This document shows, piece after piece, positions 1 to 64,000 of a stretch of 64,000 nt of DNA; the stretch's first letter is position 1, and every line of letters begins with the position of its first letter. The notes below the pieces were generated by a model. The model ran no database searches. It had not been told where the DNA came from and worked only from the letters and a program-made list of their open reading frames with translations. Origin of the DNA: a virus; IMG/VR virus record IMGVR_UViG_3300030105_002498, positions 29,331 to 93,330 of that record; one strand, given 5' to 3'. The translations under genes were made by a program, and so were the position numbers.

Positions 1-98
1 TCTTCCATACTCATTAAACTAACCTCTTTTGAATACTCTTCTTCATTGAGCATCATGTTGTACTCCCAGATTTCATAATCTGTGTTATAGTCTTTCAT
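1..98 (-). CDS. hypothetical protein, runs off the left edge of the window
   Basis: ATG at 98 on the minus strand after an A/C-rich leader; open frame MKDYNTDYEIWEYNMMLNEEEYSKEVSLMSME... to position 1. Confidence 0.55.
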   Translation of the reverse strand, partial: MKDYNTDYEIWEYNMMLNEEEYSKEVSLMSME

Positions 99-257
99 AG
101 TGTTGTTTGTTTAATGAGATAATATGCTAAAATAGGTGGAAGCCTTATCATCATAGCTTCCAAAGTGACATTTACATGAAACCACAAAGGGCTGTCAACT
201 TTTATTGTCCTATTTCAAGACTTGATATTAATTTGTGTAATGCTCTTATTCTTAAAG

Positions 258-536
258 TTAAAATGGTGGGTCAACAATAGACTCAAAAAAGTCTTCAAAT
301 TCACTATAGTCTTTAGACCAACCATGTCCTTGTTTATCTTCATTTTCTAAAATCAATGTTTTAGACTCTTCATGATATTCTTTCACTTTGTAAACATAAC
401 CAGCTACAAACTCTTTTGTTTCTTTATGGTAATCATCTTCCATATGAACATCCTGATAACAGTACGCATAAGTAACCTTATTTTCCTTAATGTTGTTTTT
501 AAAGGTTTCAACAACTAAATCAAATTGTATGTTCAT
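258..536 (-). CDS. hypothetical acidic protein (92 aa)
   Basis: ORF track; co-oriented with neighbouring small genes; no recognised motif. Confidence 0.7.
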   Translation of the reverse strand: MNIQFDLVVETFKNNIKENKVTYAYCYQDVHMEDDYHKETKEFVAGYVYKVKEYHEESKTLILENEDKQGHGWSKDYSEFEDFFESIVDPPF

Positions 537-670
537 AATAGTGGTAGTTTTAAAGGTAAAATGAATTCGCTAAACTAAACAAATAGTTGCTACAAATTAG
601 TGGGGGTTTTGAAGGTAGGCTAAAGGACAAATAAAGAATGCTAACCTAAAGTGGCTAACATTCTTTGGGT

Positions 671-853
671 CTATTCTAGTCCTAATTTATCAAGTCCTAA
701 GCCATAAGATGCAAGCTTCCAGGTTAACACACCTTTCTTAATCTTATACTTATAAACTATACCATCAGCTAAAAATTGTGTCCTCCACACTTTAACTTCA
801 GAATTAAAATGCTTATTTAAAGCAAGTTGTATGTAATTATTTAAGTCAATCAT
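671..853 (-). CDS. hypothetical protein (60 aa)
   Basis: ORF track; followed by an imperfect inverted repeat at ~633-666. Confidence 0.55.
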   Translation of the reverse strand: MIDLNNYIQLALNKHFNSEVKVWRTQFLADGIVYKYKIKKGVLTWKLASYGLGLDKLGLE

Positions 854-928
854 AATACTTTCCTATTTTACCTTGATTAATAAAATGGAGCAGCCAAGCA
901 TAATTGCTCAACTACTCCACATTGGACA

Positions 929-1264
929 CTAGTAGGATATTACTCCTTCCATGTCTTCAACCACTATCTCTAAGTCTTCAGTTATGTACACAATACCTAT
1001 CTGTAGGTCTTGGCTATCATAAATCTCCATGTCAGCTTCAGGGTAATCTCTATCATCAACTATGTATGCATAGTCTAAGTAATCACCAACAAAAGTATCA
1101 ACCTCTTCTTCCACCATTCTTTCAATTGTTGTTGAAACTAACAGTTGATTTATAATAGCTTCAGATTGTTCCATACTATTTGCAGTTTCAACGTAATGGC
1201 TAGAAGAAACTAATAGGAATGCTGTAAAGAGTACGATGAGCATAATTGTTATTTTATTTTGCAT
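929..1264 (-). CDS. hypothetical protein with N-terminal signal or membrane anchor
   Basis: hydrophobic N-terminus ITIMLIVLFTAFLLV followed by a very acidic body. Confidence 0.7.
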   Translation of the reverse strand: MQNKITIMLIVLFTAFLLVSSSHYVETANSMEQSEAIINQLLVSTTIERMVEEEVDTFVGDYLDYAYIVDDRDYPEADMEIYDSQDLQIGIVYITEDLEIVVEDMEGVISY

Positions 1265-1488
1265 GATGTTATTATTTTGTAAAATGAGTGATTATAAGTT
1301 AAGGCTATTAATAAAAAGGTTTAGTAAATAAGGTTTATTTTGAATAGTGTTTATGGTGATGAGGAGTACTAAAAGGCACTTCTACTACAACTAAACTGCA
1401 AACTAAACTGCAATTTATACAACAAACACTACAATTATGTAATAAACACTACAAAGAACACCAGTTATGATGCCCTTTGTAGTATTGA

Positions 1489-1644
1489 TTATACGAGAAA
1501 CATTACATAGACACCACAAAAGGTGCAAGCTGCAATGAGCAACCAAGTTATAACAGTTTCACCAAGCTTCTTCATATACTGCAATTGCAATGAAACAAAG
1601 AAAGCAATACCAAAGAATAGAATACCAACCATTAGGTGTATCAT
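1489..1644 (-). CDS. small two-TM membrane protein (51 aa, below the ORF-track cutoff)
   Basis: own translation: MIHLMVGILFFGIAFFVSLQLQYMKKLGETVITWLLIAACTFCGVYVMFLV*; fills the gap between co-oriented genes. Confidence 0.6.
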   Translation of the reverse strand: MIHLMVGILFFGIAFFVSLQLQYMKKLGETVITWLLIAACTFCGVYVMFLV

Positions 1645-1667
1645 AATAAAAGTGTTTAGCAAGAGAT

Positions 1668-1706
1668 TAAAGAAAAGGGATATACACCTATTATAGTGTA
1701 TATCCC
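1668..1706 (-). terminator. intrinsic terminator of the 1714-1986 gene
   Basis: perfect 11-bp inverted repeat GGGATATACAC (1677-1687) / GTGTATATCCC (1696-1706), followed on the minus strand by TTTTCTTT. Confidence 0.8.
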
Positions 1707-1713
1707 AATGTAA

Positions 1714-1986
1714 TTACAACGTGATTTCAGAAGCCTTGTACTTCACAATCCTCTTAGCGGTGTATTGTCCTTGAGGAGCATCACGCAATTCAGATTGGAT
1801 AGCTAAGTCGCTAATGCTAGGGTCAGCCTGTAACTGAGCAATAAGTTCCTTGTGTAAGGACACAGCTACACGAGCCTCATTATCCCAATGGCGCATCCAT
1901 TCTGTTGGAACACCATTAGAATCATTGCTTGTGTTCAAGTTCAGAGTTGAGTAGCCGAGTTCAGATTTGATTTCATTGATAGTCAT
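1714..1986 (-). CDS. hypothetical protein (90 aa), first gene of the leftward module
   Basis: clean ORF with its own terminator; first gene left of the strand-divergence point. Confidence 0.8.
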   Translation of the reverse strand: MTINEIKSELGYSTLNLNTSNDSNGVPTEWMRHWDNEARVAVSLHKELIAQLQADPSISDLAIQSELRDAPQGQYTAKRIVKYKASEITL

Positions 1987-2210
1987 GATACATACTGTTT
2001 AGATAGATAGTGGTTGACAAAATTGCCAGGAATCAGAGTGGGTCTCGAAGAGAACCTTGAGAAACAAGAAGTAGATTATTCTGCCCCAAGTTTATGTACT
2101 CTGCTAAAAATAGGTGGGGGTATTTAAGTTGGGAAAATGAGAGGGGGTTTTAATTAGGGTGGCTCACAAACTCACATTTTTCTAAAAAATTTTCACAAAC
2201 CTTTAAAAAA

Positions 2211-2242
2211 TTTGCGTACTAAAATAATCCTCAGTACCTTGT
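2211..2242 (+). promoter_or_regulatory. Bacteroidota sigma-A type promoter (-33/-7)
   Basis: TTTG (2211-2214), 20 nt, TACCTTGT (2235-2242); established consensus is TTTG-N19-21-TAnnTTTG. Confidence 0.6.
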
Positions 2243-2258
2243 TTCAAATTAAAATATT

Positions 2259-2477
2259 ATGAAAGACTTCACACACATAACACAGACAGAATTTTACGAA
2301 TTATTTATAGATACAGAAAGATATTCATGGAGACAGACTGCTCCTGATATGGATTGGAGAGAAGCACACATGGATTTTGTATGGGATAATGACACTATGG
2401 AAACAGTAGGATTTAAGAGGACTTCCTCATGGGGAGAAAAAGATGAATATTTTATCCAAGAAAAACTTGCATACTAA
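2259..2477 (+). CDS. hypothetical acidic, Trp-rich protein (72 aa)
   Basis: ORF directly after a promoter, with A-rich leader. Confidence 0.7.
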   Translation: MKDFTHITQTEFYELFIDTERYSWRQTAPDMDWREAHMDFVWDNDTMETVGFKRTSSWGEKDEYFIQEKLAY

Positions 2478-2497
2478 AATAAGTCTTATTATCTTGC
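2466..2497 (+). promoter_or_regulatory. promoter of the leader-peptide/tRNA operon
   Basis: CTTG (2466-2469), 20 nt, TATCTTGC (2490-2497); near-duplicate of the promoter at 2211. Confidence 0.6.
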
Positions 2498-2550
2498 AGT
2501 CATAAAGGGGTTTCGCTACCTGCCTTAATTTTTAATAAATAAATAAAAAA

Positions 2551-2607
2551 ATGTTTTTAATAACTATATATACTTATACTTGCAAATCGACTCACTACTG
2601 TGAGTAA
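2551..2607 (+). CDS. putative attenuator leader peptide MFLITIYTYTCKSTHYCE (18 aa)
   Basis: ATG after the A-rich tract AATAAATAAATAAAAAA; codons 4-10 are ATA ACT ATA TAT ACT TAT ACT; stop codon lies inside the antiterminator strand. Confidence 0.75.
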   Translation: MFLITIYTYTCKSTHYCE

Positions 2608-2681
2608 GAGCATTTCTATATTGTTATAACAAAACAAAAATTTAGGAGACTCTTACTTTAAAATAGTAAGGGTCTTTTTTT
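2590..2681 (+). promoter_or_regulatory. transcription attenuator with alternative 1:2, 2:3 and 3:4 helices
   Basis: 1:2 ACTCAC (2590-2595) / GTGAGT (2600-2605); 2:3 AGTAAGAG (2603-2610) / CTCTTACT (2650-2657); 3:4 terminator at 2645-2681. Confidence 0.75.
2645..2681 (+). terminator. intrinsic terminator immediately upstream of the tRNA genes
   Basis: stem GGAGACTCTTACT (2645-2657) / AGTAAGGGTCTTT (2665-2677), loop TTAAAAT, T7 tract at 2675-2681. Confidence 0.85.
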
Positions 2682-2685
2682 ATTT

Positions 2686-2769
2686 GGGACAGTATGCAAG
2701 TTAGTCAAAGCAGGTGGATTGTAAATCCATTCTCTCACGAGTTCATAGGTGCAAATCCTATCTGCCCCA
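2686..2769 (+). tRNA. trnY: tRNA-Tyr (GUA)
   Basis: cloverleaf with acceptor GGGACAG/CTGCCCC (one mismatch), anticodon arm GTGGA-TTGTAAA-TCCAT, long variable arm, T arm ATAGG-TGCAAAT-CCTAT; CCA not encoded. Confidence 0.85.
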
Positions 2770-2775
2770 CAACAT

Positions 2776-2849
2776 GGGTTTTTAGCTCAATTGGTTAGAG
2801 CACCTCACTCATAATGAGAAGGTTCTTAGTTCGAGTCTAAGGAGACCCA
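2776..2849 (+). tRNA. tRNA with CAU anticodon, probably Ile2 (lysidine, reads AUA)
   Basis: acceptor GGGTTTT/GAGACCC, D arm GCTC/GAGC, anticodon loop CTCATAA in an ACTCATAAT context typical of bacterial Ile2, T arm CTTAG-TTCGAGT-CTAAG; lacks initiator features. Confidence 0.85.
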
Positions 2850-2855
2850 CATTAC

Positions 2856-2928
2856 ACCATATTAGTATAGTGGCTAATTACACTTCTCTTGTAAAGAAGA
2901 AACAACAGTTCAACTCTGTTATATGGTG
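2856..2928 (+). tRNA. trnT: tRNA-Thr (UGU)
   Basis: acceptor ACCATAT/ATATGGT with C2:G71, anticodon arm CTTCT-CTTGTAA-AGAAG, T arm AACAG-TTCAACT-CTGTT; CCA not encoded. Confidence 0.75.
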
Positions 2929-3150
2929 CTACTCATAGGCATGTCCTGTTTGTTTTCTATTCTCAGCATTAGTTGCTGACCAGCCTCCTATATTAGGTAG
3001 ACCTTCTGACTCTTCATCAACTCTGGTACATTCTGTACTCTGACAAGTTGGGCATTTAAGAGGTCTTTTAAATTGATCCCTAAGTTCTCCTTTGATAGTG
3101 ATTAATCTTTGCACTTCAAATTCATGATTGTTCTCGCAAGTTATCTTCAT
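2929..3150 (-). CDS. small zinc-ribbon protein (FmdB-like)
   Basis: CENNH...CPTCQS metal-binding pattern. Confidence 0.65.
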   Translation of the reverse strand: MKITCENNHEFEVQRLITIKGELRDQFKRPLKCPTCQSTECTRVDEESEGLPNIGGWSATNAENRKQTGHAYE

Positions 3151-3298
3151 CTTTTATTAATTGTTTTATTGATCCTTTTAATTCACTTGGGTGTGGTGTT
3201 GTTCCATATAGTACAAAGTCCCAGAATCGTTTATCCATCATATCTCTCCACTTTTTCTCAAACTCAGCATCTTCCTTTGACATCCATAATTTATTCAT
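3122..3298 (-). CDS. hypothetical protein (58 aa, below the cutoff)
   Basis: own translation MNKLWMSKEDAEFEKKWRDMMDKRFWDFVLYG...; A-rich leader; overlaps the start of the zinc-ribbon gene. Confidence 0.5.
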   Translation of the reverse strand: MNKLWMSKEDAEFEKKWRDMMDKRFWDFVLYGTTPHPSELKGSIKQLIKDEDNLREQS

Positions 3299-3550
3299 GA
3301 TTGTTATTGTTTATTAAACTCGATTACGAGTCTTATGATTAAAAGTATTATAATGTAGAGTAGCATAGTAGAATCCTTTGATTATTATTAATCCAGGTGG
3401 AGGGGGACAATTTTCAGAATTGACGTATTGACTGGATTCTCTATCCAAAATTACTCATAATTACAATACAAGTCAAGTTATAACCAATATATTTTCAAAA
3501 TAATTTTATTATAGGAAATCACATATTTCAGAAAAAAATTTAAAAGAAAG

Positions 3551-3582
3551 CTTGTTTAGGATTAATATTATACTTAACTTTG
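3551..3582 (+). promoter_or_regulatory. Bacteroidota-type promoter heading the packaging/virion operon
   Basis: CTTG (3551-3554), 20 nt, TAACTTTG (3575-3582). Confidence 0.7.
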
Positions 3583-3604
3583 TTTCAAATAAAAATGTAA
3601 CATC

Positions 3605-3946
3605 ATGATAATCGAATTCAACACAGTAAGAACCAATGACCTCGAAATGTTCGAGAGAGGGCAAGAGATTCAAAAATCTCAAGAAATGGGAATGGAGTAT
3701 GTAGCTGACTTTTACAATGAAAGTGATTGGCAAGCTATTACCAGTTTAGACATGACCACAGTTATTGACTGGTCTGAAGGAACAGTATGGCTGAATGACA
3801 CAGAGCTTCCTTGTGTCTATGCAAGACTCCACGGAGGTTTTATGACTAGTGCCATACTTATTACAATTGACGACTTTAGAAAAATCTACGAAAAGATTTT
3901 CAACATTGAAGTCAAATCAGGATTAGATTACTTAAATGGACACTAA
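3605..3946 (+). CDS. hypothetical protein
   Basis: ORF track; TAATG coupling to the next gene. Confidence 0.75.
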   Translation: MIIEFNTVRTNDLEMFERGQEIQKSQEMGMEYVADFYNESDWQAITSLDMTTVIDWSEGTVWLNDTELPCVYARLHGGFMTSAILITIDDFRKIYEKIFNIEVKSGLDYLNGH

Positions 3947-4377
3947 TGGAAAAAATTCAAAGAGGATTATATTTGGGTAGAAAGGAATATTATGAGAAGC
4001 ATCTCAGCATTATCAATCCTCTACTTCCTACTCAACTCACAGTAAAAGAAATTTCAGTACTGGCAGCATTTATGTCTTTGTCAGAAGAAATTACAGAGGA
4101 TGATGTATTCAATACTCTTGCGAGAAAGAAAGTTAAAAAGGCTTTGAAATTATCAGCAGGAGGATTGTCTAATTACCTAGACGCATTAATAAAGAAAGGG
4201 TTTGTAAATAAATCCGACATCACTAAGAGAATAACTATTAAAGAGTACTTAATTCCAGACCCGATAGCACAAGGGTATCAATTTAAAATCATACTTAAAA
4301 ATGAAGAAACAAAAGAAGAGAGACCCAAGCGTGATACTACAGAGACATCTGATACTAGAAGAGTTGAGGAACTTTGA
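3946..4377 (+). CDS. winged helix-turn-helix DNA-binding protein
   Basis: KKALKLSAGGLSNYLDALIKKGFV resembles a wHTH recognition helix and wing. Confidence 0.65.
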   Translation: MEKIQRGLYLGRKEYYEKHLSIINPLLPTQLTVKEISVLAAFMSLSEEITEDDVFNTLARKKVKKALKLSAGGLSNYLDALIKKGFVNKSDITKRITIKEYLIPDPIAQGYQFKIILKNEETKEERPKRDTTETSDTRRVEEL

Positions 4378-4582
4378 TGTAAAGTATATTAAAGAACTTA
4401 ATCCTCACATATTAGATTCGTTCTGTGAACAAGACAAAGAAGGGAATGTAATTGAGCTTTGTGAAATTAATTGGGAGTATGCTTTATTTACAGCTCCCTT
4501 GAAAGAATTAATTTACTTGATGGAAAGACTTTTAACACATAGACATGAAAGGATTATTGAAGCAAATAATACAACTACTTAA
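4301..4582 (+). CDS. hypothetical protein
   Basis: ORF track; operon context. Confidence 0.6.
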   Translation: MKKQKKRDPSVILQRHLILEELRNFDVKYIKELNPHILDSFCEQDKEGNVIELCEINWEYALFTAPLKELIYLMERLLTHRHERIIEANNTTT

Positions 4583-4584
4583 AG

Positions 4585-4908
4585 ATGAAAATACACAGTA
4601 AAGAGTTGCTCGAAGAATTTCATAAAGAAGTAGATGAGGATTTCCCAGGTCTGACTACCCAACAGATAAGAGAGATAGCATACGGACCTTGGAGATACCT
4701 CAAAGCTCAGATGGAAAGTGGAAGCTTGATAACTGTTAGATTCAAATACTTCGGGACATTTACTGTGTATGAAGGACGAGCAAGAGGTTTACTTGAAAGA
4801 CTGAAGAAAAGGTTTCAGGAACATGGTATAGAACCAGATGAGTATTTTAGAATCAAGACTATGTTAGAAGATTACTTAAATAAAAAAGATGAAGAAGAAG
4901 GGAGTTAA
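4585..4908 (+). CDS. HU/IHF-like DNA-binding protein
   Basis: TVRFKYFGTFTV resembles the HU/IHF (G)FGTF motif; such genes are typical of crAss-like virion modules. Confidence 0.6.
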   Translation: MKIHSKELLEEFHKEVDEDFPGLTTQQIREIAYGPWRYLKAQMESGSLITVRFKYFGTFTVYEGRARGLLERLKKRFQEHGIEPDEYFRIKTMLEDYLNKKDEEEGS

Positions 4909-5236
4909 ATTTATATATGATGTAGGCTATTACATTCAAGGTAACACTAGGTATCATATCTACTACTCCTCCTACAGTTGGTTGATTAGAGATTTTATTA
5001 TGGAACAGATTAAGTTTCGGATTCTGGTGATGGATGAAGAATGCTACAACAGAGGGACTTGTGTTAAGTGTGGTTGTCGAACAACAGCATTACAAATGGC
5101 TGACAAAATGTGTGACAAACCTTGTTACCCACCAATGTTGACAGAAGAAGGTTGGAGAACTTTAGGTCCAATCTTAAAGAAAGCTTTTATAGAAGATAAA
5201 GAATTGTATAAAGAATTAATAGCTTGTCATGAATAG
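4889..5236 (+). CDS. Cys-rich hypothetical protein (possible Zn binding)
   Basis: ECYNRGTCVKCGC...MCDKPC. Confidence 0.65.
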   Translation: MKKKGVKFIYDVGYYIQGNTRYHIYYSSYSWLIRDFIMEQIKFRILVMDEECYNRGTCVKCGCRTTALQMADKMCDKPCYPPMLTEEGWRTLGPILKKAFIEDKELYKELIACHE

Positions 5237-5528
5237 ATGGAAAAATTATAGATTGAATGTTGGACCTATTGAAGTAGGGATGTTAATAAGTATTGTCTTT
5301 CAAGCTGAAGGACCACTTCCTGGGATTGTTTCTATAACACCTGGATGTAGTTGTAGCTCTGCTAAGTATAATAAAGATACGATGGAGTTGACAGTTAAAT
5401 ACAGAGCAGAAAGTATTCCAAAACATTTGAGACACCAAGGATGGTATCTTGCTGGAAAGAAAGTGACTGTTCTCTACACCGACAAGACTACGGATGTATT
5501 ATCATTTATCGCAAAAGTAACAAACTAA
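5229..5528 (+). CDS. Ig-like protein (DUF1573-like)
   Basis: all-beta pattern with SITPGCSCS, similar to the DUF1573 CGC motif. Confidence 0.55.
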   Translation: MNRWKNYRLNVGPIEVGMLISIVFQAEGPLPGIVSITPGCSCSSAKYNKDTMELTVKYRAESIPKHLRHQGWYLAGKKVTVLYTDKTTDVLSFIAKVTN

Positions 5529-6106
5529 TGGCATTCTTATTTGAAATAACAGAGAACGTAGCTTACCCAAATGCAGAGACACTACTTGTACAACCTTTTA
5601 AAGAAATTTGGGAGAGAGATGCAAGTAAGAATAAAACTTATGCATTAGAAGAATTTGCTTACATGGAGTTTATGACTTCAATGAAAAAGTCTAATCCTTA
5701 CAGACAGTATGATGAGTTGAGAAAAGAACGAGTAGTAAGGGAGGCTGTAATCACACAAGAAAATTGGAATCCTGATGGATTTATTGAAGATGGTATGAAT
5801 GCTATTAGAAAGTTTCAGACTGAAGCATCCACTACATACTCTTACTATCTTGCGGCTAAAATGGCTGCCGAGGGGATGAAGGACTTTTTTATGACTCCAG
5901 GTTTATTGTTGCAGACAAACCCCAAAAGTTTAAATCCTATTTATAAGCCGAGAGACATTACATCTGCGTTGAATGACACAGAGAAAGTTTTATCAAATTT
6001 AAAAGCACTTGAGAAGAAGGTTGAGGAAGAATTGTACGAAGAGACTAAGAATAGAGCAGATAAACAAATCTCTCCATTTGCAGACCCTAACAGTTTAAAA
6101 AGATAA
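5528..6106 (+). CDS. conserved crAss-like protein, candidate terminase small subunit
   Basis: start moved to ATG 5528 (TAATG coupling; MAFLFEIT...); helical with C-terminal coiled coil; upstream of terL. Function inferred from position. Confidence 0.55.
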   Translation: MAFLFEITENVAYPNAETLLVQPFKEIWERDASKNKTYALEEFAYMEFMTSMKKSNPYRQYDELRKERVVREAVITQENWNPDGFIEDGMNAIRKFQTEASTTYSYYLAAKMAAEGMKDFFMTPGLLLQTNPKSLNPIYKPRDITSALNDTEKVLSNLKALEKKVEEELYEETKNRADKQISPFADPNSLKR

Positions 6107-6108
6107 GT

Positions 6109-6540
6109 ATGAATAGTATGACACCTTGGATGGACACAAAAGGAAAGATTTATGATACTTTGGATAATGAAGAGATGGTAGACTGCGTAGGATTTATCTA
6201 CGAGGTTCAATTTAACAATGGAATGAAGTACTTAGGAAGGAAAGCTTTGTATCACAACAGAACTCTCCCCCCATTGAAAGGGACAAAACGAAAGAGAAAG
6301 AAAGTAGTAGAATCTGATTGGTTGAAATACTGTGGCTCAATTAAGAATGAAGAATTTAAAGAGGGTATGAAGAGGGGAGAAATTTTTCCTATAGCTCGTA
6401 CCATACTTAGATTCTGCAAGACAGCTTGGGAGATGACTTATCACGAAACAAGAATTTTATTCATCCAGGATGCCCTACTACAAGATAGTTATTATAACAG
6501 TAATATCTTAGGGAAATTCTACAGACCCAAAGAATCATGA
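6109..6540 (+). CDS. GIY-YIG family endonuclease
   Basis: GFIYEV...KYLGRK, plus downstream YHE and YYNSNI motifs. Confidence 0.75.
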   Translation: MNSMTPWMDTKGKIYDTLDNEEMVDCVGFIYEVQFNNGMKYLGRKALYHNRTLPPLKGTKRKRKKVVESDWLKYCGSIKNEEFKEGMKRGEIFPIARTILRFCKTAWEMTYHETRILFIQDALLQDSYYNSNILGKFYRPKES

Positions 6541-7028
6541 AAAATTTATTCATTCTATTATTCACTCTGTTCACTTTCAGCACCTTTGCTCAAGTGGGAG
6601 TGAAAGATCATAACCTTATACTCAGTCTTGAAACTTACTATGAGAATGTCCAGTACCAGGGTGACTCAGGAGATATTTTTAAACATCAAGGAGGAATGGA
6701 GTTTAATGTAAAATTTGAATTTAAAAATCCAAAGCTCCAGTTTATAGGAGCAGACTTTGGAGTTGGATTTAATACTTACGAAGACTTTTTTAAACTCCAC
6801 CTTGGAGTTGCCTTTAGGAAAAAACTATTTAAAGACTTCGTTGAAGCAAGTTTAATTATCCCTAGACTTTCTGCACCTTTGGATGGTATTAAAGGTACAG
6901 GTTACAACACGCCTTGGGGATGGAGTTTAGAATTTTTAAAATCCCCTGTAAAACTAAAACTTACGCAGTACTTCTATAAGAATGCAAGTTTATCAAGAGT
7001 AGGGATTGTCTATAGATTTAACAATTAA
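6537..7028 (+). CDS. secreted, putative outer-membrane beta-barrel protein
   Basis: signal peptide MKNLFILLFTLFTFSTFA|Q; amphipathic beta strands; C-terminal VGIVYRF. Confidence 0.6.
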   Translation: MKNLFILLFTLFTFSTFAQVGVKDHNLILSLETYYENVQYQGDSGDIFKHQGGMEFNVKFEFKNPKLQFIGADFGVGFNTYEDFFKLHLGVAFRKKLFKDFVEASLIIPRLSAPLDGIKGTGYNTPWGWSLEFLKSPVKLKLTQYFYKNASLSRVGIVYRFNN

Positions 7029-7038
7029 ACAAAACTAT

Positions 7039-7383
7039 ATGTTCACACTATTTAAAAAACACACAGAGGAAGTTTATACAGAAGATGGTATAGAAACTAG
7101 CTGGTGTTTAGAATCAGGATTACTTTTAGAAATTAGTCCTGTTAAAGAACAAGAAATTGGACTGGCAACAGCCTTAATGGAATTACATAAATCCGCTGAT
7201 ATTGCAGAGGACTTAACCCTGAGTTTCAATAAGAGGAGGGAACTTCTGCAATACAAAGAAGAAGAACTAGCACGTCGTGCTTATCTAGATAGTTTAGAGG
7301 AGGGGAGATTTGTTAGTAGGCAGGAAGGAATTTTTATTAAAGACCCAACAAAAGGATTCGATTTAGCCTTTGATTTTGAATAA
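7039..7383 (+). CDS. hypothetical protein
   Basis: start moved to ATG 7039 (MFTLFKK), which avoids overlap with the previous gene. Confidence 0.65.
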   Translation: MFTLFKKHTEEVYTEDGIETSWCLESGLLLEISPVKEQEIGLATALMELHKSADIAEDLTLSFNKRRELLQYKEEELARRAYLDSLEEGRFVSRQEGIFIKDPTKGFDLAFDFE

Positions 7384-7390
7384 ATATAAT

Positions 7391-9619
7391 ATGGCAAAGA
7401 AAGAGATATTAGATGAATGGTTTGCAAGTGGTGCAGACTCAGAGTACAAGGAAGGTAAACTAAATTCCATCAGAAACCCTGAAGGGATTTGGATTAATAG
7501 TTCTGTGTTTAGAGAAGAGGGAGACCACTTTATGAAACATGGTTATTACTGTGCAGACCCTTGGGGTTCTCCTGCATGGTATGACTATTGGGAGGAGCAA
7601 AGGAATAGATGTATAATAGGATATACTGTTGGTGGTGTCAAGGTAACTGGAGACCATTACTCTTATCTAAATTTTTGTCCAATACAGAAAGCTGAAGATG
7701 CTGGAGCAAAAAGAACAAAGAAGATTAAAGGCTTTCCAGATTTTTGGGATGGAGATTATAATTACTTCTGGATTAGGGAGATTGCAAGGTATGGTGTATT
7801 CGAGGCTACTGAAGAGGGGCATGATGATAACCACGCCTTTCTTAAAATGGACACTATGGGACAAGCTGTTGAGATGAAGAAAAGATTTGAAAGTCTTAAA
7901 CTTGAAGTTGTCCTTGAAGCTGATTGTCTTAGTGGAGGTTGGAATTTGATTGTAGGTAAGTCAAGACGTAAAGGTTACTCTTACAAATCTGCTGCTGCTG
8001 CATCAAGAAATTATTTTACTAAGCCGAACTCCTACACTATTTTTGCAGCCTATGAAAAAAAGTATCTTTATCCAAAGGGACTTCTTACGATGGCAGTAAA
8101 CAATATTAACTTTATGAATGGTAACACAGGTTGGGCAATGCCTTCTGATGTTGTCCAAAAGCAAGACCATATTAGAGCATCTTATATTCAGTATAAGAAT
8201 GGTATCAAACTTGAGAAAGGTTTTATGTCAGAGATTCAAGGACTTACCTTTAAAGATAATGCTGATGCTGCCAGGGGAAAAGATGCTGAAGAAGTTTACT
8301 TTGAGGAGTCAGGAGCTTTTGGTACACCTGGACTATTAAAGAAAGCATATAAAGCAACGGAAGATTGTGTCATGGCTGGAGCTATAAAAACAGGGATGAT
8401 AACAATATTTGGTACATCTGGAGATATGCAAGGTGGTACTGCTGATTATGCAGACATGCACTCAAGACCTAAAGCCTTTGGATTATTACCATTTAAGAAT
8501 ATTTGGGATGAAGATATGGAAAGTACTGTCTCAGGATTCTTCCACCCTATTACATGGAACATGGAGGGGCAGGATTTACACACAGGTAAACCATTCTATG
8601 ACAAGCAAGGTAACTCAGATAAAGTTGCTGCGGATAGATTTGAGATGGAGTACAGAGCCGAACTTATTAAGAATGGAGCAACATCAACTGAGATTCAAGC
8701 AAGAATGCAGGAGAAGCCTCGTGGACCAGGAGAAGCATTTGCTTCAGTTTCCGTGAACAATTTTCCAGTAGTTGAATTGAAGAAGAGATTACAACTTGTA
8801 AAAGGTAAGCAATTACATAAGACTCATGCTACACCAGTTGAGCTATACATGGAGAAAGGTCAAGTGAAAGCTAAGATGTTACTTGATGGTAAAGCTACTC
8901 CAATAGATAGTTACAATAATGTACCCACAGATAAAAGAGGAGTTGTTCAGATTTATGAACAACCTATTTATGACCCACCAAAAGGATTATATAAAATTGG
9001 ATATGATCCTGTCAGACAAGATATTGGACCATCATTGGCAGCTATCATAGTTTATAAGAGTGTGCATACAGGAAGTCTCTATCATAATATTATTGTGGCT
9101 GAGTACATTGGGAGACGAGAATCTCCTGAAGACATGGACAGAATTGCTGCCATGTTAGCAAAATTGTACAACACTCAAATCATGCACGAGAACGAGGTGA
9201 CAGGTGTTAAGAATTATTTCAGAAGAACAAAACAATTACACCTACTTGCTGCTCAACCTGATGCAGTTATTAGTAAGAATATTAAGAAGTCTAAGGTAGC
9301 CAGGGTTTTTGGATGTCACATGAATGAGATGCTTAAAGATGCAGGAGAAAGATATGTGAAGGAGTGGTTACTTACAGTACTAGACTTTGATGAGAATGGA
9401 GACCCAGTTACAGTTATAGATAGAATCTACTCTGTAAGAATGTTAGAAGAACTTATTGCATATAATAGGAAAGGTAATTTTGATTTACTTTCTGCGTTCT
9501 TTATGTGCATGTTCCAAGTGCAAGAAGAGACACTAGGTAAAAAGCATAGTACAAACAAGAAAAATAAAAATGCAAAAAAACTTCTTAAAATGATGGATAA
9601 AATGCACAAAAAGAATTAA
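7391..9619 (+). CDS. terL: terminase large subunit
   Basis: Walker A-like GKSRRKGYS, Walker B VYFEESG, coupling motif FGT, nuclease IGYDPV; start at ATG 7391. Confidence 0.93.
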   Translation: MAKKEILDEWFASGADSEYKEGKLNSIRNPEGIWINSSVFREEGDHFMKHGYYCADPWGSPAWYDYWEEQRNRCIIGYTVGGVKVTGDHYSYLNFCPIQKAEDAGAKRTKKIKGFPDFWDGDYNYFWIREIARYGVFEATEEGHDDNHAFLKMDTMGQAVEMKKRFESLKLEVVLEADCLSGGWNLIVGKSRRKGYSYKSAAAASRNYFTKPNSYTIFAAYEKKYLYPKGLLTMAVNNINFMNGNTGWAMPSDVVQKQDHIRASYIQYKNGIKLEKGFMSEIQGLTFKDNADAARGKDAEEVYFEESGAFGTPGLLKKAYKATEDCVMAGAIKTGMITIFGTSGDMQGGTADYADMHSRPKAFGLLPFKNIWDEDMESTVSGFFHPITWNMEGQDLHTGKPFYDKQGNSDKVAADRFEMEYRAELIKNGATSTEIQARMQEKPRGPGEAFASVSVNNFPVVELKKRLQLVKGKQLHKTHATPVELYMEKGQVKAKMLLDGKATPIDSYNNVPTDKRGVVQIYEQPIYDPPKGLYKIGYDPVRQDIGPSLAAIIVYKSVHTGSLYHNIIVAEYIGRRESPEDMDRIAAMLAKLYNTQIMHENEVTGVKNYFRRTKQLHLLAAQPDAVISKNIKKSKVARVFGCHMNEMLKDAGERYVKEWLLTVLDFDENGDPVTVIDRIYSVRMLEELIAYNRKGNFDLLSAFFMCMFQVQEETLGKKHSTNKKNKNAKKLLKMMDKMHKKN

Positions 9620-9639
9620 CTTGCATAAAACTTGACTTA

Positions 9640-12048
9640 ATGAAAAAAATTACTCAGAACCAACGACTAAGTACTTCTGCTAAAAAAGCAGAGGACTTTA
9701 GCTGGTATAAAGAACAGGCGGATTTATTGGACACTCAACAGAACGGAGGTACTGGGTATGGTGATATAACAGATTACAAGAGACAAAAAGTAAACTACGA
9801 TCTTTTTAATAACATTCTTAATTTATCTGACTTCGAGTATGTTTGCCAACCTTATGGTGCAGATGTAGGAGAATTGCCAGCAACAATGGTAAATAGAGAT
9901 ATTGTATCAGGAAAGATCAAAGCTATGCTAGGTATGGAAATGAAGAGGTCTTTTTCCTGGAAAGTTATTGCCACTAATCCTGAAGCCACTACACGAAGAG
10001 AAGATGAAGAGTTCAAAAGGATTAGAGAATTTGTCATTAGCTCCATCATGCAACCAATTAGGCAAGAGGCTGAAGTGAAAGCTCAACAACAAATGAAGAG
10101 TGCTGGGGAATTAAGTCAACAACAAATTGAAAAGATACAACAACAAGTAGAAGCGGAGACAAAACAAATGACTCCAGATAGTGTACGAAAGTACATGGAG
10201 AGAGACCATCAAGACCCTGCTGAAGTTTTATCCCACCAATTACTAGAATACCTAATACAAAAATGTGACCTTAAAAGAAAATTTAATGATGCCTTTAAGC
10301 ATGGTTTATTATCTGCCAAAGGTATTATGTATGTAGGTACTATGAATGGAGAGCCTGAAGCTTGGAATGTAAATTCTATTAGGTTTAATTGTGAAAAGTC
10401 TACTGACACTCCTTTTACTCAAGATGGGGAATGGGCAACTTGTGAATACAGAATGACTCCTTCAGAAGTAATTGCTAGATTCAATGATGAGTTGACTCAA
10501 AAAGAAATTGATAAAGTCTATAGTGACTTTGCAAATTATACTCAGAGTAAGCTCCGAGATAACATTTTTAGCTTTAACGATAGCGATGATGAAGAGGATT
10601 ACGCAACTGTCAGAGTATTACATTGTACCTGGAAGTCTTTAAGAAAGATTGGATTCCTTACTTTTGTCAATGAGCAAGGTGAGGAGCAGGAAGTTATAGT
10701 AGACGAAAGCTATGAGATGGATATATATTCAGGAGATATTTCTGTAGATTGGAAATGGATTCCAGAAGTATATGAAACGTGGAAGATTGGTTCAGACATT
10801 TACAAGCACATGAGACCTATTCCAGGTCAATTTAAAGATATTGAAAACTTATATTACTGTAAGCTTCCTTACTATGGAGTGATTTATGATAATATGAACT
10901 CTCAAGAGACAGCTCTTATGGATAGATTGAAAGTCTACCAGTACTACTACAACATTGTAATGTACAGATTAGAGTTGCTTTTAGCATCTGACAAAGGGAA
11001 GAAAGTGATGATGAACATTAATGCTATTCCAGATAGTGCTGGTATCGACATTGAGAAATGGAAATACTACATGGATGCATCACCAGTAATGTGGTATGAC
11101 CCTAATGAAGAAGGGGTAGAATACAATGATGTAAACACCATGGCTAAGACTATTGATTTGTCTTTAGCTTCTGATATTGGAAAATATATTGAACTTGCTG
11201 AATACTTAAAGCAACAAGCTGGACTCTCTGTAGGAATTACTCCTGGAGTTGAAGGACAAACTGGAGCTTATGAAGGTAAAGGTAATGCTCAACAAAACTT
11301 AATTCAATCATCACATATATTAGAACCTTACTTTGATTTACATAATCACTTAAAGAAAAGTGTGTTACAAGCATTACTTGAGACTGCTAAAATTGCTTAC
11401 GCTAATTCAGGTAAGAAAAAGCTAACTTACATTTTGGACGACTTTAGTAGAAAGATTATTGATTTAGACATAGCTCTATTGGATAATTCTACTCTAGGTT
11501 TATTTGTATCTAATGCAGCTAAAGCTGAAGAAGCTCAAGAATTAGTAAGAACTCTTGCTCACGCTGCACTACAGGCTCAGAAAGTTGAGTTCTCAGATGT
11601 ACTAGCTGTTGTTAAACAGACTGGAATTGTTGAAGCTGAAGAGACTCTTAAAGCTGCTGAACAAGTAAGAAGAGAACATGAACAAAAATCACAACAAGAG
11701 CAGCTACAAGCAAATGCAGAAGAGGCTGACAAAGCAAGAGAGTTTATCAAAGAGACATGGGAGCATGAAGCTAACATGATTAGACTCAAAGAAGAAGAAA
11801 GAAGAGAAACAGAGATTGTTAAAGGTGGTCTCATGGCTGCATCCTTTAATCCTGACATGGATAAAGATCAAGATGGAGTGAATGATTTCATTGAAATAGC
11901 TAGAGATGGACTTGATGCAGACATTAAACAATCTGCCCAACAACTAGCAAGAGAGAAATTTGAACATGATAAGATAGTCCATCAAGATAAAATGGATAAC
12001 GAAGAGAAAAAAATGGAAGCTAATGCTGCTAAAGCAGTACAAAAATAG
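9640..12048 (+). CDS. portal protein
   Basis: 802 aa directly after terL, with coiled-coil C-terminus; crAss-like gene order terL-portal-scaffold-MCP. Confidence 0.88.
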   Translation: MKKITQNQRLSTSAKKAEDFSWYKEQADLLDTQQNGGTGYGDITDYKRQKVNYDLFNNILNLSDFEYVCQPYGADVGELPATMVNRDIVSGKIKAMLGMEMKRSFSWKVIATNPEATTRREDEEFKRIREFVISSIMQPIRQEAEVKAQQQMKSAGELSQQQIEKIQQQVEAETKQMTPDSVRKYMERDHQDPAEVLSHQLLEYLIQKCDLKRKFNDAFKHGLLSAKGIMYVGTMNGEPEAWNVNSIRFNCEKSTDTPFTQDGEWATCEYRMTPSEVIARFNDELTQKEIDKVYSDFANYTQSKLRDNIFSFNDSDDEEDYATVRVLHCTWKSLRKIGFLTFVNEQGEEQEVIVDESYEMDIYSGDISVDWKWIPEVYETWKIGSDIYKHMRPIPGQFKDIENLYYCKLPYYGVIYDNMNSQETALMDRLKVYQYYYNIVMYRLELLLASDKGKKVMMNINAIPDSAGIDIEKWKYYMDASPVMWYDPNEEGVEYNDVNTMAKTIDLSLASDIGKYIELAEYLKQQAGLSVGITPGVEGQTGAYEGKGNAQQNLIQSSHILEPYFDLHNHLKKSVLQALLETAKIAYANSGKKKLTYILDDFSRKIIDLDIALLDNSTLGLFVSNAAKAEEAQELVRTLAHAALQAQKVEFSDVLAVVKQTGIVEAEETLKAAEQVRREHEQKSQQEQLQANAEEADKAREFIKETWEHEANMIRLKEEERRETEIVKGGLMAASFNPDMDKDQDGVNDFIEIARDGLDADIKQSAQQLAREKFEHDKIVHQDKMDNEEKKMEANAAKAVQK

Positions 12049-12091
12049 AAAAAAGCTATTACATTAGTAAAATTAAAAATTAAGTTTTATA

Positions 12092-12123
12092 CTTGAAATT
12101 CTTAAAGTAAAATATTAAATTTG
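12092..12123 (+). promoter_or_regulatory. promoter for scaffold and capsid genes
   Basis: CTTG (12092-12095), 20 nt, TAAATTTG (12116-12123). Confidence 0.7.
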
Positions 12124-12130
12124 TATCACA

Positions 12131-13330
12131 ATGGCAAAACAAGAAGAAAATTTAGATGACTTTGGAGGTTGGGAACAACAGACAGAAGCAATGGACTTTT
12201 TCGGAAGTTCAGAAGAGGTAGTCAGCTACGCACCTAAAAAAGAAGATGAAGTCGAGGGAAAAGCAGCTTCATCAGAAAAGAAAGCAAAAAAAGAAGAGGA
12301 AGGTGTCCACTTCTTTGGAGAAGATGATGAGCCTGAAGCAGCTCCCAATCCAAAAGAGGATGAGGAAGAAGACGCAGTAGCAGATATTCTAGATGATTCG
12401 GAAGAAGAAGAATCTGAAGGAGGTGCTAATTTAGATGATGAATCTGAAGTTCAAACTGGTTCTCTTGGAACTTTAGCTCACTTAAAAGAGAAAGGTCTTA
12501 TGGACTATGAACTCGAAGAGGGAGAAGAGTTGACAGAAGAGAAAGCTGCAACAATTATTGAAGATAACTGGGAAACTGGTATTGAAGATAGAGTTGGAGA
12601 ATTGTTAGAAGACTTACCACAATCAGTTAAAGACTTGAATAAGTTTGCAATGGCAGGTGGAGATGTTGGAAAATTTTTTGCTGCATTCGCTAAAGGAGTT
12701 CCTTCAACAGGAGATTTAGATATGAGTATAGTAGCTGACCAAGAGTCTCTAGTAAGGGAATCTTTAAAAGCTGAAGGATATGATAAAGACTATGTTGATA
12801 CTCAATTAGACTTCTTAAAAGATTCTAATAAGTTGAAAGTCTTTGCTGAGAATAAGAAAGCTAAACAAGATCAGGCAAAAGAAACTGAAAGTGCAGAACT
12901 AGCTACGTCTCAAAGAGCTGCTGCAACAGCGAGAAAGAACCAACTCAAACAAACTAAGACTGCCCTCTCAGGAAGTATTAACAAATTAGAGGATGTAAAA
13001 GGCATTACATTATCTAAACAAGACAAGAAAGAATTACCAACCTATATGGTTGATAGAAATATAAAGCTGCAAAATGGAAGTTCAATAACTACCATGCAGA
13101 AAGATTTAATGGAAGCTTTGCAAGATGAAGGTAAAGCTCTGTTCATTGCTAAACTTTTAAGAACTGATTTTGACCTAACTGAAATTCAATCAAAAGTCGA
13201 GGAAAAGATTACCAAGAAAGTGAAGGATGGCATCCGAAGAAATACCAAGGATGTTAAGGGAGGCAAAAGCTCAAGTTCTAGAAATAGTACTAAGCCTAAA
13301 AAGTCTCTGGCGGATTATTTTAACGATTAA
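12131..13330 (+). CDS. putative capsid scaffolding protein
   Basis: highly acidic disordered N-terminus, helical C-terminus, located between portal and MCP. Confidence 0.7.
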   Translation: MAKQEENLDDFGGWEQQTEAMDFFGSSEEVVSYAPKKEDEVEGKAASSEKKAKKEEEGVHFFGEDDEPEAAPNPKEDEEEDAVADILDDSEEEESEGGANLDDESEVQTGSLGTLAHLKEKGLMDYELEEGEELTEEKAATIIEDNWETGIEDRVGELLEDLPQSVKDLNKFAMAGGDVGKFFAAFAKGVPSTGDLDMSIVADQESLVRESLKAEGYDKDYVDTQLDFLKDSNKLKVFAENKKAKQDQAKETESAELATSQRAAATARKNQLKQTKTALSGSINKLEDVKGITLSKQDKKELPTYMVDRNIKLQNGSSITTMQKDLMEALQDEGKALFIAKLLRTDFDLTEIQSKVEEKITKKVKDGIRRNTKDVKGGKSSSSRNSTKPKKSLADYFND

Positions 13331-13355
13331 TTTTAAATTTTAAAACAAATTATTT

Positions 13356-14813
13356 ATGGCAACTCTTGGTAGTAAGCTAATTACTAAAGAAATGGAATGG
13401 AGTGCGAATATGACAGAGCAATCTCACTTAGGGAGAGCATTGTTAGCAAAGCCTCATAAATTCATAGACCAGATGGACCAGTTGTTTTCTGCACAAAACT
13501 ACTACTCGGATAATCCGATGTCTAGTATGTTGATGGGTAACAAGAAAACAGAGGAAACTATCGCTGCTACAGAATGGGAGTGGGATTTGAAAGGTGCAAA
13601 TACAAGACCATTAGTTGTCTTGGAAAATATTTTACCTGCTTCAGATACGACTCCTGGTAAGTTCCGAAGAACTTTCCGAATTAAATTGGATGAGAATTGG
13701 TATGTACCTGGTGATGTAATCACTCCTGGAACATCTAATAAAAGATTCCAATGTCGAATTATGGATGAAGTAGTCCGTCATGGTGATGGATGGATTTATA
13801 CAGTTCGTCTAATGTCTGATGACCCTGCTTTATCTCTCCCAGTTAAGTACTTAGCTCCTGGGACACAATGGGCAAAACTGTACTCTCAATACGAAGAGGC
13901 AGCAGAACAATCAGGTAGTACTCAATACAGCTTACCTATTTCTCTTAGAAATAAGATGGGTAAGTTTAGAAAGAAGTACAAAGTAACTGATTACGCTTCA
14001 ACAGAAGTACTTGCAGTAAAAGTACCAGATAGCAAAGGGAAATACCATGATTCATGGATTCGCTATGCAGAGGTAGAATACTGGCAACAATGGTACAGAG
14101 AGTTGGAAAGAGGGTACTGGTACTCAAGAAGTACTGATACAGTTATTGGAGCAAATGGTAGACCAGTAAGGTCAGGTCCAGGAATCCAACAACAATTGGA
14201 AGATTCTCATATTCACAGATATTCTCACTTAACTACTAAGTTAATTGAAGAGTACTTGATGGACATTTTCTACTCACGAGTTAAGCCAGGTAAAGGTCGT
14301 TCTATCAAAGGATTTACAGGTGAATATGGTATGCTTGCATTCCATAGAGCTGTACAAGACTGGATGAACAAATCTGGTTTCATTAAGAATTTCGAGATAT
14401 TCTCAAACAAAGTTGGCTCTCCTTACCATACTAATGCGTTAGAAGGTGGATTCCAATTTGTAAAATACAACATGGCAAATGGTACTAGTCTTGAATTAGT
14501 CCACAATCCATTGTATGATGACAGAGAAATCAATTTCGAGATTGACCCTATCACAGGTTTCCCTGTAGAGTCACAACGAATCACTTTCATGGACTTCTCT
14601 GGAGAAGGGAATAAGTCTAATATGAAGTTAATCAATAAAAAAGATGGATTTGCGTTCACTTATATTGAAGGACTTTATGGACCTTACGGACCTAAGAAAG
14701 GTGGAAGTTCTGCTCACTCAGGTTCTTACTATGAAATGCACGTTGAGAAATCTTGTGGACTTCACATTCACGATGTTACAAGATGTGGTGAATTGATTCT
14801 TTCAAGAAACTAA
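13356..14813 (+). CDS. major capsid protein
   Basis: 485 aa with crAss-type features (EWEWDL, EQSGS, YYEMH); position; followed by a terminator. Confidence 0.9.
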   Translation: MATLGSKLITKEMEWSANMTEQSHLGRALLAKPHKFIDQMDQLFSAQNYYSDNPMSSMLMGNKKTEETIAATEWEWDLKGANTRPLVVLENILPASDTTPGKFRRTFRIKLDENWYVPGDVITPGTSNKRFQCRIMDEVVRHGDGWIYTVRLMSDDPALSLPVKYLAPGTQWAKLYSQYEEAAEQSGSTQYSLPISLRNKMGKFRKKYKVTDYASTEVLAVKVPDSKGKYHDSWIRYAEVEYWQQWYRELERGYWYSRSTDTVIGANGRPVRSGPGIQQQLEDSHIHRYSHLTTKLIEEYLMDIFYSRVKPGKGRSIKGFTGEYGMLAFHRAVQDWMNKSGFIKNFEIFSNKVGSPYHTNALEGGFQFVKYNMANGTSLELVHNPLYDDREINFEIDPITGFPVESQRITFMDFSGEGNKSNMKLINKKDGFAFTYIEGLYGPYGPKKGGSSAHSGSYYEMHVEKSCGLHIHDVTRCGELILSRN

Positions 14814-14844
14814 TCGAATTTTAAGTGTGAACAAATAGTTTTGT

Positions 14845-14887
14845 AAGAGAAGGGAGGAACTTAAACCTCCTCCTTTCTTCTTTTTTT
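14845..14887 (+). terminator. intrinsic terminator after MCP
   Basis: GGAGG (14853-14857) / CCTCC (14866-14870) core with purine/pyrimidine extensions and a T tract. Confidence 0.65.
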
Positions 14888-14913
14888 AGCATCATCAATA
14901 AATAAAAAAAATC

Positions 14914-15711
14914 ATGAGTTTAAAAGTAGAAGTAAGACCAATAGAAAGAAAGACATGGCATGGAAAAACTGGACATGAATCTTTTAAAAGACCTGTCAAG
15001 TTAAAAGCATTAGTCGATGGAGATACTATGGAGTATGCAACAGGAATGAGTCCTCAAGAAATTAAAGAGTATTCAGAGATTTTAGGACAGAATTTAAGTC
15101 CTATTTTCAATCCAGATACTCCTCACCCATTTTGGGATTCAGCTATGGCTACTATAAATTTAGAGAACAGCACATTGTTTCTCGACCCCCAAAGACCAAT
15201 TGAATTCGTGAAAATCAAATTCATGAAAGCAAGTAGATTCGTTGCAAACTCTATGAGAGAATACGAACAAGGTTTATTCCCAGATGCTACGCATGTGATT
15301 AGTGACGAAAGAGAAGAAGTGGATGCAAGAGCAAGTAAAATTGAAATGAAAAAGAACGCAGTTATTAAATCTGCGGGACTTGGAAAAGAAAGAAAGATAA
15401 GTTTGATTATGGTACTTGCAGGTAAAAACCTTAAAGGAAAATCAGACAATTTCATTGAAGTAGAATTGGACAAAATTGTTCAAGGACAATCAAGAGAAGT
15501 TTTAAGACATATTGATATGGATGCAGAAGATGTATCAGCACATGCTTTAGTCTTAGAATGTTTACAGAAAAGTGTACTTATGAAACAAGGACACAAAATT
15601 TTCTACCATGACAACTTCTTAGGAGGTGACGTATTAGATGTGATAACCTACTTAAAACAACCAGATAACCAACAATTGAAATTAAGATTGATGGCTGCTG
15701 TTAACGATTAA
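14914..15711 (+). CDS. conserved crAss-like protein downstream of MCP
   Basis: 265-aa ORF at a conserved position; function unknown. Confidence 0.75.
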   Translation: MSLKVEVRPIERKTWHGKTGHESFKRPVKLKALVDGDTMEYATGMSPQEIKEYSEILGQNLSPIFNPDTPHPFWDSAMATINLENSTLFLDPQRPIEFVKIKFMKASRFVANSMREYEQGLFPDATHVISDEREEVDARASKIEMKKNAVIKSAGLGKERKISLIMVLAGKNLKGKSDNFIEVELDKIVQGQSREVLRHIDMDAEDVSAHALVLECLQKSVLMKQGHKIFYHDNFLGGDVLDVITYLKQPDNQQLKLRLMAAVND

Positions 15712-15713
15712 TT

Positions 15714-16421
15714 ATGACTATAAAGGAAATGCACTTTGACGTAAAGATGAAGCTTAATAAAGTGGATAGCCAAAGCTATAGGAATCTAAAAGTTCCTGAG
15801 ATAGATTGGGCATTGAATGAAGCTTTAGAACTCTTTATTAAAATGGTAGCTTTCCCTAGGATTAAGACTCGACTAGGTTTTGAAAATGTACAAAGAAATA
15901 CAGATAATATTAGGACTCTAGTGATTTCATCAGGAACTTTACCAGTAGTTGGAAATGTTTTTCCAATTACAGGTCCTTTAAACTACTGGCACTTTATTTC
16001 TGGAAATGTTACTATAACAAAAGAGAATTGCACAAAACAAGCAAGAATAAAGATTAGACAACACGATGATGAATTTGAGTCTAGTCCTTTTGATAAATCT
16101 TCATTTGAGTGGAGAACTGTGAATGCAGTTTTTAATTCAGGAGGATTGAGTTTTTTTACCGACGGTACATTTGCAATAACAAGTGCAGAAATTCAGTACG
16201 TGAGGCGACCTGCCTATATACACAATGCTGGAGATTATGCAGGAGGGACGTATATTTTACCATCTGGTGTAACTTTATCTGGTACGCAAGATTGCGAATT
16301 GCCAATGGAGACACACCGAGAGATTGTGGATATTGCAGTTTTAATTCTATCAGGACAACTTCAAACTTCTGATTACCAATTGAAATTCAGTAAACTCAAC
16401 TTTAACAACTTAAATAACTAA
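15714..16421 (+). CDS. head-tail ring/adaptor protein
   Basis: EIDWALNEA...YVRRP...CELPMETHREIVDIAV pattern of crAss-like ring proteins. Confidence 0.75.
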   Translation: MTIKEMHFDVKMKLNKVDSQSYRNLKVPEIDWALNEALELFIKMVAFPRIKTRLGFENVQRNTDNIRTLVISSGTLPVVGNVFPITGPLNYWHFISGNVTITKENCTKQARIKIRQHDDEFESSPFDKSSFEWRTVNAVFNSGGLSFFTDGTFAITSAEIQYVRRPAYIHNAGDYAGGTYILPSGVTLSGTQDCELPMETHREIVDIAVLILSGQLQTSDYQLKFSKLNFNNLNN

Positions 16422-16425
16422 CGTT

Positions 16426-17643
16426 ATGTCAATTAACAATGATGTTTTTACAGTAATTGTATCAACAGGAAACTCTGCACTTATTGCAGCAGGAAATCCA
16501 ATCTCTGCTTTAGCAGTTAACCAAATGGGATTCTTTGATGCTAAGACAAACCTCTCTATCACTACACCAGCGAGAGAATTCTTTATCGCAATTGGTAAAG
16601 ATACTACTGGTGGAGCTGTGGTAAATGAGATTAAAACTTCAGCAGGACAAAAAGTCCAAAAGGAGAACATTCGAGCTTTAAGCTTTAGAGAGCACTCAGC
16701 TTCACAACCAATGATTGTGAAAGTAGCAGATTATGCTGCTGATTGTGATTCAGACTACACTATCAGAGTGGAGTTTAGAAATCAAGAAATTTATCGAAGA
16801 CAAGGGTACAACCAATTTACAAAAGCATATTCAGTAAGAACTGCTTGTTGTGAAGATTGTGCATCATGTCCTTCAGGAGATGCTAACGAAATCACTAGTC
16901 TTTTGATTAATGAGATAGCAATTCAAAAAGATGGATTGTTGACTACAAACCCAATTGCAAGACAGGCTATGACAATTGCAACACAAGGGGTAGCTGCAAA
17001 CTATGCTGCTGGAGATGTTATTCTTGTAGCTGATTTAGCTGTAATGATTGCATACAATGCAGTTCAGACTGATGATACTTTGAAAGTATATAGTGACATT
17101 GAGTTAACTAGTACTGAATTAGCTATCAAAGCTTTCTGTGCTATTAACGTGGCTTACTTCAAACCAAGACAAACTGAATTAATCATCTCTTTAGTTGATG
17201 GATTTGGATGTACTGGAACAGTAAGTACAACTCAAAACCTTGCTTATGAAGAAGGACATGGGTATGATGTACAACAAAAAGAATACCATGCAGGTGGATG
17301 GGATAACAACCCAGGACCATACCGAGTAAATGTATCAACAGGATTAGCGAGAGCTATTAACTATGATGCAGTTGTCTCTGAAAAGTATGACCAATTTGCA
17401 TTAACTTATGACCAATACTCAGTAGCAGGTTGGGGTGAAAACCGTAACAACCTAGCAACTATTGTTGCTATTCCTGCAACTAGTACAGTTACAAGAAATA
17501 GTTTTGCTACAGTTTTAGATGCGGTTACCGCAGGATTAGGTTTTGACCCTTTAGCTAACGATGCTGCTGCGGCAAATGTTAATCCAGCAATTGTTGTACC
17601 TACGACTGATATTGATGATGTTACATTGGATGGAGATGCCTAA
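16426..17643 (+). CDS. virion structural protein (auxiliary capsid protein-like)
   Basis: Ala/Thr/Val-rich beta protein in the virion module; exact role inferred from position. Confidence 0.6.
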   Translation: MSINNDVFTVIVSTGNSALIAAGNPISALAVNQMGFFDAKTNLSITTPAREFFIAIGKDTTGGAVVNEIKTSAGQKVQKENIRALSFREHSASQPMIVKVADYAADCDSDYTIRVEFRNQEIYRRQGYNQFTKAYSVRTACCEDCASCPSGDANEITSLLINEIAIQKDGLLTTNPIARQAMTIATQGVAANYAAGDVILVADLAVMIAYNAVQTDDTLKVYSDIELTSTELAIKAFCAINVAYFKPRQTELIISLVDGFGCTGTVSTTQNLAYEEGHGYDVQQKEYHAGGWDNNPGPYRVNVSTGLARAINYDAVVSEKYDQFALTYDQYSVAGWGENRNNLATIVAIPATSTVTRNSFATVLDAVTAGLGFDPLANDAAAANVNPAIVVPTTDIDDVTLDGDA

Positions 17644-17686
17644 TTAGGTATCTTCTCCAATCTTTTAACATTGGAAAAGACCATTT

Positions 17687-18262
17687 ATGATTATAGTAAA
17701 TGACATAAACATTAGCAGCGATAGCTCATCATTAGATGTGTCTATTGCTGCTCCTGTCGGTGAAGTCTTTGTTTCAGGTAGTATTTGGACTTCAAGTACT
17801 TACAAGAGCCTTACGACTTTGATTGACCTAACATCTTTAATGAGTGGAACACTATTAGAGGTTTTTTCTATTCCAGTAGCTACTATTGGAGAAACAGCTT
17901 TTAATGGAGTTTTCTTTTTAGAGTTTACTACAGATTTGGGAACTACTAGGACTGTAGCTGTAAGTAATTTGACAATTTACAACCAATGTATTTTAGATAA
18001 ATTACTCAAGGTTACTTTAATTGATTGTACACCTGTAGAAGTTAATGATTGTAATGAATCAGAACCTTCCACTATCTCTACAATAAACACTTTTTTAGAG
18101 GGATTATATTTTGCCTTAGAGCAACAAGATTTTCTCTCAATTCAAAAAATCGAAATTTGCATACAAAAATTGTGTTGTAATGATTGTGGTTGTACTGATA
18201 CAACAAACACAGACAATCTTACAGGAAATACAATCTTTGCTAATGCCGTTGTAAAATATTAA
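17687..18262 (+). CDS. tail hub-like structural protein
   Basis: beta N-domain plus helical Cys-rich C-domain (CIQKLCCNDCGC); precedes the fibre genes. Confidence 0.55.
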   Translation: MIIVNDINISSDSSSLDVSIAAPVGEVFVSGSIWTSSTYKSLTTLIDLTSLMSGTLLEVFSIPVATIGETAFNGVFFLEFTTDLGTTRTVAVSNLTIYNQCILDKLLKVTLIDCTPVEVNDCNESEPSTISTINTFLEGLYFALEQQDFLSIQKIEICIQKLCCNDCGCTDTTNTDNLTGNTIFANAVVKY

Positions 18263-18279
18263 AATAAAATAAATAAGCT

Positions 18280-19467
18280 ATGTTAAACAAAAAATTCAAC
18301 AACTTACCTCTTTTAGACCAAATTAAAAGATTACACCAACAAATTAACAAACTGAATGGTGTTTTAAATAATGGGTCAGCTAAATTCACTTCTACATATA
18401 TTCCTTTTGGACAGGGAGATGGAGACTTAACTGAAAATGCTCAATTCGTTTTAGTGAATCCTACTTCAATGACGGCTCAGAAAAGTTTGTTAATTAATAG
18501 AGAAGGAATAGGTCCTAGTAATGGTGCTTGGGGTGCTCTTGATGTATTGGCAGGGGAGTCTTACGGAATCAACTTCGGAGTAACGGATGGAGGTACTGCT
18601 ATAGATGGGTTTGGAGGTTCTGATTCTCGATCTTATTTTACAAAAGTAAAAGGAACTACTGTTCAAGCAATTGCAGGTATTGGTTCTCTAGCTCCATTAG
18701 TTAATGGAGAAAATATACAAGCCAATGAGTTTCGATCTAGTCACTCTTTAAGAATGAATGCGAGAGGTGGAATGAATAGCGTTTCCGTAAATACAATTAG
18801 AGGAGATGGAAATCATTCTGTAGATTATAAATGGTTTTCTGCTAACGCTACAAATTCTGGTTACGGAAGTCTTGCTACAGAGATATTTGTGATGAATGGA
18901 GAAACTGGACAGATAACTTTTAGTAAATACGGAACAGGTGCAATGAGTGCTGCAACGTTGGGAAAAGTAGAGTCAGGATATGTGACAGTAAGTGCAACGG
19001 ATGGAACTCAATTAGATAAACCTATTGCAGATTTAGGCGCAAAGTCGTTTGCTAGTTTTGGAATGGCTTTTAATTCGTCTGGCGTAGTTACAGGAAATGC
19101 TTTAAACTGGCAGGCTAGAGTGTCCAATAATGCAGGAATAACTTTGACTAATAGTAGCAGAACGATAACACTACCCGCAAATTCGGGATGGTACGAAGTT
19201 ACAGCAGGTTTTGGTATCAGCATGACATTGGCAACTGATTTTGTAGAATTTAATACTGCTGCCACTACAGGTGCAATTGCAAATAGTACCAAATCACGAC
19301 ACATTCCAAGCACGTCAACTAGTAACAATTCTCCTAATAATATAAACACATCTTACATTAATACTGCATCAGGAGCAGTAGCATTTGAGGTACGAGTAAC
19401 AGCTTATTCAGGTTCAATTGAAATAGAGTCAGACAACACTTTTTTAATAGTAAAACAAATAAACTAA
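18280..19467 (+). CDS. tail fibre/spike protein 1
   Basis: short N-terminal coiled coil, Gly/Ser/Thr/Asn-rich body, C-terminal C1q/BclA-like beta domain (GWYEVTA...TFLIVKQIN). Confidence 0.7.
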   Translation: MLNKKFNNLPLLDQIKRLHQQINKLNGVLNNGSAKFTSTYIPFGQGDGDLTENAQFVLVNPTSMTAQKSLLINREGIGPSNGAWGALDVLAGESYGINFGVTDGGTAIDGFGGSDSRSYFTKVKGTTVQAIAGIGSLAPLVNGENIQANEFRSSHSLRMNARGGMNSVSVNTIRGDGNHSVDYKWFSANATNSGYGSLATEIFVMNGETGQITFSKYGTGAMSAATLGKVESGYVTVSATDGTQLDKPIADLGAKSFASFGMAFNSSGVVTGNALNWQARVSNNAGITLTNSSRTITLPANSGWYEVTAGFGISMTLATDFVEFNTAATTGAIANSTKSRHIPSTSTSNNSPNNINTSYINTASGAVAFEVRVTAYSGSIEIESDNTFLIVKQIN

Positions 19468-19470
19468 AAT

Positions 19471-19530
19471 ATGTTAAATAGAAAATTTAATAGCCTACCT
19501 CTATTGGAGCAAACTAAGAAACAAAGATAA
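19471..19530 (+). pseudogene. 19-codon relic of a fibre gene N-terminus
   Basis: MLNRKFNSLPLLEQTKKQR* versus MLNKKFNNLPLLDQIKRLH of the 18280 gene. Confidence 0.7.
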
Positions 19531-19551
19531 AATTAATAAAAAAAATATATT

Positions 19552-21432
19552 ATGAATAGTCATTTTAAAAACAAACCGCCTTTAGAGCAAATTAATAGAT
19601 TGCATAAAGAAATTCATCTTTTGGAAAAAAGGTTAAATGAAAATAGTGGAAACTTTCCCTCAAACTTTACCTATAAATCTATTGTATTTGTAGATGCTAG
19701 TGGTAATGCAACAGAAGACAATGCTAATTTGAGATTTGAGTCTGCGACAATAGTGGTAGGTGATTATATGAGATTAGGTTCTAATAGAGTAAGATGGGGG
19801 TTAGCTGGAGATAATAATTTTGCAGAAGATTGGGGAGGGGATAGATTTAGAACTAAGCATACCAACAGTACTAATGGTGGTTTAACTAACGTCTCTACTA
19901 CAATTGGAGGTACAGGAGCAGTTCCTACTGAAACATCAAATGGTCAGATATTATTTCAGGACCTATATCGAACTAGGGATTCTAATAGTGAAAATTATAG
20001 AGGTGGTGTAACTACACGTCTTAGTAAAGACGGACCTGCTCATAAACTAAACTGGAAATTCGATAGTGGTAATCTTGGGGAAACTATACTTGAAATTGGA
20101 GGGGAAAATGATACTTTAAAACTTAATAAATACGGTAAAGTAAATCCAACTCAAACTATAGCGAATACTGGGGGAAATTATACCAATAATTCAACTATTC
20201 CATTTTTCAGTAACGAGGGAATATTTACGGAATCCAATGATTTTTTTACTGGGAAAAACACGTCAGGAAGTGCAAATAGTTTTCTATCAATTGGAGGAGT
20301 CAAAAACGTTCCTTTGAATACTGGAAATAGTACTTTCGTAGTTTTTGAAGCTACTAATCCTAGTTATGGAAATACCTTTGCTGTTACTGATGACCAAACT
20401 TTCTTATACAAAGGAGGTCATGGCTACCAAGCTTTTCACATAAGTGTTCATGGGGGAACTGATAACAGAAATGCAGCTACCTTTGATCCTGTTGGGAGAG
20501 CAGGGGTGAGTCCTGGAGGTTACAGAATATCAGCAGCAACTAATGGAAGTGGAACGGGGTCAACTGGGGACTTTCAAGTCTCTATGCTTGCTGAAGTAAA
20601 TGTTGAAGAGGATGGACTAAATATGAAGTTATCCAATGGTCCTTTTACAAATCAAGATACTTACACATGGATAACTCTTTTAGCTAAGAATAAAGCTATC
20701 CAGTTTGCTAGATTTAATAGACCAACTTTAGAGCAGACAACTGCTGATACAAATGGTAACTACACCAAAAGAAGTACTATACCATTCTTTTCTGATGAAG
20801 GTATAATTACTGAGAGTCCCACTTTAACGTTTGACACTACTTTAGATTATTTAGTAGTAAAATCCCCGTCAGAAGATTTTGAATCTAAGTACGGAGGACC
20901 TTCTTATGCACATTATCCAGTATCTTCTCATCATTATAGTAATGTAGGTGTATCTTCAAGTAGAAACACATACTCTAGAAGTGGAGGTACGGCTGCAATC
21001 CCAACAGATGCCCCTAATGCTGTAGTACCTATGATGAATAGATACTATGCAACATTAGGAGGAGCAGAGGTAATACAAGCTCAAGACGGACTTTATATGT
21101 CTGATGTAGCAAATAACGAAGCATTTTGGTGCTGGCAAGGGTCTTCTGGAGCTTACTCTCCTACTGGATCAAATGTAGTAGGTAGATTACACTCAATAAG
21201 TGGAGTATTTGAATTACCTAAATACGGAGCAGGTACAAAAACTGCAACTACTTTAAGTAAGACTCCTTCTACGGGTCTTGCACAATTTGCAACAGATGGA
21301 ACTGTACTTGATAAAGCTATATCTGTACAAGCTAGTACTGCTGCTGCTGCTGCTGATGGTACATTACTTACTAATGAAGTTTTCATGGTAACTAATGGAG
21401 ATGGTACTTCTGCACTACATATTAAAAACTAA
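19552..21432 (+). CDS. tail fibre/spike protein 2
   Basis: related N-terminal anchor (PPLEQINRLH); internal repeat GNYTxxSTIPFFSxEGIxTES x2. Confidence 0.7.
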   Translation: MNSHFKNKPPLEQINRLHKEIHLLEKRLNENSGNFPSNFTYKSIVFVDASGNATEDNANLRFESATIVVGDYMRLGSNRVRWGLAGDNNFAEDWGGDRFRTKHTNSTNGGLTNVSTTIGGTGAVPTETSNGQILFQDLYRTRDSNSENYRGGVTTRLSKDGPAHKLNWKFDSGNLGETILEIGGENDTLKLNKYGKVNPTQTIANTGGNYTNNSTIPFFSNEGIFTESNDFFTGKNTSGSANSFLSIGGVKNVPLNTGNSTFVVFEATNPSYGNTFAVTDDQTFLYKGGHGYQAFHISVHGGTDNRNAATFDPVGRAGVSPGGYRISAATNGSGTGSTGDFQVSMLAEVNVEEDGLNMKLSNGPFTNQDTYTWITLLAKNKAIQFARFNRPTLEQTTADTNGNYTKRSTIPFFSDEGIITESPTLTFDTTLDYLVVKSPSEDFESKYGGPSYAHYPVSSHHYSNVGVSSSRNTYSRSGGTAAIPTDAPNAVVPMMNRYYATLGGAEVIQAQDGLYMSDVANNEAFWCWQGSSGAYSPTGSNVVGRLHSISGVFELPKYGAGTKTATTLSKTPSTGLAQFATDGTVLDKAISVQASTAAAAADGTLLTNEVFMVTNGDGTSALHIKN

Positions 21433-21437
21433 ATAGA

Positions 21438-21644
21438 ATGGAAACATTACTAAAAAATATATTGTGCCAAATAGATAGAATGAAAGTTTTAGGAAAAGAT
21501 GTTGATTCAACTTCCCTAAATCTTTTATCTCTACTATTAAAATATCAGACTTACACTACTGCACACAGTCTGACTGAGTATTCTGATAAGATAGATAAAC
21601 TCCTCTTCCAACTTGAAACTTCCTGTTGTAAGATTTCAAAATAA
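21438..21644 (+). CDS. small helical protein (possible tail hub or chaperone)
   Basis: 68-aa ORF tightly packed between fibre genes. Confidence 0.55.
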   Translation: METLLKNILCQIDRMKVLGKDVDSTSLNLLSLLLKYQTYTTAHSLTEYSDKIDKLLFQLETSCCKISK

Positions 21645-23387
21645 GTGAAGATGAATGATAATTTTCCAACAGGAAACTTTCAAAAACAGATAGAGTGGTT
21701 ACGAAGACAGATAATTTGCATTAAAACTGATTGCTGTGATGGAGGAGTGAATATATATACTACTTCTCTTAGTCTTGAAGATGATAGAGAGGTTACTATG
21801 GCAGAGAAGAATTTAAGTTTCTTATCTGATACAGGTACATTCTTAGCTAGTGTTACAGGAGGTACTAATAACCACTACTTTAAACTAACGAGTACTGGAC
21901 CTTCTTTACAATACTTTGATGGAGCAGTTAAGAGTTCAGTTGTAGCAACAGTTACAACCTTGGACTTAGCTTACGTTGATGGTACTGGAACTTCAGCACT
22001 CTCTATAAAAGGGACTGGCATAGATTTAACCTTGGGAGCTTCTAAAGACTTGAGGATTAATTCTAATCCAGGTACAAATGGACAGTTAATGGTTTCTCAA
22101 GGACCTAACTTACCTCCAGTATGGTCTACTGTATCTTCTCCTGCAAACAGTAACTATGCTATTGCAGATTTAGTAGCTGATAATGCTAGAGCACACACCT
22201 GGGCAGGATTTAACCTTACTGAGAACTTCACTACAGGAACTAAATTCCTTACTTTTATAAATGGTGCAGCGATAAATACAATAAGTAATTCGTCAAGTGG
22301 TCATGGGACTAGTGTAACTAATGGGACATCTACTTCAGGATTACTAATAGTTCCTGCTCTTTCACAACTCAATTTTGTAAATGGAGGAGATACTGTTCAA
22401 ATGTCAGCAAGTTCAGCAGGAGTTTCTATAAATCTTGCAGGGAACACTTCTTTACTAATCAATGCTTCAGCAGGTGTAGTAGGAGAAGTTCTTACTTCGC
22501 AAGGAAGTACTACAGCTCCCATTTGGACTGCTTTACCAGCAAGTGGAAGTAACAATATAAGTTTCATTGCTTTTGGAACTAATTATAGTATAACAGATGG
22601 GGCAGGAACTTTATCAACTCCAATAGTCAATTGGGCATACTCAAATTTGACTGTAACAACCCCTCGTACTCACACTATTGATGCATTAGTAACTTATAAC
22701 TTTGGTGCAAATAACCAAGTAAAGAATTTCACTACTGGTGGAATAGACTTTGATGCTATTGATGGAACTGAAGTAAATGGATTTACATTCCACTCTGGAC
22801 AAACTTTTATATCTACTGGAATAACTGGAGGAGATTCTACTAGTTTGAACATGATAGGAGGAGCAACTAACCTTACTCACACACAAGCTGGAGGCAGAGT
22901 TAAAAGCTTATCTTTCCAACTTAACTCAGTTGAGATGTATAGTATTCTAGCAGGGTCAAGTTCAAGAATGAAATTAGTGACAGAAGAGATTGCACAAATC
23001 TTAGTGACAAATGGAACTAAAATTTCAGAAATTGTTATAGACACAAGTACTATCAATCTGAAATTTACTGGTACAGATTTGAGGTTAAATGGAAGTGCAG
23101 GATTAGATGGAGAAGTACTAACTTCAAAAGGACCTGGAGTTGCTCCAGTATGGGGTAAGAAATTAGATTACTTTGTTATAGCAGCAGGTGCAGAAACTTT
23201 TGTAACAGTTACAGGAGCATCTTTACCAATATTAACTGCTGAAATTTTAGTTACTAAGAATGGAATAGTTCTTAGACCTGATGCAACAAATGGATATACT
23301 CACGTAGCAGCTACAGGAGTTGTCACTTTTAATGGAACAAGTTCTCCTTTAGCAACAAGTGATGAAATCTATATACAATATAAATAA
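21645..23387 (+). CDS. tail fibre protein 3
   Basis: three repeats of L.(I/L)N...G..G(E/Q).L.S.G....P.W; Thr/Gly/Ser-rich; start may be ATG 21651. Confidence 0.72.
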   Translation: MKMNDNFPTGNFQKQIEWLRRQIICIKTDCCDGGVNIYTTSLSLEDDREVTMAEKNLSFLSDTGTFLASVTGGTNNHYFKLTSTGPSLQYFDGAVKSSVVATVTTLDLAYVDGTGTSALSIKGTGIDLTLGASKDLRINSNPGTNGQLMVSQGPNLPPVWSTVSSPANSNYAIADLVADNARAHTWAGFNLTENFTTGTKFLTFINGAAINTISNSSSGHGTSVTNGTSTSGLLIVPALSQLNFVNGGDTVQMSASSAGVSINLAGNTSLLINASAGVVGEVLTSQGSTTAPIWTALPASGSNNISFIAFGTNYSITDGAGTLSTPIVNWAYSNLTVTTPRTHTIDALVTYNFGANNQVKNFTTGGIDFDAIDGTEVNGFTFHSGQTFISTGITGGDSTSLNMIGGATNLTHTQAGGRVKSLSFQLNSVEMYSILAGSSSRMKLVTEEIAQILVTNGTKISEIVIDTSTINLKFTGTDLRLNGSAGLDGEVLTSKGPGVAPVWGKKLDYFVIAAGAETFVTVTGASLPILTAEILVTKNGIVLRPDATNGYTHVAATGVVTFNGTSSPLATSDEIYIQYK

Positions 23388-23399
23388 AGTATAGAATTT

Positions 23400-23431
23400 T
23401 TTGGACTTTAACTAAAAAATATTTATCTTTG
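23400..23431 (+). promoter_or_regulatory. consensus Bacteroidota promoter
   Basis: TTTG (23400-23403), 20 nt, TATCTTTG (23424-23431). Confidence 0.8.
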
Positions 23432-23502
23432 CGATGTACTGAGGATAGTCCTCCGAGTATTTTCATCAATAGAAATCATATCTTAAACTTAAATTTTAAA
23501 TT

Positions 23503-23763
23503 ATGTCAAAAGCAGAAAGTCCCGTATTAACTTTTCCAGAACCAATTCATCAAAGACTCCTTGAAATCGTTTTACAAGGCAAGCAGATTGAGCAGGAAAA
23601 AAATATTATTTTAGGTACTTACTTCTCAACCCTTAACATCGCAGACCCACAAAGTTACGATATTAATTTGGAAGCAAATACAATTACCAAACAAGAAAAA
23701 GTAGCTTCCGTTCCAGTTCCAGAATCAAAAGCACCTAAACGAAAAAGAAAAACAGTCAATTAA
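23503..23763 (+). CDS. hypothetical protein with basic tail
   Basis: 86-aa ORF after a promoter. Confidence 0.65.
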   Translation: MSKAESPVLTFPEPIHQRLLEIVLQGKQIEQEKNIILGTYFSTLNIADPQSYDINLEANTITKQEKVASVPVPESKAPKRKRKTVN

Positions 23764-23764
23764 A

Positions 23765-24292
23765 ATGGTGTTTAAAGTAGCTTATATAACAAAATTTTTT
23801 TTAGGAAAGAAGTCAGTTGTTCTGACTTCTTTCTTACTTAGCCTTTCCCTTGGAGGGATATTAAATCAAGTTTCAACCCGTGTCTCAACTAAAGACTTAG
23901 AAGGTTCAATCTTAGTGCTAGTAATTCTAGTTGGATTAACTGTATTCTTTTCTATTATAGATATGATTACAGGAGTTTTAGCTAGACCCAAAGGGTCAAA
24001 TATTAGTAGTGGTAAATGGGGAAACACAGTAGGAAAACTAGTATCTCTAGTTTTATACTTGAGCTTCAGTTTATTTCTAATGATTATTTTGTCAGATAAT
24101 TACTTTGTTTTAGTAGTTCTGTTCTCCCCCTTAGTTTTAAACATCCTCAAAGAATATATAAGTATTGGGGAAAACTTAGAAAAACTTAATGGAAAAAAGC
24201 CTTATTTATTTTCTGTAGTAGATAAGATATTCTTAATGCTAGAAAATAAGTTTTTCACTCACGTCACAGAAAAAATTAATAAACTAGAATAA
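23765..24292 (+). CDS. holin (phage holin 4_1-like)
   Basis: 3-4 TM segments; DMITGV...SS....K...EYISIGENLEKL motif. Confidence 0.7.
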   Translation: MVFKVAYITKFFLGKKSVVLTSFLLSLSLGGILNQVSTRVSTKDLEGSILVLVILVGLTVFFSIIDMITGVLARPKGSNISSGKWGNTVGKLVSLVLYLSFSLFLMIILSDNYFVLVVLFSPLVLNILKEYISIGENLEKLNGKKPYLFSVVDKIFLMLENKFFTHVTEKINKLE

Positions 24293-24293
24293 T

Positions 24294-25556
24294 ATGATTA
24301 ATAAAGAATTGATTAACCACATACTATCAAACTCAGGACAATTAAGAGATAAGGAAACTTGGTATGATGTGGGAGAAAAATTTCATGTTACTGCCCCCGA
24401 TGAAGACAAAGCTAAAATAGACAACACTTACAAGAAAAAAGCCGTAGCCAGGAAAGCTCAACAAATCTGGCAAAAATATATAGGTCAAAAGAATGACTTG
24501 AAATTAGACAGAGAAACTTATGTCAATGGAAAGTTAAAATTCGAGACCTTTAAGAAGAAGCCTGATTCAGCAGAAATGGATTTTGAAGGCTACAGTTTAG
24601 AGAGAGTTACCACCAATCCCTATGGTGGAATGTGGATGAAGTATAAGAAAGATGGACCAACCCCAGACAGCTTCAAAGAAATCCTAGAAGCTGGAAATAT
24701 CGAAGCTTGGAATATAGATAGAAATATAATTAAAGGAGAATCAGACTTAATGGTTCTTATCTCTGATACTCATATTGGAGCGAAATCTAGTAATGGTGAA
24801 GCTTACACTAAAGAAGTATATCAAGCTAGATTAAAATCAATCACAGACAATGTAATTAATAATCAAACTGCACCTTACAAAAGGTTGATAGTAGTTCACT
24901 TAGGAGACTGGTTAGATAGTGTATTTACTAATAGTGATTCTAAAACAGGATTGACTACAAGAGGTGGGCATGAGATGCCATCTTTATACTCTCCTGTGGA
25001 ATCTTTTAAGATGGCTTATGAAACTCACCTGAGTTTTATTAAAACACTTAGAGCAGAGGTAGAGCATGAATCTATGGAAGTTATAATGATGACCAATGCT
25101 AACCATGATTCTGATAGTGCTTTTGCAGCTTCAACTTGTTGTGAAATCCACTTAAAATACTTAGACCCTGAAATCAAATACACCACTTCAAGAGATTTTA
25201 TTGAAACTTTGAAGGTGCAAGGAGTGACTATAGGACTTTCACATGGAAAGGACAGAGAGTATTTGAATAGACCCTTACCTAGAGTGATGACAGAAAAGGT
25301 AGAGAATTACTTAATTTCCTACTGTCTGAATCATAACATTAATCCTAAAGAATTTATTTGTTTATCTGGAGACCAACATAATTGGTCAGATACTTTCTCA
25401 CAAAATTTAAGGTATATCAAATGCCCATCTCTTTTTGGGTCTTCAGAGCATTCAGAAATGAATTATGGAAGGTCTATTATTGGATTTGTAACTGCGGAAT
25501 TTAAGCCTGGAGCTACAATTAAAAATGGAGTCATTATAAAACCTGAACTATTATAA
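24294..25556 (+). CDS. calcineurin-like metallophosphoesterase
   Basis: motifs SDTHIG, GDWLD, ANHD, SHG, GDQH. Confidence 0.85.
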   Translation: MINKELINHILSNSGQLRDKETWYDVGEKFHVTAPDEDKAKIDNTYKKKAVARKAQQIWQKYIGQKNDLKLDRETYVNGKLKFETFKKKPDSAEMDFEGYSLERVTTNPYGGMWMKYKKDGPTPDSFKEILEAGNIEAWNIDRNIIKGESDLMVLISDTHIGAKSSNGEAYTKEVYQARLKSITDNVINNQTAPYKRLIVVHLGDWLDSVFTNSDSKTGLTTRGGHEMPSLYSPVESFKMAYETHLSFIKTLRAEVEHESMEVIMMTNANHDSDSAFAASTCCEIHLKYLDPEIKYTTSRDFIETLKVQGVTIGLSHGKDREYLNRPLPRVMTEKVENYLISYCLNHNINPKEFICLSGDQHNWSDTFSQNLRYIKCPSLFGSSEHSEMNYGRSIIGFVTAEFKPGATIKNGVIIKPELL

Positions 25557-25596
25557 TAGGTGTTTCATTTATTGATTAATTTTTGTATATTTACAG

Positions 25597-26301
25597 ATGA
25601 AATCACTTAAAAATCAAATACTATTTTTCTTCCAAGATTTAACCTTTGAAGAAAGCACACATAAATACTTTGTAAAAGGAGACCCACTTGAAAAATCGGT
25701 TTCAAAACTGATAAAGGATTTTTGTCCTTTTACTGACTTTAAGAAAATAGCACTAGCTTGTGACAAGAGGGATAATTTGCCTCTAGGTACAACTAGAACC
25801 TTTTGGAAAAACAAGTCAGATGTCTCTTTAGCTCAAGGTAACAAGGCACATTTCTTCGGAGAGTATTATCCTTTCAGAAGAAAATTGAAACCTACAGATA
25901 AACTTGAAGAAGCTGTGGTCAACTTTTGGAATGATCTTCCTGACCACATTCTTCCAGTTTTTACAGAATTGAAGATGTACCACAAAATAAGAATGTTTGG
26001 TGGTATGATGGATATTCTACTTTACAATACAAAGACGAAAAAATTTATTATAGCTGACTACAAAACTAATGAAGACCTCTTTAAAAATTTTAAAGGAACA
26101 AAGATGACAGGTCTCTTTTCACACTTATTAGACAGTCCATACAACCACTATCAACTTCAATTCAGTTTTTATCAGATACTATTTGAACAAACTGGATTAG
26201 AAGTAGAAGGTAGAGTTCTAATACATCTCAAGCGAGATGGGACTTATATAATGTATGATACAGATGACTTAACTAGTACTTTAAAACAATATTTAAAATG
26301 A
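25597..26301 (+). CDS. PD-(D/E)XK nuclease (RecB/Cas4-like exonuclease)
   Basis: FEESTHKY, GNKAH, E...GMMD...ADYKT, YQLQFSFY. Confidence 0.85.
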   Translation: MKSLKNQILFFFQDLTFEESTHKYFVKGDPLEKSVSKLIKDFCPFTDFKKIALACDKRDNLPLGTTRTFWKNKSDVSLAQGNKAHFFGEYYPFRRKLKPTDKLEEAVVNFWNDLPDHILPVFTELKMYHKIRMFGGMMDILLYNTKTKKFIIADYKTNEDLFKNFKGTKMTGLFSHLLDSPYNHYQLQFSFYQILFEQTGLEVEGRVLIHLKRDGTYIMYDTDDLTSTLKQYLK

Positions 26302-27743
26302 AAGAATTTAATCGAGAAACTTTTGAACAACTTCTAAAGACAGTTTCTTGTCTTCAATGTGAAGTAGCTAAACTTCCCTCTACTCCCAAATTTACTGCTA
26401 ATAATATTATTGTTGCTAATGCAGCAGGAAACTTATCAGAAGATGTTTCTCAAAGATTTACATACGATCTCGTTAATGGAATTCTTGATATAAAGAATAG
26501 TATAGGTTCTACTGACTACCGAATTCGACATGGAAATGACGGACTTCAATTAAACGGTTATGGTGGAGCAGGAAATGGATTGGTTAATATAAATCATGCT
26601 GCTAGTCGTGGGACTGAAGCAGTTCCAACTTCTATTGTAGGCGATACTGTTAATTCAAGAACTTTATTTTGGAGTCATGCTAATAATGCAAATGGACTTG
26701 CATCTTATAATTTAGTTGGAGAAGCTCACACAGACACTTATGAAAGAAGTGATGGATGGCATGCAGGTGCTTATACCTGGACAGTTAAACCTATATCAGG
26801 TGGAGTAAATTGGTCAACACAGACTGATGTTATGGAACTTACAAGTGTGTCTTTAAGATTGCATAAATATGGTTTAGGTAATATTACTTCTGCTTCTATT
26901 ACTGCTGCTTTAGGGGCATTAGCTAGTGGAGGTCCTGGAGCTGCTGTTGACTCTGATTTTATATTAGGTGTTAGTAATAATGGACATTTAATTGAAGTTA
27001 ATAAAACAACCCTTGGTGGTGCTAATCTTTATAATATAGATGGAGAAATAACTGGAAACAGAAATGTGGATTTAAGAAGCTTGGACCTAAACTTTAGGAA
27101 AGGTGCATCAGGTTCAGAAACTCCATTGATCTCTTTTGATGGAGGTAGTACAAGAGTTATAGTTGGTGGAACTACTTCTGAAGGCTTTGGTACACTCCAT
27201 GTTAAGTCTCAAGGAGCAGGAGATTCACAAGTCTTTATTTGTGGAGATACTACTAATACTGTTATTTTAAGACTATTAAATAGTGGTACATTCAGACTTG
27301 ATGCTTATGGTGAAGGTAATAAGAGTGCTGCGGACTTATCAGAAGTTTATACTAATGGAACAATTTTAGCTCCTGCGGATAATGGAACTATTATTGAAGT
27401 GCCTAATCCCGCAGGTGGAACTTATGTTTGGAGGACAACTACTGAAAATTCCAATATTAATAATTGGAGTCCTACTGCCCTTGACATTAGTAATGTTATT
27501 TTAAGAAATGGAACTGGAGCTATCAACTGTACAGGACTAGATGCTACTGATGCAATACAAGGTACTGAGAAACAAATACATAACAGAGGAACTGGAGTAC
27601 TTAGTCTTACTAATGCTGATGCATCATCAACTGTTGGGAATAGATTCAGACTCCCTGGAGCAACAACTCATGCTATAGCTGTAGATGCTGTGGCTACTGT
27701 GATTTATAATGGTACGGACTGGTTTTTAAAATCTTCTTCATAA
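26298..27743 (+). CDS. tail fibre/spike protein 4
   Basis: Gly/Thr/Asn-rich; shares KYG.G and GT.A(V/I)PT motifs with the other fibres; C-terminal YNGTDW. Confidence 0.68.
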   Translation: MKEFNRETFEQLLKTVSCLQCEVAKLPSTPKFTANNIIVANAAGNLSEDVSQRFTYDLVNGILDIKNSIGSTDYRIRHGNDGLQLNGYGGAGNGLVNINHAASRGTEAVPTSIVGDTVNSRTLFWSHANNANGLASYNLVGEAHTDTYERSDGWHAGAYTWTVKPISGGVNWSTQTDVMELTSVSLRLHKYGLGNITSASITAALGALASGGPGAAVDSDFILGVSNNGHLIEVNKTTLGGANLYNIDGEITGNRNVDLRSLDLNFRKGASGSETPLISFDGGSTRVIVGGTTSEGFGTLHVKSQGAGDSQVFICGDTTNTVILRLLNSGTFRLDAYGEGNKSAADLSEVYTNGTILAPADNGTIIEVPNPAGGTYVWRTTTENSNINNWSPTALDISNVILRNGTGAINCTGLDATDAIQGTEKQIHNRGTGVLSLTNADASSTVGNRFRLPGATTHAIAVDAVATVIYNGTDWFLKSSS

Positions 27744-28450
27744 TGTTAAATAGCGAAGTAATACAAAGAGTACAAAGCCTGTACTCAAGAGGGGTTCAAT
27801 CTGATGACACTAGGTTACAGGATAGGCACATATATAATAAACTACTTACGAGTAGAGCTAGACTTTTGGTCCAAAAGGCTAAGAAGAGGCAGAAGATTAA
27901 TCAATGGAACTATCAGTTACTACCTTGTGTGGAGATGATTGAAGCTGCAAAACATGAATGTCCTTGCTTACCTCCTGTTGGATGTAAGATATTAAGGACT
28001 AAAGAAGTGTTACCAAGTGTTTTAACAAACCTGGATTCTCATTTAATACAATCTGTTACTTCAATTGAAGGGAGTATTGTATTTTCTGAGATAACGTGGA
28101 AAGAGATGAAGTACAAAGCAGGGGCAAAATATACTAGATTCAAACCTGAGTATTTTCTCCGTGGAGACTATTTATACATTACTACTAAAAATGCTTCAGA
28201 AGTTATTTCTATAGAAGCTTTGTTTCAGAATCCAGAGGAGGCTGATACTTTTCCTTCTTACTGTGATGACCCAGATTGTACTGACTGTTCAGACTGCACA
28301 AGTGTTTTAGATAAAGTATTTCCTCTTGATGATGACTTAATTGATACAGTAGTTGAGATGGCAAATGCAGAACTTATATCACTCTTTACACAAATGTTAG
28401 AAGACAAAACAAATAACTCTTCTGATACAGAAGAACAAAGAACCAAATAA
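27743..28450 (+). CDS. tail ring protein
   Basis: crAss-like ring pattern (SDD...YLYI...ALFQNPEE...FPL). Confidence 0.65.
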   Translation: MLNSEVIQRVQSLYSRGVQSDDTRLQDRHIYNKLLTSRARLLVQKAKKRQKINQWNYQLLPCVEMIEAAKHECPCLPPVGCKILRTKEVLPSVLTNLDSHLIQSVTSIEGSIVFSEITWKEMKYKAGAKYTRFKPEYFLRGDYLYITTKNASEVISIEALFQNPEEADTFPSYCDDPDCTDCSDCTSVLDKVFPLDDDLIDTVVEMANAELISLFTQMLEDKTNNSSDTEEQRTK

Positions 28451-28911
28451 TGACAAACATTAGAGACAGTTATAAATTGTATAAAGAGAGTGTTGATAAT
28501 CCAGTAGACATTAAGACTTACGTAAAGTTGTCAGGATTGTACAACAAGTTTCTAATGAATAAAGTACTCGAAGGAGAGACAGTAACACTTCCTTGTAGGC
28601 TAGGTAACATCTATGTTGCAGGAAGGAAACAAAAAGTTAGGTTTGATGAAGATGGCAATGTCCAAGGACTAGCTCCAGATTGGGTAGGTACTAAAAAACT
28701 TTGGGAGTCTAATCCAGAAGCAAAAGAAAAGAAACAACTTTTATACCATCTTAATGCTCACACAGATAATGTGAGATATAAATATGTATGGAGTAAGAAG
28801 GATGTATTAGTAAAAAATAAAACATTGTATTCCTTGAGATTAACCAGGACTAATAAAAGAGCAGTTCATAAAAGGATAATAGAAGGACAACAATACATAA
28901 CTAAATATTAA
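28450..28911 (+). CDS. IHF/HU-like protein
   Basis: VLEGETVTLPCRLGNIYV and PDWVGTKK; position before the tail tube gene as in crAss-like phages. Confidence 0.7.
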   Translation: MTNIRDSYKLYKESVDNPVDIKTYVKLSGLYNKFLMNKVLEGETVTLPCRLGNIYVAGRKQKVRFDEDGNVQGLAPDWVGTKKLWESNPEAKEKKQLLYHLNAHTDNVRYKYVWSKKDVLVKNKTLYSLRLTRTNKRAVHKRIIEGQQYITKY

Positions 28912-28913
28912 TT

Positions 28914-29873
28914 ATGGCTGAATCAATTCAATACATAAGTGTTACGAGAATTTTTAACAAGTTATCTCGTGACCTAAGAGGAACAGAACTTAATGAGTCA
29001 GATGTAATAGAGTGGATTGGGGAAGCTTTAGACTTTCTAAGAGTATCTGGAACTCAAGAAGAATCAATAGCATTCATTACTGTAAAAGACCACATGGCAG
29101 ATGTGCCTATAGGGTTACAGACTGTACTTCAGATAGCAAGAAACAATAACTACTCTTCTGATGAGTGTCTTACAACTGCTGACATAGCTGATACAATTGA
29201 AGATACAGTAAACAACCCAGTCTTTTTAGATTGCCAAGGTAAGCCTATTGTAGATTATGATGTTGCATACTACAGACCTTTCTTCGATTTACAATGGGAA
29301 TATGACCCTTGGAGTAGAAGTAACTTGTATGCTACTCAATACACTCCAGTAAGACTTGCTAACCATACACTATTTGGAAGTATTGTTTGTAAGGAGAAAG
29401 GCTTTGATAATTTGTACACAAGTAAAAGTGATGAGTATAATATAGTGGGAACTGATGAAAAGAAATTTAGATTCTCTTTCCGTGAGGGTTCTATTGCAGT
29501 CTCTTATTTGAAGACTGCTACAGATGAGGAAGGCTATCCATTAATTCCTGACCAGGTATCTTATATCACAGCTATAACCTACTTTGTAAAGTGGAAACTT
29601 GCAGAATGGTATGCTTGGAACAGTAGAGATGGGTCTGTTGGTAACAGAGACTACAATGAAAAGAGATGGTTAAAGTATGTAAGACAAGCTAAGAACTGGA
29701 CTAAGATGCCAAAAGGTATTGACCAGTATCAAAACTTACTTGAAGAATCTCATTACCTTATTCCAAGACTTAAAAAATATTATGGATTTTTTGGTAACTT
29801 AGGTAGATCAGAAGACAGAGTGTTCAATGACCCAGACTACAGAAAAAAATTCGAGTCTTACGACAATTTATAA
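28914..29873 (+). CDS. tail tubular/ring protein
   Basis: DVIEWIGEAL...G.I.VSY....DEEGYPLIPD pattern; precedes the stabilisation protein. Confidence 0.75.
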   Translation: MAESIQYISVTRIFNKLSRDLRGTELNESDVIEWIGEALDFLRVSGTQEESIAFITVKDHMADVPIGLQTVLQIARNNNYSSDECLTTADIADTIEDTVNNPVFLDCQGKPIVDYDVAYYRPFFDLQWEYDPWSRSNLYATQYTPVRLANHTLFGSIVCKEKGFDNLYTSKSDEYNIVGTDEKKFRFSFREGSIAVSYLKTATDEEGYPLIPDQVSYITAITYFVKWKLAEWYAWNSRDGSVGNRDYNEKRWLKYVRQAKNWTKMPKGIDQYQNLLEESHYLIPRLKKYYGFFGNLGRSEDRVFNDPDYRKKFESYDNL

Positions 29874-29876
29874 ATT

Positions 29877-32800
29877 ATGGCAGAAAAAAATAATGTTAAC
29901 AGATTAAGTAAAGGAATTAGTACTGATGTTTCTCCTATTGACCAAAAGCAAGGGACTTACAGGTATGCTAAAAATGCTGTACTTGAAAGCCGAGACGGAA
30001 ATATTGGATTCCTTTCTAATGAGTTAGGGAATGAAGTTTGCGCTTTGTTCCCTACTGGTTATACACCAATAGGTAAAGAGTACATGACTAATGGAGAAGT
30101 TGCTATCTTCCTAGTGAGCTTAGATGATGCTACATCTGAGATAGGTATTCTAAAAGATAACTGTACTTATGAAACTGTAGTTAATACTAACTTAGGTTTT
30201 AAAATAAAAAATCAGATAGACGCTACTTACAGATTGAGAAGAGGTTGTGAAAGAACTGTCTACTTTACTGATGGTGCTAACAAACCAAGAATATTTAACT
30301 TTGATAGTCCAGAAGACTTTCAAGATGGAGCTGGAGCTTGGGTTGAAACTAAGTTCAATCTATTCAAGATTTATAATAGCATTCCAAGATTTTCAAATAT
30401 TGAGATTGCGGAGACAGGACAATTACCTCCTGGTTCATACAACGCTGCTATACAGTATCTTGATGAAGACTTTAATCCTACAGAATGGATTAATACTACA
30501 GACACAGTTATTATTTACAATGATAATGGTAAGTCAAAGCCTTTTAGAGATGTAAGAGGTTCTACAAATGCTATCACGGATTACCAAGACTATGGTAATA
30601 CTAATAAGTCCATCAAGTTTACACTTAGTAACTTAGATGAAACCTTTTTATTTTATAGAATAGCTATCATTGAAGCTAACAATGGTTCTGGAAATGTGAG
30701 TAGAGTTGTTTTCTCAGGAGAGATTTCTACTAAAATACTGAGTTACACTTATACTGGAACTAATGGACAGACTGAAGGTACTGTACAAGAGATACAACAG
30801 TTTAATAATATCATTGAAAGTGCTAAACATATTGAGCAAATTGAAAACAGACTAATTTTATCTAATACACAAGGTAAGCAAATTAACTATTGTAGATTAC
30901 AAAAGTATGCTTCAAGAATTAAAGCTAATCTAGTTACTGAATCAGTAGTACTTAATGATCTAACTTTTGAGAACAATCAAAAGAGACCTGAACACCACCT
31001 TGAAAAAGTAGGCTACATGCCAGGAGAGATATACTCTTTTGGGATTGTATGGGTATTTGATGATGGCACTACATCACCTGGTTATCATATTCCAGGTAAA
31101 GCTTCAACTTACAATTCTCTGATGAGTTCAGATAATGTACTAGAGAATAGTTTCTATACTGAGAATGATAGTTGTAGTGGAGAAGACTTTTGGGGATATG
31201 ATTCTCAAGGGACACCTTTAAAAAATACAGCAATTAGACATCACAGATTCCCACTAAGAAGTAAAGTTAATAAACCTTTAGTTACAAGTCTTGGTTCAAG
31301 TACTGAGTTAACTCAGAATGTTTTATCTCTTACTATTACTGGAACTATTGCTGACCCTCCTGTAAGTGCTTCGACTATGGAGGTGACTGTCAATTATACT
31401 ATTGATGCTGTTGCTGCTACAGAAGTTATTGACATAAACACAGAGACTTATGACCCAGCAACAGGAATATTAAATCTTCAGATAACTTCTAACTTAGGTG
31501 TGTTAGTATTTGTAGATGTATTAGAAACTCCTGATGCAGGTGGAGCTGGTGTTGCTCCTTCAACAAATTCAACTTTAACTTATGTTGGTACAGTTACAGA
31601 AGAAACTGTAATCTTAAATGATATAGTTTATACTTCAGACATATTTGGGATTAACTTCTCTAATATTGATGTACCAAGTGCTGATGACCTTAATGGAGAA
31701 GTTGTAGTTGGTTACTACATTGTGAGAAACAAAAGAGAAGAAGCTGAGAAGACTATTTTAGATACTGGTGTTATCACACCTTTACTTGAAGAAAAGAGAG
31801 CAGGAGTCAGTAAGTTTGTTTCCTTTGGACACATAGCACCAGAGAGTGCAGATTTAAAAGATGATGTATTTGCACTAGTTCACCCTGAACATAAATTTAG
31901 ACAAAAAGAATATACAGGTGTCACAGAGTTGATACAAGAAGGTGAGTATGTTATAACAAGTAGAAATGTTTCTTCCCGTGTTACACAAGATGTGCTACCT
32001 GGGACTTCTTACGATGCTTCTGTAAATAAAAGAAGAGAGAGGGATTCTGATGGTTTCGATTTACATACTATTACTAGAAACAACAATGTTACTTATAATG
32101 TAAAAGAAGGAACTCTTGCAGATCAAGCTGACATAAATGAAGTCTTTTATCTTGACAGTCTTTTTAGTAAGACTATTACTGACTTAGGTGGAGATAGAAA
32201 AGACATCTTCAATATGTCAGGAGATAACAAGACTGGAATCTTACACTTAAATAAAACTTTAGATACTGTTGATCTAAGAGATAATCTTCCTTATGTAGTT
32301 ATGAAGAGAACTTTAACTGACCCTTATGGGAATTTTAGAGTGCTACCTTATTACAAGGAGAATGCAAACACAATTAACCTTAGTGGAGCTACAGAGAATA
32401 CTGTAACAATCTTTAATGGAGATTCTTATATCTCTTCAATGAGATATGTTTCTTCAAGTTACTATGACCTAAGAATCAAAGATAGAGATAGAAAATCAGG
32501 AGCACTTAATTTTATTATAGGTGTTCTTGGAGTTATTACTGGAGCTGTTTTAATTGCTACAGGTGTTGGAGCTGCTGCTGGTATTGCTGTTATTGGTTTT
32601 GGAGTTACACAACTATCAACAGGATTTAAAGTTGCACAAGCTTCAAGAGTTTACCAAGATTTGTATGACCAAGGTTTACAAGATACTGTAGATGATGCTG
32701 CTACCCAACAATACTTTGCACCTGACCCACAAGATGATGAATTACAATGGATGACAGATGTTGTCACTAACCTTTGGTTTGAGAGTAGTGTGAATATGAA

Positions 32801-35393
32801 TTGGAGACAAGGGAATACTGTTGGATTAACAGATTTCTTACCTTCTCCTGGAGACGTAGATACAGAAGCTTTAAATGGTTATGCCCTGGAGAAAGTTACA
32901 AACATAGACCCTTCAGCAGATGGAGGTAGAAACTACCAAGGATATTGCAAATCTGAGATATATGAAGTGAATGCAGATTACTTTAGAAGAGATAGAGAAA
33001 AGATTTTCTTTCATCTTGCTTTAGAGTATGACTGTTGTACAAAGTGTCTTGAGCAATTTCCACATAGGACTTATAATTCAGAGCAATCTTTTCAAGAGGA
33101 GCTTACAGATAACTACAGAATCTTCTTACCTAACAACTATAGAGATATGGAAGGAGAGACTGGTATTATAACAAATGTATTCAGAATACAAAACAACTTG
33201 TACATTCATACTGAAGAAGCTTTGTGGCATTTACCACAGAACATTCAGGAAAGAGTTACAGGTGACATTATATCTTTTATTGGAACTGGGAGTTTCTTTA
33301 GCATTCCTCCAAGAAAAATATTAGATGATTCTTCAGGTAATTCCGCAGGAACACAACACAAATGGGGAATGCTTAAAACTCCTCACGGAGTGTTTTTTCC
33401 TTCTGAAAATCAAAATACTCTTTATAAATTTAATGGGAACGACCTTGTTCCTATTAGTAACTTAGGTGAGTATAGTTGGTTTAAAGAAAACATTACATTG
33501 AACCAAGATAAGACTTATTTTAATGATACAGGTAAACAGTACCCTTATAAAGATAACCCTTCCAATGATTATGGTACAGGGTTTATATTAACTTATGATT
33601 CTAAATTTGAAAGAGTCTTAGTTACTAAGAGAGATTTCTTAATTGATAGTGGTCTTTTAAATTCTACTCATGGAGACTATACGATTTGTGTATATAATGG
33701 ACAACTCCTTGCCCACCTTAACATCTCTGAAACTATTGCTGCTGAAGCTTTAGATGGATGGTATGTTACAGGAATGAATGAGAACTGTTACCTATGCTTT
33801 GAAAAGTTGACTACAGAGATTATTCAAACTGAGGTAGCAAGTACTATACCTAACGATGCAGACATTCATGTATTCTTTGATACTTCAGGTTCATTTGGAG
33901 GTATCAATGATTCTTGTTTAACGAGTATTGATGATGCTATTGATGAGTGGATTGTAAACTATGCACTAGCTAATCCTGATTGGACTGGAACAGTTTATAA
34001 GTATGAAGATAATACAGAGAGATGGATTAACTACCCTCAAATTATTGCAAGTACAACTTACTCAGGGGTTGATTTATCAACTAAAGATATTATTGTAATT
34101 TCATTTTGTAATGAAGCTACACCTATTTATCATGATTCAAGTTTAGATAGTCCAATTGCTCCACCAACAGCAGCATACCTGGCTGATTTTAATAACTTTA
34201 AGACACTCCATGGTTTGTATAAATCTTTTATCGGAGTAGCTTATCCAATAGTATTTGGAACAGATGCAGGGTCTTGTGGAACTGGTGGAGGTAGTGTACC
34301 TTCGTCAAAGAATTTCTTGTCGCATTCTATTGCTGCAACTTTTGGACTACCTCTGACTGTTGAAGAAGTAGCTTCAGAATTGGGTTCACAGAATCCAGGC
34401 TTTACTGCTGGAGAATGGGCAGACCTTAAAGTTACCTTACAAGGAATTAATCCTTACCCTGATGATGGACTAAAAGATTATGGTTGGGCAGGTAAATGGG
34501 ACAGAGCAGCTAATACTTCAGGAGAGGTAATTGATTCTGTACAGTTTCAAGTTGATATGGAAGACATTTTAGCTGGAACAATAGTGACAGAAATTGTTGA
34601 TGTAGCTGTACCAGTATTTGAAACACAATGCTTACCACCTACACCTTTAGTATCTGCAACTCTCCTTGATTGTTCTTGGACTCAGAGTTTCAATATCAAG
34701 TTTGATGCCTGGGTAAGTTTTCATGACTACACACCAAACTTCTATATAAATACTCCTGATAAATTTTACTCTTGGGATAACATTAGTGGGAGAGCTAACT
34801 TATATAAACATAATGCTGAGAACTTATATCAAACTTACTATGGTGTTAAGCATGACTTTATTGTAGAGTATGTTTCACTATCAGAACCATTAGGAACTAA
34901 AGTCTGGAATCATTTAAAACTCTTGACTGAAGCTAAGAAGTATGATGCAGTAACTAATAGTCAAGTAGATCAAAGGTTTGTGACTTTTAATAAGATGATG
35001 TTGTATAATTCAAGACAGAATAGTGGAGTTCTTAACCTAGTTTCTAAAGATACTCAAGCTGACCCTGCAAATTACATGTCTCAACAGTTGTCAAATACTG
35101 TAGGAAAGTCTTTAATAAACAGGAATGAAAGAGACTGGAGTATCAATGACTTTAGAGATATGGTTGGAGATTACAGTATTCCAATGTTTGATAAAACTAA
35201 ACTTTCTCTGCAAAGTTCAACTTACTTGGATAAAGTGTTGAATGCACCTGCTATGGATTATGGAAAAGATTGGACTCAACAGGAAGTATTCCGTGACAAA
35301 TACTTGATTATAAGGTTAATATTTAATACCTTTAATGATACGCAGTTAATATTAAACTATTCAGTAGAAAATGAAATCCCTTCACAAAGGTAA
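29877..35393 (+). CDS. tail stabilisation (P22 gp10-like, muzzle) protein
   Basis: 1838 aa; YRYAKNA...NELGN, VYFTDG.N.PR, WVSFHDYTP motifs; carries inserted domains. Confidence 0.8.
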   Translation: MAEKNNVNRLSKGISTDVSPIDQKQGTYRYAKNAVLESRDGNIGFLSNELGNEVCALFPTGYTPIGKEYMTNGEVAIFLVSLDDATSEIGILKDNCTYETVVNTNLGFKIKNQIDATYRLRRGCERTVYFTDGANKPRIFNFDSPEDFQDGAGAWVETKFNLFKIYNSIPRFSNIEIAETGQLPPGSYNAAIQYLDEDFNPTEWINTTDTVIIYNDNGKSKPFRDVRGSTNAITDYQDYGNTNKSIKFTLSNLDETFLFYRIAIIEANNGSGNVSRVVFSGEISTKILSYTYTGTNGQTEGTVQEIQQFNNIIESAKHIEQIENRLILSNTQGKQINYCRLQKYASRIKANLVTESVVLNDLTFENNQKRPEHHLEKVGYMPGEIYSFGIVWVFDDGTTSPGYHIPGKASTYNSLMSSDNVLENSFYTENDSCSGEDFWGYDSQGTPLKNTAIRHHRFPLRSKVNKPLVTSLGSSTELTQNVLSLTITGTIADPPVSASTMEVTVNYTIDAVAATEVIDINTETYDPATGILNLQITSNLGVLVFVDVLETPDAGGAGVAPSTNSTLTYVGTVTEETVILNDIVYTSDIFGINFSNIDVPSADDLNGEVVVGYYIVRNKREEAEKTILDTGVITPLLEEKRAGVSKFVSFGHIAPESADLKDDVFALVHPEHKFRQKEYTGVTELIQEGEYVITSRNVSSRVTQDVLPGTSYDASVNKRRERDSDGFDLHTITRNNNVTYNVKEGTLADQADINEVFYLDSLFSKTITDLGGDRKDIFNMSGDNKTGILHLNKTLDTVDLRDNLPYVVMKRTLTDPYGNFRVLPYYKENANTINLSGATENTVTIFNGDSYISSMRYVSSSYYDLRIKDRDRKSGALNFIIGVLGVITGAVLIATGVGAAAGIAVIGFGVTQLSTGFKVAQASRVYQDLYDQGLQDTVDDAATQQYFAPDPQDDELQWMTDVVTNLWFESSVNMNWRQGNTVGLTDFLPSPGDVDTEALNGYALEKVTNIDPSADGGRNYQGYCKSEIYEVNADYFRRDREKIFFHLALEYDCCTKCLEQFPHRTYNSEQSFQEELTDNYRIFLPNNYRDMEGETGIITNVFRIQNNLYIHTEEALWHLPQNIQERVTGDIISFIGTGSFFSIPPRKILDDSSGNSAGTQHKWGMLKTPHGVFFPSENQNTLYKFNGNDLVPISNLGEYSWFKENITLNQDKTYFNDTGKQYPYKDNPSNDYGTGFILTYDSKFERVLVTKRDFLIDSGLLNSTHGDYTICVYNGQLLAHLNISETIAAEALDGWYVTGMNENCYLCFEKLTTEIIQTEVASTIPNDADIHVFFDTSGSFGGINDSCLTSIDDAIDEWIVNYALANPDWTGTVYKYEDNTERWINYPQIIASTTYSGVDLSTKDIIVISFCNEATPIYHDSSLDSPIAPPTAAYLADFNNFKTLHGLYKSFIGVAYPIVFGTDAGSCGTGGGSVPSSKNFLSHSIAATFGLPLTVEEVASELGSQNPGFTAGEWADLKVTLQGINPYPDDGLKDYGWAGKWDRAANTSGEVIDSVQFQVDMEDILAGTIVTEIVDVAVPVFETQCLPPTPLVSATLLDCSWTQSFNIKFDAWVSFHDYTPNFYINTPDKFYSWDNISGRANLYKHNAENLYQTYYGVKHDFIVEYVSLSEPLGTKVWNHLKLLTEAKKYDAVTNSQVDQRFVTFNKMMLYNSRQNSGVLNLVSKDTQADPANYMSQQLSNTVGKSLINRNERDWSINDFRDMVGDYSIPMFDKTKLSLQSSTYLDKVLNAPAMDYGKDWTQQEVFRDKYLIIRLIFNTFNDTQLILNYSVENEIPSQR

Positions 35394-35423
35394 ATAAATA
35401 AATGAACTTAACTTCAAAATAAT

Positions 35424-37181
35424 ATGAAAAAGAAAACAAGAAAAAAGTATGGGACGGGAACTGCTGTAGTAGACTACATGGAGAACCCTTACTCTGCTTT
35501 ACAACAACATAAGATCAATAATGCCAAAGCTGCTTCTGAAGCTGCGAATAATCCTTTGTGGAAAGGGATGGACATGGCTGGAAACATGGCTATGCAATAT
35601 GGTATCAGCCAAGGAGGATTTGGTGAAAGTGCTTTGGGTGAACTTGGAAATTCTGCGTTACCTATCTTAGGCAATATGGAATTTGCCAATGGAGGTCAAG
35701 TACCAAATGTTCCTGTTGAAGTTGAGGGTAAAGAAGTTGGGGAATTACCTAATGGAGAACTCTTAGATTTTAAAGGAGCTAGTCATGAAGAAGGTGGAAT
35801 CAATGTAGACTTGCCAGGAGGGACAGAAATCTTTTCTGACAGAGTTAAGATTAAAGGTAAGTCTATGGCAGACAGAAAGAAAGCTAGACAAAAGAGGGAG
35901 ACTAAAGTAACTAAGAAGTCAAAAGGTAACCCAACTGATGCTTTATTGAAGAACACATTGAAGAGAACTAAAACAACTAATCAAATGCAAGATAGATTTG
36001 ACAAGCAAGTTCAAGAGATTATTACTGGAATTCAAAATCTTGGTAGTAATACTGGACCTCCACAACAAGGTGGCGGTCTTCCACCAGAAGTAGATGGAGA
36101 GTTTGCTTATGGAGGTAAGGTAAGTTATGCTGGAGGTGGCACAGTTATTCCACCAGAGCAATGGTTACAAGACCAAGGTATTGCTGGCAACTATCAAGAG
36201 ATGTTAGCAAGTGGAGAATGGGGAGATAAGTATGGTGCTAATTACAATGCCTTTTTGAATAACCCTTTTCCAGGAGTAAATCAAAATCCACAAGTACCTA
36301 ATTCACCTGGCATACCATCTAGAAACTCACAAGCTACATTACCTAATCAAGAATTCAAAAATCCAGGAGTGGTTAATAATACTCCAGGTTTAGAGTTTAA
36401 TTTTGATAATAATGTTTTTACAGATAGTATACCTGGTGCAGACCCAATGAATGCAGATGCTTTTGCTGACATGACAACAGGAACTGAACCTAACCCTTTT
36501 CCTGGAAATGGCAGTAATGACAGTAAACGAAAAAATCCTTTTGCAGAGATGGACTTTAATGACCCAACAACTTTTGGAGATAAGGTAGGACTTGCAGGAG
36601 ATTTAATATCTACATTCTCAGGTAAGCAAAATACATTAGAGAATAGAGCACAAGATACTCCGAATATTAATCCTTATGTAAACTATGGACAAAAAGGTTT
36701 ACAGACTTTAGATAAGACTAAAGGGATGGTAGGAGAACTTAGAGATAATCAACTAGCTGATTTACAGTTATCAAAGACTGCACAGTTAAAGCGAGGAAGA
36801 AATTCTGCAAGAGGTGTAAACACTCAGAGAGCTTTAGACTTAGCAGGTACTCAACAAGCTGACCAAGCTGCGGGAAATATTAATGATGCTTATACAGGTC
36901 AACTTATGGACATCTTTGGACAGCAAGCAGGTATGGAGAATCAACAAGATCAGATAGTGATGTCAGGAGAAGGAGCAAGAGACTTAGCTGACAGACAAGA
37001 TACAGATAACTTCTATACTCAACTTGGTAAAGACAAAGCTACTATAGGAACTGGATTACAAGAGACAGGTAAAGATTTGAATGCTATCAAGCAAAATCAA
37101 ATGATTGAGAATCTTATTGGGCAGCTTTCTAAATATGGAATTACAATTGACGACAAAGGAACTTTAACAACTAATAAATAA
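35424..37181 (+). CDS. internal virion (cargo/ejection) protein
   Basis: VEVEGKEV...GASHEEGG motif; disordered Pro/Asn-rich middle; Gln-rich helical end. Confidence 0.65.
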   Translation: MKKKTRKKYGTGTAVVDYMENPYSALQQHKINNAKAASEAANNPLWKGMDMAGNMAMQYGISQGGFGESALGELGNSALPILGNMEFANGGQVPNVPVEVEGKEVGELPNGELLDFKGASHEEGGINVDLPGGTEIFSDRVKIKGKSMADRKKARQKRETKVTKKSKGNPTDALLKNTLKRTKTTNQMQDRFDKQVQEIITGIQNLGSNTGPPQQGGGLPPEVDGEFAYGGKVSYAGGGTVIPPEQWLQDQGIAGNYQEMLASGEWGDKYGANYNAFLNNPFPGVNQNPQVPNSPGIPSRNSQATLPNQEFKNPGVVNNTPGLEFNFDNNVFTDSIPGADPMNADAFADMTTGTEPNPFPGNGSNDSKRKNPFAEMDFNDPTTFGDKVGLAGDLISTFSGKQNTLENRAQDTPNINPYVNYGQKGLQTLDKTKGMVGELRDNQLADLQLSKTAQLKRGRNSARGVNTQRALDLAGTQQADQAAGNINDAYTGQLMDIFGQQAGMENQQDQIVMSGEGARDLADRQDTDNFYTQLGKDKATIGTGLQETGKDLNAIKQNQMIENLIGQLSKYGITIDDKGTLTTNK

Positions 37182-39505
37182 TGGGACGATTTTATCAAAC
37201 ATCTGAAGGGAAATTTGTAGACAATAACATGTACCAAATGCCTTATGAATTGGCAGGAGAAGTTATTGGGAATGCAGAACAGAGAGTAGACGAGCAAGTA
37301 GCAGAGACAGAGCTACTTACTGGAGCTGTAGATAGTATTCAACACTTGAATTTTGAAGCAGAGAACACAAGAGTAAAAGGAATTCAAGATAAGTATGGTA
37401 CTCAGATAGATGAGTTGACTAACACTATCATGAAGAATCCTTTAGAGTTTCAAAAGAACATGCCAGCTTTGAAGAAGATTCAAAGAGACTTGATGCAGAG
37501 TAGAGATTCAGGAGACATCTATGATATTGAACAAAGACATGGAGACTATTCAAAATGGGCAACGGAGAACAAAAAAATTAAAGAAGACAATCCTGATTTG
37601 TATAATCAAATGAGTAAGCATTGGTATAGTGATATTGAGCAGAGAGGTACAGAGAATGCTAACGCTAGATTTAAAGGTACACAGATTGTAAATAGACCTG
37701 ACCTTTCTAGTAAAGAATCTCAAGAACGTTTTAAAAGTATTAAAGCTAATCTGGTTGAGTCCATAACTCCAGATGGTATGTATAAGGTTGGTAACAAATC
37801 TGTGACTGAAGAAAGGGTAGCTCAAATTGCTATGGCAGAATTACTATCTGACCCTAGCTTCAAAGGGTACACAGAACAGATGGGAAAGACTTTAGGACAA
37901 GAAGGTTTTTTTGATGCTCAAGGTAATCCTACTAACATCTTTGATGAAAATGGCAAGTTAAATTCTGCACACCCTTTTGCAAGAGATGTTGCAAGTGCTG
38001 CAAGAACTTATGGTTTTTCTGAGAATACTTTAGATGAAGCTCCTTACCAAGCTGATAAATTAAAAGCAGGTTACAACCAACAAAGAGACAGGAAAAAAGC
38101 AGGTTATGATATAGGAGCAGCTAAAAATAAAGAAGGTACTGATGCTCGACTTGAAGATCAAAAACAAAAAGGAAGAATGGAACTTGCTAGGTTGAAAGAC
38201 TCTACAAAAAGAGGTCAGATGAAACTTGCAGTTAAGTTAGAAAAAGATGAAGCTATAGCAGTTGGAGATATTGAAACTTTAGATAGCATTAATGTTTCTT
38301 CAAGACCTTACAGAGTTGCTACTATCGCAGAACAAAAAGATATGGGGACAACCTATATGGATTTATCAGCTAAGACTTCAGCAGGTAAAACTTTAACAGG
38401 ACAAGAACAGATTGACCTTAATAAACTTGATGGTTTATATGGACCTGTTGTTGAAGCTCATGGAGATGATATTATTAGAGCAGCAGGTGAAGACCCTGCA
38501 ACTTATAAAGACCCTGCAAGGAAATCAGCGAGAGTTAAGAAACTACTTTCAGAGATATTCCAACTTAGTGACCCTGATTTTGGTATCAAGACTACAACTA
38601 GACCTTATGACCCTAAGAGAACTTTTGAGCCAACTACTAGTCAAGACTATTCAGAAAGACACAGAGTCCAAGGAATTAAAGATGGGGCGGAGAAAGTTCT
38701 TGGAAACTTTGGTGAGATGATTGCAGACAAGATGATTCTTACTAGGAGTCACATGCCAGCAGGAGGTTCAAGTGAAGTGGGTAAGACTGGGATGAAGTTT
38801 GTGAATACTTTACACTTATCTTCTACAGAACCTATTGTTCAAGATATTAATTCAACTGCTTACGATGTTCAAGGGAAGAAGAGGTCAGGAGAAAGAGTTG
38901 ATGTAGATACAAGTTCTTTTGCAACAGGAGAGACTTCTAGTCCTATGCAATCTATTATGCAAGCAACAGGTACAAACTCTCCACAAGAACTAGCTGAAGC
39001 AGGTTATGGAAAGTATACCTGGAGACAAGAAAGAGGAGATTTTATTGTAGACTTTATTCCTAACAATGCGGCTTTAAAAGCTCAGGGAGTAGATGTTACA
39101 GATAGCTATTGGAATCCAGACGGCTTCTCTTTGAGATACAATAATGTATCAGGAGATGTTTGGAAGAATTTTGATATGAGTAATCCTGAAGTGAGAAGAA
39201 TGAGAATGGAAGCTGATGTAACTTATTCTGAAGCTGCACAAGTTGTAGATACAAATATTGCAGAATTAAAAGCCACTAACTATGAAAACTCTAGACCATT
39301 TGCAATGGGAGGAATACCAGAGGCTCTTTTTAAAATTGATTATGACCAAGAGTCACAACAATACATTATGATGCAAAGCTTTGATGGAGATAAAAATCTA
39401 AACTGGTCTGATATAAAAGAGCAAGGTTTATATAGTTTTACTTCCGATCCTGAAGAATTAATCTTACTTTTACGTGAGAAAGTTATAGCTAGAAATAAAA
39501 AATAA
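37181..39505 (+). CDS. internal virion (cargo/ejection) protein
   Basis: helical 774 aa with N-terminal MGRF...YQMPYE; located between cargo gene and RNAP. Confidence 0.65.
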   Translation: MGRFYQTSEGKFVDNNMYQMPYELAGEVIGNAEQRVDEQVAETELLTGAVDSIQHLNFEAENTRVKGIQDKYGTQIDELTNTIMKNPLEFQKNMPALKKIQRDLMQSRDSGDIYDIEQRHGDYSKWATENKKIKEDNPDLYNQMSKHWYSDIEQRGTENANARFKGTQIVNRPDLSSKESQERFKSIKANLVESITPDGMYKVGNKSVTEERVAQIAMAELLSDPSFKGYTEQMGKTLGQEGFFDAQGNPTNIFDENGKLNSAHPFARDVASAARTYGFSENTLDEAPYQADKLKAGYNQQRDRKKAGYDIGAAKNKEGTDARLEDQKQKGRMELARLKDSTKRGQMKLAVKLEKDEAIAVGDIETLDSINVSSRPYRVATIAEQKDMGTTYMDLSAKTSAGKTLTGQEQIDLNKLDGLYGPVVEAHGDDIIRAAGEDPATYKDPARKSARVKKLLSEIFQLSDPDFGIKTTTRPYDPKRTFEPTTSQDYSERHRVQGIKDGAEKVLGNFGEMIADKMILTRSHMPAGGSSEVGKTGMKFVNTLHLSSTEPIVQDINSTAYDVQGKKRSGERVDVDTSSFATGETSSPMQSIMQATGTNSPQELAEAGYGKYTWRQERGDFIVDFIPNNAALKAQGVDVTDSYWNPDGFSLRYNNVSGDVWKNFDMSNPEVRRMRMEADVTYSEAAQVVDTNIAELKATNYENSRPFAMGGIPEALFKIDYDQESQQYIMMQSFDGDKNLNWSDIKEQGLYSFTSDPEELILLLREKVIARNKK

Positions 39506-39514
39506 AAATCTAAT

Positions 39515-42500
39515 ATGAGCAAAGGTAGAAAAATTAATATAAGTGTAGAAGAAGCTTTTGGAATTCCTGCCCAGAAAAAAGGACCAGACACTATCAACCC
39601 AACTACTGACCCACTTAAAAAAAGTAATGGAGGTCCTATTTCAGAAAGTTTGTCTCCTGAAAGTTTAAGAATACTAGAAGAAACTAAAGGTGCAAAAGCA
39701 GGTGGTGCTGCTATTGATAAAGGTTCTGAATTATTTAGATTACAAGGAGGAACTTTTAGTGTAGACGAAGCTATCAACTATAATGCTAACCTAGCTGCTA
39801 ACCAATCTTTTGGAGAGCAAGTAGGGAATGTGACTATGAATGCTATACCAACTTTTGCAGCAGGTTTCTTAGACAACTTTAACTATGATATACCTGACAT
39901 GGTAGGCTTAGTTAGTGGACAAGAAAAAGAATATGGTAACTGGCTCACAGATATAACTCAGTCTTTAAGAAAGGCTGGGGATGCCCCTGTTTATCAAGAA
40001 GGAGATTCTTTAGCTGACCCAACTTACTGGGCAAAACAAGCACAGAACTTTTCTTATACAGCAGGATTGATAGCAGGTACAATGGTAGAACAAGCAGCTA
40101 TGACAGCTCTTACTGTTGAGAGTTTGGGTGCTGCTGCTCCTCTGCAAGCTTTAAGTTTAGGTAACAAAGCTAAACTATTTAAGAATGCTGCTTTTGGTAC
40201 ATGGAAAGGTGTACAAGAAGGATATATTAATGCTCTTGAAACTTTTGAAGGAACAAAGAAGAAGTATGAAGGATTAGGTTACTCACAAGAAGAGGCTATC
40301 AAGTATGCTTCCGAGGCTGCTTCTATTGGATATAAGATGGAGACTGGACCATTAATGGTTTTAAATGCTCTACAATTTGGAGCAATAGGAAAACTAAATC
40401 CTTTTGGGAAAAGTGCAGGAGTTAACACAGGTTTTGGAGGTGCAGTAGAATCAGCACTCTCTCCAGCTTTTAGTAGAATTGCATACAAGCCTCTATCTAA
40501 ATTGGTAGCAGGTGGAGTTAACATTGGTTCTGAATCTGTTGAGGAGATTATTCAAACTGGTGTAGGTAGATATGCTGAACACAGACAACTAAGCAAAACT
40601 AAAGATACCTTCACAGATTTTGAATTTTGGAATAATGAAATGAGAGACTCTGCCATTGGTGGAGCTTTTGGTGGTGGTGTGTTTACTGTTGCAGGGAGTG
40701 TCTCAGATAAGATTCAAGATAAGAAGACTGGTGCAGTTCAAGGAAGAATTTATGATAACTTTATAACAAATAATAAGAAAAGAACTGAGCAACATACTAT
40801 TGAATTATCTCAAGCTATTCAAGAAGGTGATGTAGAAAAGCAAAGAAATATAGAGTTCAAGATGCAGAGAGAATCTGTATTTGAAGCTTTAAAGTTAGAT
40901 TACACTTTGAAAAAAGAAACTGCTTTTGACAGTCACATTAAAACTTTAGAAGGAGCTTTAGAAGCTATTCAGAATAAAGACGTAGAAGCACTAAAGAAAT
41001 ATGGGTTACTTGATGAAGCTTCAATAAAGAATGCTTTGCAAAGTTTCCCAAGACTTATTGCTCAATCAAATAAAATAAAAGAGACTTTCTTAAAGAACTA
41101 TGAGAAGAGTGAAGACTTTACAGTTGCAGCTACTCTTACAGATAGTCAGATGGTTAGTGACAACTCTATCCGTTACATAGAAGAAAACAAAAAAAGTGTA
41201 GAAGAATTTAAAAGAAAAAACTTCTCAGGTCTATCTCCTCAAGGTCAAGTTCACATGAACAACCTTTTAAGAAAAGAAGAGATTATGATACAAGCTGGAA
41301 TCAATAGTATTTCAGCAGCAGAGAGAACAGAATTAGAGAGTTTAGAAGAGATGATTAATACTGGAGATGAAGGCTTATCAGAACTTGATAGGAATTTATT
41401 CAAGACTTTAGATGCTAGTGAAATTCTAAACACTTACGTTGAAAACGAGAATCTTAAAAAAGTTCAGGGGACAGCTACAGAAAGAATAGAAGAGTGGAGC
41501 AAACCTGGAAAAGCAAAAGAAGTTAAAGTAAATGAAGCTGTACAAGAAATTAAGAAAGCTACATCTAAAGAGGCTTTGGTGGAAGTTAAAGAAACTTTAG
41601 AGAAAGAAAATGCTTTGACTCCTAAAGTTGAACAAGTCATTAATGCTAAGATAGTTGAAGCTGAAGTAAATGCTACTGTTCCTCCTCAAGAAGAGGGAGA
41701 GAACTTTGCAGAGATAGAAAGAGAAACAGGTCCTCCTCCGAATCCTGTAAGAGAAGAAACTGCTCAAGAGATTAATGCAATCTTTGAACAACTTGAAGCT
41801 GAATATGCAGAGACGGATAACTTTACTACGTTGTCTGATGAACAATTATTTGAGCCTGTTGATGTATCTGATATGTCAGATGGTCTTAGAAGTAAAATGC
41901 AAAAGGCTGTAGGTCAATACTATGAGAACTTGAGGACTGAAAAAGATAACCCAAGTTTCTCTGACTTCATTCAAGACTTTATTAAGCATAATGCTAAAGA
42001 CTCAACAGATAGAATCTTTAATGCTTTAGTAGAAGGTTGGAAAGCTAATGGTTTACAAGAAGCTGACTATGCACAAGTGTATGCAAATATCTTTAAGAAT
42101 AGAAAAGATATTGCTTTTGATATTCTTGGTATTGCAAATGAGATAATTGGAGAAGCTCCAACTGTAACTGAAGTTGCTAGTGAAACTAAAAAGGTTTTAG
42201 AAGAAGTTCAAAAAGAGGCTGCACCAACTGTAGCTCTTAATACAAATAATGAACCTGTATTAAAAGATACAACTCCTTTCAGAACTTCACAAGCAACTTT
42301 AAAGGCTGCTCATTTATCTATGCCTTATAATAGAGAGTTTGTAACTGATGAAGATGGTAATGTAACCGTTGTTGATACTGATGACTCTACAGAATTGCTG
42401 ACTGGCAATGATGTAAATTCAATGAAGCTTTTGAATCCTGATTTATTTAATCCAGGTACAGTACTATCTGTAAGCATCCCACCTAACTATATGAATATGA

Positions 42501-45500
42501 AAGTATCTGTATGGGAAGATGATATTACTAAGGGTAGGTCAATTACTTTTGGAGAGTGGATGGCAAAGAACAATGTGACTAAAGGTTCTCCAGAGTGGAT
42601 TGCTAAAGTTCCAATGGTAGCTACTGACCAAGATGGGGAAAATGTCTTTATGATGCATGATACTGATTGGTATAATCCTGTAAATGTTGGATTAAAAGAT
42701 AGTCCCGCAGACCAGTTTAGCATTATCCAAGAAGCTAACTTAAATCTTATGAATGTAAGAAACAAGTTACAGGATGTTGGACAAAGTTTTGAGATTACTA
42801 TTACAGTTAAAAGACCTGGGACTTGGAAGCTAGTGGATAAAAATTCACCTCCAATAACAATTAACCAAGCTAATCCACAAACTAAATTTGCTATTGCTAA
42901 TAAAGATGGGGACTTAGTTATAGAAGCTAATGAACTCTTAGAAAAAGATGATGTCAACTTATTAAATACTAAGAAAGACTTTAAAGATGGTCACACTTAC
43001 CAAATCAGGAGAGGTGTAAATAAGAATGAAGTTATTGCTTTACAAGTGTTTAGAAATAAATTATCTGAGGATGCTGTAAATACTGTCAATGGCTTAGTTG
43101 AAGCTTACTTATACCAAAAGGATGAAGGTGGTTCTGTATCTGACTTTGCTAAAACTAAAGAGGTTAGAGAACAAGTACTTACTGCTACAGGTCTTGATGT
43201 ATTTAATATGAGAGATTTTGAAACTCTTATTAATATGTATATCCCAACTTTAAGAGGTAAGTTTGGAAGTCCTGCTAGTGTATCTATAGAGGTAGAAAAG
43301 AACCCTAGAATTCCAAATGGAACTCCATACTTTGTTGTACAGAAAGGAGCTTTTGTATTTGGAGTTAAAGGGCAAGAAATTGTTCCAGGTAAGAAAGCAT
43401 ACTATATTCATCCAATGAAAATGAAGGATGAAGGTGGACCTGCACAAATGGCATTTAGACTTAGAAAGTTTACAGCTATGTTACCTAATGCAACACAAAA
43501 CATATCTAAAGAAGGTTTATCTACAGATAGAAATACAGTTGTTATTGATAAAGATAAAAATGTATTCCCTAAAGAATCTTATAGAGAATTCTTAAAGAAT
43601 ACTTTAACCACTACAGTTAAATCTTTCAATGTAGGGACAAAAGATAAACCAGTTTATGCTACTTATGTACAACCTGTAATTAATTTTGAAGTAACTGGTG
43701 AGTCTAAAGTAGATGTAGCTAATCCTACTCCTGCTAAAGTGGAAGAGATTAAAGTGAAGATGTCAGAGGCTAAAAAAGCAAACCTATCTTTAGAACAAAA
43801 AGTAGGTTGGAATGAAGGTTTTTCAGAATCGGAAATAGAATTTGCATTAAATAGTGATAACGTAGAAATTAAAGAGACTGTAGATAATCAAGGAAATTCT
43901 GAAATTAAAATTACTGAGAATGGAAATTATGTAGGGTCAATAACTTTATCTCTTGAAATAGAAGGGTATTTAGGAGTTAGCATAACAGTTGGAGTTGAGT
44001 CTCAAGGAAAAGGTATTTCAAAACATTTATATAATTTAGCTCTTGCAAGTGTTAAAGAAAAAGGAGGGAAAGGTTTATATTCTATAGACCAAGTATTAAA
44101 AACTCCTGAAAAAAGTAAAGCAAGTAGAGCAAATTTTAAAACTTCTCTTTTAGGAAAAGAAGATTCTAAGATAAGAAAAACATTACAATCAGTTTTAATT
44201 AATGAATTAAAAGGTGAAAAAGCTGTAGTTACTTTGATTACAGATGTTTCAGATTCTTTTGCAAAAAAAGGAGCAATTCAATATAAAACAGAAACTACTG
44301 AAGCTCAAGAAAGAGCTGCATCTGAGCAAGCTGAAGAAGCTATAGAAAGACAAGTTGAAGAAGGTCAAGCAGCTTTTATAGCAAATGAAGAAAGAAATAG
44401 AAGAGAAGCTGAAGATGTAGAGATGGCTGCTTTAACTAAAAAAGAACAAGCTATTGTACAAAGTTCTCCAGAGAAGTTTGAGACTGTTGAACCATTAAAA
44501 ATTGAAGAAATTACTTCTGATGTTTCTCCTGTTGACAACAATCAAGAACTTATAAAAATAGGAACTAAAACAGTATTAAATAGTAATGAAGAATTAACTA
44601 GAATTGGGAAAGATAATAAAAGACTTTCTAAAATAGCTAAGTTAATGGCTGCAAGAATTTCTAGCCTTACAAACAGGATAGTTAATGCAGATTTAGATAG
44701 TGCAGGTATTGCAATGACTAATTTTTCACAAGACTCTATTGACGAAAATGATAATTTTTTAGAAGGTTCTATTTTAACAGATGTTGCTATTGATGAAGAA
44801 GCAATTCAAACTGTAGTTTCAGCAAGAGAAGATTTAGCTGATTTAAGGGATGAAACAATAGTTCACGAAGAAATCCACAGATACACAAAAGCTTTATATG
44901 TTATAAAAGAAGCTGCTGGAGGAGGGAGTTTAACTGACTTTGGTTTTACTGAAGCAGAAGATACTTTTATGGCAGAAATTGAAGAACTTTATCAACAATA
45001 TTTAGAAACAAACAACACTAATTCTGATTTTGCACAACCTAATACTAGCATAGAAGAGTTTATAACTTACGGTTTAACTAACGCTGCTTTTATAGCTGAA
45101 ATAGATGGAATTAAAGTAGAAAATACTAGCATATTAGATAAGTTAATTGCTGCTTTATCTAAATTATTTGGAGATAAAATTTCCATTAAGCAAGCATTAG
45201 ATAAGTCTTTTGAAAATTACATGAAAGCAGAGACTCACTTAGAAAAAATAGCTGTTCAAACAGAATATTTTACAGCTAAAGAATCTGTTCCTGTTACTAA
45301 TCCTCCTGCTGTAAAAAGTGCAGCAGAAATTCAAAATCTTAAAGACTCTATTGCAATGTTGTTACACTTAGGAGTTTCTGAAAATGCTCCAGAGATGCAA
45401 ATTCTTAGAGATGAGTTAGGTATAGAATATCTTGACGAACCAACAATTATTACTTCTGAAGACATTGCTAAAATGAAGCAAGATGTTACAGGTGTACCTG

Positions 45501-48500
45501 GATTAACAATAATACAGGATTTCCAAGTGACAGATTATGTTTTCAATGAAGTCTCAAAGAGAATAGACTTTAAGTTTGGAACTAAGGTAGATAAGAATGA
45601 GATTTTAAAAGATGTCAAATCTTCTTACTTTGATTTACTCGGACCAAAGCAAAAAAATAACATGACTACTATTGCCAACTTAGAAAAGATGGTAGTAAAT
45701 AGTCCTGGCTTAGCTCCAGTAGTTGAGAGAATGAAAAAAGAAGTTCAAGTTTATACTACTATTCGAGATAACTGGAAAATGATTGAGAAAGGTGGTTTAG
45801 ATAAAGTGAGAAAATTCACAGGTATTAAGGAGACTAATGACACTATGGAAGTGTTGAATGAAAATGGGGAAGTTGAAAAGAACTATTCTAAGACTTCACT
45901 TGAAGAAGGAGGTAAAGGAACAGCTTCTTATAGATTAAAAAGATTTCTTGCAGGTATCAAAGAAGTAGATGCCAATGGAACTCCAAAGACTGGATTCCTT
46001 GGAGTACCAACTTATGTAGGTTTTGATGTAGCTTATGCAACAATTGAATCTGTATTATCTTCTCCTGTTGAGGTTGATTCTAGTTTTCAAGATATGATAG
46101 TAAGACTTGAAGAGAATGTAAAGAATCATAAATGGTTAAGACAAGTTATTGAGCAATTAAAAAGTGCTGATGAGCAAATTCAAAATGAACTTGTGTATAA
46201 CTTTACTAGACACACATTGTCTATGAAGTTTGTTATGTTCTCTAAGAATCGAGATGGTACATACAGTTTGAAAGTCTATGACACAAACTCTACAGAAATT
46301 ACAAGAGTTATTAGAACTCAATGGGATAGTAACTTAAAGAATAGTCCACTAGTATATGCTGCTAATGGTACACATAAGATCAATAAGGATAGAGCTAAGT
46401 TCTTACTAGAGCAATTTGAAGCTTTCCAATCAAGTATTGTTCCTGCAACTGCTGGGAATGTTGCTACTGTTGGAGCTACTAATGAACAGTTAAAAACTTG
46501 GTTAGAAGATTTTGGTATTGTATTATCAGAGGACACACTTAATGAGATGAGAACTAAGCAAGTGACTTACATGACTAAGGATGGTCAAGCCACTATGAAC
46601 TTTACTAAGTTGTTTAAGAATTCTTCTAATAGTGATGGAGTTTTTGGCTTGTTAGCTAACTACTTACAAAACATTATTGAGCAAGATGATACAACTTTAG
46701 ATGAGAACCCACAGAATCACCCTTTTGATAATGCAAATAATGTACTTAAAACTTTAGCTAAGATTGAAAGTAAGTACAGCTTAAATGCTACTACTAACTC
46801 CTTTAGAGATGGTGGTAAATCTATCTATGGTTTCACAGCAACTAAGCTTGCAACAGATTTATCTAAGAAGTTAAAAGCTACAGACTCAGAATACAGAGCA
46901 CAGCTTTTAGAGAAGTCTTTTAACAAGCATTCTCACATACTTAAACTACTTAACTCAAGTGAATCTTTTAGAGATAAGATGCAGATTGACCACTTAGGTA
47001 TTACTGCAATGAAAGAATTAGGTAAAGGAACTTTTGGAGATAATTCTCTTACAGGTTTATCTAACTCTGACCATGAGTTAACTAAGCTTGGTTTATTCCA
47101 GGATAGAGAACAAGGAGAACTTAAAGAGTTCTTTGATGAAGCTAAGTTTATTGGACTAAGAATGGCAAGAATGTTCTTCCCTACTATGTCAGATAAGTCT
47201 CAGATGTTAATGTTGCAAACAGCAGTATTAGATTTGAATGCCAAGCACTTCACAATAGTTGATGGTGTAGCTACTATTAAAGAACAAATAGCAGAAGCTA
47301 TGTATTCTCAAATGGTTAGACCTGAATTGGAAAGACTTACTAGTTTTGCTGCTAGAAATGAACCTACTAATATTAAAGGTTATGATATGGCTGCTAGAAT
47401 GTTCTTGATGATTCCAGAGCTTAATAACATGGTAGATGCAGACACAGGACTAAGAGTGATTGCACTAATGAATCAACAGCCTAGTGTCTACAATATGGAA
47501 TGGTTTGAAGAGAAAATTAGACCTCAAGCAAAAGAAATAATTACTAAGCTTGTTGCTAATGACTCTGCTAAGAAAATAAAAGAGTGGGAAGTAGCTGGAT
47601 TTATTGAAACAAAAAATGGAGTTAAGTCTACTAAGTTTTTAAATCAAAAGTACTTTAACAATATAAGTGCAAGTACTGTTGAGGAAAAGATTCAAGTAGC
47701 TGCAAATGATTTTGTTATTAACAGTTTAATAAGTAATGCTAACATCCACATGGTTTTTTCAGGAGATATTGCATCTTACTCACAAGATAAGATCAAGCAA
47801 TACTTTGAAGATGGAAACCCTATAGCTCCTGTTGCAGCATTAAAAGATGGAACTATTGTAGGTGATAAAGCTTATGCTATGGTTAGTAGGGACATAATTA
47901 GTGTGAATCTCGGTAAGAGACTAGCATTATTATTAGCTCCAGGTAATAAGATAGCCAATTCAAAAGGAGATAAATACACACAGATTTTCTTAAATGATTT
48001 CTTTGATATTACTTCTAATGTTCCAACCCTTGTGGAGTTGTTCTATGGGAAAGAAGAGAGTGTGAAAGCAGCTAAGATTGTCTCAGATTACAATGCAACA
48101 AAAGATGGTGCAGCTAGAAAGAGATTAGCAAAACAACTTGCTGCTGATTATCCTCAACTTGAAGACTACTTTGATATTGAGTCTACAGATGCACAAGAGT
48201 ACACAACTCTTTCAGAACATATTAATGTACTTTGGAGACAAGGTAGACTACACTCAACACAGTATGAAGCTATGAAAGCAAAAGCTGAGAGTGGTCAGAA
48301 CTTAACTTATGAGGAGTTAAGATTAGTCTTCCAACCTATTAAGCCAGTTCATACTGGATTCAGAAATGAGCCAGGGATGGACATGATGAGAATGATGTAC
48401 ATTAAGTCTTCTTCTTATCCTTTGATTCCACAACTTACTAAAGGTTTGGAATTGGACAAATTAAGATTGATGCTTGAAGACCAAGAGAAAAAGACTGGTA

Positions 48501-51500
48501 AAAAAGTTAGAGCATCTTATCAAAGTGCAAATAAAGTTGGAGCTAACAACAAAGCAATATCTATCTTCAACCCTGATGGGACATACAATACTGAGTTATC
48601 TGATTTAGAAATTAGTGAGGCTTCTCTTGTATTAGACAGAGACAACTTTAGAATCCAACAAGATGTACCTTTTAAATCTGCAAAAACTAGTACAGATAAA
48701 GTTTCATTAGGAACTCAAACTTTAAAGTTACTTTTTGGAGATGGTATGTTAGATATTGATGACTTTGAAATGGATGGAGTTAAAATGTCAGGTAAGGAAT
48801 TATATGACAAATTTGTGAATGACTATGATGGTTATATCAATCTAAAGAAAGAATCTCTATTCAAACAACTTGGAGTGGATAAGAGAGGTCAACCTATTGA
48901 TGTAGAGAAGACTATGGACAAACTTCAAAAGATGTTGAAGATTGAAGCTGAAGAGAGAGGTTACCCAAAACAAGATATTGAAGCATTAAAAATTGTGCCA
49001 AAATTAGATAAGGATGGTAACATTATTGATGTGCAATTCAGTATTCCACTATGGTTATCTCCTAATTCAAATAGGTATGAAGCACTATTGAATGCTATTG
49101 TGACAACTAGACTTGTGAATGTAAAACTTCCAGGTAGTGCTTATGTATTAGGAACTGAGGCAGGTTACAAAATGCAAGAAGATTTTAGTGGTATTAACAA
49201 ATCAAACATTGTATTTACTTCTGAGTGGCAAGGAGAACTTAAAGCTTACGAAAAGGGAAAATTAGCTCAGATATTTTTACCATCTAAGTTCAGAGACAAC
49301 GAAGGAAACTTAATTGACTTAATGTCAGATAAGTATAGCTATAGAGATGAAGATGGGTTGTTGAAGTTAAGAGAAGATATGATTGACCCTAAATTATTAG
49401 AGAGGACTTCATTTAGAATTCCTACTTCAGCTCACGTATCTATGTCTCAAGTAGTAATTGCAGGTTTCTTACCAACAGAGGTGGGTGATTTGATGATTCT
49501 ACCTAAAAACTTTACTAAGCAAAAGGGTATTGATTTTGATGTTGATAAGGAGACAACTTACCACTTGCACACTTACATGGATGCAGATGGAAAGATGAGA
49601 GCCTTTGATGAAGATGCAAGACAAGAGACTCTTAAAAAGTTTGATTCTCAACATAATGATGATACTGCTGAAGCAAAATTGATAAGAGAAATCTTTGGGG
49701 ATGATGTAAACTTCCTTGATGATGAGTTTGAACCTGGAGAGAAATTAGATAAGATTAATGATAAGCTTAAAGAGAAAATCTTTGAGAATGAACTTGTTAA
49801 AATACATGCTGCTGTTTTATCTAACCATAATCCAGAAGTCCAAAGAAAGATAAACAAAGTTTTATCTATGGACTTTGCCACTAAGCAAGCTGAATTGATT
49901 CAAAAAGAATTGAAAGGAGACCAGGATGACACTTACTTTACTATGTTATCAGACAGTTACCACAAGTCTAAAGTAGAACTTGGGGCAGCAGGGAAATTAG
50001 GTATTGGAGTTTACTCTAACTATGTAGTATTCCACTCTATGATTCAACAGTCTAGTAAGCCAATACAATTAAAGACTAGAGATGGAGAGGGTGGTCTAAT
50101 TCCACTCAAAGTTACTATTGGAAAACAAACTTCTAATGGTATGTTAGGTGGAAAGAATTCTCTTGCTCAAGGTGTTAATAAAAGAAGTATTGCAGAAGTG
50201 TTTGCGGAGAGACAAAATACTGCAACAGATAATGAGAAAGAACAGATTATGGGTAGAGTTAATGTAAATGAAGTTACTATTAATGTAGATTCATTGCTAT
50301 CTGCTCTTGGTTTTGATAAAGACACACTTGATGATGGGTCAGCAGTTTCATTACCATACTTATTCTTATCTCAACCAATTATTAGAGACTTTGTAGAAGC
50401 TTTGAGAAAAACTAACTCTAATACTACAGAGTTTTCTAGTGCTGCAAGAGAGATAGTTATTAATGAACTAAAACAAAAGTATATTAGTGAGACTGATTAT
50501 AATGCAGAGCTTGTTCCTCAAATGATGACAGGACAAACTCTATTCAATAACTTGAATACTCCTAGTAACATGATTCAACTAGAAGTTTTAGAAATGTTTT
50601 TAGGTCTTGATAAGTATGCAAAAAATATTGCCCTACTTCAAGGTAGAATGAATATTACTGGAAGTGGACTAGGAAAATCTTTCTTTGAAACTATTGACAA
50701 ACACTATGCTTTGCAGAATATTATTAAAGATAATGAAGCAAATAAGAGTGGAATCATTATTGGTAATGCAAGTAACTTGATTGGAGATTATATTAAGAAA
50801 GATAGTATTGAACCAGAACATGTAGGAAGAGATTTTGCTAGTGAAGGTTACGTTGATTTAGGTAGCTACTGGATTAAACCAAACAATCCAATTGGCTCTA
50901 TGTTAGTCAATTCAGTTGATACTGGATATAATTTATGGAAAGATTTCTTCCCTTTTGATGATTACTTTATTAAGCAAGTGATGGATGAAATTAGAAAAGA
51001 AGTTTCAAGTGAGGATGCTAGTTCTACTAAAGTTATTGAAACTCAACAGAACATTTTCAAAGAGATGAAGAAGTTCTTTGTGACTTCACAATTACTAGAG
51101 GTTATTAATGGTGACCCTGGCGTAGAAAGACAAAGATTATTCATTGATACTGAAGGTAAACAATCTTTACCTAATTACATGAATGAAGTTGTTAGAGGTA
51201 CAAGCATATTGAAGTCTAACAAGTTGTTGTCAAGATTCCAATACACTATTAACAAGAATGGTTTACCATCTCTTATTAAGTTTGATAATACTAAAGGAGA
51301 GAACTTCGATGAAGACTACTTATATTTGTCTCTAATTGAATTGATGGAAGCTAAAGAAGCTTTACCTGATTTTCAAGGAAAGCCTTATGATACAGAGATG
51401 TTAGCAAAAGATTTAATTGCTTACAACTACCTTGAAGGAGGTATTCAAGAAGCTGTCCAGTTTTCTAAATACATTTCTATATCTTATTTAAACACAATTA

Positions 51501-53551
51501 AGTTTGCTGGATTTACTAGAGAATGGAATGGTAAGTTTAGACCAGGAGTTTTCAACAAAATTTTAGGAATTAGACAAGATGATAAGCCAAGTGTCTTTAC
51601 TAGACAGTATGTGCAGAACACTCCACAAAAGTTGACCAAGGTTGACCCTAAGACTCAGATCATGGATGCTGCTTATACAGGTAATAACAAAGACTTAGGA
51701 AACTTAGTGGAATTTGCTTTGAATGAAAAAGCTTTGACTGAAGTTGAACAAGCTACATTTGCTAAAGTAAACTTTGTAACTATCTATAACTCTACGACAA
51801 AAAAAGGGTTGAAGAAGTTTCAAGTGTATGAAAGAAGTAATGATAAGTTTAGAAGAATTTCTACATTAGGTGTATTTGGAATGGCAGAATATTCTATTGG
51901 ACAAGAGAGCATGGGTAGTGTAGTTAATGACAGTTTCAGACATGCTTCACCACCTGCTAAAGCTATTGTTAAGAAAGTAGCTCAACCAAAAGTTAACAAT
52001 GCTATTGATTTGGATAATATGTCAGGGAAAGAAATTATAGCAACTGTAGCTAACTTTGATTTTGTAGAAAACCCACACTTAAAAGCTGTAGCTCAAGCTA
52101 TCATGCCTTACTTACCAGACAGTCTTGAGTTTAAGACAGATGATTTAGTAGTAAATGGAGTAAGAGTTGCAAGAGGTAGATACAATGTAGGAGAGAATCT
52201 TATTACTATTGATAAATTATACTTAGCTACTGCCACTTCAGAAGATTTAGCTAAGACTATATTACATGAAACTATTCATGCCTTAACAGCTAAGTATATC
52301 AACCAACACATTGATATAAAAACTGGAGAGTTCTTGAGTGAAAATCCACCAAAAGAGATTGTAGACTTAGTGTTACTATTTAATGAAACAAAAAGAAAGC
52401 TTGGACCAGAAATTGAAGCTTATGCTAAAAAGAGACAAGATCAACTAGCTGGAAGAACTACTGAAGGAACTACAGAGAGAGAAAGAACTGTAGCTTATGG
52501 AGGAACTAATATTAAGGAATTTGTAACTCTTGTAATGACAGAACCTAATTTCCAAAAAGAAATGATGGACACTATCTACAAGCAGTCTGACAAAAACTTA
52601 CTAGAGAAGTTAGCTGATATTGTTAAGAACATCTTACATACAGTATTAGGAGAAAGCTTTAATAAAGATGGAGTTACTTCACAAGGAATTTTAGCTTCTA
52701 TGCAAATTATTGAAAGTCAGTATGCAGGTGAAATTGATATTGATACAACTGCTGCTGAAGCTAATAGGCTAATGGACTTAATGGTAGAGCAATTGGCTCA
52801 AGGAGGTCCACCAGCTTTTAACCCAGATGAGTTTGAGAACAAACCACCTGAAGTTACTTTTGAACCTACAGATTTTATTTGGAGATTCAATAAGAAGAAG
52901 AACTTGAACTATGTAGTTGAGGGTAATTTTCCTTTAAGCATGAACCTTGTAGATAAAGTTAAGGCAGGAGAGCAAAGTATCACTATAAGAAATCCTAAGT
53001 ATAAAAACTCAGAGGGTATCTATAATGTTGATGGAACAAACCTTGCAATTAGTAGAGTTGGTAACAAACCAGTTACTATTGGAGAGATGAAAGCTAAAGG
53101 TTATACTGAAGCTGAGATTCTTAAAGCTTTTAAAGGAGGTACTATAGCTGATATTAGAGAACAATCTGTTAAAGATTGGTTCAATGGTATAGGAACTAAG
53201 AATATATATTTTGTCAAAGATGTGACGAATAAACCAGAAGTCTTGCTAGAGCCATCAGAATATGTTATCTTTGACGAAAATCAAGTATCTATTGTGCTAC
53301 ATGCAAATGAAATGCACTTTATTAAAACTAAAGATGGTAAATTTTATATGACTTCTGAAAGCCAAGATTTAAGGCAAATAACTAAGGAAACTTTTGACTT
53401 AGCTTCTAATGACCCTGCTTTTGATACCTTTGGAATTTTAGACAAAGAAGAAAGACTTAGCTTTATAGGAGGACTAAACAGTTTGACTAGAAGTATGTAC
53501 CAAGGTGAATTAGGGACACCTTTATTTAGAATACCTTTTAAATGTAATTAA
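39515..53551 (+). CDS. giant virion RNA polymerase polyprotein (4678 aa)
   Basis: catalytic GIDFDVDK (DFDVD at 49532-49546), FRIPTS, TDAQEY, QPIKP; also two HExxH zincin-like motifs and a GNAT-like segment. Confidence 0.9.
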   Translation: MSKGRKINISVEEAFGIPAQKKGPDTINPTTDPLKKSNGGPISESLSPESLRILEETKGAKAGGAAIDKGSELFRLQGGTFSVDEAINYNANLAANQSFGEQVGNVTMNAIPTFAAGFLDNFNYDIPDMVGLVSGQEKEYGNWLTDITQSLRKAGDAPVYQEGDSLADPTYWAKQAQNFSYTAGLIAGTMVEQAAMTALTVESLGAAAPLQALSLGNKAKLFKNAAFGTWKGVQEGYINALETFEGTKKKYEGLGYSQEEAIKYASEAASIGYKMETGPLMVLNALQFGAIGKLNPFGKSAGVNTGFGGAVESALSPAFSRIAYKPLSKLVAGGVNIGSESVEEIIQTGVGRYAEHRQLSKTKDTFTDFEFWNNEMRDSAIGGAFGGGVFTVAGSVSDKIQDKKTGAVQGRIYDNFITNNKKRTEQHTIELSQAIQEGDVEKQRNIEFKMQRESVFEALKLDYTLKKETAFDSHIKTLEGALEAIQNKDVEALKKYGLLDEASIKNALQSFPRLIAQSNKIKETFLKNYEKSEDFTVAATLTDSQMVSDNSIRYIEENKKSVEEFKRKNFSGLSPQGQVHMNNLLRKEEIMIQAGINSISAAERTELESLEEMINTGDEGLSELDRNLFKTLDASEILNTYVENENLKKVQGTATERIEEWSKPGKAKEVKVNEAVQEIKKATSKEALVEVKETLEKENALTPKVEQVINAKIVEAEVNATVPPQEEGENFAEIERETGPPPNPVREETAQEINAIFEQLEAEYAETDNFTTLSDEQLFEPVDVSDMSDGLRSKMQKAVGQYYENLRTEKDNPSFSDFIQDFIKHNAKDSTDRIFNALVEGWKANGLQEADYAQVYANIFKNRKDIAFDILGIANEIIGEAPTVTEVASETKKVLEEVQKEAAPTVALNTNNEPVLKDTTPFRTSQATLKAAHLSMPYNREFVTDEDGNVTVVDTDDSTELLTGNDVNSMKLLNPDLFNPGTVLSVSIPPNYMNMKVSVWEDDITKGRSITFGEWMAKNNVTKGSPEWIAKVPMVATDQDGENVFMMHDTDWYNPVNVGLKDSPADQFSIIQEANLNLMNVRNKLQDVGQSFEITITVKRPGTWKLVDKNSPPITINQANPQTKFAIANKDGDLVIEANELLEKDDVNLLNTKKDFKDGHTYQIRRGVNKNEVIALQVFRNKLSEDAVNTVNGLVEAYLYQKDEGGSVSDFAKTKEVREQVLTATGLDVFNMRDFETLINMYIPTLRGKFGSPASVSIEVEKNPRIPNGTPYFVVQKGAFVFGVKGQEIVPGKKAYYIHPMKMKDEGGPAQMAFRLRKFTAMLPNATQNISKEGLSTDRNTVVIDKDKNVFPKESYREFLKNTLTTTVKSFNVGTKDKPVYATYVQPVINFEVTGESKVDVANPTPAKVEEIKVKMSEAKKANLSLEQKVGWNEGFSESEIEFALNSDNVEIKETVDNQGNSEIKITENGNYVGSITLSLEIEGYLGVSITVGVESQGKGISKHLYNLALASVKEKGGKGLYSIDQVLKTPEKSKASRANFKTSLLGKEDSKIRKTLQSVLINELKGEKAVVTLITDVSDSFAKKGAIQYKTETTEAQERAASEQAEEAIERQVEEGQAAFIANEERNRREAEDVEMAALTKKEQAIVQSSPEKFETVEPLKIEEITSDVSPVDNNQELIKIGTKTVLNSNEELTRIGKDNKRLSKIAKLMAARISSLTNRIVNADLDSAGIAMTNFSQDSIDENDNFLEGSILTDVAIDEEAIQTVVSAREDLADLRDETIVHEEIHRYTKALYVIKEAAGGGSLTDFGFTEAEDTFMAEIEELYQQYLETNNTNSDFAQPNTSIEEFITYGLTNAAFIAEIDGIKVENTSILDKLIAALSKLFGDKISIKQALDKSFENYMKAETHLEKIAVQTEYFTAKESVPVTNPPAVKSAAEIQNLKDSIAMLLHLGVSENAPEMQILRDELGIEYLDEPTIITSEDIAKMKQDVTGVPGLTIIQDFQVTDYVFNEVSKRIDFKFGTKVDKNEILKDVKSSYFDLLGPKQKNNMTTIANLEKMVVNSPGLAPVVERMKKEVQVYTTIRDNWKMIEKGGLDKVRKFTGIKETNDTMEVLNENGEVEKNYSKTSLEEGGKGTASYRLKRFLAGIKEVDANGTPKTGFLGVPTYVGFDVAYATIESVLSSPVEVDSSFQDMIVRLEENVKNHKWLRQVIEQLKSADEQIQNELVYNFTRHTLSMKFVMFSKNRDGTYSLKVYDTNSTEITRVIRTQWDSNLKNSPLVYAANGTHKINKDRAKFLLEQFEAFQSSIVPATAGNVATVGATNEQLKTWLEDFGIVLSEDTLNEMRTKQVTYMTKDGQATMNFTKLFKNSSNSDGVFGLLANYLQNIIEQDDTTLDENPQNHPFDNANNVLKTLAKIESKYSLNATTNSFRDGGKSIYGFTATKLATDLSKKLKATDSEYRAQLLEKSFNKHSHILKLLNSSESFRDKMQIDHLGITAMKELGKGTFGDNSLTGLSNSDHELTKLGLFQDREQGELKEFFDEAKFIGLRMARMFFPTMSDKSQMLMLQTAVLDLNAKHFTIVDGVATIKEQIAEAMYSQMVRPELERLTSFAARNEPTNIKGYDMAARMFLMIPELNNMVDADTGLRVIALMNQQPSVYNMEWFEEKIRPQAKEIITKLVANDSAKKIKEWEVAGFIETKNGVKSTKFLNQKYFNNISASTVEEKIQVAANDFVINSLISNANIHMVFSGDIASYSQDKIKQYFEDGNPIAPVAALKDGTIVGDKAYAMVSRDIISVNLGKRLALLLAPGNKIANSKGDKYTQIFLNDFFDITSNVPTLVELFYGKEESVKAAKIVSDYNATKDGAARKRLAKQLAADYPQLEDYFDIESTDAQEYTTLSEHINVLWRQGRLHSTQYEAMKAKAESGQNLTYEELRLVFQPIKPVHTGFRNEPGMDMMRMMYIKSSSYPLIPQLTKGLELDKLRLMLEDQEKKTGKKVRASYQSANKVGANNKAISIFNPDGTYNTELSDLEISEASLVLDRDNFRIQQDVPFKSAKTSTDKVSLGTQTLKLLFGDGMLDIDDFEMDGVKMSGKELYDKFVNDYDGYINLKKESLFKQLGVDKRGQPIDVEKTMDKLQKMLKIEAEERGYPKQDIEALKIVPKLDKDGNIIDVQFSIPLWLSPNSNRYEALLNAIVTTRLVNVKLPGSAYVLGTEAGYKMQEDFSGINKSNIVFTSEWQGELKAYEKGKLAQIFLPSKFRDNEGNLIDLMSDKYSYRDEDGLLKLREDMIDPKLLERTSFRIPTSAHVSMSQVVIAGFLPTEVGDLMILPKNFTKQKGIDFDVDKETTYHLHTYMDADGKMRAFDEDARQETLKKFDSQHNDDTAEAKLIREIFGDDVNFLDDEFEPGEKLDKINDKLKEKIFENELVKIHAAVLSNHNPEVQRKINKVLSMDFATKQAELIQKELKGDQDDTYFTMLSDSYHKSKVELGAAGKLGIGVYSNYVVFHSMIQQSSKPIQLKTRDGEGGLIPLKVTIGKQTSNGMLGGKNSLAQGVNKRSIAEVFAERQNTATDNEKEQIMGRVNVNEVTINVDSLLSALGFDKDTLDDGSAVSLPYLFLSQPIIRDFVEALRKTNSNTTEFSSAAREIVINELKQKYISETDYNAELVPQMMTGQTLFNNLNTPSNMIQLEVLEMFLGLDKYAKNIALLQGRMNITGSGLGKSFFETIDKHYALQNIIKDNEANKSGIIIGNASNLIGDYIKKDSIEPEHVGRDFASEGYVDLGSYWIKPNNPIGSMLVNSVDTGYNLWKDFFPFDDYFIKQVMDEIRKEVSSEDASSTKVIETQQNIFKEMKKFFVTSQLLEVINGDPGVERQRLFIDTEGKQSLPNYMNEVVRGTSILKSNKLLSRFQYTINKNGLPSLIKFDNTKGENFDEDYLYLSLIELMEAKEALPDFQGKPYDTEMLAKDLIAYNYLEGGIQEAVQFSKYISISYLNTIKFAGFTREWNGKFRPGVFNKILGIRQDDKPSVFTRQYVQNTPQKLTKVDPKTQIMDAAYTGNNKDLGNLVEFALNEKALTEVEQATFAKVNFVTIYNSTTKKGLKKFQVYERSNDKFRRISTLGVFGMAEYSIGQESMGSVVNDSFRHASPPAKAIVKKVAQPKVNNAIDLDNMSGKEIIATVANFDFVENPHLKAVAQAIMPYLPDSLEFKTDDLVVNGVRVARGRYNVGENLITIDKLYLATATSEDLAKTILHETIHALTAKYINQHIDIKTGEFLSENPPKEIVDLVLLFNETKRKLGPEIEAYAKKRQDQLAGRTTEGTTERERTVAYGGTNIKEFVTLVMTEPNFQKEMMDTIYKQSDKNLLEKLADIVKNILHTVLGESFNKDGVTSQGILASMQIIESQYAGEIDIDTTAAEANRLMDLMVEQLAQGGPPAFNPDEFENKPPEVTFEPTDFIWRFNKKKNLNYVVEGNFPLSMNLVDKVKAGEQSITIRNPKYKNSEGIYNVDGTNLAISRVGNKPVTIGEMKAKGYTEAEILKAFKGGTIADIREQSVKDWFNGIGTKNIYFVKDVTNKPEVLLEPSEYVIFDENQVSIVLHANEMHFIKTKDGKFYMTSESQDLRQITKETFDLASNDPAFDTFGILDKEERLSFIGGLNSLTRSMYQGELGTPLFRIPFKCN

Positions 53552-53555
53552 ACTT

Positions 53556-56500
53556 ATGGCTTGTAACAGCAAACAAAATACTATAACACACCTACAAAAA
53601 GTGGGTGTGCTTGATGAATATGGTAGGGTTACTAATCCTTCCAGGTTAGATGCAATTAATGCGCACTACATGACACACATAGCTGACACCTACGGGATTG
53701 TTCCTGAAAGTGGAGTATTGCTAACATCAAGGGAAATAACTAGACAAGACGGGACTTCTCGTAGTAATACGAAGAGTTTCCATGTCCTTGAGACTAATGA
53801 TGCTGCATTTGAGCAGATTAATGAGGCTATTAATGATAACCAAGAGCTTCTTGATGAACCAATTGATTATTTTGAAGAACTTTATGCTCCTAGCAGTCCA
53901 CCACTTGTGACTCCAGCTTATGAAAAATCTATTCAATACAAGAAAAATCTATTGAATAGACTTGAAGGTAGATTAGAAAAAATAAAAGCCGACAAAAGAG
54001 AAGCTTCATCTGACCTAGTTCTATTAAAAGAGTTGATAGCTTTAGAAAATGCTATTGAAGCAAGGATAGAAGGTGTTCATGATTTAGAGATTACAGGATT
54101 AAGGGCAGAGATTATAGATTTAGAAAGTGATCCTCCAATTGCAAAATTTGAGTTCTACGCTGAGAAAGATTTTGAAAGATTGGAAGCTCTAGTAGATTCA
54201 GAAAATCCAGAGGATTTAAAAGAAGCTAGAACTATCATTGACTTCTATAAAGCTATGGGAGATTTTTCTCCTAAAGTTATTCATCCTTTATACAATGAAA
54301 CAAAGGATGTAATGCAGAATGGAAAAATGGTGAAGACTTACTATAATACAGGATTCAATGAAGACTCAGGAGTACTAGTAATTTCCCAGGAGATACAAGA
54401 CAAATTACAAGAGTTGTCACTTAGAGCTGGAGAGAAGGAAAGAAAACTCTATGAAAAAGAAAAACAAGCTATTGTTTCTAATGTAAATCAGAATACAAAA
54501 GTGCAAGGTTTGTATTCTGAAGAATTTACTCATGATGAGTTATTCTTTAAAAATACAGGTCTGAAAGATACACCTTGGATTGATATGTTTTTGATGGACA
54601 TCACCAATGGTATCTTCTCTACTAATGGAATTATTCCACAGGTGATGATGAATAACATTCAGAATGCTTTTGAAGAAAACTTAGTTAAAGCAAAGAGTGT
54701 AGAGAATAGATTGAATGAAATGCAACCACAAGTGGAAGCAGCTTTAAAAGCTCTAGGTTATGATTTAGCTGGTACAGCAGGAGTCTTTGGTCTAACAGGA
54801 GTTTCTTATGACTTGTTTAAAGCAGAAGATTCTAATGGACAATTTAAAGATGGTATAGTCCAAAGATATGATTCTAGTTTTACTGATTCTAAAAGTGGGA
54901 TGTACTATACTTTTAACAGAGATTTTGCAGCAGCTTTAAAAATAGAAGACCCTGCAAAAAAACAAGAAGCAATTAAAGCTGCTTACATAAAGAAAAGAAA
55001 TTGGTTTAAAAAGAATACTATAGTAATTGATGTAAACAGATTAACAGACCTCAATTATCAAAAAGAACTTGAAGATGTTCTTGGACCTCAAGGTTACGTG
55101 GAAGAGATGGCTAAACAAAGTAAATTAATAAGAGACTATGAAGTTAGTTTAGAGATTTACAAAGATCAAGTTATTGCAGAAGGAGGAGCATCAACTATTC
55201 AAGCTAATAAAATAGAAAGGTGGACAAAAAGAAATAGTCCTTATGAAGCTACAACTAGTTACTATGATAATACTCCTATTACAATAGGAGCAAAAACACT
55301 TGAGTCTAGTATGAAATACAATTCTGCTATACCTAGAAGAACAAAAGTATTACTAAGAGCTGGTCCTCATGGACTATCTGCTGCTGCAACCCCAGATGAC
55401 ACAGGTTTCTATGATAAGAAATTTGAAACTATTGAGAATAATCCAGTATTGAAAGAGTTTCATAACTTGACAATGGAAGTGCAACAAATGATAACTGAAG
55501 TAATGCCAATTGATGTGAGAAGAAAATTCTCTGCCAACTCTTTACCTTCATTAGAAAAGAACTTAATTGAGATATTAACTTCACCAAATATTGCATTTCT
55601 AGCTAAGATTTCAAAAGCTTATAGACACTTGATTGATAAAATCATGGGAGCTTTTGGTATGAATATCCAGAGTAGTTTAAGTAATGCCACTATTGACCCA
55701 ATTACAGGTAAACCTGAGTACAAAGTTAATTCGGAATTTCTAAAATCAAATAAAGAAGAAATTAATAAAAGATACCAAATTGAGATACTAAGATTGAAGA
55801 GAGCAATAGGAATGCGTTTAACTGCAACTATTACAGATAGAACAACTTTTGATTTAACTACTGCTAGTCCTGATGCAATAGACATTATAGCTGAAGCTTT
55901 AGGAGTAGACTCAACACTTGCAGCTATAAAAGCTAGAATTCCAGGAGACATGAAAGTTGCTGAAATAGGTAAGATGTTAAGAAGTGGTATCACTCATCAA
56001 GTGGTACAAGAAAAATCTTTTGATTTACCTAAGATTTTAAAACTGTACTCATACATGACTATGGAGTATGCTGCTAGACAAGAAGCTTTACCTTTAATGG
56101 AGATTATGAAAAGTCACTATGAAGAGATTAAAGACCCAGCACTTACTAATACAGGAGCATCTATGACTAATGTTGCAAACCAAGAAACTACATTGGAGGG
56201 GGTTAGAGTTGGAGCTATAAGACAAATGAACTCTTGGTTTGATAGAGTTATTCTTGGAGAATATGGAAGTAAAAATGAACTTGGTGACACCACTTTAAAA
56301 AGAAATATTAAATTAGGCTTCTCAGAAGAAGACCAAACTAATATTTTTAAGAGTATGGTGAGCACTACTATAACAGGTAGAATATTAAATACCCAAGAAA
56401 AGATTATAGCTAAGAAACTACCTGCTTTGATAATTGAAGCTCAATCTTTAGTAGACACAGCACCTAACCCTGAACTTCAAAAACAAGCTCAAAAAGTGTT

Positions 56501-58232
56501 GAGTAATTTAGTATACACTCAAGACAATCTTGGAAAGCATTTCTCAGTAACTAAAATGTTTGATGCAATATTCAACTTTATTAGATTGAAAGGTCTTGGT
56601 TGGAATTTATCATCTTCTGTAACAAACTTTATGGAGGGTCAGATAGCTAACATAACTATAGCTGCAACTGGTGATTACTTTACACCAGAGAATATTTACA
56701 GAGCAAATGGCATTATTAAAGGTTCATTTATGAAAACTTTAGCAATGGGTAAGTACTCAACTAATGGGGCAAAACTTACTAGGACTTTGATGGACAGATA
56801 CAGAGTGTTGCAAGATGCTTCTAATGAATTGCAGAAGGCATCAAGTAAGTCAGCTTTCTCCAAGTTTCAGAACTTAGACCCTTATGAAATTACAAGAAGA
56901 ACAGAGTACTTGAATCAAGGACCACTTATGATTGCTATCTTAATGGACCAAAAAATAACTGGTACAGATGGTACAGTAAGTAATGTATGGGATGCTATGA
57001 ATCCTGATGGAACTTTAAAAGACAATTTTAGAAGTGAGAGTAATATTGCTAACTGGGAAAATGCTGATGGACAACAGTACAATGATTTTGCTACACACTT
57101 AAAAAAGACTATTGTAAATGCTCATGGTGATTATGATGAGTTGAGAGGAAACATGGCAACAGAGACAATTTCTGGTAAAGCTTTATTAATGTTTAAGAGA
57201 TGGATGGGAAAACAATTCTATCAAAGATTTGCAATGGTGGAACAACCTGACCTTGAGGTTGGGATTAAAGAATACAAAGGTAGGTATTTATCACACACTA
57301 AGTCTACAGGATTTACTCATGGAGCAATCATTGGATTCTCTGCTTTTGGGTTACTTGGAGCAGGTCCATTAGGCTTTTTAATTGGAGGTGCTGCTGGATT
57401 TGCAACAGCACAAGGCTTCGGAGCAAACACAGGAATTAATTTTTTAAAGGAATTAGCTTTCACTTCTAAAGAATTATTCTTAAATTTGGTAAGAATTCCT
57501 ATAAATAACACAATGGGAAGAGAAGTTGTGACTGATTTAGGCTTAAATAAGCTGTTTGTTAAAGCTGGATTACCTTCTACTTATGCAAGTTTAAAGTTAG
57601 AGGAGAGAGATATGAGGAACTATAAAGCTAATATGATAGATATGTCTATGACTTTAGCTTGGATGGGACTTATGTTATTTACTAAAGCTTTACTTTGGGA
57701 TGATGAAGATGATTCTGAAGACCCTAGAAGAAAAGCTCACAATTTACTTGCAAATAGATTCATGCAATTAGCAGGTGCAGCAACAATGTACACTAATCCT
57801 GTTGAAGCTTGGGGGAGTACAGTAGGTAATTTACCTGTTATTACTTTTTTCACAGATGTAGGAAAGCTTGCTAACGCAGCTTCAGGTGCATTTAGTGATG
57901 ATGATATTTTAGCAAGTGGACCTAATGCAGGTCAATCTAAGTTTGGAAACCAATTTGAAAAAACTTTCTATCCTGGAGTCGTTAAAGGAGGAGTTGGATT
58001 TGAGAAAGCCATGAATAGACAATTTAGACCTCACGCTTTTGATTCATGGTTTCATAGTGATGAGAAGAAAGCTAAAAAAGTGACTAAGGCTATCAGAGCA
58101 CAAGCACTTAATGGTCATCTTTTAGATGGAATGAGTAAAGAGGACGCTAAAAAAGCAGTTAAGAAAAAATACAGATATAAAAAGAAGGATGAGACTTACT
58201 TAGACCTTCTAAAAGTTTATAAGAATTTCTAG
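53556..58232 (+). CDS. large internal virion (ejection) protein
   Basis: 1558 aa, helical, with a Gly-rich hydrophobic segment near the C-terminus; follows RNAP as in crAss-like phages. Confidence 0.7.
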   Translation: MACNSKQNTITHLQKVGVLDEYGRVTNPSRLDAINAHYMTHIADTYGIVPESGVLLTSREITRQDGTSRSNTKSFHVLETNDAAFEQINEAINDNQELLDEPIDYFEELYAPSSPPLVTPAYEKSIQYKKNLLNRLEGRLEKIKADKREASSDLVLLKELIALENAIEARIEGVHDLEITGLRAEIIDLESDPPIAKFEFYAEKDFERLEALVDSENPEDLKEARTIIDFYKAMGDFSPKVIHPLYNETKDVMQNGKMVKTYYNTGFNEDSGVLVISQEIQDKLQELSLRAGEKERKLYEKEKQAIVSNVNQNTKVQGLYSEEFTHDELFFKNTGLKDTPWIDMFLMDITNGIFSTNGIIPQVMMNNIQNAFEENLVKAKSVENRLNEMQPQVEAALKALGYDLAGTAGVFGLTGVSYDLFKAEDSNGQFKDGIVQRYDSSFTDSKSGMYYTFNRDFAAALKIEDPAKKQEAIKAAYIKKRNWFKKNTIVIDVNRLTDLNYQKELEDVLGPQGYVEEMAKQSKLIRDYEVSLEIYKDQVIAEGGASTIQANKIERWTKRNSPYEATTSYYDNTPITIGAKTLESSMKYNSAIPRRTKVLLRAGPHGLSAAATPDDTGFYDKKFETIENNPVLKEFHNLTMEVQQMITEVMPIDVRRKFSANSLPSLEKNLIEILTSPNIAFLAKISKAYRHLIDKIMGAFGMNIQSSLSNATIDPITGKPEYKVNSEFLKSNKEEINKRYQIEILRLKRAIGMRLTATITDRTTFDLTTASPDAIDIIAEALGVDSTLAAIKARIPGDMKVAEIGKMLRSGITHQVVQEKSFDLPKILKLYSYMTMEYAARQEALPLMEIMKSHYEEIKDPALTNTGASMTNVANQETTLEGVRVGAIRQMNSWFDRVILGEYGSKNELGDTTLKRNIKLGFSEEDQTNIFKSMVSTTITGRILNTQEKIIAKKLPALIIEAQSLVDTAPNPELQKQAQKVLSNLVYTQDNLGKHFSVTKMFDAIFNFIRLKGLGWNLSSSVTNFMEGQIANITIAATGDYFTPENIYRANGIIKGSFMKTLAMGKYSTNGAKLTRTLMDRYRVLQDASNELQKASSKSAFSKFQNLDPYEITRRTEYLNQGPLMIAILMDQKITGTDGTVSNVWDAMNPDGTLKDNFRSESNIANWENADGQQYNDFATHLKKTIVNAHGDYDELRGNMATETISGKALLMFKRWMGKQFYQRFAMVEQPDLEVGIKEYKGRYLSHTKSTGFTHGAIIGFSAFGLLGAGPLGFLIGGAAGFATAQGFGANTGINFLKELAFTSKELFLNLVRIPINNTMGREVVTDLGLNKLFVKAGLPSTYASLKLEERDMRNYKANMIDMSMTLAWMGLMLFTKALLWDDEDDSEDPRRKAHNLLANRFMQLAGAATMYTNPVEAWGSTVGNLPVITFFTDVGKLANAASGAFSDDDILASGPNAGQSKFGNQFEKTFYPGVVKGGVGFEKAMNRQFRPHAFDSWFHSDEKKAKKVTKAIRAQALNGHLLDGMSKEDAKKAVKKKYRYKKKDETYLDLLKVYKNF

Positions 58233-58297
58233 GTACTAGAAATTTTTTAGTAAGCCGAGTTTTATGAATTTATTGAAATAATTAAAACAACTTTATT

Positions 58298-58594
58298 ATG
58301 ATTACAATTGGAGCAGTTATTGCTTTTTTAATTGGAGGTGCTGGAGCATACTTCATCTACAAGAACCTGGATAAAATTTATGATGGGATTGAATTCCCTT
58401 CAAATGGAGCACAAGCTGTTCTATTGAAGTTTGCAATATTAATAGACATCATGGTGGTTACGGCTTCTTCAGGTGCGTTATTTACAGGAGTTCCTGTTGC
58501 TGAGTTTGCTATGCCATTGGTATCTTTTGTAGCAGGTTTCTATTTTTTCTTGTACAAACCTACAAGTTGGACAAGTAAAAAGAAATCTAAATGA
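58298..58594 (+). CDS. small membrane protein (about 3 TM)
   Basis: three hydrophobic segments and a basic C-tail. Confidence 0.65.
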   Translation: MITIGAVIAFLIGGAGAYFIYKNLDKIYDGIEFPSNGAQAVLLKFAILIDIMVVTASSGALFTGVPVAEFAMPLVSFVAGFYFFLYKPTSWTSKKKSK

Positions 58595-59016
58595 TTTATT
58601 TATTTTTTCTAGCCAGTTTCTTTATTTTTATGGGCAAGAGTGTCGCTGACATTGTTTCCGTAGATAGTCATTGGAAACAATCGTGGTTAGGGAAAAAATT
58701 TAGTGAGCCATCATTCTTTGGACCAAAATCCAAGACAGCTCAAAGAAAAGAAAAGGTTGGTACTTGGATTAGTACCAACCTTTATCTGTCTATTAAAATA
58801 GCTAACTATTTAGCACATACAATTCTAGTTTCATTTAGTGACATTTGGCATCTTGCCAATACAGTTAGAAGAATTGGAATCTACCTTGGTATTTTTACTG
58901 CATTCAATCTGACAGGATATAATTCTTACGTCTTAACTGGGGGGTTTGCAGCTTCAAATATGATAGGATTTTGGCTAATGTATAACTATGTATTAAGAAG
59001 TTCTGATTTAACCTAA
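58591..59016 (+). CDS. membrane protein
   Basis: several hydrophobic segments; FSDIWHL motif; last gene of the plus-strand block. Confidence 0.65.
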   Translation: MIYLFFLASFFIFMGKSVADIVSVDSHWKQSWLGKKFSEPSFFGPKSKTAQRKEKVGTWISTNLYLSIKIANYLAHTILVSFSDIWHLANTVRRIGIYLGIFTAFNLTGYNSYVLTGGFAASNMIGFWLMYNYVLRSSDLT

Positions 59017-59243
59017 TAGTCAATATGAATCAGAACTTTTTCATCCTCTTCACACCCTAACTCTATGAGTTTGTTTGCTACTGGGTCATTACCAAAACCA
59101 CCTTTAGCTAGTCCCTCTTTTGAATTAGCTGTATAATCAACATAACAGTCAGTACCTCTTTCCAGAGTAATATAATCAATTAAATCCTCCTCTTCTCTAA
59201 AATCTTCAGAGATGGAGAATACTTTTGTTCTTATAACTACCAT
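59013..59243 (-). CDS. hypothetical acidic protein
   Basis: ORF track; coupled to the upstream gene. Confidence 0.65.
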   Translation of the reverse strand: MVVIRTKVFSISEDFREEEDLIDYITLERGTDCYVDYTANSKEGLAKGGFGNDPVANKLIELGCEEDEKVLIHIDY

Positions 59244-59674
59244 TATTTATTAGCATCTCTGATTCGACCAAGTTCCATCCCTAACCACATTCTTGCTTCC
59301 ATTGTTTTTTGGGTTAAAGCTACAATCACAGTACTTGTATGTGGAGAAGGCTCTTCTTCTAAAGCAAGCCTCATCATAGGTGTCAATCCTTTTAGTATTT
59401 GCCTCATTTCATCAAGGATAGCAATTTTTCCCTTTGTTTCCAAGACTTCTGAATGGGATTCATTAAAGTTTTCAATATCTTCTACTGACTTTCTTTTTCC
59501 ATCATTGACATAAGGACTAGGACGACCTGAAAGCACACCATGTAAAGCTCCTGAATACATCATTGCCTCTTGCAACTTAGTTTTTACAGTTGAGATTTCT
59601 CTACTCCTCCCTTCTACGGAGTCTAGAGTGTTAATGAGTGTGATAAATTTTGCTCTTACTTCTGAAAAATCCAT
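59243..59674 (-). CDS. Acb2/Tad1-like helical hairpin protein (tandem repeat)
   Basis: SREISTVKTKLQEAMMY and ALTQKTMEARMWLG resemble the SRE.S.A.TKL(E/Q)EA.MW motif. Confidence 0.55.
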   Translation of the reverse strand: MDFSEVRAKFITLINTLDSVEGRSREISTVKTKLQEAMMYSGALHGVLSGRPSPYVNDGKRKSVEDIENFNESHSEVLETKGKIAILDEMRQILKGLTPMMRLALEEEPSPHTSTVIVALTQKTMEARMWLGMELGRIRDANK

Positions 59675-59692
59675 AATATAAATTTTAAATGT

Positions 59693-60454
59693 TTAAAATA
59701 CTAACTTAAATAAAACTCCAGCTCCAGCTTGAAAGCCAGAACTAATAGTGCCATCTTTATTCCTGGTAAAACCATAACCTCCATAAGTACCCAATGAAAA
59801 CTTACTCCCTTTTGTGTCAGTAACTTTATAAGTTCTGACAGATTTAGTTGTTGAGTAAGGATTAAAATTGGAGACATCAACAAAAGGTTTAGGTTTCTTA
59901 AAGAGGTTTTTGAGACCTTTCTTTTTCTCTTTGCCAATTACAACAGAGTACTCATTGAGTATCTTCTGTTTTAAGAATAGACTATCAAATCCCATAGTAA
60001 TATCACCTTCAACCCAAGTCTTACCTTTATCAATAAGTTTAAAGTCTCTGTGATAAATAGGATAAGTAAGACCTTCCACGACAGTTTCACCTACAATCTT
60101 AATCCTATCAGTAAATACTGTGTCAATTCTAAACTCAGTTTGCACATAAGTTACATTGCCACCTTTCTTCAGCTCTTTGGAGAACTTTTTTACTTGTACT
60201 TGAAGTGCCATGATTAATGAGTCAGTAGTCTTAGCTTTGAGGAAGTCTTTTGTCCTCGCTGTTTCTATTGCCTGGATTCTAGCTCGGCTTACACCATCTT
60301 TATCTATCCAGGTGTCTAGTGTATCATTCATGGCAGCTACCATATTTTTTTGCTCTTGGAGTTTATTATCTGCCCTGTTACCTAGATAGAAAAAAAGACC
60401 TAGTAAAACTAAAAGAACTAAAATTACAATGTTTTTAACCCAGTCCTTACTCAT
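59693..60454 (-). CDS. spanin-like envelope protein
   Basis: N-terminal TM helix, coiled coil, C-terminal beta hairpin ending in Phe. Confidence 0.55.
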   Translation of the reverse strand: MSKDWVKNIVILVLLVLLGLFFYLGNRADNKLQEQKNMVAAMNDTLDTWIDKDGVSRARIQAIETARTKDFLKAKTTDSLIMALQVQVKKFSKELKKGGNVTYVQTEFRIDTVFTDRIKIVGETVVEGLTYPIYHRDFKLIDKGKTWVEGDITMGFDSLFLKQKILNEYSVVIGKEKKKGLKNLFKKPKPFVDVSNFNPYSTTKSVRTYKVTDTKGSKFSLGTYGGYGFTRNKDGTISSGFQAGAGVLFKLVF

Positions 60455-60816
60455 AAGTCAGCTATTTTACAGTCATCTAAATAAGTCTCTACTGTGTGCC
60501 ATGTAATTCCTAAGTTTGCATCATGATTACTCATCATACTTTCTAAAGCTCCATAGAATTCTTTTTCATCATAAAAAGCTCTCCAGTATTTACCTTTATT
60601 TTGTTCAGCTTGACTCTCAAAATCTGCAACAGACCAGTAAACTCCTAGCACTCCTGGAGATAACATCTTAATTTGTGCTGGAGGTCCTGTTTGCATACCC
60701 AGAGTAATCTCACTAAAAATTGTAGTTTCAACACTTTGAACCTCTCCTAAATTAGGGAAGCTAGTAATAAAATTTTTTACTATAGCTAAAGCTGATGTTA
60801 AAATAGTTAGTTTCAT
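60451..60816 (-). CDS. hypothetical protein
   Basis: ORF track; ATGA coupling. Confidence 0.65.
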   Translation of the reverse strand: MKLTILTSALAIVKNFITSFPNLGEVQSVETTIFSEITLGMQTGPPAQIKMLSPGVLGVYWSVADFESQAEQNKGKYWRAFYDEKEFYGALESMMSNHDANLGITWHTVETYLDDCKIADL

Positions 60817-61082
60817 AATTCTGAATTTTGAGATGAATAATAAGTTGCATAAGTTTCTAAGTCTCCACTAGTAACAGAAACTTGTGTTCTTCCTACTGAC
60901 CAACCTTCAGAATCTAAAAATCGGATATTCTTAGAGTGTAAGTTTACAACTATTTGACATCCTTTTAAATTGTTGGTAAAATACAGACTTCTTGTTCCTG
61001 CTACATGAGCATGCCTATAACCAATCATTTTGATATAGTCAAGAAATCTTTGGTCTGCTTTAAAATGAATTAATTTTTTCAT
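60813..61082 (-). CDS. hypothetical protein
   Basis: ORF track. Confidence 0.65.
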   Translation of the reverse strand: MKKLIHFKADQRFLDYIKMIGYRHAHVAGTRSLYFTNNLKGCQIVVNLHSKNIRFLDSEGWSVGRTQVSVTSGDLETYATYYSSQNSEL

Positions 61083-61134
61083 TTCATAAAAATTTTGTGC
61101 GTTAATAAATAGAAAACTTATTCGGAGATAAAGC

Positions 61135-61599
61135 TCATACTGTTGTCAGATTGTCGTAGCTATCTTGTAAAGCTTCTTCAACGTTAACTCCATAGTCAGA
61201 TGCAATCCTACATACAGCAATGGAAAATTGACATAAGATGCCACTTAAATTAATAAAGTCTACATAATTTTCACCTTTGTAATGGTCTTTTGTCATTTCT
61301 GCTATCTCCCCTAAAAGTCTATTTGCAGTATTAATGCAAATAGTTCGGGAAAGTCCCCTAGGCATGAATTGCATATCACTAGGGGCAAAAACTATAAGAA
61401 AAGGCATTTCAACCTCTTTACAAAGAGCTGCTGTGAACCAGCAAACACTTCCAAATTTTTCTGTAAGTCTTTCTTCTGTAGATGCTTGTAAGAATCGTTG
61501 GTACTCTCCCATGAGTCCTAATGTCAAATACCCTAATCCAAATTCTTTAGGGTAATTTGCTGTGGCTTTTACCATCTCTTGGTAATCGTGTAAGTTCAT
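61135..61599 (-). CDS. MazG-like NTP pyrophosphohydrolase fold, degenerate
   Basis: MNLHDYQ...TANYP...YLTLGLMGE and LLGEIAEMTK resemble MazG-like repeats; the ELGD motif is replaced. Confidence 0.6.
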   Translation of the reverse strand: MNLHDYQEMVKATANYPKEFGLGYLTLGLMGEYQRFLQASTEERLTEKFGSVCWFTAALCKEVEMPFLIVFAPSDMQFMPRGLSRTICINTANRLLGEIAEMTKDHYKGENYVDFINLSGILCQFSIAVCRIASDYGVNVEEALQDSYDNLTTV

Positions 61600-61723
61600 C
61601 TCTAACTTTGTTTATTCTATCCTCTCTTTCTAAATTCTCTTCAGTCCAACCTAGTTCTTTTTCTAGGTCAGCTAAAGAGGATTTAGTCATGAGAGAATAA
61701 AGTTTTTTTAAATAAATTGACAT
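61547..61723 (-). CDS. hypothetical protein (58 aa, below the cutoff)
   Basis: own translation MSIYLKKLYSLMTKSSLADLEKELGWTEE...; starts 1 nt after the stop of the GroES-like gene. Confidence 0.45.
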   Translation of the reverse strand: MSIYLKKLYSLMTKSSLADLEKELGWTEENLEREDRINKVRDELTRLPRDGKSHSKLP

Positions 61724-61724
61724 A

Positions 61725-62060
61725 TTATACCAAGTCGATAGGTGATTCCTTAATTACCTGGTCTTCACCTGGAGCAGGATTATCAATAGCAATGACATCA
61801 TCAAAATGAATCACACTAAAAATAATTCCATGTTCAGGAGTTCTCTTGATAGTCTTACTCGATAAGAATTGGACATAAGTTGGAAATACTACATGGTCTC
61901 CAATTTCTACAAGACCTTCAGGACAGTCAGGACCTATTTGCTCTACTGTTTGTACAATGTCAAATAAATCTTGGTCATCTTTAGCAGTCCCAATTAATAA
62001 TTTTTTCTTACCGAATAACTCCTGCTTAATAAGCAATCTTTTTCCTAATACTTTAATCAT
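61725..62060 (-). CDS. GroES-like co-chaperonin
   Basis: IKVLGKRLLIK...VEQIGPD...VEIGDHVVF...DDVIAI; start moved to ATG 62060. Confidence 0.75.
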   Translation of the reverse strand: MIKVLGKRLLIKQELFGKKKLLIGTAKDDQDLFDIVQTVEQIGPDCPEGLVEIGDHVVFPTYVQFLSSKTIKRTPEHGIIFSVIHFDDVIAIDNPAPGEDQVIKESPIDLV

Positions 62061-62061
62061 G

Positions 62062-62580
62062 TTACGATTTTTTAAGTTCATTAAATCTTTTCAAAAACTC
62101 TCTTTTAGCTTTGGCAGGATTCCAAAAATCAAATCCTTGGAACATCGAGCCATCAACTTTAAAACTCTCCCATTCATACACTAAAGCACTTCTGTCAGTA
62201 GTTTTTACATCTGGGTCATAAGGATAATCAAAATTAAACTTACATGCAATTTTTTTCTGAAGTAAATCTTCTAATCTTTGATAATTAGGTAATAAAGCTT
62301 TTAGTGGAGATGGAACATCCCCCATGTAAGCTTCACTAGCATCATGCATCAAAGCTTGAAGCTTAACACTATCCTTAGTAACTTTGTCACAACACCAACA
62401 AGAATGTTGGGCAACACTATATAATCCTGGAGTATGTCCCATCCACCTAGGTATCAAACTAAGTGCATGGGCAATATCTTCAATTATAATAGTGTCTTCC
62501 TCCATTTCAAGATAGTTAAAGAACAAACCACTTTCAGTCATTATAGAGTTCGGAGTGAATAAGCCATTTGTTACTATCAT
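62062..62580 (-). CDS. HD-domain phosphohydrolase (YfbR/5'-deoxynucleotidase-like)
   Basis: IEDIAHALS...R..GH....YSVAQHS...LMHDASEAYMGD; start moved to ATG 62580. Confidence 0.85.
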   Translation of the reverse strand: MIVTNGLFTPNSIMTESGLFFNYLEMEEDTIIIEDIAHALSLIPRWMGHTPGLYSVAQHSCWCCDKVTKDSVKLQALMHDASEAYMGDVPSPLKALLPNYQRLEDLLQKKIACKFNFDYPYDPDVKTTDRSALVYEWESFKVDGSMFQGFDFWNPAKAKREFLKRFNELKKS

Positions 62581-62700
62581 AGTTCTCTTGTTTTTGTAAC
62601 ACAAGATTCACATCGTAAAGGTAAGTGTAATTTATATTTTGGTACATAAACTATATTCTTACAGTTCAGATGGATACAATCTTTTGGTTTAGTGTTCATG

Positions 62701-64000
62701 TTAAATATTTAAAAAGTAAAGTTCCTTCTTAGCTCTAGTTCTTGCAACATACTTCAGGTTCATTTCCTGCTTCTGTTGTTCTTCAGTTATGGCAAAGTTA
62801 GAAGGAATTAAATTCTCATTCACAATATATACTGTATCAGCTTCAAGTCCTTTTGACTTGTGGATAGTACATAACATAATTGAATCTTTCTTTCCTACAA
62901 ATAAAGATTTTACCTCTTGGATAAAACTCTTCATTCCTCCTGTACCAAAGTAACCAAGACCTTTAGCTAGTCTGTTAAAATTCGTAAAATTCTGTTGAAA
63001 GACCCAAAGATTTAGTTCGGCTTTATCACCTTTCTTATTCTCTAAAGTCTTCAACTTAACCAACATCTTAGCTTTTGCAATTTGAATACTCCCTCCAGCA
63101 TAAGGATTTAAAAACCTAACAACTGAAGTCAAAATATCTTCTCCTTTAATGTAAGCTGACTTACCATTGAGTATAAGCTGAAAGTACAAGTCAATTAAAG
63201 GACTTGAGTTTCTACAAATAACCATGGCTTTATCTTTAATTAAAAGAGGGTCACCAATAGTCTCTACTATTCCTTCATTTTTAGAGTGAGGTAACATTAC
63301 ATTGTACACTTCATTCGCTGAGTTGATTATTGAAGTATCACATCTATAGCAAATATCAAGTACACATTCTTGTACATTACCTTTATCTAAAAACAAATCA
63401 AAAGACTTTGAGTAAGCTCCACTAAATCCATACACACTTTGATTTCTATCTCCAACTGCAATCCATTTTTCAATACAACCTTGTCCTAATAACTTATCAA
63501 TAAGAGCATGTTGGCATAAGTTTAAATCTTGTGCCTCATCAATCATCAAGTAAGTTGGAGCTATTGGTATTGTTAAATCCATTGCAACAGGGAGATAAAC
63601 CATGTCTGTAAAATCAATAGTAATTGTCTTACCTTTGTAACTCTCTGCTCTAAGTTCAAGAAATCCTTTCCAAAAATGAGCTAAATTAGGAGCTATAAAT
63701 AGATTCTTCCCTATCCCAGCAGCATTCTCCATTATAGTTTGCATGTCATCAGTTAAGAATAGTCTTGAAATGTCATTCATATCCATAAGGGTATAAGTTA
63801 ACCTCAATTTATCCTCCCAAGTCATCATTCTAAATTTTACTTTCTCCTTTTTCTGTAATTCTTTGATTAAATCAAAGTTCTTCCCTTTGTTTACTACACA
63901 TCTTTTCCATTTCTTCACAGCAGAGAATCCTAAACTGTGAACTGTAAGTGATTTCCCTTGGTCAAGACCTCGACTCTCAATTTGATTTTGAATCTCCTCA
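62701..64000 (-). CDS. SF1 (UvrD/Rep-like) helicase, 5' end outside the window
   Basis: IDEAQD, VGDRNQSVYGFSGA, CYRC, TIHKSKGLEAD, YVARTRAK; frame stays open upstream (...LTVHSLGFS) to the window edge. Confidence 0.9.
   Translation of the reverse strand, partial: EEIQNQIESRGLDQGKSLTVHSLGFSAVKKWKRCVVNKGKNFDLIKELQKKEKVKFRMMTWEDKLRLTYTLMDMNDISRLFLTDDMQTIMENAAGIGKNLFIAPNLAHFWKGFLELRAESYKGKTITIDFTDMVYLPVAMDLTIPIAPTYLMIDEAQDLNLCQHALIDKLLGQGCIEKWIAVGDRNQSVYGFSGAYSKSFDLFLDKGNVQECVLDICYRCDTSIINSANEVYNVMLPHSKNEGIVETIGDPLLIKDKAMVICRNSSPLIDLYFQLILNGKSAYIKGEDILTSVVRFLNPYAGGSIQIAKAKMLVKLKTLENKKGDKAELNLWVFQQNFTNFNRLAKGLGYFGTGGMKSFIQEVKSLFVGKKDSIMLCTIHKSKGLEADTVYIVNENLIPSNFAITEEQQKQEMNLKYVARTRAKKELYFLNI

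Follow-up and report, generated by a model that had tools for sequence, protein, structure and literature searches.

How does a phage decide when to make its own tRNAs? Phage tRNAs are usually regarded as simply expressed to fit codon usage or to replace degraded host tRNAs. To our knowledge, the regulation of phage tRNA genes is largely unknown, and we know leader-peptide attenuation only from amino-acid, synthetase and resistance genes. The question is raised by a locus in a window of 64,000 nucleotides, the whole stretch of DNA analysed here (positions 29,331 to 93,330 of IMG/VR record IMGVR_UViG_3300030105_002498), in which three tRNA genes directly follow a small ORF and a terminator. The source of this leader-tRNA unit is an FpV4-like marine flavobacterial phage with a genome of 93 kb. 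We propose, at a probability of roughly 0.6, that the unit is a ribosome-mediated (leader-peptide) transcription attenuator gating a three-gene phage tRNA operon, a proposal that is computational only, without expression, 3'-end or ribosome data. Since the leader combines a sequence written largely in codons of the downstream tRNAs with a switchable stop, the phage probably makes these tRNAs only when ribosomes decode the codons of the leader slowly. The features of the locus are as follows.

2212-2241, plus strand: P1, promoter-like, of the Bacteroidota -33/-7 type, ahead of a 72-codon gene (2259-2477) and a sequence twin of P2.
2467-2496, plus strand: P2, promoter-like (TTG-N20-TAtcTTG), by match only, for the leader and tRNA unit.
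2505-2526, plus strand: predicted 5'-proximal hairpin of the leader transcript, whose 5' half (2504-2514) resembles the 3' arm of the terminator.
2551-2607, plus strand: leader ORF of 18 codons plus TAA, encoding MFLITIYTYTCKSTHYCE.
2560-2580, plus strand: regulatory codon run ATA ACT ATA TAT ACT TAT ACT (I T I Y T Y T).
2590-2605, plus strand: predicted anti-antiterminator (protector) hairpin ACTCAC/GTGAGT, strands 1:2.
2602-2618, plus strand: antiterminator strand (strand 2), containing the leader stop (2605-2607) and pairing with 2645-2657.
2644-2685, plus strand: intrinsic terminator by folding, with stem 2644-2678 (strands 3:4), U tract 2675-2681, then AUUU.
2686-2770, plus strand: tRNA-Tyr(GUA), 46.9 bits.
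2776-2850, plus strand: tRNA with anticodon CAU, elongator-Met-like by sequence, Ile2 not excluded.
2856-2929, plus strand: tRNA-Thr(UGU), 60.7 bits.

The elements listed by the earlier note, that is the promoter, leader ORF, terminator, tRNA genes and pairings, were all found, with coordinates agreeing to 1-2 nt. Its promoter (2466-2497) corresponds to P2, which matches the Bacteroidota -7 consensus imperfectly and whose use as a promoter is inferred. P2 overlaps the last codons of the 72-codon gene, the first plus-strand gene, which has P1 upstream. The first 16 nt of P2, TTGCRTACTAAAATAA, recur at P1, and this 16-mer occurs exactly twice in the window. Transcription from P2 is inferred to start at about 2503 (2501-2504), the start site being unmapped. 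The 18-codon frame is the first AUG frame after P2, and it is the only ATG ORF on the plus strand between P2 and the terminator. The region upstream of its ATG is A/U-rich and unstructured, with A at -3, -6, -12 and -13. Such an A-rich context fits Bacteroidota initiation, including the Kozak-like context of Flavobacterium; translation of the leader is inferred. The genes for tRNA-Tyr(GUA), the CAU tRNA and tRNA-Thr(UGU) are present where they had been placed, tRNA-Tyr starting 4 nt past the U tract with no space for a promoter between, and a separate tRNA promoter within or after the terminator hairpin was ruled out because it does not fit. Therefore, expression of the tRNAs requires read-through from P2 or P1.

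The codon run, which had been assigned to leader codons 4-10, proved to be the only run of at least six codons from {ATA, ACN, TAY} in the 93-kb genome (both strands, all frames), the numbers expected under Markov models (order 1 and 3) being 0.32 for runs of at least six codons and 0.04 for at least seven. The leader carries a further ACT at 2590-2592 and TAC at 2596-2598 beyond the run, and 9 of 17 codons are cognate against a background of 0.145 from phage codon usage (binomial p = 2e-4). The array matches the Thr and Tyr codons of the run; Ile-AUA would be matched only by a CAU tRNA carrying lysidine. The label 'Ile2-type' given to this tRNA was not supported, as sequence comparison by E. 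coli and T4 criteria favours elongator Met. Its best E. coli match is elongator tRNA-Met, with 94% identity over positions 8-42, and it carries U4-A69, U5-G68 and the anticodon stem CCUCA/UGAGA. The C4-G69 and C5-G68 pairs and the GCGA/UCGC anticodon stem, common to E. coli ileX-type and RB18 tRNA-Ile(CAU), are all absent from it. As a control, the CAU tRNA of the T4-like phage RB18, annotated as tRNA-Ile, matched tRNA-Ile. A contig scan with the core of the CAU tRNA matched only a Shigella metU-type tRNA and provided no Bacteroidota reference for Met versus Ile2. From its sequence the CAU tRNA looks elongator-Met-like, and Ile2 identity is not excluded, the Bacteroidota TilS determinants being unknown. 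The two ATA codons are therefore not securely cognate and may have no reader tRNA in this array; the tRNA-Ile(UAU) of the phage lies 9 kb off on the opposite strand.

These features bear on a first alternative, which we regard as unlikely although the most probable of the rivals, namely a real ribosome-dependent attenuator that senses general translation status (amino-acid starvation, ribosome shortage or any slow decoding), the I/T/Y run being merely a series of slow A/U-rich codons. It draws support from the Met-like CAU tRNA, which leaves ATA unmatched by the array, and from the four Thr codons of the leader, all of them ACU, which the UGU anticodon reads by U34 wobble only and which is not its best codon. 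However, every amino acid in the run could plausibly be supplied by a tRNA of the array, and the genome has no second run of this kind.

Folding of the terminator, previously drawn at 2645-2681, yielded the stem 2644-2678 at about -16.2 to -16.3 kcal/mol on the plus strand, followed by 7 U. On the minus strand the hairpin is weaker (-12.0 kcal/mol, with a U-rich tail), because its G-U pairs turn into C-A mismatches. AGTAAGAG (2603-2610) is exactly complementary to CTCTTACT (2650-2657), and this pairing across the leader stop, which the earlier note had pointed out, extends to an antiterminator of 13 bp with a 2-nt bulge (2603-2617/2645-2657, -12.5 kcal/mol), whose score exceeds most dinucleotide shuffles, being attained by just 0.2-0.6% of them. 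The ACTCAC/GTGAGT hairpin that had been suggested to sequester strand 2 was recovered as well; its probability is 0.96 without a ribosome, and it is gone with the A site at codon 11 or later.

A second alternative, rated somewhat below the first, takes the hairpin for an ordinary leaky, possibly bidirectional terminator, with the ORF and its codon bias arising by chance in an AT-rich spacer. Transcription of the short P1/P2 unit would stop at this hairpin, as would that of the minus-strand genes (3448-2929) converging on the leader-tRNA unit, the tRNAs would be made constitutively by read-through, and the hairpin would protect the upstream RNA once RNase P cuts the tRNA 5' end. The minus-strand hairpin, which still reaches -12 kcal/mol with its U-rich tail, is in keeping with this possibility, as is the position of the run within a near-palindrome of about 93% A+T. 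On the other side, the G-U pairs render the hairpin plus-strand-specific, and three improbable features would have to coincide: a codon run expected about 0.04 times per genome, an antiterminator matched by 0.2-0.6% of shuffles, and a stop codon lying in the antiterminator strand.

The switch geometry was tested by folding the nascent RNA under a ribosome mask at each leader codon. Without a ribosome, the antiterminator formed with a probability of 0.01. A ribosome placed at codons 4-9 raised this value to 0.1-0.3, and one at codons 10-14 to 0.58-0.95; at codon 15 it did not exceed 0.04, and it was 0 for all positions from codon 16 through the stop. The stall and run-through geometry claimed for the leader is therefore reproduced by folding, with only a partial fit for the early run: ribosomes at codons 10-14 free the antiterminator and a ribosome at the stop masks strand 2, but codons 4-9, the first six codons of the run, are predicted to be weak stall positions. 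In addition, TGC, AAA and TCG, which are non-cognate, fall among codons 10-14, where a stall is predicted to work best, a point in favour of a sensor of general translation status. In the full-length leader RNA the terminator always folds; therefore, kinetic control as in trp is implied. The sequence elements and their statistics are observations, as are the alternative folds at the level of prediction, while the direction of the switch and its physiological signal are inferred.

Based on this geometry, we propose a working cycle for the attenuator. Transcription from P2, starting at about 2503, would yield an RNA whose first AUG opens the 18-codon frame. A ribosome reaching the stop would cover about 2590-2617, the entire antiterminator strand, so that the terminator 2644-2681 would form and end transcription 4 nt before tRNA-Tyr. 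Upon slow decoding of the Thr and Tyr (perhaps also Ile-AUA) codons, the ribosome would stall upstream, the ACUCAC/GUGAGU hairpin would melt and 2603-2617 would stay free. The free strand would then pair with the 5' arm of the terminator, and RNA polymerase would continue into tRNA-Tyr, tRNA-CAU and tRNA-Thr. In the absence of a ribosome, the 1:2 hairpin would keep strand 2 and the terminator would form. The net outcome would be a demand-driven supply, with the tRNAs produced when functional charged tRNA for those codons drops, for which phage codon demand, host shut-off and tRNA-cleaving defences are candidate causes. When decoding recovers, tRNA production would be cut again.

The evidence from conservation rests on one close relative, a 35-kb fragment, and the leader is known in only two haplotypes, both from DNA contigs; among sequencing runs, none of RNA containing this phage was found. 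Divergence from the relative is 1.9% in the leader, 8.2% in the adjacent gene and 1.2% in the tRNAs (leader versus gene, Fisher p = 0.0037), and the P1 region (2200-2258) is identical. Measured in this way, the leader is conserved in the manner of an RNA, roughly four-fold better than the neighbouring gene, which argues against a chance ORF ahead of an ordinary terminator. The two leaders differ by 4 substitutions and 1 indel. Compensatory changes were sought in the leader helices and none was seen, because only two haplotypes exist; the sole helix change, G2600A, weakens the 1:2 hairpin. In the relative, tRNA-His replaces tRNA-Thr, which was not found in the 35-kb fragment, yet four Thr codons are retained in the leader. 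Therefore, leader and array are not tightly coupled over short times, and the unchanged run again lends weight to a sensor of general translation status.

No homologue of the leader was found in the cultured-phage collection, and a search of IMG/VR through a tRNA-Tyr pattern returned none except the close relative. The leader is also absent in 80 terminase relatives, only 4 of which carry any tRNA at this place. More than 100 contigs retrieved with the P1/P2 16-mer were chance matches without a leader homologue. In contig L143, the 16-mer forms the end of an ordinary ORF of 46 codons, behind which lie a terminator and Arg/Asp tRNAs; this ORF is not enriched for Arg or Asp codons, and L143 was rejected as a member of the class. 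The tRNA-Arg of the present genome (genome positions 25406-25480) has a hairpin 6 nt upstream without a matching leader. Such hairpins, 6-22 nt ahead of leaderless phage tRNAs in these two cases, and the failure to find homologues beyond one close relative are both points for an ordinary terminator.

The same architecture, with unrelated sequence, is present in Cellulophaga phages of three lineages, with three units in phi17:2, two in phi38:1 and one in phi10:1. The units of phi17:2 are the following.

phi17:2 unit 1: leader run QRLHLQELEQP, then tRNAs Pro/Glu/Gln/His/Leu/Leu/Arg.
phi17:2 unit 2: leader run TKTGITVIDKTKGARA, then tRNAs Ala/Lys/Ile/Gly/CAU/Asp/Thr/Val/Arg/CAU.
phi17:2 unit 3: leader run NY..YNNSNWSFSY, then tRNAs Tyr/Ser/Asn/Trp/Phe.

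Like the window unit, the Cellulophaga units comprise a promoter-like motif, a small ORF and a terminator, with the first tRNA at most 22 nt, usually 3-9 nt, from the hairpin; in phi38:1 a weak tRNA-like stretch takes the place of this first tRNA. The two tRNA-like stretches just past the phi38:1 terminators were not confirmed by Rfam, and only that for Tyr was called by ARAGORN when its threshold was relaxed. In the middle of each leader, a run spells out the amino acids of the tRNA block that comes next, and the tail behind it is non-cognate and bears the antiterminator strand; for 5 of 7 leaders such a strand reached significance, located at the stop or in the non-cognate 3' ORF tail, and mask folding of the Cellulophaga leaders gave the same pattern of sequestration by a stall and release by run-through. 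They have no detectable sequence homology to the window leader, and their ATG lies 4-18 nt past the -7 box, whereas the ATG of the window leader is preceded by a 5' UTR of 48 nt that contains a predicted hairpin. The window block is small in comparison, with 3 tRNAs and a 7-codon run. Where these units (phi17:2/phi4:1, phi38:1, phi10:1) are annotated at all, they appear merely as hypothetical proteins (gp077, gp066).

The window unit and the three phi17:2 units are independent of one another, and in all four the leader is most enriched for its own tRNA block. In phi10:1, the leader run SYSCFSYSF pointed to tRNAs for Ser and Cys in addition to those annotated for Tyr and Phe, and a relaxed ARAGORN scan of the array found tRNA-Ser(UGA) and tRNA-Cys(GCA), the latter backed by Rfam at 34 bits. 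Non-specific slow codons do not explain how a leader could predict hidden tRNAs, or why the Cellulophaga leaders match their own block and not neighbouring blocks in the same phage, and the recurrence of the design with unrelated sequence tells against an ordinary leaky terminator. As to co-variation of leader codons with the anticodon set, the Cellulophaga leaders match their own blocks, but the relative exchanged Thr for His and kept its Thr-rich run. The attenuator reading itself is upheld by the unique run, the antiterminator statistics, the mask folding, the conservation and the Cellulophaga units, and is weakened by the identity of the CAU tRNA, the early stall codons and the imperfect tracking of leader and array.

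An Rfam scan of the leader gave no family at the gathering threshold, the best scores being those of PyrR (26.7 bits, threshold 54) and the trpB motif (21.6 bits, threshold 59). Known attenuator families (Thr_leader, His_leader, Trp_leader, PyrR site and others) and sRNA families were all below threshold. The weakest alternative is that the transcript of 180 nt from P2 to the terminator works on its own as a small RNA, or that a protein of the phage or host (an antitermination factor or RNA-binding protein), instead of the ribosome, determines read-through. The leader does fold better than shuffles (z = -3.7), the 5' hairpin is accompanied by a second stretch complementary to the terminator 5' arm (2504-2514) and, in other bacteria, the terminated RNA of an attenuator can have functions in trans (rnTrpL, PMC6614838), but we consider this alternative improbable given the sub-threshold Rfam scores, PyrR and trpB falling far short, the absence of protein-binding repeats and T-box elements, and the in-frame cognate run and its matching in other phages, which it leaves unexplained.

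The proposed attenuator resembles those of enterobacterial amino-acid operons, among which thrL (Thr/Ile) and ilvL (Ile/Val/Leu) are multivalent and trpL, hisL and pheL are further examples (PMC1183508 and textbook accounts). Both have a promoter-proximal short ORF with a regulatory codon run, a 1:2 protector, a 2:3 antiterminator and a 3:4 intrinsic terminator, with the stop placed so that a terminating ribosome masks strand 2, and, as in the multivalent leaders, several amino acids would be sensed by one leader. The window leader has no sequence or Rfam relationship to them, however, and it is phage-encoded and of Bacteroidota type (-33/-7 promoter, no Shine-Dalgarno, A-rich start context). 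It also regulates tRNAs rather than biosynthetic enzymes; therefore, the loop would sense the functional pool of its own product. The T-box riboswitches of Firmicutes and Actinobacteria likewise make a tRNA-dependent choice between terminator and antiterminator before translation-related genes. They bind uncharged tRNA directly, without a ribosome, via a specifier codon and a UGGN bulge, whereas the window leader lacks any UGG and instead carries an in-frame ORF that begins with a start codon. A T-box was excluded, with no RF00230-type match at E up to 10 and no TGG in 2500-2685. In Anabaena PCC 7120, a long silent tRNA array (the trn operon) is induced under translational stress (PMC8421152, PMC10272220). 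As proposed for the window, an accessory tRNA operon is thus kept off until translation is impaired, but the trn operon is cellular, not phage-encoded, and is controlled by a ribbon-helix-helix DNA-binding repressor, TrcR (PMC10272220), not by a leader and terminator. A literature search did not find a published account of leader-peptide control of tRNA genes.

We consider it slightly better than an even bet that several unrelated phage lineages, the FpV4-like marine flavobacterial phage and the Cellulophaga phages of three lineages, gate their tRNA blocks by leader-peptide attenuators using the codons of the tRNAs behind the terminator, which would be a modular, self-referential 'tRNA on demand' circuit. 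Cellulophaga baltica with phi38:1, phi17:2 or phi10:1 offers a cultured system in which this can be tested. If it is true, small ORFs before terminator-preceded tRNA blocks could be annotated as regulatory leaders, whose composition predicts the content and identity of the following tRNAs, as for the Ser and Cys tRNAs of phi10:1, including degenerate tRNAs overlooked by standard tools; the same rule would argue that the CAU tRNA of the window decodes AUA. There would also be a simple reason for the splitting of phage tRNA arrays into blocks. The leaders would act as direct feedback sensors of functional tRNA pools during infection, coupling the output of phage tRNAs to the depletion of host tRNAs or their cleavage by defence nucleases, and would extend textbook attenuation to the decoding machinery itself.

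The 93.3-kb phage genome, of which the window covers bases 29331-93330, is CheckV-complete and comes from marine metagenomes, and its terminase DNA is about 66% identical to that of the Flavobacterium psychrophilum FpV4/Fpv1 group. The elements read directly in the earlier note (promoter-like P2, ORF, terminator, tRNAs and pairings) were all confirmed in the sequence. The locus is arranged as follows:

2212-2241, plus strand: promoter-like site P1, 5' of the 72-codon gene
2259-2477, plus strand: 72-codon gene, 3' of P1
2467-2496, plus strand: promoter-like site P2, overlapping the end of the 72-codon gene
2505-2526, plus strand: small 5' hairpin downstream of P2, followed by an A/U-rich stretch
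2551 (first AUG downstream of P2) to TAA at 2605-2607, plus strand: leader ORF of 18 codons
2644-2678, plus strand: stem of a canonical intrinsic terminator, -16.2 kcal/mol, 7 U
from 4 nt past the terminator, plus strand: tRNA-Tyr(GUA), CAU tRNA and tRNA-Thr(UGU), in this order

P1 and P2 share the 16-mer TTGCRTACTAAAATAA followed by TAnnTTG, and both lie at the strand switch. In a contig from one marine metagenome (run X3), 422 other bases stand in place of 60 nt including P1 (window 2198-2259), with the 72-codon gene, leader and tRNAs nearly unchanged. Because no promoter fits between the terminator hairpin and the tRNAs, transcription of the tRNAs must be read-through. The hairpin folds at -16.3 on the plus strand versus -12.0 on the minus strand, where G-U pairs become C-A mismatches, so its design favours the plus strand; even so, the convergent genes on the minus strand (3448 to 2929) may end at it too.

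The leader is unusual in its codon content. With the cognate set fixed by the three tRNAs as ATA, ACN and TAY, positions 2560-2580 hold the sole run of at least 6 cognate codons in the genome, both strands and all frames considered. Order-1 and order-3 Markov models predict 0.32 such runs per genome and 0.04 of at least 7, and for runs of 5 about 4 were expected and 4 observed. Nine of 17 leader codons are cognate (p=2e-4 against the phage's own codon usage). In addition, the whole 5' arm of the terminator can pair with 2603-2617, a strand that includes the leader stop codon, forming 13 bp with a 2-nt bulge (-12.5 kcal/mol), a pairing that only 0.2-0.6% of dinucleotide-shuffled versions of the upstream region equalled.

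The nascent transcript was folded as far as the terminator loop, with a ribosome footprint of about 28 nt masked for each A-site position. Without a ribosome the antiterminator probability is 0.01, and its upstream strand is held by the ACUCAC/GUGAGU hairpin (P=0.96). With the ribosome at codon 10 the probability reaches 0.58, and at codons 11-14 it is 0.75-0.95; from codon 15 to the stop it is at most 0.04, falling to 0 from codon 16. The four-strand attenuator model thereby holds in silico. The claim that stalling on the Ile/Thr/Tyr run frees the antiterminator does not stand for the first Ile, Thr and Tyr codons, since codons 4-9 give only 0.1-0.3; by this model the effective stall sites are the last codons of the run and ACT-14. 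The full-length RNA always favours the terminator, which would make the control kinetic, like that of trp. At the 5' end of the transcript, 2504-2514 (AAAGGGGUUUC) resembles the 3' arm of the terminator and can pair with the 5' arm across 140 nt in nascent-RNA folds; normally it is locked in the local 5' hairpin.

The same design was found in Cellulophaga phages. Three strong terminators split the 22-tRNA region of phi17:2 (stretch L216). Each ends 5-9 nt 5' of a tRNA and is preceded by a small ORF and a Bacteroidota-type promoter motif, the first two motifs being full consensus matches:

L216 617-685: ORF of unit 1, run QRLHLQELEQP, 11 successive codons all cognate at codon level; block Pro, Glu, Gln, His, Leu(UAG), Leu(UAA), Arg(ACG)
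L216 1577-1660: ORF of unit 2, 22 of 26 residues being amino acids of its own block; block Ala, Lys, Ile, Gly, CAU, Asp, Thr, Val, Arg(UCU), CAU
L216 3136-3234: ORF of unit 3, run N-Y-C-T-Y-N-N-S-N-W-S-F-S-Y; block Tyr, Ser, Asn, Trp, Phe

Phi38:1 and phi10:1 belong to two further families; the former carries two units (leader ORFs L219 284-361 and 1745-1834) and the latter a single one (L218 968-1033). Binomial tests of own-block matching gave p values between 7e-6 and 0.09 across leaders. Four units are mutually independent, namely the one in the window and all three of phi17:2, and for each of them the own block gives the top enrichment. From the phi10:1 run S-Y-S-C-F-S-Y-S-F, tRNAs for Ser and Cys were expected, although the record annotates only Tyr and Phe. 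This prediction was borne out: a relaxed ARAGORN threshold recovered tRNA-Ser(UGA) at L218 1346-1431 and tRNA-Cys(GCA) at 1436-1507 (NC_021802.1, about 31845-32006), the latter backed by Rfam at 34 bits. Five of seven leaders have a significant antiterminator strand (p from <0.001 to 0.028), located in the non-cognate 3' tail or stop of the ORF. In the Cellulophaga leaders, a masking ribosome within the run sequesters the terminator 5' arm in the fold, and one past the run leaves it free. Like the window leader, they are made up of three parts: a short N-terminus, then a cognate run, then a non-cognate tail that carries the antiterminator strand. However, their ATG can lie just 4 nt past a -7 promoter-like box (L216:605-617, L219:1732-1745), so that these mRNAs may be leaderless or nearly so, whereas the window 5' UTR is 48 nt. 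In phi38:1, tRNA-like stretches immediately follow both leader terminators and may be degenerate first block members; L219:1932-2014 needs a relaxed threshold to be called tRNA-Tyr(GUA), and L219:421-497, with a TGC anticodon-like loop, is called by neither tool.

Beyond matching metagenome contigs, the window leader was found in one relative only, IMGVR_UViG_3300035196_000195. The two leaders differ by 4 substituted positions and 1 indel (1.9%), compared with 8.2% in the adjacent gene and 1.2% in the tRNAs (Fisher p=0.0037), and no compensatory helix changes were found between them. The relative's array reads Tyr-CAU-His(GUG) instead of Tyr-CAU-Thr, with tRNA-His(GUG) at L004:3597-3670 in the slot of tRNA-Thr(UGU) and a different downstream flank; the last tRNA of the array has been exchanged like a cassette. 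Its leader keeps the Thr-rich run, with ACT-5 changed to ACC, and its 35-kb fragment contains no tRNA-Thr. Alongside the tRNA-His swap, codon 17 differs at two bases, TGT (Cys) having become CAT (His), which is suggestive but anecdotal, and a ribosome stalled there would mask the antiterminator.

The CAU tRNA, labelled Ile2-type in the earlier note, is elongator-Met-like by sequence, and its identity is left open. Over positions 8-42 it matches E. coli metT/U at 94% identity, with 26 consecutive bases from the D loop through the anticodon loop identical to a Shigella metU-type gene. Its pairs at positions 4 and 5 are U4-A69 and U5-G68; C4, C5 and a GCGA/UCGC stem are common to tRNA-Ile(CAU) of E. 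coli and RB18, and the RB18 control was correctly recovered as tRNA-Ile. A tRNA-Ile(UAU) is also present elsewhere in the phage. Either a lysidine-modified CAU tRNA reads the two ATA codons, which is what the leader rule would favour, or these codons are non-cognate to the array. A further point against the codon match is that the UGU anticodon reads ACU only by U34 wobble.

A T-box reading of the leader was rejected, with no T-box hit in Rfam, and Rfam has no family for the leader or attenuator. Adjacency of hairpin and tRNA alone is not diagnostic, as terminator-like hairpins also precede tRNAs without a matching leader, including the Arg/Asp tRNAs of contig L143. In the phage itself (whole genome G000:C1), an 8-bp GC-rich hairpin followed by ACUUUU (25481-25530, minus strand), directly after a protein gene, ends 6 nt 5' of tRNA-Arg(UCU) with no codon-matched leader. 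This tRNA belongs to a second cluster (G000:C1:22924-25480, minus strand) that also contains the tRNA-Ile(UAU), whose 143 nt include an internal insert, and a tRNA of 70 nt whose anticodon loop is abnormal. A 'tRNA-Pyl(CUA)' called there by ARAGORN has no Rfam support.

No account of tRNA genes under leader-peptide attenuation turned up in full-text literature searches. Among published accessory tRNA operons with conditional expression, the Anabaena trn array (PMC8421152, PMC10272220) comes nearest; it is controlled by a DNA-binding repressor, TrcR (PMC10272220). We consider the core of the leader-peptide attenuator reading supported, with details corrected, on computational evidence without RNA data or bench experiments; the window unit is a variation of known leader-peptide attenuation, here placed before tRNA genes. 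About 5 kb before the window start lies a full-length tmRNA (G000:C1:23969-24416, minus strand; 2461-2908 of stretch L010; Rfam RF00023, 98.8 bits, E=2e-38), in a region with four further tRNA-like genes. The tmRNA and the attenuated tRNA operon together suggest heavy investment by the phage in rescuing or sustaining translation.
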